From the NCBI RefSeq assembly GCF_006345805.1, contig NC_043002.1, positions 45,694,001-45,758,000 on the forward strand: DNA of 64,000 nucleotides, read 5' to 3'. Below are positions 1 to 64,000 of this stretch, one piece after another; the stretch's first letter is position 1, and each line of letters starts with the position of its first letter. A program made the translations under genes and the position numbers. The notes beneath the pieces were generated by a model that was not told where the DNA came from, made no database searches, and saw only the letters and a program-made list of their open reading frames with translations. Source of the DNA: Octopus sinensis (taxonomy: Eukaryota).

Positions 1-120
1 GAACTACTAAGTTATAGGGACATGAACTAACCAACATTGGTTGTCAAGCAGTGAGCACAAAGATACATACACATAGTTATATATATGTGCATATATATAT
101 ATGTATATGTGTGTGTATAT

Positions 121-201
<81 letters not shown>

Positions 202-222
202 ATATATATATGTGTGTGTGTG

Positions 223-261
<39 letters not shown>

Positions 262-398
262 TTATATTAAGGGCATTACTATACATAAATGCCTCATGCT
301 ATGAGAGACTCTTAAAGTCAAAACTACTATAATAAACACATTGTACCGAATGCAAGGGAATGCAACTCTCGAAGCGAGCTCCTTAAAAACAGATTCAG

Positions 399-458
399 CC
401 ACAAATCATATGATTTCATAATTAGTGCACAAAATGCACTTTTTAATCATCAGTGCAG
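399..458 (-). ncRNA. Hammerhead-like motif
   Basis: Minus: CTGCA-CTGATGA-T-TAAAAAGTGCA[tttg]TGCACTAATTA-T-GAA-ATCATATGAT-T-TGTGG; all three stems can be drawn. Confidence 0.5.
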
Positions 459-546
459 GTATAATCAAGACACATAAAAATGAACAAAAAATCAATATAC
501 CAGACAAACACCAAATGTATCCAGCATAGTATATAGAGTTGTTCAC

Positions 547-983
547 CAAAATCAAAATCGATCCACATCGATGGAATTTGTAGTTTGTGGTACCAGTGCC
601 GGTGGCACATAAGAGAACCATCTGAACGTGGCCGTAGCCAGCACCGCATTAACTGGCCTCCATGCTGGTGGCACGTAACAAACACCATCCGATCGTGGCC
701 GTGCCAGCTTCGCCTGGTCTCCGTGCTGGTGGCACGTAAAAAACACCATCTGAGCATGGCCGTTCGCCAGCCTCGTCTGGCACCTGTGTCGGTGGCACAT
801 AAAAAGCACCCACTACACTCATGGAGTGGTTGGCGTTAGAAAGGGCATCCAGCTGTAGAAACACCGCCAGATCTGACTGACCTGGTGCAGTCTTCGGGCT
901 TCCCAGACCCCAGTTGAACCGTCCAACCCATGCTAGCATGGAAAGCGGATGTTAAACGATGATGATGATGATAATGATGATAT
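547..983 (+). mobile_element. RTE-type 3' UTR fragment (other copies ~1340-1700, 34950-35242, 43494-43812, 48340-48436, 57477-57750 on +; ~9748-9990, 11575-11740, 23663-23960, 61730-61960 on -)
   Basis: A few GGTGGCAC(G/A)TAA(A)AAGCACC units, then GTTGGCGTTAG(G/A)AAGGGCATCC..CCAACCCATGCTAGCATGG and (GAT)n tail. Confidence 0.8.
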
Positions 984-1831
984 ATCTATGTAAGAGGTGG
1001 GCTTTTCGAATTGCATCTCAGTACACGTGTATATTCAGAATAAATTCAGCACTGAATATATTCCGGTTAAATTTACAATTTGAAAATAGGATAAAATCTT
1101 TAAAAGAATTTTTATGTGTCTTGATATAAATAAATATATTTAAAGGGAATAATGAAAAAATTTTCCCTTATAAAGTTTTTCATGCTGACTACTTGAAAAA
1201 TTCTTTTAAAGATTTTATCCTATTTTTAAATTGTATATATATATATAATATATATATATATATATTATATATATATATATATATATGTATATTTATATAT
1301 GTATTTGTATATTTATATATGTATTTGGACCTTGGATCGTAGAGTGACCCACTGTTCTTGGGAAGACCTATTGAGTCAAGTACGTCAACACCAACATCAA
1401 AATAAAAATCAAATGGAAATCCAGTGCTGCCTTGACTGGCTTCCATGCCGGTGGCATGTAAAGAGCACCAACTGATCGTGGCCGTTGCCAGCTTTGCCTG
1501 GCACCTGTGCTGGTGGCATGTAAAAAGCACCCACTACACTCACAGAGTGGTTGGCGTTAGGAAGGGCATCCAGCCATAGAAACACTGCCAGAGCAGACTG
1601 GAGCCTGGTGCAGCCTTCTGGCTTCCCAGACCCTGGTCGAAAACCGTCCAACCCATGCTAGCATGGAAAACAGACATTTAACGATGATGATGATGATGAT
1701 ACTCGTGCCGGTGGTACATAAAAAGCACCATCTGAACGTCGTATATAAATATATGTGTGTGTGTGTAGATGTGTGTGTGTATATATATATATATATATGT
1801 GTGTGTGTATATATATATGTATGTGTGTATG

Positions 1832-1864
<33 letters not shown>

Positions 1865-2090
1865 ATATATGTACGTATGTATGTATTTGTGTGTCTGTGT
1901 TTCTCCCCCCTCCACCACTTGACAACAGATGTTGGTGTGTTTACATCCACATAACTTAGTAGTTCAGCAAAAGTGACCAATAGAATAAGTATTAGGTTTA
2001 CAAAGAATAAGTCCTGGAGTGAATTTTTTCAACTAAAGGCAGTACTCCATCATGGCTGCAGTCAAATGACTGGAACAAGAAAAATAATAT

Positions 2091-2126
<36 letters not shown>

Positions 2127-2143
2127 GATATAGATATATATAT

Positions 2144-2174
<31 letters not shown>

Positions 2175-2382
2175 AGCACACATAGATAAACATTTACATA
2201 CACGCACATATAGATATATATGTGTGTGTGTTTCTTTCGGCTTCTGTCAACCAAATCCACTCAGAAAGCTTTGGTTGGTCCAAGGCTATAGTAAAAGACA
2301 CTTGCCCAAGGTATCATGCAGTGGGACTGAACCTTGAACCATATTACTGGGAAATAAACTTCTTACCACACAGCCATGTGAG

Positions 2383-2881
2383 GAAACCCATCACTCAATT
2401 TGTTGACTTTTCTGATGGCATGCAGGTGTTGATGAATGGTTGATGAATAGCTTTTCTGCTAGTTCCTCAACAGTTATGATGGGATTTTGTTCCACCAGCA
2501 TTTGCAGGACATCCTTGTCAAGCTCTAAAGATCTTCCAGGACAAGGCTTCTAGGTTGTTTCTTGCTCAGAATTTTTGGAATCTCCATTGACTCTGGTTTA
2601 TGCTTATTGTACAGCATTAATATTCTTTGCACTTTCCATTGCATTGTTGCCTTTATTGAACTCATAAAGCAAAATATGCCGAATATGCTCCTTTGTCACA
2701 TCCATCATAGCTTTGAAAAAATTAGCTATTAAAATCGGACTGCACTCTTCAAAACTTGCACTAAGAATAAGTTCAAAGTAAAATTACTACCTGCTTTTAA
2801 AGTAAGTTGATGCAGGTAGTTAATCCTCTGACTTTTAGTTCATGTAATTGAAAACACCTCATTATTTATGAGATGACCCAA
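2383..2881 (-). mobile_element. 5' half of a mariner of the same family as 21800-22950
   Basis: Clear similarity to ~22440-22950, including the terminal ATTATTTATGAGATGACCCAA. Confidence 0.8.
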
Positions 2882-2898
2882 CACACACAACACATGTG

Positions 2899-2970
<72 letters not shown>

Positions 2971-4217
2971 ACAAGCTTTTGCAGTTTCTCTTTGCCAGAT
3001 CCATTCACAAGGCAATGGCTGGCCCATGGCTGAAGTAGAAGACCCTTGCTCAATGTGCCACATGGTGGGACTTACCCCAAGACCACATGGTTGGGAAGCA
3101 AGCATCTTAACCTCACAGACACTCTTGTGTCAAAGCAGCAGCAAAAGTGTATGTGTGGGTGTGTGTGTGTGAGAGAGAGAGGACTTTTTCATCAGAGCTA
3201 ATTTGAAGCTAATCTTTTACACCATCAACATTACTACAAAAAACTAACAAAGGAGGCTTTATGTAATCACTCAACTTACAGGAAATATATATTATTCAAA
3301 ATACTTGTGTTTAAAAAAGCAAACAAAAAAATGTATGTATATATTAGATAGTATAATCCTAAGTACATGCTATGGTTGAAAAACAAAGACAGGAAGGAAA
3401 ACCATGATTGAGGTGTCTGATTATAGTTACACACAATCAGAGTTAACCTGGGATGAAATGCCAACCTCGTATGAGATTTCAGTGGTCCATATATTTATCA
3501 TGAACATTGTGATACTACATTGTTCTGCCATAACCAAATTATTTAGCTCCTTTCAACACAATAGTTGAAGCCATTTAGCTCTCTTTACTCTTTTTACTCT
3601 TTTACTTGTTTCAGTCGTGTGACTGTGGCCATGCTGGAGCACCGCCTTTAGTCGAGCAAATCGACCCCAGGACTTATTCTTTGTAAGCCTAGTACTTATT
3701 TTATCAGTCTCTTTTTTGCCGAACCGCTAAGTTACAGGGACGTAAACACACCAGCATCGGTTGTCAAGCGATGTTGGGGGGACAAACATGCACATATATA
3801 TAAATATATATATACATATATATGACGGGCCTCTTTTCAGTTTCCATCTACCAAATCCACTCACAAGGCTTTGGTCGGCCCAAGGCTATAGTAGAAGACA
3901 CTTGCCCAAGGTGCTATGCAGTGGGACTGAACCCGGAACCATGTGATTGGGAAGCAAGCTACTTACCACACAGCCATTCCTACGCCTATAGCTCTGAGTA
4001 GATACCATAGGATGGTAATAATGAACTGGTGTAAACCCAAGAACAACAGTCCAGAATTTACTAGTGAATGTTTCAAGGGTATTGTTGGTTCTTGCAATGG
4101 TCAACCAGGACACTAAACCTTTCAGGCAAGATGACAAAGGACCAAGATGCCTAGTGCCTTGCTGTCCTCAAGAAGACCAGTACTCCGCAGCAGAAGTGTT
4201 AAGACCGGTCCCTCTGG

Positions 4218-4520
4218 TGTAAAAGCACTCATGGTGGTGCCATGTAAAAGCACCCATTTGATGCCACATAAAAGTGCCTGTGCAAAGCCATTTAAAGGTA
4301 CCTGAGTGGCTCCACATATAAGCATCCATGCAGTACCATGTAAAAGTGCCCGTGCAGTTCCATAAAATCACTTATGTAGCACCACATAAAAGTGCTTGCA
4401 CAACACCATGTAAAAGCATCTGTGCAGTGCAATGTAAAAGCCCCTGTGTGGTGCCATGTAAAAGCACCCATGTGGTATCATATAAAAGTGTCCATGCAGC
4501 TCCACATAAAAGCACCTGGA
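4218..4520. repeat. Degenerate 24-bp minisatellite, ~12-13 units
   Basis: CCA(T/C)(G/A)TAAAAG(C/T)(A/G)C recurs about every 24 nt. Confidence 0.85.
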
Positions 4521-4596
4521 GTACCAACAATTCAGTGCATAGACAATTCAGCACATGTAATATATGTAATTTATTACATTATACTGGTGTTAGTAA

Positions 4597-4922
4597 GTGA
4601 AGGTGCATGGCTCAGTGGTTAGAGTGTCGAGCTTACGTTCGTGAGTTCGAATCCTGGACCAGGCTGCGTGTTGTGTTCTTGAGCAAGACATTTTATTTTA
4701 TGTTGCTCCAGTTCACTCAGCTGTAGAAATGAGTTGTGATGTCACAGGTGCCAAGCTATATTGGCCTTTGTCTTTCCCTTGGATAACACTGATGGCGTGG
4801 AGAGGGGAGGCTGGTATGCATGGGCGACTACTGGTCTTCCATAAACAACCTTGCTCGGACTTGTGCCTGGAAGGGTAACTTTCTAGGTGCAATCCCATGG
4901 TCAGTCTTGACTGAAGGGGGTC
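4597..4922 (+). mobile_element. tRNA-headed SINE family B with a CORE-like central domain (reverse copy ~19052-19372; partials near 35800-35930 and 60976-61130)
   Basis: TGGCTCAGTGG / GAGTTCGAATCC boxes, TTCTTGAGCAAGAC..CTCAGCTG domain, ACTGGTGTTA repeated on both flanks. Confidence 0.85.
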
Positions 4923-5446
4923 TCAGCAACTGGTGTTAATTGTATATCTAAGATACATGCACATGCAACCTACAAACACAGCAGTCATAGATTAACTGTA
5001 CATAAACAAAAAGCATACATATACAAACACCTGCAAAAAACATAAACATATATACACATGCCCATATGAAACAATAACTACATCTTTCGAATCTCCTATG
5101 AAAATTTAACTAGCTAATTATTAGTTCAAAGAATATATTATATAGCATTTTTAATTCTTTTTGTATTTATCTTTACATGTTTTAAAATAAATAATTGAAA
5201 TTTTCACAGAATATTAGAAATAAAGGGCACTGCTCGCGTAACGATGACATCCGTTTACAACTATCATATGAACTCAAAACAAGGACACAGTAATGCACAC
5301 AGACATGCATACACACACACACATCCTGTTCACAGATGACATACAATACTTGCTGAGAAAAGCAATGCTTCTAAATTCTCAGGATCTGTATTTAATAAAA
5401 AGTTGCAAAATATTTTTTTTTTTAAGTTTGTTTCTCTTCATTTCAG

Positions 5447-5509
5447 AACTTGACATGGAAGCATATGAATCCAGATATTTGAAGGAGGAACCTTTGCAAG
5501 AGAGTACAG
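5447..5509 (+). CDS. MyD88: MyD88 internal exon (intermediate/linker region), 63 nt, phase 1-1
   Basis: Polypyrimidine tract + ttcag acceptor, GTGTGT donor; translates (E)LDMEAYESRYLKEEPLQEST, resembling the post-death-domain linker (..KPLQ..) of MyD88; frame-compatible with the next exon. Confidence 0.7.
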
Positions 5510-5787
5510 GTGTGTAAAGAATGAAAATCATTTGCTTATTTTAAATAAAAACTATATATATATATATATATATATATTTGTTTTGCAAGATTTTTGATGT
5601 GAAATCGTGTGTTGAAACAGATATTATTGTATTTAGGAATGGTCATTTTGCCAGTTTAGCCAATAAACTCTGACCGAAATAAGATTAAGATTAATGTAGA
5701 AAATACATAATGCTGAAGCAAAGTAACACCAAATATATAGTGTGTGTGTTTTTATTGGCTAAACTGGCATAATGACTATTCCTAAAT

Positions 5788-5828
<41 letters not shown>

Positions 5829-5831
<3 letters not shown>

Positions 5832-8208
5832 GCATACCTTGGCTTAAGTCATTCTCAATTATACGTCGGTTTTCAAAAATAATATATGGAAGAATAAAAA
5901 TCAAGTGAAGTCATTTAATTTGACATTGCGTCTGTCTGCCACAAATATTGGAATCGTAAAATCACTAGAAAACCGTTAAAAGCACATAAAATCATATTAG
6001 TGCACAATAAATAAGAATAAAAGTATATAAAATCATATTAAGATACGTACAGTAAATGTTAAGATACACATCATAAAGAAGTGTACCTTAGTGAACGAAA
6101 TCATGAAATCAGCTGTGTTGTCTTATTTATAGGTCATTTGGAGCTCATATTGCACTGTAGTTCCAATATCTACCGTTAGGCATTGTTATCACTTGTGCGA
6201 TTGATTTGAATTCAGATTTGTTTACATCTGTTTATCAGCTACTTTCTCATTCTCATTCATTTGTGACTTTACTTTTTGCCCCTCCCCCCTTGACTCCTCT
6301 AAGAAAATTCATAGTGAAAGCAATTAAGTGTCATGCTACAGTGCTGGAACATAAACCAGCTGTGATAAAATGCCATGGAAAAGGTAAAAAAGTTGTAGCA
6401 GTTACACAATCTTTTGGTATGAGTGAGACAACTTATATCAAATCTGAAGCCCCAGGGATGAAGAACACTCTACTGTTAGTCAAGAAGTCATTCAAAAGAA
6501 AGTGTTGTCTTTGTTTGAGGACCTGAAGAAAAAATATCCAGATGAGAAAGATATAGGGTTCAAGACAAGTCTAGGATGGTTCATGAGATTTAAGGAGCGA
6601 AGAAGTTATCACTCCATTAAAAAGCAAGGTGAAAGTGTATCAGCTGATGAACAAGCAGCAGCAGAATTTCCTAATGCATTAAAGAAAATCATCGAAAAAA
6701 CGGGCTTCTTCCTGAATAGATTTTTAATGTAGACAAAACTGGATTGTATTGGAAAAAATTGCCAGACTGTTCATTCATTTCCAAGGAGAAAACTATTCCA
6801 GGCTACAAGGTCTCAAAAGAACGTGTGACCATTATGTTGGGAGGTAATTGTGCAGGAGATTTTAAGTTAAAGCCATTGCTTGTGTATCATGCACACAACC
6901 TTCGTGCCCTGAAGAACATACCCAAGACATCTCTCCCTGTTATATGGATGGCTAATTCAAAAGCATGGGTTACTGTTGTTGTTTTTGAAGATTGGTTCTT
7001 CAATCAGTTTATCCTAGTAGCAGAGAAGTACTGTAAGGAGAAGGGGATTCCTTTTAAGGTTTTACTTACCTCAGATAATGCTCCTGGCCACCTGCACAAC
7101 ATTACTGTCATGTACCTCTCTCTGAACACCACATCTCTTCTACAGCCAATGGATAAGGGAATAATTGCTCTCTTCAAGTGTTACTATATGAAGCGTACAC
7201 TGCAGCAAGCAATAGCTGCAACTGATCTTGATGAGTCCATTACACTTCATGACTTTTGGAAGAGATATGATATCTATAAGGCTGTACAGAACATAACAGT
7301 GGTGTGGAATGATGTACAGAGTACGGCTATGAATGGGGTATGGAAGAAGCTATACCTGCAATTCGTGAATGATTTTAAGGGGTTTGATAATGTTGCCATC
7401 AACAAAACGTTGGTGACTGCGAGCAAAAAAATGTATTTGGCGGTGGAGGATTTCACAGATTTATTTGAAAAATGGCAAATGAGGATTTGATAGAGCTTCA
7501 CAAGCAGCAAAATAAAGAAGAAGTTGAACCTGAGCCACATCACCTTACTATTAAGAAAATGCACCAAGCATTTGCATATATCGAAAAGGTCTTTCTATGT
7601 TCGAGGATATGGATCCAAATGCTCAACACTTTTCCAAGATTATGGGGCTTGTTATGAAGCTTTTGCTCCTTATAATGTAATCCTCGAGGAAAAGAAGACA
7701 GTTCAAGGACCTCTCAACCAGTTTTTTAAAGCGCTTCAAATGACAAGAATAGTCAGTCAGCTGTTGATTTTGATGATCATAGCCATCTACATCCGCAATG
7801 TAAACCACCAAATTGTATGTACATATTGGTAAATTTGAAATAATTTAGTTTTTTTACTATTGCAAAATAATAATAATTACTGAATTTGTTTTTTGAGCTT
7901 AAAAAAGGCTTTTATTTTACCATGTTCTATTGCAAACTGCATTCATTTACCATGATGTATGGTAAACACCGCCAAATTGTATTCGTGAATTTAGATTACT
8001 TTTTTTTTACTGTACTGTATTAAAAAATAAAAATTATTTGTTTGTAAGCTTAAAATAGGTTTTTATTAATCATGTATTATTGAAAATGCATTCATAAATA
8101 AAGTACAGAACTGGGAATGGTTATTATTGGTTTAGCCTTGAGACAAGTTAATTCGACTTAAGTCATGTCACTTGCAACCAACTAACGACTTAGAGTGGCG
8201 TATGCCTG
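5829..8208 (+). mobile_element. Full-length Tigger/pogo-family DNA transposon with disrupted transposase, in a MyD88 intron
   Basis: TIR ends CAGGCATAC / GTATGCCTG flanked by TA; CENP-B-like HTH (FKTSLGWFMRFKER) and DDE_1 motifs (KAWVT, SDNAPGH, LLQPMDKGII) in ORFs 6502-6732 and 6744-7490. Confidence 0.93.
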
Positions 8209-9284
8209 TATATGTGTGTGTGTGTATATATAGGTGCAGGCATAGCTGTGTGGTAAGAAGCTTGCTTCCCAACCACAATGGTTCCAGGGTTCAGTCCAAC
8301 TGTGTAGCACCTTGGGCATGTATCTTCTACTGTAGCCTCTGCTTTGTCAGTGGATGTGGTAGATGGAAACTGAAAGAAGCTTGTCATGTGTGTGTGTGTG
8401 TGTGTGCATGTGCATGCATCTTCATGTCTGTGTTTGTCCTCCACCATCATTTGACAACTAGTGTTGGTGTGTTTATGTCCCCATAACTGAGCAGTTTGGC
8501 AAAAGAGAATGATAGAATAAATACCAGGCTTAAAAAAGTAGAAAGTACTGGGGTCAATTCATTCGACTAAAATTTCTTCAAGGTGGTGCCCCACCACGGC
8601 CACAGTCTGATGCCTGAAACATGTAAAAGATAAAAGATGTTATTTTAACCAGAGCTGAAACTGACTTGGAGTAGAAAGGGCTTGTCATTGAAGAAGCCTC
8701 ATATGGTGGTGAAAGATCTTTGGGTGAATACAACTGGTTGATTGATTAATTGAATGATTAATCAAAAAATTGATTTAGTTAGTTGGTTAAATAACTAATA
8801 AATTGATGAATAATAATAAAGAAATGAAATTTAACCAGTGTGTGTGTGCTTATTATTGGTATAATGACCCTCTTGAGATATAACAAAATCTGTTTCAACG
8901 CATGAATTCACATCAAGAATCTTGCAAACAAGAGGGAAATTTCATAGAAGTTATTAAAGAAGTACCTGTCATATACTGTTCGGAATTTGGTATACATGCA
9001 ACCTGTTTATGCAGGACATTTATTATGCATTTTCTCTTAACAGTTATTTTTCATGATTGAATAGTTGATCATTAATTAGATAAAATATTTGATAATGATA
9101 TTGAAAAGTGGTACATTGAATGTTTGAGCATGTCCAAAAACCTTGTGGATTGTAATAGTTTGAGCTCTTTGCTTAAATTAGTTCTTTCTGTTATTGTGGT
9201 TGACTTTTACTTGAATTTTTGTCTGTTGATAGTATTTGAAAATGTCCTTCCATACTAAATAAATAATATAATTTATCTCTGCAG

Positions 9285-9353
9285 TGTCTCAAAGTAAGAT
9301 AAAAGCTGATGATATGAGTGTTAAAGAAACTGATGTCATAACTACAGATGATG
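9285..9353 (+). CDS. MyD88: MyD88 internal exon (intermediate domain), 69 nt, phase 1-1
   Basis: ctgcag acceptor, GTAAGT donor; (V)SQSKIKADDMSVKETDVITTDD, ending in a motif like the MyD88 GITTLDD just before the TIR. Confidence 0.85.
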
Positions 9354-10336
9354 GTAAGTCAATTTTTTTGGTCATTAAAAAAAAAAAAAAAAAATTTAGA
9401 GTTCCGATATCAGAAGAAATGAAATACAGGATTCTTAATTTGTGAATAATCTGTTAGTTCATGAGTCACTGAAATAATGCATAGAAAATTTTTTAAATTC
9501 TCTGGTTAGGATATCAGTTTATTGCAGATAAGATTCACAGAAATTCTGGTGACTATTCACTTCTGTGAAGTAAACTGGGGTAATAGAAAAGAAAAAGTGC
9601 CCTACCAAGACATAGTGAAATACCTGTGGAGTGCTTGAATTGACATGGACTATCAATCCAACACTACATCCAATGGACCACTATTACCTCTACCTGTCTT
9701 CTATTAATTTGCTTCAAATCTCCAAATTGTGAACATTATCATCATCATTATTATTATCATCGTTTAACATCTGCCTTCCATGCTGGCATGGGTTTGACGG
9801 TTTGACAGGAGCTGACCAAGTAGAAGACTGCATCAGACTTTTGTGTCTGTTTTGGCATGGTTTTTACAGCTGGATGTCCTTCCAGCCACCCTCTAGTGTG
9901 GACTGAGTGCTTTTTGTGTGGCCCCAGCACAAGCAAGGTCAGCTTCAGCATGGTTTTTACAGCTGGATTCCATTCCAAATGCCAACCACTTTACAGTGTG
10001 AACAGATAGTATATCTATTTCAAAATGTTGTTCTGTTCTACAGTTAGACTTTGAATATCAAAGCTATTGATATTCATGTGGTTGGTATTTCTGAAATATT
10101 TAATTTCTAAACAATTTTATTTTTCTACTCCAGCATTTGTGATGAAAGCATCACTGATGAGTTCATATAAAGCAGAAACATACGTTGAGCTGTTTACTTT
10201 ACTTGTTGGAAAAATAAAAAAGAAAAACATTATTATTCATTAACCAATGATTTTAATTTCCTTAAATTCTTTTCTACTTAACTTTACTCTTTGCATTTAA
10301 CAAGTGAAAACTAAGTAACTTTATTTAGCTGATTGG

Positions 10337-10560
10337 CTAACTCTAGCATTTAGCTTATTCTGTCAGTTGTAATGTTTATTTATTCACACTTTTTTGAATT
10401 AATCATGCATTATTTTGTAGCTTTGAGTTTTCCATAATGTGGGTGTTTATTTTTAGAATGACTGTAGGGTAGGTGGGAGCAGACTGATTTTGCCTGTTTG
10501 AACATAAAACAGGTAGAATAATTGGGCTGGATATGGCTGATTGAAATGCTAAAGGGTTAA
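10337..10560. mobile_element. piggyBac-type MITE, second family (further copy 16563-16788, partial near 14716-14790)
   Basis: Shared internal sequence (TTGTAGCTTTGAG, GTTTGAACATAAAAC) and terminal AATGCTAAAGGG-TTAA. Confidence 0.7.
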
Positions 10561-10882
10561 GGTGCTTTATAACAAAAGAATATACTGTTAGTTTGTATTT
10601 AAGTGTTTTGTTAGTGTTAAAATGTTCATCGTTAATCAGTGCTTATTATTATCTTACTATTTAGGGTGGTGAGCTGGCAGAATCATTAGTACACTGGGTG
10701 AAATTTCATCTGTCTTTACATTCTGCAGTCAAATTCCACCCAGGTCAACTTGCATTTCATTTCTTTCTGGGTCAATAAAATAAGTACCTGTTAAGTACTG
10801 GGGTTGATGTAATCAACTTAAACCTCACCTCCAATTACTGGCTTTTTACCAAAATTTGAAATCATTATTGTCTTACTATTAA

Positions 10883-11102
10883 CCCTTTCGTTACTGTATT
10901 TATTTTGAGATGATCTGTGTTTCTTTCAATTACTTTAAATATAACAAAGAATTTAGAAAAATAACTTAGTTATCATTCAGCTAGTATTAGGAACATAAAT
11001 TGTGACTAAGGTTTGGTGGAAGATTTTAATTTAAAACTTATGAAAACAAAACATTTGTACTCAGAACCAGAGCCGGTTTCAGCCGGGTTGGTAACAAAAG
11101 GG
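10883..11102. mobile_element. piggyBac-type MITE
   Basis: TTAA|CCCTTTCGTTAC ... GTAACAAAAGGG|TTAA. Confidence 0.85.
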
Positions 11103-11335
11103 TTAAGGCCATGAGCTGGTAGAATTGTTAGCTCGCTGGGTGATATGCTTAGCAGTATTTTGTCTGTCTTCATGTTCTGCATTCAAATTCTGCCAAGATT
11201 GACTTTGCCTTTCATCTTTTTGGGGTTGATAAAATAAGTACCAGTTGAACTCTGCTCCACTAAAATTGCTCGCCTTGTGCCAAAATTTGAAATCATTATT
11301 ATCTTACTATTAAATAAATTTTTTTAAAATTTCAG

Positions 11336-11522
11336 TTATTTCCGGTACCACAACATATTATGATGCCTTTGTTTGTTATGCTAAAAATGACTTATGGTTT
11401 GTCCAGCAAATGATTACCAAATTAGAATCTCCTCCACATAATTTAAAACTGTGTATTGTTGATCGTGATGTTATACCAGGTTCTTCGAAACATACCATCA
11501 ATGCCAAATTAATTGAAGATAG
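11336..11522 (+). CDS. MyD88: MyD88 TIR exon (box 1 and BB loop), 187 nt, phase 1-2
   Basis: ttcag acceptor, GTAAAT donor; (V)ISGTTTYYDAFVCYAKNDLWFVQQMITKLESPPHNLKLCIVDRDVIPGSSKHTINAKLIED(R): YDAFVCY box 1 and DRDVIPG BB loop. Confidence 0.95.
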
Positions 11523-12326
11523 GTAAATAATAAATATTAAAGCTTTTGACTGCTTTTTTTTCCCCCTTTTACATATCATCATCATCATCATCTCTATTGT
11601 TGTTGTTTTAACATCCACTTTTTCATCCTTGCATGGGTTGGATGGAGTTATTGAGGTAGATTTTCTACAGCTAGATGCTCTTCCTGTCATCAACCCTTAC
11701 CTGTTTTCAAGCAAAGTAATATTTCTTCATGACCTGGCATATTTTTGCAGAATATTGGAAAGGAATGGCCATTCATCTTCAACAATCATGCAGTGTCAAA
11801 ACAAGGAGACACAAAAATATATACACTGACACAGATACATACATATGTACATATACATATGTACATGTGGGTATGTTGTGAATCAGGCTTTCAGATTTTA
11901 TCTAGCAAATTGACTCCCAAGGTTTTGGTTGGCATGGATCTATAGTAGAAGACACTTGCCCAAGGTGCCATGCAGTGAAACTGAACCTGAAAGCATGTGG
12001 TTGTAAAATGAGTTTCTTAACCACACAAGCATGTATATATATGTGTGTATGTATATGTATGTATGTATGTGTGTATATATATATATATATATATTAATTG
12101 AAGTGTACAGTATTATATATCGATTACGGCTGATCTTACCAATCGGTTTCATGCTAGGGTTCAACAGCCTGATTATGCAACCCTGTGCTCTTCAGAGATG
12201 GCAGTTATGGAATGAAATATAGTGACTGTTCTCTATTGTTGAAGGGGAATAGACACATCTGGTTTGTGGTTGCTGTAAAAAAGACGATGAAACAAACCAA
12301 GCTAGAGTTAATTTCAGTGCTGTGTA

Positions 12327-12422
<96 letters not shown>

Positions 12423-13588
12423 ATATATATATGTATGTATATGTAAATAAGACACAGTATAAATAATGGTCATTACATATTTTTTGTTATTGCAGTAAAT
12501 TTGACTTACAGCTGTTTCCAGTACTTATTATAGGTTTGTTATTGATAGGTTTACTCAATCAGTCCATTTATTAGTTGAGAAAATTTGAACAACGTAAAAA
12601 GTTAATGCTGCTTTCGTCAGTTTCATGACAATGAAAGTAGCATTAACTTTAGGTCATTCAGTTTTTCTCAACAATTTTAACAAAGACTTTCTTTCACCTG
12701 AGGACGTAGCTTAATTTCTGCAGTGTTTAAAAGATTTTTTGCATTTTGCATTAATGCAGACATATAAGTAATTAATTTATTATTAATTAATTACATATAA
12801 GTAAATAATATATTATTAAATATAATAATATACATTATCTTTACATGCTTTAAGTTAAGAAACAATTTGTCATAATATCTGAATTTTTCTTATTGTTAAA
12901 TAAATTTTCATCAAACTATTTCTCTGTCATTTATAACTTTATATGTTCCTTATTGTTTTCTCTCTTGTATCGTACTACATATTCTATATGTTTTGTAGCA
13001 TGATACATTAAGGAGCTTTTTTATAAATACTACCAGTTTACTTGATTCTATATATTGTGATTTAAATACACACACACGTATAAGTGCAAGCATAGCTATG
13101 TGGCTAAGGAGTTCACTTCCCAACCAAATGGTCTCAGGTTCAGACCTACTGGATGTCACATTGAGCAAGTGTCTTCTATTTCATAGCAGTGACCGACCAA
13201 AGCTTAGAGAAGCTTGTTGTTCATATGTACATGTGTGTTTGTGTGTGTGTGTGTGTGTGTGTTTTAACATTGCATAATAGTTGCAAGTGTTACTGTTATA
13301 CGAGTGATGTCATTCATTTCTAGTCTTCTTTAAAAACATGGCTGGCCAAGAGGGAAATATTACCCTACTTTGAAGCAAGTAAGAGTTGGTGTCAAGAAGA
13401 GCATCAGGCCATAGAAAATCTCAACAAAATCCGTCTGACCCATGCAAGCATGGAAAAGTAGTACTTTAAATGATGATATCCACACACATACATAAATATA
13501 TTCATACATACATACATCCATTAATGTATATGTACATACAAACAAACAAATGTACAAAACTTGTCAATGTAGCTAAAATAAACTGTGA

Positions 13589-13732
<144 letters not shown>

Positions 13733-15001
13733 TAACTTATTCATTTAGGAATTCTACAGAAATGTTAGAGGGAATATGAATAATAAAAAGCTGTTAAGAA
13801 GATAGATGAAAGAACAACATAGGGAATCTGAATTTAGGTAAAACAAACTACCATACTAGAGTTGTTGTTTAGCCCTGGATAACCCAGATTAACTGACATA
13901 TGATGAAAGGCATTCCAGCCTTGACCATTGTATCATTTTGCTTATCAAATATGGATTGTTCAACATATATATCTTCATTTTAGATGGTTTGGTGTGATTT
14001 GAGGGAATTTTGCCTGCTATTTCTTGTTTAGTAACTCGGTAGAGGCCTTCTCATTGAGCTGAATACAAGTGAAAAAAGCTAATGAAGGACCCGCTCTGTG
14101 CTTGATAAAAAAGCAGAAAAATCTTCCTCAAATGACACTATAGTGTCTTAAGAAAGGAAACAAGCCTTCTTTTCATTACCACCTTCTCACAATAAATCTG
14201 TTCCTTTCCATCATGGAATATTTTCTTTTGTTCTGCAAGCTGCAAAGCAACTCCAACTCCAACAGCTGGTGCTTACAAAAATACCCAGTACACAGTAAAT
14301 ATTTACTAATCAATCCAATCAGTAATAATGCTGAACGAGAGTGCTCTTTAGTCTTTCTGATGACATGGCAACCTTTGTAGTACTGGTGCCACAAAAAAAC
14401 ACCCAGTATACTCTGTAAAGTAGTAGGTATTAGGAAAGACATCCATCCATGGAAACCATGCCAAAAATGAAATGTTAGAGGAAAACATGGTAACTGAGCC
14501 ATTGAATCCTGTTGAATTGTCCCTCCCATGCCAGCATGAAAAGTGGACATGGCCTTGTGGCAAAAAGTTTGCTTCCCAATGACATAATTCCAGGTTTCAG
14601 TCCCATTGCATAGCACCTTGGGCAAATGTTTTCTTTTATAACACTGGGTTGATCAAAGCATAAATGAATTTGGTATACAGAAATTGAAAGAAGCTCATTG
14701 TATGTGTGTGTGTATGACTGGCTTGAACATAAAACTGGCATAATATTTGGGTTGGATATGACTAGTTTAAATGCTAACGAGTTTAAGTGATAGAGTGTAG
14801 GAAGGCCAACCAGCCATTGAGACCATGTTTAACAGATAAAAATGACATCAACTAAGACTATGGATTAATCTCTGCTACTCTATGTACTTGATGGTAAAGG
14901 ACATGCAGTGAGATACTGTGAGACCCATCTAATCCATACCATGAAAAGAAATGGATCTGAAGTGATGATGGTTATATAAAATGAAAATGATTATATAATT
15001 A

Positions 15002-15220
15002 TGAGTGGGTGCTGGAAAGTTCCTGGTTTTAAGGGTATTGCAAAAGGTCTGGTAAGGGGCCCAACCTTCCAAGTCCTTTTATAGGGCTTAGAAAAACTGA
15101 AGGGCCGCAACAGTAAATGTGTGAATCTGAGAGGGTAATATGTTGAATAAAATCATAATTAACTGATCCTACTGTATTTTCTTTTACCCAAAACCAGGAA
15201 CTTTTCAGTAGACCTTCGTA
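15002..15220. mobile_element. ~215-bp mariner-type MITE (second copy ~31790-32007)
   Basis: Terminal inverted GAAAGTTCCTGG / CCAGGAACTTTTC; two homologous copies in the window. Confidence 0.7.
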
Positions 15221-15234
15221 TATATGTGTGTGTA

Positions 15235-15277
<43 letters not shown>

Positions 15278-15424
15278 GGGATGGGGGGGGGTGTAGGTAC
15301 ACCGAATCTTGAATTAGGAGAAAGCATCTGTAATGCCCCCATTTTGTATTGCTACATGTTGTCAAAATCTTTGCCATACAAGTTATATTAACATTACTAA
15401 TTATTTTACTTTGTATTTGTTTAG

Positions 15425-15684
15425 GTTCTCGCCAAAAGAAGCTCATCCCACTCATCATTGAATACTGTACTAAGTATCCAAAGATTTTACACCAAATTAC
15501 TCCATGTGATTTCACCAAGGGAGATATGCATGAATGGGCTTGGAAGCGACTGGCTTCTGCTATCAAAGCACCTTTTGACTTTTCTGATTACAGTTCTAAT
15601 GACAGTGAACTGAATGAGCTGACTCTCAAGCTACCATTATGTCGGTCTCTTTCCGTTCACAGTAAAAATGAATCAACATCCTGA
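15425..15684 (+). CDS. MyD88: MyD88 terminal coding exon (TIR C-terminus plus Ser-rich tail)
   Basis: tttag acceptor phase 1; (G)SRQKKLIPLIIEYCTKYPKILHQITPCDFTKGDMHEWAWKRLASAIKAPFDFS...NESTS*; KKLIP and W.WKRL motifs; stop TGA 15682-15684. Confidence 0.95.
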
Positions 15685-15822
15685 AGACTCTATGTGGAAT
15701 ATTCCCTGTTTTTTTTTATTTTTAAAAAAATACTCTTTTTTAATTCATTAAATCTCTGATTGTCATCAGTGGTTTACTCATGTAGATATATAATAGGTTA
15801 AAAATTTAAGAGTTTCAACTGT

Positions 15823-15828
15823 AATAAA
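15823..15828 (+). promoter_or_regulatory. Candidate MyD88 polyadenylation signal (AATAAA)
   Basis: First canonical AATAAA after the stop codon (ATTAAA also near 15747); the next clear AATAAA I noted is at 16792. Confidence 0.45.
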
Positions 15829-15847
15829 CCATCTAAGAAATATAAAC

Positions 15848-15994
15848 ATGTACATTATTTACTTTATTTACATTCAACGGATATTTGTCTTCATCTTGTT
15901 TGTTGTTAGCACAATGTTTCGGCTGATATACCCTCCAGCCTTCTTCTGGTGTCTTGGGGAAATTTCGAACCTGGGTTCTCATTCCTAAGGTATT

Positions 15995-16032
<38 letters not shown>

Positions 16033-16337
16033 CAGGTCACTGCTTGGAATCAAACTCGGAATCTTGGGGTTAGTAGCCCATTCTCTTAACCACTTAACCC
16101 CAAGATTCCGAGTTTGATTCCAAGCAGTGACCTGAACAACAACAACAACAACAACAACAAAATACCTTAGGAATGAGAACCCAGGTTCGAAATTTCCCCA
16201 AGACACCAGAAGAAGGCTGGAGGGTATATCAGCTGAAACGTTGTGTTAACAACAAACAAGATGAGGACAAATATCTGTTGAATGTAAATAATATAAATAA
16301 GGCACATAATTCCTCATCTCTTAAATATAGAACTGTA
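15848..16337. repeat. Long inverted duplication of a tRNA-headed, hammerhead-bearing repeat
   Basis: Arms 15848-16072 and 16095-16307 are near-perfect reverse complements around a 22-nt loop. Confidence 0.95.
16202..16247 (+). ncRNA. Minimal type I hammerhead-like motif with mutated core (CAGAAGA); mirror copy on - at 15908-15953
   Basis: GACAC-CAGAAGA-A-GGCTG[gagggtatat]CAGCT-GAAAC-GTT-GTGTT: stems I and II pair, palindromic AACGTT stem III. Confidence 0.6.
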
Positions 16338-19300
16338 TAGATATGTAAATTGTATGAAATCTATTTTTGAAGTTTATTACTGAAAAACACCTACATCACC
16401 TTATAAATTTTATTTTTATATATCACCATCATTCAATTGTTGTAGCAGATGGTCCTAACCAAGGTACCACATGGAATTTTTACCAACTGTGATCTCTTGG
16501 TCATGAGCCATCTTTTTAATGAAACAATTTTTTTCAATAACTGAAGACAAAAAACAAAACCTTGACCCTTTAACATTCAGATTACTCTGTCAAATGAAAT
16601 ACTTATTTAATCACATTGTTTTGAATTAATCAGGGGTTATCTTGTAGCTTTGAGATTCTGATGATGTGATGTTTTTTTTTAGAATAACTTTGTAAGGTAG
16701 ATGTGAGAGGCTGGATCTGACTAGTTTGAACATAAAACAGGTAGGTTATTTTGGCAGGATACAATCAGTTTAAATGCTAAAGGGTTAACACAATAAACGT
16801 GTAAGTGTCATGGGAAACATTGAATGAAGGTGGGACACATGTTTACTAGAATGGTCTATACTGCCAGTGCTACATGTTTGTCTGAGTATCTTATAGTTGA
16901 TAAAATAATACAGTAAAAATACCAGAAACAATTTATTGTACCGTTTTTAAAATTTTTTATTCTTTTTAATGGTGTGGGTCTAAAGGAAGGATCTGTACCT
17001 ATAGCCATGGCAGACCTTCCAAAACTTTTGAGATTGTTGTTATTGTTGTTGTTAATATCTGAAATAGTTGCAAACTGACATCTATAGGAAAAACGAGAAG
17101 GTAGTGAATTCTAGAGGATCAATGTTCAAGGAAGGAAAGATAGGGCAAAATTTTGATGTAGGAGCTGATAGCATCATCATCTTTATACCACCAACACCAA
17201 CACCATCATTTTAATGGCCATTGTTTCATATTTGCATACGTTAGATGAAGCTTGTTTAAGCAGGGGTTTTTTCTACATCCAGATAAGATTATCTTCCCCA
17301 CTAGTCTTTTGAACATAAATAGCTCAATAGAAGGACATGCTATTGCAGAGGGATGCAAACAAAGGACACTATTTGTATGATTGTGATTTGGGGGATTTAC
17401 AATTAGCATGCATACACACACACACGCATACTACAGACACATATACAACAGGTTTCTTCCAGTTTCCATCTACCAAATTTCACTCAAAAGGCATCAATCC
17501 ACCTGTAACTATATTAGAAGACATCAACCAACTGTCTGTGCAGTAGAAATTAATCCTAAACTATATGATTTGAAGGCATCCTATCTTAATCACACACCAA
17601 ATATATTTCTTCATTTGTTTTTACATCCATCTTTTCATACTGGAATGGGTTATATAAATATATATTACTGAGGCATTGTTTTAAAACCTGATTCTCTTCC
17701 TGTTACTAACCCTTAACTGTTTTTCAATACAAGTTATTAAAATTAATATTAATAATGCAAGATGATGGTTTGTACTTTTACTTGTTATTTTAATATTCCA
17801 GGATTAGGATCCCTTCAGGAAATCTTTGGAGAAAAGGTGTTGTTAGTCAGCTAACAATTTTCTTGTTTGCATCACCAGACCTATATATACACTCACACAT
17901 ACATACATACACACATAACACAGACTTCCATACAGTTTTTTGTATTAAATTTCACTGACAATGCATTTATTAACCTGAGGCTGTAGTAGAAATACTTGCA
18001 CAAAATATCACACCATGGGACCAAACCTGAAACCATGTGGTTGATAATACAATCTTAAATATACATGGCAAGAATGAGTAATAACATATCAAGCTATCTT
18101 ATTTTTTGAATTAAAATAAAATGCTGGACCATTCCTTTTACAATTAGAAGAAAAAAGACTATTAGAAGGCCATTAGAAGAAAAAAAAAATTCAGTAGGCT
18201 GTTAATCAGACTAAGTATGCAAAGTAGGATTTCAAGTTATTGGAGCCATCACACAGAGCCAATTCTGCTCAGACTTGATCTTCAGTGGTTAGGGCCTTGA
18301 AGAACCAATTGGAGACTTTACTGATTGCAGTAGGTGATAAATCTGTCCCTGAGGTTCTGTCATGTCCTTTGAAATATATATATTGGAAAGGGCACAACAG
18401 AACTTAGTCATAGCTGTGTGTTAAGAAGTTCACTTCACAACCACATGGCTTGGCACCTTTGACAAGTTTCTTTTACTGTAGCTCTGAGCCATCCAAATTT
18501 TTGTAAGGGAGCTTCTTAGATAGAAACTGTGCAAAAGTTCATTATGTGTGTGCGTGTTTGTGTATTGAGTTTGTGTTTATCTCTGTCCTGATAGTTTAGT
18601 AGTCTGTTAAGAGGCCAAGGGAATAAATGCAGACTTAAAATAGGTACTGACTAAACTCTTCTAGGGCAATGCCCCAGCATGATGACTGCAATCCTGGGAC
18701 TAAAACAAGAAAAAAAAAAAGAAAGAAATAGAATATTGAAAGATTTTTTTATATTTTCATTTGCATTCATGTTACTTTGACATGTTTGGGGTATGCAATA
18801 ATGCCAGTGAAAATGTGAAGGGGTTGAAAATGTTTTATAGGTACATGTATAAACTGTTTTAGTATACATATAAAATACTAAATAAAATGTATTTCAGAAA
18901 ATACTGTTATTATTAGTATTATTTCTCTTATTCTCATTTGTCTTCATGTTCTGAGTCCAAATTCTGCCAAGATTTACTTAGCTTTTCATCATTTGAGGGT
19001 TAATAATATAAATGCCAATTGAGTACTAGGGTTGATGTGATTGACTTTGGTAAAGCCCCACTTTGGTCATCAATGACCATGAGATAGCTCCTAGAAAGTT
19101 ACCTTCCGAGGCACAAATCCAAGATTGTTTATGGAAGGCCAGCAGTTACCCATGCATCCCAGCCTTCCCTCTCCATGCCAACAATATTATCCAAGAGAAA
19201 AGCAAAGTGTGATACAGCTTGCCACCAGTGACATTGCAACTCATTTCTATAGCTGAGTGAACTGGAGCAATGTGAAATAAAGTGTCTTGTTCAAGAACAG

Positions 19301-20299
19301 AACACAGAACTTGGTTTGGGAATTGAACTCACTAACTCATAATTCTGAGCTCAACATTCTAGCCACTAAGCCCTCCTCCTGAAATTACTGGCCTTGGGCA
19401 AAATTTAAAGCCATTTCTTTTATTCAGTAGAATTTTATACTCTGTGCATATGTGTTTGTATCTAATTATACTATGGTGCTCATTTTGCTTTTCTTATAAG
19501 AGGATTATTTTTGAGTTGGTACAGAATTGATGTATGTGGATTATGAAAGATCAAAATGAATGACAGGCTCATCTAATTGATGTCAACTTGAAAGAAGAAA
19601 AACACATTTTGATAATGAGAATGAGGAAGAATACTTGGTTGAATCAACCTAAGTATAATACTGATGCATTTTTATTGATGTTACAGTCATCAAAAGAGGA
19701 TGACTGGGTAGCATATATCATGCTTTCACTAATTGTTTTAGGCAAGCCATACAGTGATGAGCAGCAACATACAGCCTTTTGAGCCTTCCACTCTTGACCT
19801 AACAAATCAACCAGGATGTGACAGTTAGCAGGAAAGAGAAAGATGGGGGTGAGGTCATACCAGTACTAAGTACCAAGCAAGTACTTTATTTATCAACCTT
19901 GTAAAATAGAATACAAAGTTGACTTTGGTTGACTTGAACTCAGAGTGCAAAGAGATGGACCAAATACTGAAATGCCTTTTCTTTGATACTTTCATGGCAT
20001 AGATTCAGCACCCTCTGTTTATGGCCATTAACACAAGCGAGATAACCATTCCCTTAAAACTAGGTGGGATTAGAATTTTAAATTTTAAATTAAAGAATAT
20101 GAAGAAGATACATAGACATCACAGAATTTTTCAAAAAGTCTATTAATAAGTTATTACAATATCTTGTTGGGGGTAATTGTGTACAGCACTATTTCATTCT
20201 TTTTATAAATCTACAGCATGATTTAAGCAGTAATTTATTAAAATAACTATGTGCTTATATATTGGGGCATCCTATAAATAATGCGGCTTTATAGTACTT

Positions 20300-21765
20300 T
20301 TCATCATCATCATCATCGTTTAGCGTCCGTTTTCCATGCTAGCATGGGTTGGACGGGTCAACTGGGGTCTGGGAAGCTGGAAGGCTTCGTCAGGCCCAGT
20401 CAGATCTGGCAGTGTTTCTACGGCTGGATGCCCTTCCTAATGCCAACCACTCCGCGAGTGTAGTGGGTGTTTTTTACGTGCCACCTGCACAGGTGTCAGA
20501 CAGAGCTGGCGAACGGCCATGAACGGATGGTGCTTTTACGTGTCACCGGCACGGGGCCAGGCGATGCTGGCAACGGACACGAACGCATGGTGCTTTTACG
20601 TGCCACCGACACGGGGCCAGACAGAGCTGGCAACCGGCCACGAACGGACGGTGCTTTTATGTGTCACCAGCACGGGGGCCAGCCGAGGCTGGCAACGGAC
20701 GCGAGCGGATGGTGCTTTTATGTGCCACCGACACGGTTGCCAGACAGAGCTGGCAAACGGCCACGAGCGGACGGTGCTTTTACGTGTCACCGGCACGGGG
20801 GCCAGCCGAGGCTGGCAACGGACACGGACGGATGGTGCTTTTACGTGCCACCGACACGGGGCCAGACAGAGCTAGCAAACGGCCACGAACGGATGGTGCT
20901 TTTACGTGTCACCGGCACGGGGGCCAGCCGAGGCTGGCAACAGACGCGAACAGGTGGTGCTTTTACATGCCACCGACACGGTTGCCAGACAGAGCTGGCA
21001 AACGGCCACGAGCGGACGGTGCTTTTACGTGTCACCGGCACGAGGGCCAGCCGAGGCTGGCAACGGACACGGACGGATGGTGCTTTTACATGCCACCGAC
21101 ACGGGGCCAGACAGATCTGGCAAACGGCCACGAACGGATGGTGCTTTTACGTGCCACCGACACGGGGCCAGACAGAGCTGGCCAACGGCCACGAACGGAC
21201 GGTGCTTTTACGTGACACCGGCACGGGGCCAGGCGAGGCTGGAAACGAACACGAACGGATGGTGCTTTTACGTGCCACCGACACGGGGCCAGACAGAGCT
21301 GGCAAACGGCCACGAACGGATGGTGCTTTTACGTGCCACCGACACGGGGCCAGACAGAGCTGGCAAACGGCCACGAACGGATGGTGCTTTTACGTGCCAC
21401 CGACACGGGGCCAGACAGAGCTGGCCAACGGCCACGAACGGACGGTGCTTTTACATGTCACCGGCACGGGGCCAGGCGAGGCTGGAAACGAACACGAACG
21501 GATGGTGCTTTTACGTGCCACCGACACGGGGCCAGGCAGAGCTGGCAAACGGCCATGAGCGAATGGTGCTTTTACGTATCACCGGCACGGGTGCCAGACG
21601 AGGCTGACAGCGGACACGAACAGATGGGTCACTTAACCCCTGCTTTCTGATATATGATTTGATTTTGATTGTTATCACTGGTCTTGCCGGGTCTTCTCAC
21701 GCACAGCATACTTCCATAGGTCTCGGTCTCTGGTCATTTCCTTGGTGAGACCTAGAGTTCGAAGG
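20300..21765 (-). mobile_element. 3' end of an RTE-type LINE: last codons, 3' UTR with expanded minisatellite, (GAT)n tail
   Basis: Minus strand LRTLGLTKEMTRDRDLWKYAVREKTRQDQ* (~21670-21765; RTE-like DRxxW C-terminus); conserved GTTGGCATTAGGAAGGGCATCC..CCAACCCATGCTAGCATGGAAA and (GAT)n end. Confidence 0.8.
20467..21620. repeat. GC-rich minisatellite, ~19 units of 60-61 bp
   Basis: Anchor GGTGCTTTTA recurs about every 60-61 nt from ~20529 to ~21570. Confidence 0.97.
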
Positions 21766-21799
21766 TTGTGCTTTTGTTTTTCAAAATACTTTTTTAATC

Positions 21800-22950
21800 T
21801 AAAATATACTTTCCTTTATTTTCTACAATGCTCTTCCATCTATCTGGTAGACTTGCAAGGCACCTCTTCACTTGTCTGTGAGGAAAAATACTCCTCCAGT
21901 ATTGTTCTGACCTCATCTACAGAATTCATATTTTTTCTGTCCAAATGATTTTGAAGACTGCAGAATAAATGATAATCAGATGGGGCAATGTCTGGTGAAT
22001 ATGGCAGGTGGGGCATTGTTTCTCATTCAAACTGCTCCAGCCTTTGGAATATCATCCTTGCTGTATGTGGCTGGGCATTATCCTGATGGTAGAACACTTT
22101 TCATCTTGAAACCAAAGATGGTTGTTTTTCTTCTAGTGCTGACTTAAGCCACTCAAGCTGCTCGCAGTAGATCTCCTTTGTTATCAGTTGGTTTGGGTTT
22201 AAAAGTTCAAAGTGGACTAAACCTTTCATATCTCACCAAACATAACAACACCTTATATGGGTGAAGACCTTCTTTAGCCTGGGGTGTTGGTGTTTCTCCT
22301 TTGCCTTCCCACTGTCTTTGGTGCTTGACATTTTTATAGAGATTCCATTTCTTGTCATCAGTCCAAAAAAGGTTCATTCGTGAGACATGACAGTAAAGAG
22401 CATACATTCATTTTCTGTGCATAATTAGACTTGGAAAGTTTGTGAAGAACCCACTGACCCAATTTACTGACTTTTCTGATGGCATGCTCCTCTGCTAGTT
22501 CCTCAACAGTTACGATGGGATTTTGTTCTACTTGGGTTTGCATGACATCCTCATTGAGCTCTCTACAGATCTTTCAGGATGAGGTTCATCTTCTAAGCTG
22601 TAGTTTCCGGCTCAGAATTTCTGGAACCACTGATAACACTGGCTTATGCTTATTGTCCGATCCCCATATACTGCATTAATATTCTTCACACTTTCTGTTG
22701 CATTATTGCCTTTATTGAACTCATAAAGTAAAATATGCCGAAAATGCTCCTTTGTCACTTCCATTATAGCTTTGAAAAAAATAACTGTTAAAATCGAACT
22801 GCACTCTTCAAAACTTGCACTGAGAATAAGTACAAAGTAAAATTACTACCTAATTTTATAGCAAGTTGAATCAGGTAAGTTTATCCCATCCCCTTCTGAC
22901 CTGTTAGTTCATGTAATTGAAAAAATCTCATTATTTATGGGATGACTCAA
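21800..22950 (-). mobile_element. Degenerate mariner
   Basis: Minus-strand PHLPYSPDIAPSDYHLFCSLQNHL; right end TTATTTATGGGATGACTCAA followed by TA; left end lost. Confidence 0.85.
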
Positions 22951-23374
22951 TACATGAAGCTTACATAAATTCCAGAAAATAAACACACACTACATCGGCA
23001 CCTAGAGAGATTGGTGGCAGTATGTTACATACTCATGAATGATGGCTGTAATTGGTTGATGTTGTTAGAAATATAAACCATATATAAATTTGCCCATATG
23101 AATTCATTATATTACCATTCTTTCTGTAGTGATCTCGTGCAGATGATACTTTAGTTTTACTATTGTCACGTGCGTAATTTAAGCTAATCTGAAACTAATA
23201 GCCTGTAAGCACTTTTTCTCCTTCCTTTTTGCTAGATAAACAAAACACTTGACCATTTTATTAGATTTGTTATTGTAATGCATGTTGTTTTAATCAATCA
23301 GCAACTGATAGCCTGTTCAGCCATTTTTTTTACTATATCCAGAGAATAAAAATTCATTTTGGCTCATTTGCTCA

Positions 23375-23440
23375 GCATCTCTTTCTCACACTAGTAGCAT
23401 CTCTTTCTCACACTAGTAGCATCTCTTTCTCACAATAGTA
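23375..23440. repeat. 22-bp tandem triplication
   Basis: AGCATCTCTTTCTCACACTAGT x3, one mismatch. Confidence 0.9.
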
Positions 23441-26400
23441 GTTTAATTTGGCAAGCAATCTTTTGATTGAGCTCCAACAAAAAAAAAAAAAAATTATCAG
23501 TTAGTTTAAAAGCTTCGATGTTATCTATTTTTTTCTCTGGTTGTTATCTAATCACATACATTTGCTTCTACAACACAAGTTATTACATTGTTGTACATTA
23601 TTCTTAAGACATTTCTACAAAATAAATTATCTAAGTAACCTATCGATGTACATTCCCACAAACATATCATCATCATCATCATCATCATCATTTACTGTCC
23701 AATTTCCATGCTGGCATTTGTTGGATGGTTTGACTGGAACAGTTGTCTGTTTTAGCTTGGTTTCTACAGCTGGATGCCCTTCCTAACATCAATACTTTAC
23801 GGAGTGAATTGGATGCTTGTTTTCATGTCACTGGCACAGTTGCCTTTTACATGTCACTGGCACTTAGCTTGATGTGTCTTCCCAAGCACAGCAACTCAGC
23901 AGAAGTCTCAGTCACTTGTCATAACCTCTGTGAAGCTCAACAACTGAAGATCATATATCACTACTTCGTCTCATGGCTTCCTAGGTCTACCCCTTCCACA
24001 GGTTCCCTCCACATTTACATAAACACATCTATGTAGCACATTTATGTAAGCTTTATCTGAATTGACATCGAAAATAATATCTGTTATTTTCACTTTAGTA
24101 TTTTGTACATCTGACTTCTGCCCTATTTTAATCTGTACTTATAAACTTAATGAATGTATTATTTTACCAATCAGGTGGAAGAGATCTCGTTTTTTTTTTT
24201 TTTGTTGTTGGTGTTTAGGGTAAATTATACATAAACAGTTATTGTTGTTATATGGATCTACAAACAACTTTTTAATTTCCTAAAATTGGTAACCTTGAAA
24301 TTTAAACAAAACAGACTTGTTTCTGTTTTAACAGCTACAAATCAGCATACAAATGATGACTCAAAACCACAGGCATTTTTGTTGTTTGGAACAACAAAAT
24401 ATGCTTTATGAAATTTTGACACAGTCAAGCACATTTTTTTTTTTTACAATAATCACTAAAAAAATTCCCTGTTTAGCACATAATACTACTAACTGCTCAA
24501 GTTATTTTAGCCAACTGACCACTTAAAGCAGTTTTTTTTTTGCCTGTCAACTCAGCTCACTATTTTTCACCATTTGAAGGCCAACTCTTGCCTCTGTACA
24601 ACTTTGCTTCAGCTAGAAACAACAGAAATGAACAAAAATGCAACAATCACCAATCATATAACTTTAGATCCTCATTGAAAAGATGTAATAAGTGACGTGG
24701 TGTACATAACAAAATTCTTTATAGGAGGAGAGAAAAATGTTGAAATATGACAAACATGTTTTATAAGAAAGGCATTTTTTAATTGTTTTTTTTCTCTTTC
24801 TGTACGTTCCCTTTAGTTTATCACTAATGCTATTGTCAATAAACTGCTCATCATTATCACTATTTTCTTTTGTTTTTCAAGTCAATGCAATGCAGTATTA
24901 CTACAATTTTTTTTACATGGAAATACCTCAAGGACAGAATATGACAAATGTGAAATTAAGTTAAGAAAAGAAAAATGAGCATCCATAGAATTACTGCTGA
25001 CTTAGAATTCTACTGCAGCATTTAAGCAGAATTACTGCAAGGCTCATGTAATTGTTGATGTCTTGGATGGTTTTTTATTCAGTTAATTCTTCCCAGCAGA
25101 TAGAACTGTTTATATTTTTTTCTTTAATCTGTAATTAGGTACAAGTTCATGATCACAAGATCTTAGTTTCGATTTCAGGACTGAGTGGTGCACTGTGCTC
25201 TTGAGCAAAACACTTCATCTCACATTGTTCTGTGATCACTTTGATATCTGACGAGTGGCACATCCTGTACCTAGACAGGCATACTATAAACAAATAACCA
25301 TGCAGGTTGTTCAGCAAGAAATTGCAAAAGCTTCATCAGCTGTTTATGACAGAAGAATCCACCAACTTCAATTTTGTGCTTTAAACATGCATCTTCATAG
25401 TCTATCAACCAGCAATATGTATCTTCCTTGTGTGCATACATATGGATGTCTAAACCTTATTTATTTATTGTTTAGTTGATCCACTACCTAATGTCAATTC
25501 CTACTTGAATAATATGTTAATCTAATCCTTGAAATCTTTTCATCCCAGGGAAAAACATGTTTAGCTTCCAGAATTCAGGACATTGTACATTGGTCTCATG
25601 TAAATTGACCAAACAGATTATGAATTTGTGAACCCAGGAGTCAGATGCTTGAAACTGAACCACTTTCACTGGACAAAAATGCTAAGTATGGCCTGAATGA
25701 CCCACTGCAGTTTACTCAAACCCACATTGCACATCAGAAAAAATTCAGGCGCAGGAGTGGCTGTGTGGTAAGTAGCTTGCTTACCAACCACATGGTTCCG
25801 GGTTCAGTCCCAATGCGTGGCATCTTGGGTAAGTGTCTTCTGCTATAGCCTTGGGCTGACCAATGCCTTGTGAGTGGATTTGGTAGACGGAAACTGAAAG
25901 AAGCCTGTCGTATATATGTATATATATATATATGTATGTGTCTGTATATGTTTGTGTGTCTGTGTTTGACAACCAATGCTGGTGAGTTTATGTCCCTGTC
26001 ACTTAGCGGTTCGGCAAAAGAGACCGATAGAATAAGTACTGGGCTTACAAAGAATAAGTCCTGGGGTCGATTTGCTCGACTAAAAGGCGGTGCTCCAGCA
26101 TTGCCGCAGTCAAATTACTGAAATAAGTAAAAGAGTAAAGAGTAAAAGAGGTAATATCTATCTGCCTGAGCAGGTTTGCAGGGCTATGCCCTTGCAGTTT
26201 CTGCAGGCATCCAAAATGTCAAATTAAACACTTAATGAAACTAATGAGTGAGATGTTCTTGCACATGTCAAAGCAGTAAAAAAAAAAAAAAAAAAAAGAC
26301 TAGTGACTCATCTCCAACTGAGGAGTACATAGCCACTTGTCTGAAAATCCTCCTCTGTACCTTCCCTGCTGTTTATGTTCATGTCACTGATCTGAAAGAT

Positions 26401-26511
26401 CATGCTTTCCTCAAAATTCAGAACTTTCTGAAACAGCTCTGCTCATACCATTTATTGAAGCTGACTGTGAAAGGTATAAATCAGTGTTGTCAACTGGAAG
26501 AAGAATGAGTG

Positions 26512-26677
26512 CAGGGCCGGCTCAAGGTACCAGCAATTTAAGCAGTTACCTGAGGTACCATGTGCTAAGGGGCACCAAGGAGAGCATGACAAAGACAAGG
26601 AAATTTCCACAACTGTCAGCTTGTACACACTGACATTGAGCTTGCCCAGGATGCCAGCAACCCTAGGGCTGGCCCTG
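26512..26677. mobile_element. hAT-type MITE (166 bp)
   Basis: TIR CAGGGCCGGC / GCTGGCCCTG; 8-bp TSD AATGAGTG / AATGAATG. Confidence 0.8.
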
Positions 26678-28028
26678 AATGAATGAATGTATTTTAGAAA
26701 ACCTGATCTTGCTGATGGTTACCTTTTGCAGATTCAATGACCTGAGGCCATTGAGCAGGTGCCCTTTCATCCATGCAAACCCCAGGCCTTGTGAATTTTT
26801 ACAGTCTATTCTTAGTATGGCCATGTAAGGAGGATAAGAAGAAAGTGAAAAAAAAAATAGGTGAAAGAACGGTTTATTTTCCTGGTCAAGAGATAATTTT
26901 TTTTAGGAGCCCTTCAAAGAGTCCTCCAATATTCTCTTATTCAGGACAATTTTTTAAATCTCCAGTATCATGTGGGGAATCTTATGAAAAGAATTTATTC
27001 ACTCTTTGAACAGTTACCTCAAGAAGTCTGTTTGTGTGCATGTGTGTCTTTAATATGGCAGGTTCATCAAAGCTCTCATCAGCTGTAAAGATTTCAACCT
27101 TGTGTGTTTAAAACTCATCATATTCTAGTTCTCCATTCAGATAATACTGTAGTTGAGTGATACATCTGTACCATGTTGTTTCTACTTTTGTTGTATGTCT
27201 TATGGTGTGATTGTGGCAGTCTATTTTTCCTCTGCTGTTGTTATTTACTATGGCAATTGTTATCATTGTCATTATCATCATTGTTATTATTGGCTTGTTG
27301 GCTTGCTTAGCTTGCTTTCGTGCTGTCAAAGCTTTCGATGTTAAGTGTTAATTTACTTCCCCTGACCTGACCCTCTTCCTTGATGATTGCTCCTCTCCAA
27401 CATTTTCTTGATGCTTTTTAATCATCTTCAATATCTTCGTGATCATAGATATCTGAGGATGTTGATGCTTTGTCAATGTTTTCATACATTTCTTTCTGTT
27501 GGTCATGATGGTGATGATAATGATGAGCTTCTTTAGTCAATGAGTAAATTTAACTGAATGAGAAATCCAGTGGGTTAATTAATTAACCAAGAAGTTCATA
27601 AGTTCTTTTTACATGCGCAAGCTTATCCCAAGGCCTGTATTTCAGAATACATTTTTGAACAGTGTGGCAGAGACACACATTAGGTAGGGCTTCATCTGAA
27701 AATCCTACAAAGGCTTATAATATATTGCATTCAGTTTACAGTGACGCTGAAATACTGGGTGCAACACGATTATCAGTCATTTTATCATAAAATAACAAGT
27801 TTTAGGTTTTGGTTTATGAAAGTTTACAGTCTGATTGTTATATTTATTGACTGTATTTTACATATATTTGCAATTCAAAATGGCCATCCTTTGCCTTCAC
27901 CATAGCCCTTAACCTTTTTTCAACTGAAGTGCATGCATATTTACCAGTTACACAACAAGTAAATGTATATGCCACATCCAGTTGATAGGATTGTTAGCAC
28001 TGATGGAATTACTGTGTCTTAAGCTTAC

Positions 28029-28290
28029 AAATGTTATTAAGCAAACTATTGCAGACATTCAACAGATGTTCTGTGAGGGTACCAGTTTTCCAAACCTCAG
28101 TTAGAATATTGTTCCAACCAGCAGCTTTGATATTTGTGATATGTACTCCACATCCTGCAAGATTTTTGTTTGTGCAATTGTTTGTATTTATTAGTAGACC
28201 TTCATCTACGACTTGCTGGATTGGTGCTTTAGTGACATCAGGTATTCGACTAAGAAGTATTTTTTTCCATTTGGTAACATGTTCTTAGGG
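28029..28290 (-). mobile_element. RTE-clade LINE ORF2 fragment (pre-RT region)
   Basis: Minus frame ..KWKKILL..ITNIKAAGWNNILTEVWKTGTLTEHLLNVCN, equivalent to the RTE KAxGxDxIPxEVWK motif. Confidence 0.8.
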
Positions 28291-28401
28291 TTTGTTCCAT
28301 TTGACAATAATGCCCTCAAGATTCCTATTGTGCAATAGTGAAGAATTGAAGAAAAATAACTTCCAGCATTTTAGTGTGTGCGCATGTGTGTATGTACATG
28401 C

Positions 28402-28505
<104 letters not shown>

Positions 28506-29170
28506 AAGGTAGATAAACTCAGGCTTGTGACACACTTACACAGAACACAAAATACAGATTACAAAAGAAATACAGGAAACAAAAGAGAAGAGAAAAGCTA
28601 AGACTCTACTTAATTCTTCTCTTCTATTTGGGTTTCTTTTCTTTTTATTTTATAATTTGTATTTTGTGCTCCATTTAAATACATGTTTCAAACCTAACTG
28701 TGTCTTTCTACCTTACTATCAACATAACAGCTCTGATAAAAATTTTTCTTATGGCCAACTTTCAAGGCCAATGTGCTGGCCCTGGATGAAGAGGTTGGAG
28801 TATAAGTTCCCATCTATTTGAGCACTACTCTGTGTTGTCTATAGTAAGCTTATGTTGCTTTCACCTATTCTCTCTTTAAATATATATATATGCAGGGTTC
28901 AATGGGAAAATTGTCACCATTTTATATTTGTAATTTTGTGTATACTCTTTACTCTTTCTCTTTTACTTGTTTCAGTCATTTGACTGCGGCCATTCTGGAG
29001 CACAGCCTTTAGTCAAGCATATCGACCCCGGGACTTATTCTTTGTAAGCCCAGTACTTATTCTATCGGTCTCTTTTGCCGAACCGCTAAGTAACGGGGTC
29101 ATAAACACACCAGTATCGGTTGTCAAGCAATGCTAGGGGGACAAACACAGGCACACAAACACACACATGC

Positions 29171-29229
<59 letters not shown>

Positions 29230-29573
29230 TACGACGGGCTTCTTTCAGTTTCCGTCTACCAAATCCACTCGCAAGGTTTTGGTCGGCCCGAGGCTATAGT
29301 AGAAGACACTTGCCCAAGGTGCCACGCAGTGCGACTGAACCCGGAACCATGTGGTTGGTAAACAAGCTACTTACCACACAGCCACTCCTGTGCCTGTATG
29401 TGCATTGTTTGTTTTTGATTTTGTCAATTACATAGTATAGTCAGTAAAGTCAGTTGGGCACTGTCTGTAAGAAAAGCAGCACCATGATGCAATTCTCTCA
29501 GCCAGAAATTTGGAAACAACATGCTGTACTGCTTGGTATTTGCACCAGAAGCTCCAATACATACATTTCAGAG

Positions 29574-29784
29574 GCTGCAAGCTGGCAGAAACATAAGCAC
29601 ACCGGGCAAAATGCTTAGCAGTATTTCCCCTGTCTTTATGTTCTGAGTTCACATTCCACCAAGGTCGACTTTGGCTTTCATACTTTCGGGGTCGATAAAT
29701 TAAGTACTAGTTTTGTACTGGGGTTGATCTAATTGACTGGACCCCTCCCCCCAAATTTCAGGCCTTGTACCTAGAGAAGAAAAG
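29574..29784 (+). mobile_element. tRNA-headed SINE family C (other copies ~10665-10860, 11107-11295, 43265-43493, 44505-44950 on +; 35365-35580, 53335-53560, 59640-59870 on -)
   Basis: AGCTGGCAGAA / GAGTTCA(A/C)ATTCC boxes; 18-bp TSD AATACATACATTTCAGAG at 29556-29573 and 29785-29802. Confidence 0.9.
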
Positions 29785-30379
29785 AATACATACATTTCAG
29801 AGTGTTTGGGTGTCAATCTGAGGACATGTACTGAAGGTGATAAAAATCAAACATCTAGTTAACAACATGATGTTTGGAGTGACCACTAGCGATGGTAACA
29901 TTATGCCACTATTCATCTTCCAGCACAGCCTCAGACTCAACATGGAGGCCTACATCAAGTGCCTGAAGGAGGTAGTGCTGCCGTGGACCAAGGAGGTGGC
30001 TGCTGGAAGACCCTATGTCTGGCAACAGGACTCTGCACCATAATATACAAGCAGGAGAACCCAGTCATGGTTCTCAGGCAATTTCTGTGACCACATCACC
30101 TGTAACAGCTGGCCACCTAACCCCACCAGACTGCTTATTATTTGTTGGGTACAGTTGAGTAAGAGACCAAGAAAACTTCTTGTAACACCAAAGAGGAACT
30201 GAAGGCAAGGATTATGGCAAAAATTCACCAACTTAAACAAGGAGACTGTCCAGAAGAGTTGCACGAGATTCCAAAGTTGTCTGGAGGTCATGGTTGATGC
30301 CAAATGCGATTTAATTGAATAAATTTTTTCTTTAGTATTTCAAGATATTTTTATGTAATTTTGGTAAACATATCTATTA

Positions 30380-31664
30380 TTAGGTTGTCAAAAAAGTTCT
30401 TGTGGAATTTTTAATTTTGGTTTTAAATGATGTATTTTCAAATTAATTTTCATTAAATTACTTTGACTTTATATATCATTTTAAAGCCCGCTTTTCACTC
30501 TATCTAATCGTGTTACTCTTTTTCTTTTTGAATAAAGGCCATTTTTTCTGGAACATTGAATACAACATGGACAAAAAGCAAATTTTACACAATTTTTTAA
30601 ATTCCAGTTCAAGCTAGGCCGAAAAGCTGCTGAAATAGCTCGCAATATCAATGATGCATTTGGCCCAGGAACCACTAATGAATGTACAGCACAATGGTGG
30701 TTCAAGAAATTTTGTAGCAATGACGAGAGTCTTGAAGATGATAAGCGTAGTGGTTGGCTATTGGATGTTGACAATGATCAGCTATGAGCCTTAGCTGAAG
30801 CCAATCCATGCACAGCTGTTCAAGAGCTTTCTTTTGAATTAGATGTGACGTTTATGACAATTTCCAACCACTTGAAAAAGACTGGAAAAACAAAATACTT
30901 GAGAAATAGGTGCCACACGAATTGAACGACAACCAAAAAAAATGCTGTTTTGAAGTGTTTTCTTCCCTTCTTTTACGCAACAAGAACGACCTGTTTCTTG
31001 ACTGGATTGTGACTTGTGATGAAACGTGGATTCTTTACAACAACTGGTGACGCTCAGCTCATTGGTTGGACACCGACGAAGCTCCACAGCACTTCCCGAA
31101 GCCAAAGTTGCACCAAAAGAAGGTCATGGCGACTGTTTGGTGGTTTGTGGCCAGTCTCATCCATCACAGCTTTTTGGATCCAGGCGAAACCCTTACGATG
31201 GAGAAGTACTGTCAGCAAATGGATAAAATGTATAAGAAACTCCGACAACAACAGCCAGCATTGGTCAATAGAAAAGGACCAATTCTTCTCCATGACAACG
31301 CTCAGCTGCACGTCGCACAACCGACCCTGCAGAAGTTGAACAAATTGGGCTACGAAACTCTGCCTCATCTGCCATATTCACTAGACCTCTCGCCTACCGA
31401 CTACCACTTTTTCAAGCATCTCGACAACTTCTTGTGTGAGAAATGCTTCAAAAACCAAGACAATGCCAAACATGCCTTCAACGACTTCATCGCCACCAGA
31501 ACACAGGATTTTTACACTACTGGCATAAATAAACTTGTTTCGTGTTGGCAAAAGTGTGTTGATTCTGATGAAGTTTATTTCGATTAATAAAGTTTTGTTT
31601 GAGCTGAGATATGTGCATCTGAATTTAAAGGTTAAAAACCGTAAGAACTTTCTTGGCAGCCTAA
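30380..31664 (+). mobile_element. Full-length Hsmar1/SETMAR-like mariner (1285 bp), transposase with stops and frameshifts
   Basis: TIRs TTAGGTTGTCAAAAAAGTTCTT / AAGAACTTTCTTGGCAGCCTAA with TA TSD; ATG 30567 MDKKQI.., VTCDETW, LLHDNA, YSLDLSPTDYHFF, stop at 31587. Confidence 0.95.
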
Positions 31665-31731
31665 TAAAATGAGATGTCAGTGTTATTTTCATTTCTGTGT
31701 AATTTAGATGACAATTCATTCACCACACCCT

Positions 31732-31770
<39 letters not shown>

Positions 31771-31998
31771 CACACACATATATACAGTGTACTGTTGTGT
31801 GAAAAGTCCCTGGTTTAAAAGGTATTGCGAAAGGCCTAGTTGGAGGCCCAAACTTCCAAGTTCTTTTACAGGGCTTAGGAAAATTGAAGGACTGCTGCAG
31901 TAAGCGTGTGAATCTGAGAGAGGAATATGTTGAATAAAATCATAATTAACTGATCCTCTGTATTTTTTTTGTACCCAAAGCCAGGATCTTTGCAGAAC

Positions 31999-32046
<48 letters not shown>

Positions 32047-32663
32047 ATAAAAATTTAGGTTAGTTAAAATATATTTGTGACTTATTTCAACTTTATTGAA
32101 GTCAAATTCACTGAATTTACTGTGGACAAAAAAATATTCTCTCTAATGGTAAGAAGGTGGAAAATCACTGCATCTGTCCAGTGCTGCTGCCTGTCAGAAC
32201 CCCAGATGTGTTTCTAGCTCTTTAGCCATTATCAATGGGAAATACCAAAGAGAGTCAACTATGGAAAACACTATTAATAACATTGATTGAGCTGTACCAT
32301 TAGAACATCAGGTCAGTAAAAATTACTGCAGCATCAGTGTCAAGCAGTGTTTAGGCATAAGTGAATTTAGGTTAGTTAAATTATGCTTATGAGATATTTC
32401 AATTTCTAAAGGCAAATATGTATATACTATAATTATATATTATTATACAGTTATTATTATACTACAAGTCTTCCATAGCAGCTTTCTCTCAGTAACTTAC
32501 AAAGCCTTTCTGGTTTGTTTACAAATATTATATGTAGTATTAAACAGTTCAAGTATATATTCCTTAAACTTGGCTGAAATTGATGGGTGAGCATTTGGCC
32601 CAGTCGGATACACAAGGAGCCATTTTATCGTTGATTTGTGGGTATTTATGTATATATGTTTGC

Positions 32664-32698
<35 letters not shown>

Positions 32699-32700
32699 TT

Positions 32701-32947
32701 TAGCATAAAAGGAGAGAAGTATAAGTTTTACATATAGTTTATAATTTATTGTGCTCAACAGCTGTTTCATTAAGATGAACATCATTAAATGTATAATTAC
32801 ATAATTGGGATACATAATTAATTAGTTTAATTTAATATATTATGTATCACAATCATGTAACTAAACATTTAATGATGTTTATCTTAATGAAACAGCCATT
32901 GAGCACAATAAAGTATGTGAATTTCATGCCATTCTTCTCTTATGCTA
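32701..32947. mobile_element. Fold-back MITE-like hairpin
   Basis: Imperfect inverted repeat: TAGCATAA..GAGAAG / CTTCTCTTATGCTA ends; TTATTGTGCTCAA..CATTAAATGT pairs with ACATTTAATG..TTGAGCACAATAA. Confidence 0.6.
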
Positions 32948-33099
32948 ACTATACTGCTCTTAAAGATTATAATAATCACAGACATACCTATATACCAGTT
33001 GGCCCTACTTAGACTTACTACATGTTAGGGTATAATGACCTGTTGTTAACTAAGCTCTTAATTACGATAGATATACTTTTTGATGTTTGTACATGAATT

Positions 33100-33915
<816 letters not shown>

Positions 33916-34285
33916 GATCTCCTTAAGAATGTGGGTTACAGCAAAACTCTTTATTACCATTACAATTACTTCAAATGCTTCAAGTATTTCTTTAGCCAGT
34001 CACAAGAAAAAATTGCCACCACACAAAAAACACTGAAAGTATGACCAAAGAAGCAACATGGTTAATGTACCAAACCTGCTTGGCTCTCCTAGTCTGCTTA
34101 TTACCGAAGGTTAGAAGAATTATTTTATTTCACTATCATTCATAGTTGCATCCAATTGATTTTTATTTATCTTTCATTGACTCTTCAAATAATACATTTT
34201 AATATATTTGTGACATTAGACAGTTACATGCATTGACATATGGATATATATATATATAGTATATGTATATATAATAATGACAATC

Positions 34286-34321
<36 letters not shown>

Positions 34322-34543
34322 TTTTACTGAGCTTTCATTTGTCGTTCATGACAACAGAATCCATTATCATATGTATGTATGTGTATACATATGTATGTGT
34401 GTAAATATATATATATATATATATTTACTCACACATATATCATATGTATATACACACACATACACATACACACATATATATGTGTATATGTATATATGTG
34501 TGTGTCTGTGTGTGTGTATATATATACGTATGTATACATGTAC

Positions 34544-34594
<51 letters not shown>

Positions 34595-34885
34595 TATGCA
34601 CACCCACCACAAAACACACACACACACACATATATATATACACACTCACATATACAGAAGTATACATACAGAAATATATAAATGCATGCATCTGTATGTA
34701 CATACATACATATGCATACATACATGCATAGACATGGCTATATGATAAGAAGTTCCCACTTCAGTCCCACTGAGTGGCACCTTGAGCAAGTGTTTTTACT
34801 GTAGCCCTAGGCCAACCAATGTCTTGTAAGTTGGTTGGGTAGATGGAAACTAAGTGAAGCTAATTGTAAATACACACACACACAT

Positions 34886-34936
<51 letters not shown>

Positions 34937-35239
34937 AACACACACATACGTGGGTGTACTTGAGAAGACCCGTCAAGCCAAGTGTAATCGTAGTCATGGC
35001 TGGTACTGGTGGCATGTAAAAGGCACCCATGCTGGTAACACACATAGAAAGCACCCATGCCAGTAAATGTAAAAAGTACCCACTGCACTCTTGGAGTGGC
35101 TGACATTAGGAAGGGCATTCAGCTATGGAAATCAAGCCAAATCAGACTGGAACTTGGTACAGCTCTCTGGCTTACCAGTTCTAGTCTAACCATCCAACCC
35201 ATGCCAGCATGGAATGCAGATGCGAAATGATGATGATGA

Positions 35240-35324
<85 letters not shown>

Positions 35325-35933
35325 CACACACACACACCTAACACTCTATACACATATATATTTCTTTATTGCTTCCAGGGGACTAAACATATGGGGGACA
35401 AACAATGACAGACAAAGGGATTGAGTTGATTATATTGACCTCAGTGCGTAGCTGGTACTTATTGAATTGACCCTGAAGGGATGAAAGGCAAAGTCAACCT
35501 CAGTGGTATTTGAACTCAGAATGTAACAGCAGACGAAATACCACTAGGCATTTCACCCAGCATGTTAATGGTTCTCCCAGTACGTCACCCTTTATACATA
35601 CATATATATAGGAGCACTCCATTGGTTATGATGATGAAGGTCCCAGCTGATAGGATCACCGGAACAGCTTGCTCGTAAAATTAGCGTGTAAGTGACGGAG
35701 CAATCCACAGCCACGTGTACCCCTAATGTAGTTCTCAGGGAGATTCAGCATGACACAGGGTGTGACAAGGCTGGCCATTTGAAATACAGGTACAACTCAT
35801 TTTTGCCAGCTGAGTGGTCTGGAGCAACGGGAAATAAAGTTTCTTGCTCAAGGGCACAACACCCCGGGAATTGAACTGATGACCTTACAATCATGAGCTG
35901 AATGCCCTAACCACTAAGCCATGCGCCTGTATG

Positions 35934-35970
<37 letters not shown>

Positions 35971-36551
35971 TCACACATACGTATGTAAAGGAGGCATGGC
36001 TCAGTGGTTCGAGCATCAGGCTTACATACATGGAAACATTCATACATACATGCATATAAACATATATACATGCATATATGGTGGCTGTTGACTTTCTGTC
36101 AAGTATGACAACATATTGTACTACTTTCTTTCCTCTTAAAACTATAGTGTCACTTTGACATGTGTTTTAAAATGACACACACACTGATGCACACATACAT
36201 ACTTATATACATGTATACATACATACACAGGCATGCACATACATACATACACACATACATACATACATACATACATACATACATACATACATACATACAT
36301 ACATACATACATACATACATACATACATACATACATACATACATACACAAATGTATGCATACATACATTCATACATACATGATGGCAAGCATGACCATTG
36401 CTGACAGCTAAATATCAGCTATACTCGTGTACAACACCACAACTCTCACCAGCAATACCTAAAAGTCCAGAGACAAACAAAGTGTTAGCCTTCTTCAAGA
36501 GGGATGCCTTAATGAAGACAAGGGGTCCCTCACTACCAAGTATTTCTACAT

Positions 36552-36956
36552 AGGTACAGTAGTGGCTGTGTAGTAAGTAGCTTGCTTACCAACCACATGG
36601 TTCCGGGTTCAGTCCCACTGCATGGCACCTTGGGCAAGTGTCTTCTACTATAGTCTTGGGCTGACCAAAACCTTGTGAATGGATTTGGTAGACGGAAACT
36701 GAAAGAAGCCTCTCGTATATATGTATATGTATATATGTGTGTGTGTTTGTGTGTCTGTGTTTGTCCTCCAACATCACTTGACAACCGATGCTGGTGTGTT
36801 TACGTCCCTGTAACTTAGTAGTTTGGCAAAAAAGACTGATATAATAAGTACTAGGCTTACAAAGAATAAGTCCCGGGGTCGATTTGCTCGACTAGAAGCA
36901 GTGCTCTAGCATGGCCGCAGTCAAATGACTGAGACAAGTAAAAGAGTAAAGAGTAT
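36552..36956 (+). mobile_element. tRNA-headed SINE family A (other near-full copies ~3581-3986 -, 8228-8600 +, 25748-26150 +, 28944-29394 -, 37495-37860 -, 38240-38635 -, 42800-43165 +)
   Basis: A box TGGCTGTG(T/G).G, B box GGTTCAGTCC, internal (TA/TG)n, (AAAGAGT)n tail; perfect 16-bp TSD CCAAGTATTTCTACAT at 36536-36551 and 36957-36972. Confidence 0.92.
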
Positions 36957-39365
36957 CCAAGTATTTCTACATCCCATTGCTCATAGTTAACCCATAGCTG
37001 GGACCTAATAGGTGGTATTATTCTGGGTCAGAGTCAACCTGGGAAAAATAGTGTCTAAGAGGTGGTTCCACACTTCTCAAAACCATGGACCTATTGAACC
37101 ATACACACATGTATACATATATCATATACATAAATATACAAGCATACAAACACATATGCTTACACATACACACCTATAGGTATACATATTGTTTCATATC
37201 AGTATTAAAGGAAATATTTTCAAATTCTGCAGAGGCTGACTCTGGTTTTCATCTTTCGGATTCTATAAAATAAGTACCAGTTGAGTGTATCCATTACAAT
37301 TAGTTTATAATCTATGAATCTGAAGTATATTACATGTTTATGCTATGGTAGTATTCTGTTCTTGGTTGTAAATCAGCAGATGCTGCAAATGCAGGTCATA
37401 AGGGGGAACCCATGGCTACTCCATCTATTTGTACAAATTACAATATGGGCAGTGAAGAAGTATTTCATTTGTACACATCATTTTCTTTTATCTTTTATCT
37501 CTTACTTGTTTCAGTCATTAGACAACGCTCATTCTGAGGTATTGGCTCGAATAGGCTTTAGTCAAATAAATTGACCCCAATATTTATTTTTATTTTAAGC
37601 CTTGTACTTATTCTATCAGTCATTTTTTTTTGTCAAACTGCTATGTTATGGAGGACGTAAACAAACTAACACTAGTTGTCGAGCAGTGGTGGGGGACAAA
37701 CACAGACACACATATATACACAGCAGGCTTCTTTCAGTTTCTGTCTACCAAATCTACTCACAAAGCTTTGGTTAGCCCAAGGCTATAGTAGAAGGTGCCA
37801 TACAGTGGGACTGCAGTGGTTAGAAAGCAAGCTTCTTACCAAAGTGCCACACCTGTGTCTATCATGAATAGTTTTTTAATAAGTTTGTTGGTACTGCAGC
37901 TGGTTTTGGTTTTGAATGTTTATATACATTCTCCATTATGATTTCTATCATTTCTGCCAGTGAACAAATTTTCTACACTTAAGGTGGAGATGTTAACTTC
38001 TGTATTGTTTTCTTTTAAAATCTGCAAATATTCCTTATATTATATTTCTCTTGTATGTATTCTCTGATAATATTGTTTATTTGTTTGGTGATTAAATAAG
38101 CAGATGTATTTATTTGTGATATTATGGGCCTGAGAGCATTGGTTTGTTTCTACATCTTTTTCTGTGCCATATATATATATATATATTCCTTCAAAGAATG
38201 GAAAGTCGAGGTCAAGGGAGCCTATTGTGCACATATTCTTTTATTCTTTCGCTTGTTTCAGTCATTTGATTGCAGACATGCTGGAGCACCGCCTTGAAGG
38301 ATTTTAGTCAAACACATTGACCTTAGGACTTATTTTTTAAGCCTAGTACTTATTCTACCAATCTCATTCTCTGAACCACTAAGTTACAAGGACATAAACA
38401 CATCAACACCAGTTGTCAAACGGGGATGTGGGGACAAGCACAGACACAAAGACGCACACACACACACACACACATGGTAGGCTTTTTACAGTTTCCATCT
38501 ACCAAATCCACTCACAAGACTTTGGTTGCTCTGAGGCTATAGCAGAAGACACTTACCCAAGGTGCCATGCAATGGAACTAAACCCAGAACCATGTGGTTG
38601 GGAAGCAAGCTTCTTACCACATAGCCACGCCTGCACCTATGGTGAAATAAATTTAATTTTACTTGTAGTTAATTTGTGAATTTCTTGCTTTTAGTGAATA
38701 TATTTTTGTCTCTTTGTAAATTATTAATTTTTGCATTACATTTGTTTCTAACCCTGATGACAAACTTTACTTTTATCACACTTACAAACTTTTATGTGGC
38801 TTTTATCTTTTAAATTGTGTAATGCCTTTTTAAGTTATTTTTTATTTATTATCTGTTTATAATTTTTTTTCATTCTATCTTTATTATTTTATGGATTTAA
38901 TAACTTCATTGTTCCAAAAATATGTGAAAGAAACTTATATGAAACATGAAAAGCCAGTAATAAAAAAGAAAAACAGTGGGACATAGTTGTGTCTTTAATA
39001 TAACACACAAGCAGTTCCTCACACACACACACACACACACTCACGCATGCATGCATACATACATACATACATACATATACACATATACGTGTGTATATGA
39101 ATACATAGAGGGTGTTTGGGTTAAATTTAACAGTTTACATAAAAGGAAAACTAATACAATATATTTTATTCAATAGTAAAAGTATTTTAAAAACTAAAAA
39201 ATTATCAACTAGATTATGGCTGGGAGATAACAATTTACTCAAAGTAGCTGCTTTCAGCTTCCACTATAGCTTCAAGAAGGCTCCAGAACCTGGCACAAGC
39301 ATTCCTCATTATGTCCTTGGGAAAATTTTTGAATACCAGCAAATAACACTGTATACGAGGATAAA

Positions 39366-39990
39366 GTGATGGAAAATAAGGGTAATAAAAACTTATCCAT
39401 AGCAAAAACGGACCCAAACAACATCAAACAATTAAAGGTGCAATCCATGCATAAGGAAAATGAGTGCATAATTACAGGAGGAAAAAGAAAGAGGACCACT
39501 AATAGTAACTTCATAGAAAGAAAGAAAAAAATAATATCATGTGTAACTGCAGACATAAAGGGGAATGCAATTTTAACAAGAAATGCATGATAAAGAATGT
39601 AGTGTACAAATGAGTGATGAAGACAGATACGCAGAAATATGTGTACATTAGTGGCACCAGAGACACCATGAAAAACCATCCAAGAAACCATCTCTCGTCG
39701 TTTTCGAATATAAATAAAAGTCACTTCCCATCTCTGTTGAACTTCATCTGGAGACTAAAACAGAATCGAATGAAACATATGACCAACTGGTCCACTATAA
39801 AAAATACTGCACCATATGATGGAACTTCAGAAGTATGCAACCTATGCCTAAAAGAAACCCTGGAAATAATCACATCCATGGAAAACGTGATAAATGGGCA
39901 CTCTGAGAATATCATTTCATGTAAACATAGGAGCAAAAACATCATTCATGGAGTTTGAAAAGTAAAATATTTTGAAAGGAAATAACACAT
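39366..39990 (+). mobile_element. Penelope-like element, GIY-YIG endonuclease remnant
   Basis: CNCRHKGECNFNKKCMIKNVVYK, NHLSSF..IWRLK, WSTIKNTAPY..CNLCLKE, CKHRSK: the CxC..C / CNLC..E / CRH signature of PLE endonucleases. Confidence 0.85.
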
Positions 39991-40508
39991 TATAGAAAAG
40001 TGAAGGAACTCGAAGAAATATATAAACCAACCAATATTTTAAATGCTTATACATTATACCAACAAACACAATAAAGAGGTCGCCATAAGAAAGGAGCATT
40101 TATCAATTCAGACAACAACCCCCACTGTATAGCAGCAGTACTTGACCCCTGTTGAGTTCAGAATTATTGAAGATAGTCATGCCTTAAATGAAATCAAACA
40201 AAAAAAATGTACTACTCATCCTTAAAAATCTGCTGAATGAATAGCAAAATAAATAACAAGATAAATCCAACACCACCACACACACCTCCATCCCTATGCT
40301 ACTACCACTCCTTCCTCTATTCCCATCACCTTCTACTCCGCCTCACCAAATACACACAGAAATGCCCACACAACTCACTTGACCTTCATACTGGTAAAAA
40401 GAAAAAAACACCCCTTTGTGTTTCATCCACTAATGCCATATCAACAACAACAATAACAACAACGAAAAATACCTTAGGAATGAGAACCCAGGTTCGAAAT
40501 TTCTTCAA

Positions 40509-40554
40509 GATACCTGATGAAGGCTGGAGTGAATATCAGCTGAAATGTTGTGTT
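40509..40554 (+). ncRNA. Minimal type I hammerhead-like motif, same family, intact CTGATGA core
   Basis: GATAC-CTGATGA-A-GGCTG[gagtgaatat]CAGCT-GAAAT-GTT-GTGTT inside repeat copy 40442-40612. Confidence 0.65.
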
Positions 40555-40908
40555 AGCAACAAACAAGATGAAGACAAATATCCATCAAATGTAAATAAAT
40601 GTAAATAATGTACTTATTTATTCTACAGTAGACCCAGCTTAAATTCACAAAGACATTCTCCTATCCAGCTTCAATAATACCAAATCCCCCCCCCCACCTC
40701 ACTCTTCCCTTTCTCTTTTTCTTTATTCACATTCTTATTCTTTTCCTTAACAAATTTAGACATTTACCCACTCCCATATATTATTTCTCCACAAATATAT
40801 TTTCCCTTTTATTCACTCACTGAGCTTTCCATACATTTTGGATCAAATGTCCTGCAAGTTAACATGGGATCCCTTGACAATGTAACCTTCATTTGATTAA
40901 GGTATCTT

Positions 40909-40992
40909 CGGCCTGATGAGTAGCTAGTGAATTACCACTTGTTTGGGTAACTATTACTTCTGAGGTTCTGCTAGCTGTGAAACATATATAGC
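40909..40992 (+). ncRNA. Hammerhead-like motif with long stem II loop
   Basis: CTGATGA-GTAGCTAG[~43 nt]CTAGCTGT-GAAAC-ATATATA-GC; 8-bp stem II, weak stems I and III. Confidence 0.55.
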
Positions 40993-41071
40993 ATGGATTT
41001 TATCTAATCCATTCCCTAATTTTGGATACATAATAATAATTCTCCCTATATATATATATATATATATAATG

Positions 41072-41538
41072 AATAAATAAAATATATGCATATATGTACA
41101 TACTTACATCTACATGTATATATACATGCATACATATATATATATATATGAGTACAGGACACCACAAATAAATGTAGAACACAACGAGAGATGAGAACAT
41201 AAAATCAAACAAGGAAACAGACTTTTTTTAAACAACGAAAAAACAGAGTACAGGACAAACAATACAAGGAAAATTCCCCTTCATCAGCTGTCCCTGGTTC
41301 GACTCAAAGTGTGTTTCGAAACACAAGGAATTTTCCTTGTATTGTTTGTCCTGTACTCTGTTTTTTCGTTGTTTAAAAAAAGTCCGTTTCCTTGTTTGAT
41401 TTTATGTTCTCGTCTCTCGTTGTGTTCTACGTTTATTTGTGGTGTCCTGTACTCATATATATATATGTATGCATGTATATACATGTAGATGTAAGTATGT
41501 ACATATATGTATGTATATATGCTTATATTTTATTTATT
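41072..41538. repeat. Long palindrome, ~200-bp arms, 49-nt loop
   Basis: GAGTACAGGACACC..GGAAAATTCC (to 41277) mirrored from 41327 GGAATTTTCC..GGTGTCCTGTACTC. Confidence 0.95.
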
Positions 41539-41593
41539 TATTATATTAGTATATGACCGAACGCACGCGTTATTTCTCTATTTCTCTTCTCCA

Positions 41594-41630
<37 letters not shown>

Positions 41631-41636
<6 letters not shown>

Positions 41637-42028
41637 CAAAATAAGAAAATGGAGAAATACACCTTAATCAATAATCAACTACCAGATAATACCCATTCAC
41701 ATAATTTATTAACCAACTACATATGAACATCAAAGTCAAACATAATAGTACAGAACAAAGCAGTGCACATCAATGAGTAATATGATACAATAAGTACAAT
41801 ATGTATAAATAAATATGAATAAATATAAATATAAATATTTATTTATATTTATTTATACATATTGTACTTATTATATCATTACTCATTGATGTGCACTGCT
41901 TTGTTCTGTACTATTATGTTTGACCTTGATGTTCATATGTAGTTGGTAAATAAATTATATGAATGGGTATTATCTGGTAGTTGATTATTGATTAAAGTGT
42001 ATTTCTCCATTTTCTTATTTTGTATTAT
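41631..42028. repeat. Long palindrome, ~190-bp arms, AT-rich centre
   Basis: ATAATACAAAATAAGAAAATGG.. mirrored by ..CCATTTTCTTATTTTGTATTAT. Confidence 0.95.
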
Positions 42029-42196
42029 GAATTTGTGGTAAAACATTTTACCTTCGCCCATATAATACAATAAATGAATTAATTGCATCGCAATTCTTAA
42101 CATTTATGTATTAACTTTGTTGGGTGCTTTACTGGCAGTATATTGGATATATGTTATCCCATGGTGGGTTGCACTCACAACCCCTATCTCAATTTG

Positions 42197-42236
<40 letters not shown>

Positions 42237-42361
42237 TATACATATATGTATATGTTGTATGGACGCCCCCAGACGATGAAGTAGGCTAGCCTAATATGTA
42301 GATATAGAGGGAGAAGTCTAGACGTCGGAAGTTGAGTAGAGGTCATCGGAACGTGCGATAT

Positions 42362-42421
<60 letters not shown>

Positions 42422-44356
42422 GGAATTCACAAAAAAAAAGACAAAAGACAAAATAGGTGGTGTGGACAACAAACAGTTTTTCTCCAAGATATATTTCAAA
42501 ACATGTTTAGAAGAGTTGACTTATGTATTGAAAATGAAGGACAACACTTTCAATACCTCTTATAAATTTTTTTAAAGTCTTGTAAAGTCTAATACATTCC
42601 TTTGTAGTCTTATACCATCTTATAAATTGTGGAGTGAACACCTTGTATAGAGGAAGAAAAAAAGAAAGAAAGAAAGAACACAAATGGGTTGAATTTCACT
42701 ATAACTGTTTTACATATGTTTTTATTGATGAAAACGCTGATTACGTCATGAAAACACAATTTTTTTCAGGTGAATTAAAACTTAAAAATTAAAAATTTGG
42801 CACAGGTGTGTCTATGTGATAAGAAGCTTGCTTCTCAACCAAATGGCTCTGGGTTCAGTCCCACTGAGTGGACCTTGGGCAAGTGTCTTCTACTATAGCC
42901 TCATGCCGACCAAAGCCTTGTGAGTAGATTTAGTAGATGGAAACTGAAAGAAGCCTGTTGTATGTGTGTGTGTGAGTGTGTGTGTGTTTGTGTGTCTGTG
43001 TTTGTTCCCCCACCATCACTTGACAACTGATGTTGGTGTGTTTAAGAAACCAATAGAATAAGTACTAGGCTTACAAAGAATAAGTCCTGGGGTCAGTTTG
43101 TTCGACTGAATGCAGTGCTCCAGCATGGCTTGTCAAATGACTGAAACAAGTAAAAGAGTAAAAGAATAAAGAGTTCAGAGAAAATATCAATATATGAATT
43201 TTGTGACGACCCTCTCATTTTGGCAATGAGAGAATGTGTACTGAAACTTAGCCATATATAATATAAGCGGCGAGCTGGCAGAAACATTAGCACGCTGGGC
43301 GAAATGCGTAGCCGTATTTCGTCTGCCGTTACGTTCTGAGTTCTATTTCCGCCGAGGTCAACTTTGCCTTTCATCCTTTTGGGGTCGATAAATTAAGTAC
43401 CAGTTATGCACTGGGGTCAATGTAATCAACTTAATCCGTTTGTCTGTCCTTGTTTGTCCCCTCTGTGTTTAGCCCCTTGTGGGTAGTAAAGAAGTGTCGG
43501 TGGCACATAAGAAAACACCATCCGAGCGTGGCCGTCTGCCAGCCTCGTCTGGCACCTGTGTCGGTGGCACATAAAAACACCATCCGAGCGTTGCCATCTG
43601 CCAGCCTCGTCTGGCACCTGTGTCGGTGGCACATAAAATCACCCACTACACTCTCGGAGTGGTTGGCGTTAGGAAGGGCATCCAGCTGTAGAAACACTGC
43701 CAGATCTGACTGGCCTAGTGCAGCCTTCGAGATTGCCAGACCCCAGTTGAACCGTCCAACCCATGCTAGCATGGAAAGCGGATGTTAAACAATGATGATG
43801 ATGATGATGATGTAGTAATGTTATAAACCTATCAACAAAGAAGGCAACATTGAATTATTTCTGTTAACTTGATGGTGATGATAAAGCTTGTGAGGACAAC
43901 AGAGGGAACAAAAATAACAAGATATAAAGCTATTGAGGAAGATAGGGAGAAAGAAGGATAGGGATGAACAGGGAAATTATAGTGTGGAGGAGCAGAATGT
44001 CAAGTAGATAAGACGTAGTTACTGGCAAACATTAGAACAGGATCATTTCCGATAACAAATACTAACATTAACAAATACAAGTACTCAAACACACATGTCA
44101 TCATGCAGATAAATAAATACATACTTACATATACATACATGCATGCATACATACATACATACATACATACGTACATACGTACGTACATACATACATACGT
44201 ACATACATATATATATATATATATACACATATATATATACATATATATATACATATATATACATATATATATATATTCTCACACACATATCTACACATAT
44301 GTATATGAGTATGTTTATATACATAAATATATATATATATATGTTTATATACATAA

Positions 44357-44389
<33 letters not shown>

Positions 44390-44411
44390 TCTACACACAT
44401 GTATATATGTA

Positions 44412-44477
<66 letters not shown>

Positions 44478-44959
44478 AATACATATACATACATATATAT
44501 TAAGCGAAACGCGGAAAGCTGGCAGAAACATTAGCATGCTGGGCAAAATGCTTAGCGATATTTCGTCTGCCACTACGTTCTGAGTTCAAATTCTGCCGTG
44601 GTTGACTTTGCCTTTCATCCTTTAGGAGTCGATTAAACAAGTACCAGTTATGCACTGGGGTCGATATAATCGACTTAATCCGTTTGTCTGTCCTTGTTTG
44701 TCCCCTCTGTGTGTAGCCCTTTGTGGGCAGTAAAAAATATAAAATAAGAAACATTAGCATGCCAGGCAAAATGCTAAGTGGTATTTCGTCTGTCTTTATG
44801 TCCTGAGTTCAAATTCTGTCCAGGTTGACTTTGTCTTTCACCCTTTTGCTGTCAATAAATTAAGTACCAGTTGCATACTGTGGTCGATCTAATCGACTAG
44901 CCCACCCCCACCTCTCCCAAAATTTCGGGCCTCATACCTAGAGTAGAAAAGTATATATA

Positions 44960-45720
44960 TTAATCGAGGTTTACGGTATTATGTATCCATTTTGTCTCTC
45001 CTGGATGTTAAAAGAGGACTTCTGGTTGTTATAGCAGGTGCTGAAGGGGCCTTCAGTTGCTCCTATGTACTTTCACACATTTGGTCCTATTGCTGTTACC
45101 TCTGCCTCATATATGATGGTCTCTGTAGTACAGTGGCCATTCAATGGACATGTTGTGTTACACCTACATGAGCATTCTGCCTGTTCAGGTGTGTGCCTAC
45201 TTACTAAAATCTTTTTTTACATTGGGTACTCAGCTAAAGGAAATTCTTAGGGTGTGCCTATCAAATATTTTGCTGAATCTGTTTGTACAAAGGAAGTGCG
45301 TGTCTACTAAGCTAAGGAAAATCTTACCTACTCAAGTTTTAATACATAAAGAGAAGGGTGGTGCGATCTAAGTCTATAGATGTCTGCTCTAAGTTTACGT
45401 TGGAAAGTGTTTGAGGACTTACAGAATCTCAGGCAGTCCAAGAAGTCATTCTCAAAGGCTTCCAGTTACTTGATCTTAGGTAGGAACTTCCTGGATTTCA
45501 GCCCAAAGCATTCAATTTCCGTAGATGGTTTGGGTTGGTCAAAGTTAAAGTCCATCTCATTCACCTGACGAAGCCAATCATCTCCAGCAGCAGCCTTGTA
45601 TAGAACTCATTTGATAGAGCTGGGATATTCTTTGTTGAATATCCTAGGTCATACAGATGTATAAAATGTATAATCCCCATGGTGAGTTTTTGATGACTAT
45701 GTAGAGTACACCACCAGGAA
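44960..45720 (-). mobile_element. Penelope-like element remnant lacking a recognisable RT (N-terminal region joined to GIY-YIG)
   Basis: Minus strand CFGLKS..FENDFLDCLRF.KSSNTFQRKLRADI, then CRCNTTCPLNGHCTTETIIYEAEV..KYIGATEGPF. Confidence 0.8.
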
Positions 45721-45859
45721 ACACAACTATATGGCACAAGACATGGATGAACTATTACAACATACTCTACAGGGTGTGGGAGTGTCTGTGTGTGCATGTA
45801 ATCCATCTAAGAGTCCATAAGTCAGGAAAAATTGCACTTGTATATCCCACAGTAGAATT

Positions 45860-47053
45860 AATAATAATAATGATAATAATAATTGTGTACAGTGCTCAGG
45901 TGCACTACAACTCATCTAAAGTGTATATATAATCAGGTGTAGTTTCAGCGGATTTCGGAAAGCATGAGGGCCTTAAAGGATGCAGTGTCATGGCAGTCAA
46001 CAACTGACGCAGGCAGTTTATTCCATGCTTCAGCAACTCTGAGCGTGAAAAAATGTTTCCGAAAGTCATGGGAGCTGTGTTGTTTTCTGACTTTGTAGGC
46101 ATGTCCACATGTGTTAGACACATGGAGATCAAAAAGGTGTTCAGTGTTGTTGTTAGTGAGGTGGTTGATAACTTTGTGGGTGTATACCAAGTCCGTCGCC
46201 AGACGCCGGAGCTTCAGTGAATCCATGCCCAGGGAAACAAGGCGCTCAGAATATGGTCGGTGTCTGATGGAGGGTATGCGTTTGGTTGCACGTCTCTGGA
46301 CAGATTCCAGGAGGTCAATGTTCTGAGCAAGATAGGGGTTCCAAACTGATGATGCGAATTCCAAGTGTGGTCGTACCATAGCTGTATACAGTTTTAAATA
46401 GATGGCTGGAGAGCGGCTAACAAAAGTCTTGCTGAGTGATGCCAAGACACCCTCGGCCTTCTTGACAATTTTAGAGATATGCTTTGTCCAATGCAAATCA
46501 CTGCTGACAGTGATGCCTAGGTCACGCTCGCAGGAGGATTTCTTGATATCAGTGTTGTGGAGGGAGTATGTGGACGCAGGGTTTTTTCTCCCAAAATGCA
46601 TCGTGGTACACTTGTCCACAGCCAGTTTCAGTTGCCAGTCTGTGATCCATTGCTGCATTGTGTCTAGGTCTGATTGCAGGAAAGAGTTGTAGACATCAGG
46701 ATCTATCCACTTGATTTCAAGGTACAGCTTGATGTCGTCTGCATATTTCAATACTGTGGCATTCTTTAAATTGGCATCTATGTCATTAATGTATGCCACA
46801 AACAAGAGGGGACCAAGGACAGATCCCTGTGGTACACCCGATGACATCTCATATGGTGTAGAATGCTGTCCTAGAACTGTGACTACCTCCTTTCGGCTGA
46901 GAATGAAGGATTTCAACCAGTTAAAAAGGTCATCCCTCACACCCATTGCAGAGAGTTTCACCATAAGCCTTTTGTGTGGCACAGAGTTGAAAGCCTTAGC
47001 AAAGTCAAGGTAGACAACGTCCACCCATGAGCCACTGTCAGTGATCTGAGTAT
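45860..47053 (-). mobile_element. 5'-truncated CR1-clade LINE with an uninterrupted RT/C-terminal ORF (45945-47024)
   Basis: LDFAKAFNSVPH, SGVPQGSVLGPLLF, YADD, DLGI, YTAMVRPHLEF, LESVQRRATK; 3' stem-loop GTGC-ACCTGA-GCAC and (ATT)n tail. Confidence 0.96.
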
Positions 47054-47065
47054 ATTAATTGATTA

Positions 47066-47270
47066 GTATATTAATTGAAGTGTACAGTATTAAATATCCA
47101 TTACGACCAATCTTATGTGAGTACAGCATAAAATGGAGGATTCTAGAGAAATGCAAAGTGTACTTTAATAGCAGGAGGAAGTGCAGGTTATGCCTGGCTG
47201 AGAAAATCCAAAAGGATTTTTCAACTCAATATTTAGATGCTGTTTTTTATAGCTTGAAGTGTGCTTCATG
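47066..47270 (+). mobile_element. PLE endonuclease C-terminal fragment
   Basis: IKWRILEKCKVYFNSRRKCRLCLAEK. Confidence 0.75.
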
Positions 47271-47360
47271 ACCAATAATACAAAAAGGGATTATGATAAT
47301 TTCAACAATTTATGTATGTGTGTGTGTGTGTGTGTGTGTGCATGTGCGTGTGTGTGTGTC

Positions 47361-48180
47361 ATATATATTTGCCCGGTGAAGGCCGGTTTATGGGGTTACC
47401 CTAGATTTCCCGTCCATAAAGGGCATTACTAACACAACAACCACCTCCAGTGGCACCAACACCAGCAGCCCTGGCTCCAACACCAACAGCAACATCAACA
47501 GCATCAACAGCAGCAACGACAGCAACAACATCAACAGCAGCAGCAAGAAGAGCAGCAGTGGCAACAACAACAATAATAAGTACACCACCAACATTGTGCA
47601 TCCACGGAAATATATTGGTTATACTGGAAATTCATTCAAGAAACGTATTCCAAGCATGGATTCTCCTTCAGAGTTCTGCAAAGGAGATATGTTTTATCAC
47701 TGGCCAGCCATATTGCAACTAAAAGACAACAGAGTTCCAATTCGATCTCATGGAAAATCTTTGAAAACTCAGGCCCCAACATTAACAGGTCAAAATACTG
47801 CGAGCTAGGCATAGCCAAATGCACGAGAATCCTAAGGGACTCACTTGAGTCTATACTTAACTTCGGAACAGAGATTTTCAGGCCATATCTGCATTTTAGG
47901 AAATTTCTGCTGGCCTTTTGGGAACCACCAGAAGTATGATGACTAACGGGAGAGGGATATAATCCCCTATTGTTTACCCTTACAGCTGATCGATGGCAGC
48001 ATGGCTGGAAGTCGATAGCCATTAGTAAAGTGAGATAATCCAGACTTTTCCCCTCCATATTTTAAATGGGTAATAGGCCAACAGGTCTTGGGGTCTGAAG
48101 ATATGCCATAAAGTTATACCCTTTATGGATGGGAAACCCAGGGTAACCCCATAAACCAGCCTTCACCAGGAAAAAATATA
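47361..48180. mobile_element. PLE-derived element bounded by ~60-bp inverted repeats
   Basis: 47361-47423 is inverted at 48119-48180; internal KYIGYTGNSFKKR (GIY-YIG-like) at ~47608-47646. Confidence 0.65.
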
Positions 48181-49789
48181 GACTACTCTGTTTCTTAGAG
48201 TGTGCTTCTTCTCTGGAGTTATGTTTTTCTAAAAACGATACACACACACACACACACACACTTGTATACATATATTATATATATATATATATATACATAT
48301 ATATATGCATATATTATACACACACACACACACACACACAGATTGGAGTCTGCTTCGCCAGACCTCAGTCAAATCGTCCAACCCATGCTAGCATGGAAAG
48401 CGGACGTTAAATGACGATGATGATGATGATGATGATGACACACATATGCAAGCACATACACTTAAGGAATCATACACACACATATCCATATATCCATGCG
48501 TATATATGTGTGCATACACGTGTGTATGTGTATGGGTGTGCGTGTATATATGTGTATGTGTGTTTGAGCATACTTGTATTCAGCACTCTGGGCATGTTAG
48601 GAGTGGCACGAACACTTTCATTCCAGTATCCCTGGCAACCTTAACAACATTTACCGGAAAATTAGTGAACCAGAATATCATACTAAAATATATGAAAGCA
48701 TTTTCTCAGAAAAATTTAGGCTGGGTTATCTAATGGCAGAATATTAGTCAAGGAAGAAGGGTTGAAACGTTCTTCTCTAGGTTCAATTTGTTTGCATAAT
48801 AGAAATAGAAACAATAGTGTTTTTATTAAGTTTCATGTAAGATTGTCTACATATACACTTGTTGTTAAGTACTTTGGTCGACAAAAATAGCAATGGTGAA
48901 AACAAAAAGAGGATAGTGAGTAAGAGAGATTAAAATAATTATCTTGGGTGTACATCTACATTATATTTGACAGAACAATTAGAAAACACTAGGACACATA
49001 TAGGAATGTATGTGTGTGTGTGTATGTGTGTATGTGTGTGTGTATGTGTGCACGTGTGCATATGTGTTAGTGTTTATATACTTATATCTATATATATATA
49101 GCTATAACTATATCTATCTATACCCAGAACTATGAAGTAGTTATTCCTAGAGAGCTCTACTGCAAGCAAAATGCACATTGAGTATGTGTGATTGATAATA
49201 TATATATATACACACATAAAAATAACGTGTACATTAGAACACATTAAGAGGCTTCCAAATAGGAAAGCCTTGTGCTAGAAAGAGCAGTAGAAAACTCAAA
49301 CCACTAATTATGGATAAATTCTTGAAAGGATTGAAAATTAAAAACGTTTACCATCTAATTTAGTTCCTAGATCATGGTTTCTAACTCATTCCAGTAAAAA
49401 AATATTTACTGAGGGTAGTTTTCGTCAGTAGGGAGCCTTTAGATTTCAAAATTCACACAACTAGATTTGCATGTAAACTAGCTGCCTGTATACCCTAATT
49501 TTTCAAAACAACTGTGTCCATGCAGTTTATTTCTGGTGACAGAGAGGATGCTGGTAAAATTTCGAACAAATCTATCAAAAAATATTGAAACATAATTTGC
49601 CTGATGATGAAAACATTAAATGTCAAGAGTACTTGATAGAAGGATACAATTGACACTTCACTTCCTGAATTTCTACAAATTTTCATCCTTTTCATATCAA
49701 CATTCGAAGTCTTCCGGAAAATCATGACAAATTTAGCATCCTTCTTAATTTAGTTGAGACTAAGTTTGCAATTATACGTGTCACTGAGA

Positions 49790-52700
49790 TGTGGACAAAG
49801 GAGAATTATGATGAGGATGCTTTCCAAATTAAGGGGTACTTCAGTAAATCAGAGATGCAAGAAGGGGTGGTGTGGGTATTTATGTGTACGACGAAATTGA
49901 CAAGATAAAAAGATGTAGTGGGTTGTCATTGGGGGTCATCTGCTGAATTTTTATTTCTGGAGATATCTTGAACTGAACTTGGAATGAATAAAAAGGTAAT
50001 CATTGGTTGAATTTACCGAACCCCAGATAAAAATTTGAAGGATTTTTTCAACAATTTTCATTCTATAATACACAAAATAGCTTTAAAGAATAGGCTTTGT
50101 TTCTTGGCTGACAGCTGATGATAATATTAATAGCATTGCCCACAAACTTCAACTCCAAGAAATTCTGAAATGCAATTCCTTTTTCGCTTTAATAGAAGAC
50201 AGACTGAGAACACGGGTGAATGAGGACAACAGCTCATTTATAGATAATATATTTACAAATATATTGGCCTTGATGATATTGATGCTGGAACAATCATATC
50301 TGACATTTCAGATCACCTTCCAATATTCTCTTTGCTCTGAACTATACAATTGCAAGAAAATAAACGCAAAAGAAAATTTCTTACTGTTAAAAAAATTGAT
50401 GTAAGTAGTAAGGAAAAATTTAGAGAATATATGAGACAACAGGATTTTAGCTTTATTGAGCATAGTTCTTCTCTGGATTTAAACAATAACAAACTTATTA
50501 AAATAATCAAAGAGGGAAATGATATGTGTTTTGAAACCAAAAAGATGTACTTAACTAAACAGGATGACTTATCCTGGCTTTTTAAAGGTTTGGTCCATTC
50601 TATAAGACACAAGAACTATCTGTATAGGGTGTACCACAGGAACAAATTTCAAGATAAGCGCAAATGCATGGTCATTACAAAAAATTTGACAAAATACTCA
50701 AAAAATGCCTTAGTGTCACTGAAAAATGTTACTATACAGGATTGCTTGAATAAAACATTAAAAATATGAAGAACTATTAGAAAACACTTAGCATTATTTT
50801 GAAAAGGAGAGATTAAGACAAAAGTTTTGGTTTCTTCCTTGATGGTAAAGGAAAAATTTTAAAACAAAATAAAAAATAGCAGACACTGTTAACAATTATT
50901 TTGTCTCAGTAGAAAAATATCTTGAAAAATAAAGCCCTGACCTGCATCAACAACAAAATTAACTCTCATCGATGAGGCACTGGGTAGAGCACTCTATGTT
51001 CCTGTTGCCAACAAATGAAGATGAGGTAGAAAAAATAATTAATAGCACCAAAAAGGAATCTCAGGGTTCAAATAGAATCGTTAGAAAATACATTATCATA
51101 ATACTTGATTCAATTATTAAACTCATTAACTAAAATTTTCTATCAGTGTTTAGAATTTAGTTGTTTCCTTTGGGAAATAAAGAAAGCAAAAATTATACCA
51201 ATATATAAAAAGAGCGCAAAGCACACTATGTCAAATTACAGACCTGTATTAATCATACCTTATTTCTCTAAAATCCTTGAAAAAATAATAAAAGAACAAC
51301 TTATAACTTACATTGATAAAAATAAGAAATGGATAAAAATGTGACAGAATATGAATATTATTACAAAGAGTCAATTTGGATTTAGGAAGGGAGCAAGCAC
51401 AGAACTAGCATTGGGATGCTTGATGAATAACTAATACATGACAGCGGATAAAAATGAAATAACTTTGGGAGTTTTCATTGATCTCAGTAAGGCGTTTGAT
51501 ACTATACCACACAACATTTTACTGAAAAAACTGGAATTCATAGGGATAAGTGGTAAACAATTGGAACTTTTTAGGGGCTACTTGCAGAATAGAAAGCAAT
51601 ATCTGCTATTTAATTAAGTGTCAGGCGACAACAGTCTAAACTGCAGGGTTCCACAGGTGTCTGTGCTTGGCCCTATTGTATTTTTAATTTATATAAATGA
51701 CCTAGTTTTTTATTATATTATAAATCAAGAAAATTGTGAAATTCTTATGTTTGCTGATGATGCGAGTATTTATATATGAGGTTGGTCCCGTGGAGAACTG
51801 ATCTCAACTATGAATGACATTATGAATGATGTTATGGAATGGTTTACTCTTAATAGACTGTTATCAAATACTAATAAAACCAATTGTGTTGTTTTCAAGC
51901 CAGCACAGAAGAATATTGATTTTGTAAGTGAAGTAATGATAAATGGCTCCCCTGTAAAAAGGGTTGACTGCATTACATTTTTAGGTGTAACAATTAATAA
52001 AGATCTGAGCTGGAAGAATCATGTTGAGGCAGTGGCCAATAAAATGTCACGATTGATAGGGATTACTTTTAAAATATAACCATTTGTGAATAACAAAGCT
52101 TTACTTACATTGTACAACTCCTTGATGTATCTTATAACAATTTACATGTATAAAGTATGGTGTAACAAACACAATTATTTTATAAATAAAATATTTTTGT
52201 ATCAAAAGAAGTACTCGAGAATATTGGAAGGTACGCATTACTTAGCGCATACTGGTCCATTTTTTAAGAAATATAAAATCTCAACTATATTCAAAATCAA
52301 TGAAAAAAGATTGTCCTTCTTCACCCATAAACGGCAATTTAATATGGAAAAATGATGAACTTTGAAGTCAATTGCAGGGAAAATTGAAATCAAAATAATT
52401 TGTTTGTTGAAAGAATTACTCTTAAAAGATCAAAAAGCATTCTAGATCATGCATCATGCTCAGTTTACAATAGTCTGTCTGATGAGATCAAAGCCATTGA
52501 AAATATAAATTTGTTTGAGAGAAAACTTAATTGTGCCACTGGATACATAACAGAAATTAGCTTGCTCATTTCCATCTTTTCTTGTTTTATTTGTTAAGGA
52601 ATGACCTTGATCTCCTACAGTATGTACATGCTAGAGGGCTCGTCTAGACAGTAAATGTTAAATTTCACTCATGATTGCAAGTTGATATGCTACTTGAAAT
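49790..52700 (+). mobile_element. Heavily decayed L2/Crack-like LINE ORF2 (APE endonuclease + RT)
   Basis: Ordered remnants RRGGVGIY, IDNIFTN, SDISDHLPIF, NYRPV, QFGFRKG, VFIDLSKAFDT, YINDL, FADD with many stops and frameshifts. Confidence 0.88.
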
Positions 52701-54016
52701 GCTTTAACACTTTTCAAGTCACCATATAATGTCTGATACTATATGTCCATGCTGATGTGTGTCATTGTGGCAGATAGGTTGTACATCAAAGGATCAATGT
52801 CTTTATCGCATATTGTAGCCTCGTGGCCATAAATTTAAAAAAAAGGGAGGGAAAAATGTTCTTTACTTGAATGAAATATATTTTCTGATTCAAATCATTA
52901 AAAATTAAAAAGGCATCCAAGGTACCAGCCAGTAGCATTAAACCAGGTAACAATATCAGTTTACTACCCAAGAAAGACTATAGTGGAATTTGAACTCCAA
53001 ATACAAAAAGCTGGAACAAATAGTGCAAGACTTCTGATGAGATGTTGTTGCACATTGGCTGACATGCTTTAGGGGCTTGTGAAGATGCATGGCCTAGTGG
53101 TTGGGGTGTTGCACTCACGTTCATAAGGTCATGATTCTGGTTCCCAGCGTGGGTGATGCATTGTATTCTTGAGTAAAAATAGAAAAGAAAATCTTTTATT
53201 TCTTTTACATATTTCAGTCATTTGATTGTGGCTGTGCTGGCTGGAGCACTGCCTCGAAGGGGTTTAGTCAAAGAAATCAACTCCAGGACTTATTGATTGT
53301 AAGCCTAGTGCTTATTCTATCAGTCTTATTTCTTTATTGCCCACAAGGGGCTAAACATAGAGGGGACAAACAAGGACAGACAAACGGATTAAGTCGATTA
53401 TATCGACCCCAGTGCATAACTGGTACTTAATTTATCGACCCCGAAAGGATGAAAGGCAAGGTCAACTTCGGTGGAATTTGAACTCAGAACGTAACAGCAG
53501 ACAAAATACCGCTAAGCATTTCGCCCGGCATGCTAATGTATCTACCAGCTCGCCGCCTTATATTCTATCAGTCTAAAAATAAAAAAATAAAAAGACTTTG
53601 GAAGAAGTTTTCAAGAATAATTTAATAGTTATAGCAGTTTTTGTCTACTATGATACATTTTCAATGCATTTTCCCTATAAATGTTTCCATAAATTTACTA
53701 TTTTATATAAAGGATAAATAAAGATACTTTTAAATTTTTGCAGGAATTTGATAATTTTTTTGGATTTTATAATTTGTAAGAAAGTGTCATGGGAATGAAC
53801 CAATGGCTATTTCTAGCATTTCAAGTTATCACAACTTGAGATGCTAGAAATAGCAGCCAATATCCTTTTAACCTCTCTGCAACATATTTGTTTAAAGAAA
53901 AAAAGGGAAGAACATGTCAGATAATGTAGTCCTAGAAATAATATGTCTGAAAAGATAGGATAGCCACTGCTAGAATGGGATGACCTTGGACTACACAATA
54001 TCAACAGCATCTAAAC

Positions 54017-54292
54017 CAATGGTTCTCAACCCCTATGGACCTGTTTGATTACTATTCCATTCTGGTGGACCCCCATAACCATTCAATGTGTAAAAACTAA
54101 TTTCATAGATGCTCTTTTCTAAATTTCTGTTTTCCACACCTGTTTCTTGTAATAAATACATCTAAAGCAAAATTTTTCATGGCCCTTAATATACTACTGT
54201 GAGTCCCCAATTTACTATTTTGCTTGCTTGGACACACCCAAAATCTTATATGGATCCCCAGGGGTCATATGAACCCTAGTTGAAAACCATTG
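54017..54292. mobile_element. hAT/Charlie-type MITE
   Basis: TIR CAATGGTTCTCAAC / GTTGAAAACCATTG; perfect 8-bp TSD ATCTAAAC fitting the Charlie NTCTARAN target. Confidence 0.92.
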
Positions 54293-54310
54293 ATCTAAAC
54301 AGTCATTATA

Positions 54311-54877
54311 TTGGGTTGTCTGGAAAGTTCGTGCCAATTTATAGTAGCTTACATTTTGACTTATTTTAGAACATGGTTGAGTCCATAAAAATAGGATTTG
54401 ACTACACCTCCATTTAGAGCACAGTTTAAGTTATCTTCTCGTGGAAGAAGGTTTATGCTCCTATAACCTGTGTTAATTCTGTAACCCTTTAAAATGGAAG
54501 ATAAGAAAGTTAATTTTCGGCACTTGATGCTTTGGGAACCAGACAAAAATTGCTGCAGCTCGACTGGGATGTGTTACCCCACCCTCCATATTCACCAGAT
54601 ATTGCTCCTTCGCATTTCCACTTATTCAGGTCTCTGCAGAATAGTCTTAATGGTAAAAATTTCAATTCCTTGGATGATGTAAAAAGGTACCTTGATGAAT
54701 TCTTTGCCATGAAACCACCTCACTTCTGGGAAGAGGGTATTTTCAAATTAAAGGAAAGATAGAGATGCATTGTGCAACAAAATGGTTCATATTTGGTTGA
54801 TTAAAAATGTAATGGCAAGTATTTATTGACCTTTTTCTTTCCTTTAAAGATCGGCATGAACTTTCCGTACAACCCAA
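54311..54877 (+). mobile_element. Internally deleted mariner (567 bp)
   Basis: TIRs TTGGGTTGTCTGGAAAGTTCGTGCC / GGCATGAACTTTCCGTACAACCCAA with TA TSD; N-terminal MEDKKVNFRHLML fused to C-terminal LPHPPYSPDIAPSHFHLFRSLQN. Confidence 0.92.
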
Positions 54878-55181
54878 TACATTATTATTATACATGATTG
54901 ATATTTAGTAGGAATTATATTTAGTAATAAATTATGGTAATTACTAATAAGTTTGTGGGAATGTGATGTGGCAATCTGCAACATTTGTTAACAGCAAAAT
55001 TAGGCAATATCGCAAAATTTTGTAAAATCCAAATTATTTTTGCAGCAGAGTTTTAATATATTCATAAATTATATCATGTGGCTATTGCAACTGGTAGCCA
55101 TGTAAACAAACATGTATCAGAGAACTGCTACTATAAATTGAATAATGTAGAAAATATCATGAATTATGAATCCTAAATTAG

Positions 55182-55635
55182 GAAATTATTCAAAACTTTT
55201 CTTATATTCCAAAAATAAAGGTCAAAACAACCACTGAAAACCCAGAACTTTCAACTGAACACGAGGAATTTTTCATGAACTCGACACATGATGTTGAAAA
55301 TATCGGAACATCATCGAGTATCATTTTTAATATGGTTCTATTTGGAGACACACAAATATCTGACATGAATGAAACTGTTAGCAGCAGCAGCAGCAACAGC
55401 AGTAATAGTAGTATCAGCAGCATTGGTAACAACATCAACAGCAATGACAGTAGCATTAACAGCAGCAATGGTAGCAGTACTGACAGCGGTGACAAACCAT
55501 TGGTATCTACTGATGAAGATATTATCATGGAGCCACCAGGCTGGGAACCTGTGAATTCAATAATAGTTGCAAACTGTTCCAATTCAAATAGCTTCAGCAT
55601 GGAGTTGTATGATGACTTGTTTCAACGTTATGATG
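55182..55635 (+). CDS. Putative exon of an unknown Ser/Thr/Asn-rich (mucin-like) extracellular glycoprotein; 5' boundary uncertain
   Basis: ~151-codon stop-free frame in AT-rich DNA (EIIQNFSY...ELYDDLFQRYD), 9 N-x-S/T sequons, strong phase-1 donor G|GTAAGA at 55636; the acceptor ttag at 55181 is weak. Confidence 0.65.
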
Positions 55636-55749
55636 GTAAGATAATTCTTTTAGTTCTATATGTGTGTTGGTATTTATTTGTTGTCTGAGTAATATAGGAC
55701 CATGGTAAGTTACAATGAGCCAAACAGTTTTCTTAAAATGATAATGAAA

Positions 55750-56090
55750 TTATTGTATACAGTGCTCAGGTGCACCACAACTTGTCAAAAAGTGCATATA
55801 AAGTATATGCAGTAATGTACAAATGTCTGGAAAGCGAACAATGTATGAGTCAGATACATGCTTGTGTGTGTATGGAGGGGAGAAAATCAGGCGTAGTGTT
55901 GGCGAATCTCAGAAAGCATGGAAGCTTTGAAGGATGCAGTGCTCCGACAACTAACAACTGATGCCGGCAGTTTGTTCCATGCTTCAGCAACTCTCAGCGT
56001 GAAAAAATGTTTCCTAAAGTGATGGGAGCTGTGCTGTTTTATGACTTTGCTATTCAATCCCACTGGATGGTACCCAAGGTATATTTCTTG
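55750..56090 (-). mobile_element. Short 3' fragment of a related CR1 LINE
   Basis: FRKHFFTLRVAEAWNKLPASVV and the same terminal GTGCACCTGAGCACTGTA as the 45.9-kb copy, different 3' UTR. Confidence 0.9.
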
Positions 56091-56822
56091 TAACATAATC
56101 TTCAATTGGCTAAAGACTTTTAAGTGAAACACAGATGATTTCTATTATGAAAGGAGACGTAACTCTAATTTTCTTTCTTTTCTTTCCTTTCTTTTTCTAT
56201 TTTAATTCACCCGTCCACTTTTTGCATCAAACTTTTTCTCATTTTTCTCTCTTGATTTCTCATGAACTAGTGTTCTGATTTTCAAATAGAACAAATCATG
56301 TGTTCAGAGCCCAACAACTGCTTGGAAACACAAGGTGTGTAATAAAAGCTTACCTATACACATGTTTTCACAACAAGAAACAATTACTAATTCGTGCCTT
56401 TATGGTGTGTACATTAAACAATATCTCAATAATACTAAAACTCTAGAGATGTCTGGGTGTACCTGAAATATCTCAGAAATAGTATATTTTATTTTAGTTA
56501 TTTTGCATATTTATTTTCATATTTACCGTCGGCAATGCATACAAATTTTTGTGATATTTGAACCTCTATTTAAACAATTAAACACAATTTTTGTATATTA
56601 TTTCTTGACAAAAAAAACATAGCTTCTGTAATGTCAACACACATACACACATACAGAATACACACACATATAATGAATGTCATGGTGTGTAAATAAAATC
56701 ATACCAGGTCAATGAACTGTTTGTTTGAAGGACAAGAAGAGCATCAAGCTGTAGAAAATCTGCCTCCACAACAAATTTCATCACACTCATTTAAGCAATG
56801 GCAAATGAACATTAAAATACTG

Positions 56823-56864
<42 letters not shown>

Positions 56865-56891
56865 ATATAATATATATATATAATATATATA

Positions 56892-56934
<43 letters not shown>

Positions 56935-57789
56935 TACATATAATGTAAGGTGGTGCGATGTCAGGTGAGGGGAATGGCTCTTTAGTACCGCATCACACCG
57001 CTGATACAATAGATAGAAATTGGATAGTACAAATAAATGCCAGATGGAAAAGAGACACAACCATATAAGAAAGATTAAGAGAACATTTATTGATATGTTT
57101 AACATGTGTATCAGTGTGTGTATCAAGTATGCAGAATAATAGACAGGCAATCATGAGAAAAAAATGTATGTGTGTGTGTAGGCATAGATGTATGCACTTG
57201 TGTTAAGAACATTTAAGGATAACAATGAAGAAGGGGACAGTGAAACAGTCTATAGCCATTTTTTCTCTACATTGTATACTTTATAGACAATAGTCTTTTC
57301 TTTAATTTAATTTTTTTAATTATCCATCTGGGCTATTCCATTTCTGCACGCTAATTTTATTTTTAATTTAATTCCCATTCATGTGAAACCACTTATTCAA
57401 GTTCAAATCGTTGATGCAATTTTATACCAATTACTATTTTTACTTTTGTTTGATTTTAATTATTACTTACTACATATAATTCCAGCCTCACCTGGCCCCC
57501 ATGCCGGTGGCACATAAAAAGCACCATCCGTCCGTGGCCATCTGCCAGCTCCGTCAGGCACCTGTGCGGATGGCACATAAAAAGCACCCACTACACTCAT
57601 GGAGTGGTTGGCGTTAGGAAGGGCATCCAGCCGTAGAAACACTGCCAGATCAGACTGGGCCTGATGCAGCCTTCTGGCTTCACAGACCCCAGTTGAACCG
57701 TCCAACCCATGCTAGCATGGAAAGCGGACGCTAAATGATGATGATGATGATTTTTATTGTTAAAGTGAAAGCATCTGACATAAAATAGA

Positions 57790-58025
57790 GAAATATTTTT
57801 GTTTCACTTTTAACACGTAATACTGAAATAGTGGAAAAGATATGATATTGCTATGGGCTCGCTCTAGGCAAGAAGTTGAACATTTTTTTTGCCCATGAAA
57901 CTACATGGACCCTAAGTAAGGCATGTGTAAAATTTGAATGAAATTGGTTGTGTAGTTCTCAAGTTTTAGGGAAACACACAGACAAACAGACAGACACACA
58001 CACATTCTCAGTTTTATATATATAA
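57790..58025. mobile_element. Possible Helitron-associated (DINE-1-like) non-autonomous element
   Basis: AAATTTGAATGAAATTGGTTGTGTAGTT..(CAGA)n/(CA)n..TTTTATATATAT architecture; recognised by architecture only. Confidence 0.35.
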
Positions 58026-58033
58026 ATATATAT

Positions 58034-58071
<38 letters not shown>

Positions 58072-58160
58072 ACTAATGTAGGATAAAATTTTTTTCGGGA
58101 AAAAATTTTTTATCAATGGCCAGCATATCAAAAATTACCTTTAAAGGTTAAATTTATAAA

Positions 58161-58474
58161 TAATTTACAAAAATAAGGGCAAAAGAAAAATTCTAATGCC
58201 AAATATGCCAAAAAAAAAGACAAATATTGTCAATAACCATTATAATTTATGCGTCTTGAAACAAACCGATAGAAATTTCTAAAAAATCCGTTATTACCGT
58301 ATTGGTCCCAATTTATGAATTAACCCCAAAATTGGGACCAATACGGTAATAACGGATTTTTTAGAAATTTCTATCGGTTTGTTTCAAGACGCATAAATTA
58401 TAATGGTTATTGACAATTTTTGTCTTTTTTCGGCATATTTGGCATTAGAATTTTTCTTTTGCCCTTATTTTTGT

Positions 58475-58480
<6 letters not shown>
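58161..58480. repeat. Long palindrome, ~153-bp arms, 14-nt loop
   Basis: TAATTTACAAAAATAAGGG..GGTCCCAATTT / AAATTGGGACC..CCCTTATTTTTGTAAATTA. Confidence 0.95.
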
Positions 58481-58514
<34 letters not shown>

Positions 58515-58787
58515 GAGAGAGAGAGGGAGAGAGAAAGACAGACAGACAGACAAAGACAGAGAGACAGAGGAAGAAAGAGAGATTATATATTCACACATTT
58601 TTACATAATATAAATGACATACAACACAATTCTAGTAATATTGGAAATATTTTCAACTGTAAATGTAAAAATTTGTGCTTTGAACAAGAGACTGATATGA
58701 ATTTTTGTTTTTATTTTTTATTTGTAGATATAAATACATTTTTTCTTTTGGCAAGTCTTTCACAGCATGCAGCTTTTAATCTTGCAG

Positions 58788-58884
58788 AGGACATCCTAAA
58801 TATATTTCAAATATATTTCAGTGTGGATAAATGCCATCTTGATATTGTCATGGCAATAACTTATATGGGAGATACAAGTAACAG
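58788..58884 (+). CDS. Putative exon 2 of the same gene, 97 nt, phase 1-2
   Basis: ttttaatcttgcag acceptor, AG|GTAAAT donor; joins in frame to 55635 giving ..QRYD-E-DILNIFQIYFSVDKCHLDIVMAITYMGDTSN. Confidence 0.6.
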
Positions 58885-60718
58885 GTAAATTAATATTCAT
58901 ATAAAACTTACCTTGAATGTTTTTTTTAATTTTTTATTTTGCTCTTGAAAAAATATTGTTGTAAAAAACAATTTCTAAAAAAAATTCGGTCTTTAGGAAC
59001 ATCATTTTTTTTATTGGATATGTACTTGGTATAGTGACAGGGTCACCACTTGTATTGGTGTTCTGAAGCCACTTGTACTCGTGCTTGTGAAGCTGATTGC
59101 TGGGTCACCATTTGTTACTAGGTCTACTTGTTATTGGTGATAGAGCTGACTGCTGTTTGCTAGTGTAGGAGGTGAACAATTGTACATAGAAGAAAACAAT
59201 GAAACCTGTTGAGATTTTTGACAAACTTTAGTTCTTTTCATAAACAAGCAAATGATAAATACTGTTGTTACTATGAACAACAAATGTTGAGAGAGTTTGG
59301 ATGTTATTGTTCTTGATCAACTGCTAGTTGTTGTGTTGCTATGTAGTTCATTATGTTGATGTCAGCTTGGTTCAGCCATTGCCTGTGTCTGTTTGCTGTC
59401 CATCTGCCATGGTCTCTCATGCTCTCTCTGCTACATCCTAAAGCTCTCTTGTAGCCATGGTGTGTCAATTTTATACTGATTGAGGATTCAGAAAGGAGCA
59501 CACCAAAAGTCGAAATGGTCACTGGATCCTATTCAACATGACTTGATTGATCAGATCTTGTTGGTCACTCAGGTAATATTCTTTTCATGCACAGTTGTGA
59601 TTGATTAGGTTTTGTTGATCATATAGGTAATATTTATTTCTTTACTACCCACAAGGGGCTAAACATAGAGGGAAGAACAAGGGCAGACAAACGGATTAAG
59701 TCGATTATATCGACCCCAGTGCGTAACTGGTACTTAATTTATCGACCCCGAAAGGATGAAAGGCAAAGTCGACCTCGGCGGAATTTGAACTCAGAACGTA
59801 GCGGCAGACGAAATACGGCTACGCATTTCGCCCGGTTTGCTAACGTTTCTGCCAGCTCGCCGCCTTATATAGGTAATATTGTAGTGAATTATGACATTGG
59901 GTGATTGCTGTATATTCCTGTTAGAGATGTATTTCAACATTTTATTTAGTTAGGCTTTGTTTTTTAACACGATACTTTAATACTTCTATTAATTTACTAG
60001 ATACCTTTATTATCTTTCTACAATGCTTTTCATTTTTTGCTGTGTAGTCAGAGAAGAAAGGGCAGCATCCATAACCCTTTCCTTTTTCAAGATCTCAAAA
60101 CTTGTAGGCAGAAAGAAGGAAATTATCCTCAAACTTGGGACCTGGCTCAGATGTTCTCAACTGAGTGAATTCTGATAAAGGCACTCTAAGAACCAGACAG
60201 TAGTGTTAAATCAAGCAACACATTAAGTCTACCACCCAAGAAGTCTGGATGGAAAGTACAAGAACAAATATCATGCAGTAACTCATGAAATTCTAACAAG
60301 TCAGCAAATCCATTTTCGTGGATTTTACCAACCTTGAAAGAATGAAATGCAAAATTGACCTTAGTGGGATTCGAAATCAAAACAGAGAGCTCAAATAAAT
60401 ATTAAAAATTATTTTGTCCCCTGCTTTAATGACTCTGTCAAGCTCCTACTATGTTGAATTATGAAGTATTCGGTATAAATAAATACATATACAGAATTAT
60501 ACCCTTATAAATTTAGTATTGCTATAAAATCAGTCCCTGTGCTTGGTTTAACATCTCTACCTATAATTAGTAAAACTGACATGTTCCAACCTCTGGCCTA
60601 CAGGCATGCTGTCCCCACTATTTGCCATTTCTACAACTACTAAGATGGTTTCTGTTCCTTGGAGTTGGCTAGTCTCTATCCCTGTTTATATAGAGACATT
60701 ATGTGCCTTTGACCATTT

Positions 60719-60756
60719 GAGTCTGATGAGTTGCCTATAGGTGCGAAACCAATTCT
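60719..60756 (+). ncRNA. Degenerate hammerhead-like motif
   Basis: GAGT-CTGATGA-GTTGCC[TATA]GGTGC-GAAAC-CA-ATTC; core spacing right, stem III and NUH decayed. Confidence 0.35.
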
Positions 60757-60912
60757 CTCTCCCTGACCAGCCAAAACAACCAACTTTAAATAATTATAAT
60801 TATATTACTGCTCTAATGTTTTAGAATGTGCTACTGCCAATATATGAACTACTGCCCTATATATATATATATATATATATACTCTCTTTTTCTCTCTTTT
60901 ACTTGTTAAAAT

Positions 60913-60955
<43 letters not shown>

Positions 60956-61267
60956 TTGTATGTATGTATATGAGTGGAGGCACGTGGCTTAGTGGTTAAG
61001 GTGTTGGACTCATGATCATAAGATCATGGTTTCGATTCCTGAACCAGGCGATGTGTGGTGTTCTTGAGCAAAACACACACTTTCACGATGCTCCAGTCCA
61101 CTCAGCTGACAAAAATTGTAATCCTGTGATGGATCGGTGACCTGTCCTTATGAGCCTGGAATGGCATGAGAAGGAAATGTTTATTTTTTTTATGTGTATA
61201 TGTATATATGTACATACACATACACATATATATGGATATATATGTTCTGTTTTTTTATCAAATTTAG

Positions 61268-61466
61268 TGTCTCTCAATCTGAGGTAAAGTATGTGATTTA
61301 TTTCGGTGGCATTACTGCAAGAATAATTGACAAATCCGAGAAGGTAGTCATTGAAAAATTAACCAACTACCCAATCAAGCTCAACGATCCTACAACAGTA
61401 AATCTAAAAGAGAATCACTCTACCACAGTTTTACCCACATCTCTTGATCCCAAGGGACATAATCAG
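61268..61466 (+). CDS. Putative exon 3 of the same gene, 199 nt, phase 2-0
   Basis: T-rich tract + tttag acceptor, CAG|GTAAGG donor; (S)VSQSEVKYVIYFGGITARIIDKSEKVVIEKLTNYPIKLNDPTTVNLKENHSTTVLPTSLDPKGHNQ; phase matches the 58884 donor. Confidence 0.6.
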
Positions 61467-61988
61467 GTAAGGTAATATTTTATCACATGATAACTCTAAT
61501 AATTCATTAAGAAATTATATAATACACAGTCATGCCTGTAGGTTACAGGCATGCCCGCAGGTTACAGGAATGACTGTGTGACTAAGAAGCTCACTTTGCA
61601 ACTATAAGGTTTTGGATCCTATTCAACTGAGTGAAGTGTCTTCTTCTAGAGCCCAAGTTGCCCAATGCTTTGTGAGTAATTTGGCAGATGGAAATTGCAT
61701 GGCCTGGAAGCTTGCCATATATATATATATCATCATCAACATCGTTTAACATCCGCTTTCCATGCTAGCATGGGTTGGATAATTTTGACTGACGGCTGGT
61801 GAGCCAGATGGCTGCACCAGGCTCCAATCTTGGTCTGGCAGAGTTTCTACAGCTGGATGCCCTTCCTAATGCCAATCACTCCGAGAGTGTAGTGGGTGCT
61901 TTTTACGGGCCACCGGCACGGGGGCCAGTCAGGCGGTACTGGCAATGACCTCGCTCGAATCTATATATATATATATATACTTCTGTGG

Positions 61989-62048
<60 letters not shown>

Positions 62049-62052
<4 letters not shown>

Positions 62053-62672
62053 ACGATTTAGGAGTGACCCCAACAGGTCACTCGTCCACCACCAGAAAGA
62101 GCAGCCATAACTCACACCGCCAAGTATTATTAATTCAGAAATTAGGTGAAAATTTAAAAACATTTACCCTAATTCATCTTTTAGACGTTGCAACGTTTCT
62201 GTGTCATTAATGATTAAATTAGCTTAATTAAATTAAATTAAGCCAATCTACCATAGGTTACACTTCATCAGTAAAGACCTGGGAGAGACAAATATACACG
62301 AGGCGTCTGTATCGAAGCCTACGGGATATCTGACTTAAAATTTTCAAGACTGACGTATTCGCGCCAAACTTATCAACAGTAAATATAAACTGCTGATTCA
62401 ATCTCAGAATTATTCAGAAAATTATCAATTAGTCAATTTAGGGTAGCAAAAAAATTCAATAGAAATTTATCGCAACCAGCGGCCTGGTGAAAAAGAGAAA
62501 ATAGTCATCGACTAAATATATAAATATAACGATTTAGGAGTGACCCCAACAGGTCACTCGTCCACCAGAAAGAGCAGCCATAACTCACACCGCCAAGTAT
62601 TATTAATTCAGAAATTAGGTGAAAATTTAAAAACATTTACCCTAATTCATCTTTTAGACGTTGCAACGTTTC
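62049..62672 (-). repeat. Partial tandem (1.3 copies) of a 473-nt pLTR/retrozyme-like unit
   Basis: 62049-62199 is repeated at 62525-62672 (differs mainly by a 3-nt ACC indel); both copies end in the hammerhead GAAAC..GTC half. Confidence 0.9.
62178..62276 (-). ncRNA. Type I hammerhead-like motif with GUC cleavage triplet
   Basis: Minus: CTTTA-CTGATGA-A-GTGT[~50 nt]ACAC-A-GAAACGTTGCAAC-GTC-TAAAAG; palindromic stem III ACGTT/AACGT. Confidence 0.65.
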
Positions 62673-64000
62673 ATATATATATATATATATATATGTATAT
62701 ATCATTCAACTATGGTGGTAGTTGAAATATATTCTTAAGGCTGCAATTTATTCACATGCAGCATCTTCAGAGCTTTGTTGCTAATTTAGTTCTTACCTAA
62801 ATTAAAAACTGTTAACATTTTTGAAGAGGACTGGTCCCTAGCTACATTTTGGCATAAAAAATTAAGATTTGGTCCAATAGAAAAAAGTTTACATCAAAAT
62901 CTGTTGCAATGTTATAGGAGAGTAAGTAACGTCTCCAATCAAGTTTAGATCTAAATAACTTTTCAATTTCAAAAGCAAATTATATTTATCTTAGCTTCAA
63001 TGATGGAAGAAAGCATGAGAAATTCCATAGTTTTGGTCCCATGCAACAAAACTTTGTATAAAAAAAGTTGTGAGGTAAAATATCATGAAAAAATATATAA
63101 GTAAGGCAAAAAATTGGATTTAAGTATAATTAACTTCTTTATTTTAAAAAATAAACTATATTTTAATTAAGCTTAAATGATAGAGCTCAATTCAAAGAAT
63201 TTCACGTTATCAATCTCATATAGTGAAGTTTTAACAGAAAAATGTTATGAGTGTTTGTTTCTCAAATTTGAGGGTGGTAATATAGTTTTATACTTTTTAT
63301 GAATATAGCTCTATAAGGGGACTTTTAATATATGTCATCAGCATCATTGAGGTTATGAAAAAATTATGAACGACACTGCTAATTTGCAATTAGTTTAATT
63401 ACGTCATCTGTATTAATTAATGCAATTATATCATGTAAAAACTGTCCTGTAATATCTGATATGAGAAACAGAGCCATAGTAGTTTACGTTGACAGAAATT
63501 TTTCAGTAAGGCAAAACATTGAATTTAAGTATAATAAACTTTTTATTTTAAAAACAAACTATATTTTAATTAAATTTAAATGATAGACCTCAAGTCGAGG
63601 AGTTACTAATCTTATTTTTATTTTTTATATTAAAACTTTTAATTTAATTCAATAATAATAATAATAATAATAATAATAATTTAATCACAAAGAGGAAAAA
63701 AATTAAAATATTATTTAGAAATTTATTAAATTTATTATTTAATTTTCAATAAGGTAAAATCTTAAATTATTAATTGACACATTATTAATTAGCATAATAG
63801 CATAGCCTAGGGAAAACATGGATTACATGGAGAAATGCGAGCATGATAAATAATATTCTTAAGATTATAAACCTGGAAAAGTACAGGAAAAGTTATTACC
63901 AGTTAAGGATAAAATTTGAATATTAAAAATCATTTGATTTTAATTTACAAAGTAACATTATAATTAAAAAAAGGTGCCATCATTTTGTTAAAAAATTGAC

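What the first reader, a model, noticed from the sequence alone, without database searches (positions are those of the whole stretch)
15823..16307. A ~220-bp-arm perfect fold-back starts 20 nt after the first MyD88 polyA signal
Seen: arms 15848-16072 and 16095-16307 with a 22-nt loop lie ~165 nt after the MyD88 stop; AATAAA is at 15823 and another at 16792. Both arms share the same core change (CAGAAGA, versus CTGATGA in the 40.5-kb copy), suggesting one arm was copied from the other locally, or that both come from one subfamily. Established: long dsRNA in 3' UTRs is an ADAR substrate and an innate-immune ligand, and coleoid cephalopods edit A-to-I very heavily. Inference: alternative polyadenylation could switch this immune adaptor's mRNA between a short form and a long dsRNA-containing, editable form. 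Inactivation of both ribozyme cores would spare the long mRNA from self-cleavage.
Basis: partly seen in the sequence, partly recalled or inferred. Interest (0 to 1): 0.7.

Follow-up and report, generated by a model that had tools for sequence, protein, structure and literature searches.

The report
Inverted SINE pair beside MyD88 poly(A) site
The 460-base hairpin just after the octopus MyD88 gene is real, but it is a young double insertion of a common mobile element, apparently made in one event and absent from a sister species. It contains no ribozyme, and nothing here shows that it regulates the gene.

Summary
The fold-back is real but not perfect. The arms are 15848-16072 and 16095-16307 with a 22-nt loop. 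The inner 66 bp match 100% and the outer 173 bp match 95%, and there is a 12-nt (GTT)4 length difference. As RNA it folds at -367 kcal/mol (z = -39.6).

The window is Octopus sinensis CM016864.1, and the upstream gene is MyD88 (stop codon 15682-15684). The arms are two head-to-head, tail-out copies of a tRNA-derived SINE. A solo copy lies at 40442-40619.

O. vulgaris carries the same fold-back. O. bimaculoides has an empty site. A single 12-bp target-site duplication (TATAGACATGTA) brackets the whole 483-bp insert (15853-16335).

The right copy has the element's full 3' end. The left copy lacks about 30 nt of that end and joins the target through a 5-nt microhomology. This fits two cDNAs made in one retrotransposition event (a twin-priming type mechanism).

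No hammerhead is present: Rfam finds none at E <= 10, and a descriptor scan finds none.

The AATAAA at 15823 is conserved in all three species. The AATAAA at 16792 reads AACAAA in O. bimaculoides.

No transcript data could be reached, so the polyadenylation-switch and ADAR idea is untested. Similar tight fold-backs occur at least three more times in this window, and published work already describes the octopus genome as rich in them.

Verdict: an ordinary, probably neutral insertion with an unusual mode of origin.

The parts
15425..15684 (+). Last coding exon of MyD88 (TIR domain C-terminus; stop TGA at 15682-15684)
   Evidence: The exon boundaries at 11336-11522, 13609-13700 and 15425 onward match the human MyD88 exon junctions. 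Pfam finds TIR_2 at 1.9e-13. The region is 99% identical to O. vulgaris MyD88-like and belongs to the same cluster as O. sinensis XP_029637543.1, which carries Death and TIR domains.
15823..15828 (+). Proximal poly(A) signal AATAAA, conserved in O. sinensis, O. vulgaris and O. bimaculoides
   Evidence: The insertion point (after 15852) lies 24 nt past the hexamer, inside the usual 10-30 nt cleavage zone. That zone is taken from established knowledge; actual use of the signal was not tested.
15841..15852 (.). Left copy of the target-site duplication (TATAAACATGTA)
   Evidence: The O. bimaculoides empty site has a single TATAGACATGTA (L002 37128-37139), and it aligns to both 15841-15852 and 16336-16347.
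15853..16094 (-). SINE copy A (the left arm plus the 22-nt 'loop'). Its sense strand is the minus strand. It runs from about tRNA position 14 (AGTGGTTAAGAG...) to ...AATAATGTAC and lacks the last ~30 nt of the element. It shares a 5-nt microhomology (ATGTA) with the target.
   Evidence: Searches give the alignment. The microhomology is read directly from the sequence.
16073..16094 (.). Unpaired centre. It is the extra 5' sequence of copy A (reverse complement AGTGGTTAAGAGAATGGGCTAC) that copy B lacks.
16095..16335 (+). SINE copy B (the right arm plus 28 further nt). Its sense strand is the plus strand. It is 5'-truncated at about tRNA position 36 (TAACCCCAAG...) and has the complete 3' end ...CATAATTCCTCATCTCTTAAATATAGAACTG.
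   Evidence: The ORF through this end translates to ...HNSSSLKYRTV. An ORF from an independent O. bimaculoides copy (A0A0L8FV75) ends ...HNSSSLKYRTI. So 16308-16335 belongs to the element and not to the target.
15995..16032 (.). (GTT)n microsatellite inside copy A. Its partner (AAC)n at 16135-16160 in copy B is four units shorter.
   Evidence: In O. vulgaris the two runs are equal in length.
16336..16347 (.). Right copy of the target-site duplication (TATAGATATGTA)
16792..16797 (+). Distal AATAAA. It is present in O. sinensis and O. vulgaris but reads AACAAA in O. bimaculoides.
40442..40619 (+). Solo copy of the same SINE body, 87-89% identical. It starts in the (AAC)n run, has no tRNA-like head, and carries CTGATGA.

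Best explanation
A 483-bp insertion (15853-16335) consists of two head-to-head, tail-out copies of one tRNA-derived SINE. It entered the genome in a single retrotransposition event. The event came after the O. bimaculoides lineage split off and before O. sinensis and O. vulgaris separated.

Most likely mechanism (inferred):
- The partner LINE nicked both DNA strands 12 bp apart.
- The bottom-strand 3'-OH primed a normal cDNA at the true 3' end of a SINE RNA. This became copy B, which stopped at about tRNA position 36.
- The top-strand 3'-OH (...CATGTA) annealed through 5 nt (ATGTA/UACAU) about 30 nt inside the tail of a SINE RNA. It primed a second cDNA, copy A, which reached about tRNA position 14.
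- The two heads were then joined with 0-1 nt of homology.
- This is the twin-priming route known for 5'-inverted L1 insertions, except that both cDNAs cover almost the whole element, so the product is a hairpin.

The insert landed 24 nt after the conserved proximal MyD88 poly(A) hexamer.

Function (inferred): probably neutral. Only transcripts that read past the proximal site would contain the ~210-bp duplex. Those transcripts would be ordinary ADAR hyper-editing substrates, like the many other such hairpins in octopus.
For: Shown:
- The window equals O. sinensis CM016864.1 (100% over 3 kb). O. vulgaris has the fold-back. O. bimaculoides aligns up to 15852 and resumes at 16336, with a 12-bp overlap that is the single-copy target.
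- No internal duplication separates the two copies.
- Copy B carries the element's real 3' end, as shown by an independent O. bimaculoides copy. Copy A lacks it and meets the target at a 5-nt microhomology.
- The loop is contiguous with copy A on the plus strand, and B has tail sequence that A lacks. Together these exclude both snap-back (self-primed hairpin) variants (reasoned).
- The arms differ by 9 substitutions in about 205 non-microsatellite positions (4.4%), and these arm differences are shared by O. sinensis and O. vulgaris. The species differ by about 0.4% (sinensis-vulgaris) and about 6% (sinensis-bimaculoides) in introns. Arms that were identical at birth therefore date the insertion between the two splits, as the presence/absence pattern requires.
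- The 17 nt near the element's 3' end resemble the target just upstream of the nick (14/17 identical; p about 0.02-0.03). This is compatible with template-target annealing.

Context:
- 5'-inverted insertions with longer microhomologies are the signature of twin priming (PMC2912911).
- The octopus genome has the highest fraction of loci forming long near-perfect dsRNA, and the strongest hyper-editing, among the species surveyed (PMC5625713).
- At least three other tight fold-backs lie in this 64-kb window.
Against: - Structure alone cannot separate twin priming at this site from retrotransposition of a read-through RNA that already contained an inverted SINE pair. That route would also give one target-site duplication, a complete 3' end on B, and a microhomology at the outer, truncated end of A.
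- Classical twin priming copies different parts of one RNA. Here the two cDNAs overlap almost fully, which needs two RNA templates or strand displacement.
- All 9 arm differences lie in the outer ~75 nt and none in the inner ~130 nt. Under a uniform rate this has P about 0.003 (my estimate). The model leaves this unexplained; gene conversion near the centre, or two source RNAs that differ only near the 3' end, would have to be invoked.
- Neutrality is an inference from absence in O. bimaculoides, not a measurement.
- The stretch 16336-16815 diverges less between O. sinensis and O. bimaculoides (3.97%) than the DNA after 16816 (6.6%). This could mean that a long 3' UTR exists.
Confidence: 0.68

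Rival explanations
1. Alternative polyadenylation switches MyD88 mRNA between a short form ending near 15850 and a long form ending after 16792. The long form carries the dsRNA and is edited, retained or sensed.
For: - AATAAA is present at 15823 and 16792.
- The insert displaced the ancestral U/GU-rich downstream element of the proximal site by 483 nt. This could weaken that site.
- The stretch 16336-16815 diverges 3.97% between O. sinensis and O. bimaculoides. The proximal UTR diverges 4.3%, and the DNA beyond 16816 diverges 6.6%.
- Octopus editing is concentrated in introns and 3' UTRs (PMC9699675).
Against: - No transcript evidence could be obtained. No Logan transcript contig carries this protein.
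- The distal hexamer is AACAAA in O. bimaculoides.
- The hairpin is absent from O. bimaculoides.
- The left arm itself supplies U-rich sequence downstream of the proximal hexamer, so that site may work as before.
- Intron windows of 400 nt range from 3% to 10% divergence, so 3.97% is not exceptional.
Confidence: 0.12
2. Origin by retrotransposition of a pre-formed dimer. An RNA read through an older inverted SINE pair elsewhere was reverse-transcribed from B's 3' end through the hairpin and was 5'-truncated inside A's tail.
For: It predicts the same single target-site duplication, the complete B tail, the truncated outer end of A, and the 5' microhomology. Arm differences present at birth would explain why the differences cluster.
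Against: It needs reverse transcription through a duplex of more than 200 bp. It only moves the question of how the dimer arose to another locus. No second copy of the junction occurs in the ~190 kb of octopus DNA held here, though that sample is far too small to count against it.
Confidence: 0.15
3. Two independent SINE insertions landed side by side in opposite orientation.
For: Inverted neighbouring repeats are the usual source of dsRNA in animal genomes (PMC5625713).
Against: - Only one target-site duplication brackets both copies, and neither copy has its own.
- Copy A lacks the element's 3' end, which is needed for normal priming.
- The heads abut with no intervening target DNA.
- Both copies are absent together from O. 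bimaculoides.
Confidence: 0.04
4. The repeat is a hammerhead-ribozyme-bearing retroelement (retrozyme or Penelope-like type), and both arms carry inactivated cores.
For: The 40.5-kb copy has CTGATGA followed 21 nt later by GAAA.
Against: - No hammerhead family matches at the Rfam gathering score in the whole window.
- None matches at E <= 10 in 15700-16450, 40200-40850 or 40900-42100.
- A minimal descriptor (boxes plus 3-bp helices I, II and III and a U-H site) finds nothing on either strand.
- By eye, helix II does not abut the boxes, and the base after the putative helix III is A, not U.
Confidence: 0.02
5. The hairpin is a small-RNA precursor (endo-siRNA or young miRNA).
For: It is a long near-perfect hairpin. 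Generic miRNA covariance models respond to it (MIR1222 65.6 bits).
Against: All those hits are below the gathering scores (90 bits or more). They are to plant families and are driven by the (GUU)n/(AAC)n stem. The other fold-backs in the window give the same kind of hits. No small-RNA data were available.
Confidence: 0.05

Closest known systems
Inverted-repeat Alu pairs (IRAlus) in mammalian 3' UTRs and introns
   Same: Two copies of a SINE lie in opposite orientation within one transcription unit and fold into a long duplex. That duplex is the standard ADAR hyper-editing substrate. Unedited, it is a ligand for dsRNA sensors. This is established knowledge; see also PMC5625713.
   Different: IRAlus arise from two independent insertions hundreds of bases apart. 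Here both copies came in one event, abut head to head, and leave only a 22-nt loop. Editing and transcription of this locus were not tested.
5'-inverted L1 insertions made by twin priming (Ostertag and Kazazian model; surveyed in PMC2912911)
   Same: One target-site duplication brackets the whole insert. The 3' part is in sense orientation with a complete tail. The other part is inverted, and its outer junction shows microhomology to the target.
   Different: In L1 the inverted part is a different, upstream segment of the same RNA. Here the two cDNAs cover nearly the same sequence, so the product is a palindrome. For the primate SINE Alu, 5' inversion was seen once in 5,554 insertions (PMC2912911).
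tRNA-derived SINEs of octopus (OK, OR1, OR2; Ohshima and Okada 1994, cited in PMC4824008)
   Same: It is a short non-coding repeat with a tRNA-like head, 5'-truncated copies, a target-site duplication, and a non-poly(A), AT-rich tail.
   Different: I could not compare it with the published consensus sequences, so the family name is unknown. This element has an internal (AAC)n run between the head and the body.
Fold-back and inverted-duplication products of LINE-1 target-primed reverse transcription (bioRxiv 10.1101/2024.12.14.628481)
   Same: Inverted duplications are generated from the DNA ends made during TPRT.
   Different: Those cases duplicate flanking genomic DNA by self-annealing of an overhang. 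Here the duplicated material is the retroelement itself, and the snap-back geometry is excluded.

Membership tests
MyD88 (gene upstream of the fold-back) | N-terminal death domain plus C-terminal TIR domain | tested here: met
   Pfam finds TIR in the window exons. The full protein encoded at this locus (P0016, O. sinensis XP_029637543.1) has Death and TIR hits. The death-domain exon lies upstream of the window.
MyD88 (gene upstream of the fold-back) | Orthology shown by exon structure and best matches | tested here: met
Every named hit among the 15 is a MyD88 annotation, except one 'hypothetical protein' and three unnamed Logan entries.
tRNA-derived SINE | tRNA-related 5' head (box A / box B region) | tested here: inconclusive
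   The head aligns to tRNA-Ser(GCT) positions 14-41 (22/28) and to the T-arm region of tRNA-Arg (23/31). It beats all 500 shuffles for Ser and all but 2 for Arg. ARAGORN and the Rfam tRNA model do not call it. The first ~13 nt are missing.
tRNA-derived SINE | Dispersed copies, 5' truncation, and insertion with a target-site duplication visible against an empty orthologous site | tested here: met
   Three copies lie in the window, and one independent copy exists in O. bimaculoides. The empty site and 12-bp duplication are shown.
tRNA-derived SINE | 3' end shared with a partner LINE | not testable with these tools
   No octopus repeat library or whole genome could be searched.
Twin-priming (5'-inverted) retroposon insertion | A single target-site duplication around a sense 3' part and an inverted part | tested here: met
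Twin-priming (5'-inverted) retroposon insertion | Microhomology between the target's second-strand 3' end and the internal priming site | tested here: met
   ATGTA is shared by the target (15848-15852, also present in the O. bimaculoides empty site) and the antisense SINE tail. Copy A starts ~30 nt inside the element's 3' end.
Twin-priming (5'-inverted) retroposon insertion | The inverted and sense parts are different, adjoining segments of one RNA | tested here: not met
   The two parts overlap over ~210 nt. This is therefore a variant of the mechanism, not a textbook case.
Hammerhead ribozyme | CUGANGA and GAAA boxes framed by helices I, II and III, with a U-H cleavage site | tested here: not met
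   The arms read CAGAAGA. The 40.5-kb copy has the two boxes, but helix II does not abut them and there is no U-H site. The descriptor scan gives 0 hits.
Hammerhead ribozyme | Match to a hammerhead covariance model | tested here: not met
   No match at the gathering score and none at E <= 10.
IRAlu-like dsRNA element in a 3' UTR | An inverted SINE pair able to form a long duplex | tested here: met
   210 bp, -367 kcal/mol, z = -39.6
IRAlu-like dsRNA element in a 3' UTR | Lies inside the mature mRNA and is A-to-I edited | not testable with these tools
   No octopus transcript or read data were reachable.
MITE / fold-back DNA transposon | Terminal inverted repeats with a short (2-10 bp) duplication, and copies that are always the whole palindrome | tested here: not met
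   Single-arm copies exist (40442-40619; the O. bimaculoides ORF copy). The arms are unequal at both ends, and the duplication is 12 bp.

The most novel reading that the evidence does not exclude
The LINE machinery that moves this octopus SINE may often prime on both nicked strands. It would then deposit ready-made head-to-head SINE hairpins in one step. That would be a mechanistic source of the exceptionally high load of long near-perfect dsRNA loci in octopus genomes, and so of their heavy ADAR hyper-editing. In this instance it would place an editable, sensor-visible duplex in read-through or long-UTR transcripts of the innate-immune adaptor MyD88 in the O. vulgaris / O. sinensis lineage only.
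Probability: 0.1. Interest if true: 0.6.

Novelty: new member of a known kind. Interest (0 to 1): 0.27.

Why it matters
On present evidence this is one more lineage-specific inverted SINE pair in a genome already known to be full of them. It should not be read as a ribozyme or as a conserved MyD88 regulator.

Two things give it modest value:
- It is a clean, datable case, with an empty site, one target-site duplication, and asymmetric ends. It shows a complete SINE hairpin created in a single retrotransposition event, which is very rare for primate Alu. If common in octopus, this route would help explain why that genome makes so much dsRNA.
- It is a natural presence/absence contrast (O. vulgaris and O. 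sinensis versus O. bimaculoides). That contrast could be used to ask whether a 210-bp duplex next to a poly(A) site changes 3'-end choice, editing or mRNA fate of an immune gene.

Tried and rejected
- Hammerhead ribozyme: rejected.
- miRNA precursor hits (MIR1222, MIR860 and others): all below the gathering scores, and the other hairpins in the window give the same kind of hits.
- ARAGORN found no tRNA or tRNA-like gene in the fold-back or in the window.
- I first read 16316-16347 as a messy 23-bp right-hand duplication of the target. I dropped this when the independent O. bimaculoides copy showed that ...CATAATTCCTCATCTCTTAAATATAGAACT is the element's own 3' end.
- Snap-back (self-primed hairpin) origin: rejected in both directions, because of the loop orientation and because B has a longer tail.
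- Selection for pairing: 5 of 5 transitions in the body give G·U pairs in the plus-strand RNA, but 2 transitions in the tail give A·C. That is 5 of 7, not significant, and transcription-linked mutation bias could explain it equally well.
- Constraint on the inner arms between O. sinensis and O. vulgaris: none can be inferred, because the species differ by only about 0.4%.
- Transcript evidence: the 178-aa TIR query found no partial proteins. The exact MyD88 proteins occur only on genome records. The supplements of PMC9699675 do not list this gene in the part held. The literature search for an octopus MyD88 cDNA found nothing.
- More SINE copies: no match in the JGI metagenome collection. P0018 has no contig on record. 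The Argonauta hians MyD88 3' flank is not alignable and has no copy of the element, so it cannot serve as an outgroup for the site.

Full report
**What is there.**
- It is not perfect. The inner 66 bp are 100% complementary and the outer 173 bp are 95% complementary (9 substitutions). The left arm has four more GTT units than the right arm has AAC units.
- As plus-strand RNA, 15823-16335 folds at -367.3 kcal/mol against -113 +/- 6 for shuffles (z = -39.6).
- The arms alone give 210 base pairs with an uninterrupted helix of 156 bp. The minus strand folds almost as well.
- AATAAA lies at 15823 and 16792, and the stop codon at 15682-15684.

**Where the window comes from, and the gene.**
- The window is 100% identical to Octopus sinensis chromosome record CM016864.1 (window position + 45,694,000).
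- The three plus-strand exons at 11336-11522, 13609-13700 and 15425-15684 encode a TIR domain.
- The protein annotated at this locus is O. sinensis MyD88, with Death and TIR domains. It has near-identical orthologues in O. vulgaris and O. bimaculoides and an 84%-identical one in Argonauta.
- The death-domain exon lies upstream of the window.

**What the arms are.**
- Each arm is a copy of one repeat, and a third, solo copy lies at 40442-40619 (87-89% identity).
- Read in sense, the unit starts with a tRNA-like head: AGTGGTTAAGAGAATGGGCTACTAACCCCAAGATTCCGAGTTTGATTCC...
- The head is followed by an (AAC)n run, a ~145-nt body, and an AT-rich tail.
- A spurious 51-aa ORF annotated in O. bimaculoides (A0A0L8FV75) is 78% identical to the ORF through the right arm. 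So the family is also present in that species.
- The element therefore behaves as a tRNA-derived SINE, a class known in octopus since 1994 (cited in PMC4824008). I could not compare it with the published consensus sequences.
- In the fold-back the two copies lie head to head with their tails outward.

**How it got there.**
- O. vulgaris carries the same fold-back.
- O. bimaculoides aligns with the window up to 15852 and again from 16336. Twelve bases (TATAGACATGTA, L002 37128-37139) match both edges.
- That is an empty site with a single 12-bp target-site duplication around the entire 483-bp insert (15853-16335). Neither copy has a duplication of its own.
- The ends of the insert are unequal in an informative way:
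  - The right copy (B, plus strand) runs to ...CATAATTCCTCATCTCTTAAATATAGAACTG. The independent O. bimaculoides copy ends with the same ten codons (HNSSSLKYRT), so this is the element's true 3' end.
  - The left copy (A, minus strand) stops ~30 nt short of that end. It meets the target at ATGTA, which belongs both to the target (it is present at the empty site) and to the antisense SINE tail.
  - At the centre, A reaches about tRNA position 14 and B only position 36. The 22-nt 'loop' is simply A's extra head sequence.
- These features fit two cDNAs made on the two nicked strands of one target, i.e. twin priming. B was primed normally on the bottom strand. A was primed internally on the top strand through a 5-nt microhomology. 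The heads were then joined (inference).
- A self-primed snap-back is excluded in both directions. If A were copied into B, B could not carry tail sequence that A lacks. If B were copied into A, the loop would have the opposite orientation.
- Retrotransposition of an RNA that already contained an inverted pair would give the same picture. It cannot be excluded without a whole-genome search for the junction.

**Age.**
- The arms differ at 9 of about 205 non-microsatellite positions (4.4%). These arm differences are shared by O. sinensis and O. vulgaris.
- Intron divergence is about 0.3-0.6% between those two species and about 6% between O. sinensis and O. bimaculoides.
- Arms that were identical at birth would therefore date the insertion between the two splits. 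This agrees with the presence/absence pattern.
- Three of the differences are at inferred CpG sites.
- One thing is unexplained. All nine differences lie in the outer ~75 nt and none in the inner ~130 nt. Under a uniform rate this has P about 0.003 (my estimate).

**The ribozyme idea.**
- No hammerhead family reaches the gathering score anywhere in the window.
- None appears at E <= 10 in focused scans of the fold-back, the 40.5-kb copy, or the 41-42 kb fold-backs.
- A deliberately permissive descriptor (both boxes, 3-bp helices I, II and III, a U-H site, type I or type III topology) finds nothing on either strand.
- In the 40.5-kb copy, CTGATGA and GAAA are 21 nt apart. But the only stem between them (GCUG/CAGC) leaves unpaired bases at the junction, and the base that should be U16.1 is A.
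- The arms' CAGAAGA is a subfamily difference in a non-ribozyme sequence.

**Relation to the poly(A) signals.**
- The proximal AATAAA (15823) and the whole proximal 3' UTR are conserved in all three Octopus species.
- The insertion point is 24 nt past the hexamer, inside the normal cleavage zone. It moved the ancestral U/GU-rich downstream sequence 483 nt away and replaced it with the U-rich antisense SINE tail.
- The distal AATAAA (16792) reads AACAAA in O. bimaculoides.
- Between O. sinensis and O. bimaculoides, 16336-16815 diverges by 3.97%. This is close to the proximal UTR (4.3%) and below the 6.6% seen after 16816. But 400-nt intron windows range from 3% to 10%, so this is only a hint that a longer 3' UTR exists.
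- I could reach no transcript data. Whether any MyD88 mRNA contains the hairpin is open.

**Context.**
- Tight long fold-backs are not rare here. At least three more lie in the same 64 kb, at 41084-41520, 41631-42028 and about 58170-58470.
- Porath et al. found that octopus has the highest fraction of loci forming long near-perfect dsRNA, and the strongest hyper-editing, among the species they surveyed (PMC5625713).
- Zolotarov et al. found most octopus editing in introns and 3' UTRs (PMC9699675).
- If transcribed, this duplex would be an expected ADAR substrate of a known kind.
- What is less usual is its origin. 5'-inverted insertions make up about 31% of L1 insertions but 1 of 5,554 Alu insertions (PMC2912911), and a twin-primed product that duplicates nearly the whole SINE is a variant of that mechanism.

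**Verdict.** This is a real, lineage-specific, probably neutral inverted SINE dimer next to the MyD88 proximal poly(A) site.
- The ribozyme reading is wrong.
- The regulatory reading is untested and is weakened by the lack of conservation.
- The single-event origin is the most interesting point.

Noticed in passing
window 6448-7487 (+): Two adjoining open frames carry an HTH_Tnp_Tc5 domain (1.1e-5) and a DDE_1 endonuclease domain (3e-33). This is a Tigger/pogo-like DNA transposon remnant inside a MyD88 intron, in the same orientation as the gene.
   Followed up: partly
window 41084-41520, 41631-42028, 58170-58470: Three further tight fold-backs. Their arms are 194 nt (88%), 151 nt (97%) and over 100 nt (99%), with loops of 49, 96 and 14 nt. 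They are unrelated in sequence to the MyD88 one. The 58-kb one looks like a MITE. No Rfam hammerhead or other family reaches threshold in 40900-42100.
   Followed up: partly
window 20472-21627; L003 39107-39421: A 61-bp minisatellite (19 copies, 83% matches; higher-order period 245). The O. vulgaris assembly holds only about 5 units at the orthologous place. This is either real length variation or assembly collapse.
   Followed up: partly
window 15923-16232 versus 15853-15922 and 16233-16307: All nine substitutions between the two arms lie in the outer ~75 nt, and the inner ~130 nt are identical. Under a uniform rate this has P about 0.003 (my estimate). Possible causes are arm-to-arm gene conversion near the centre, or two source RNAs that differ only near the 3' end.
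   Followed up: partly
window 16233-16307 versus L003 (O. vulgaris): The tail of the right arm differs at 6 of 75 positions between O. sinensis and O. vulgaris (8%), against about 0.4% in the flanks. The changes cluster in the TAAATAA-like repeats (ATAAATAAGGCAC versus ATTAATAATAATC).
   Followed up: no
window 16315-16331 versus the O. bimaculoides empty site (L002 ~37116-37133): A 17-nt stretch 4 nt from the SINE's 3' end (CATCTCTTAAATATAGA) resembles the target just upstream of and overlapping the nick (CATCTAAGAAATATAGA): 14/17 identical, p about 0.02-0.03 by shuffles and random genomic controls. The three mismatched bases are CTT against AAG, which are reverse complements of each other.
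   Followed up: partly
window 16568-16788 and 10341-10560: Another dispersed repeat (77% identical copies). One copy lies between the fold-back and the distal AATAAA, and the other in a MyD88 intron. Both are also present in O. vulgaris and O. bimaculoides.
   Followed up: no
window 15880-15935 and 16220-16275: The five transitions between the arms in the element body are all of the kind that leaves a G·U pair in the plus-strand (MyD88-sense) RNA, but two transitions in the tail give A·C. That is 5 of 7, not significant. Transcription-linked mutation bias would predict the same direction.
   Followed up: partly
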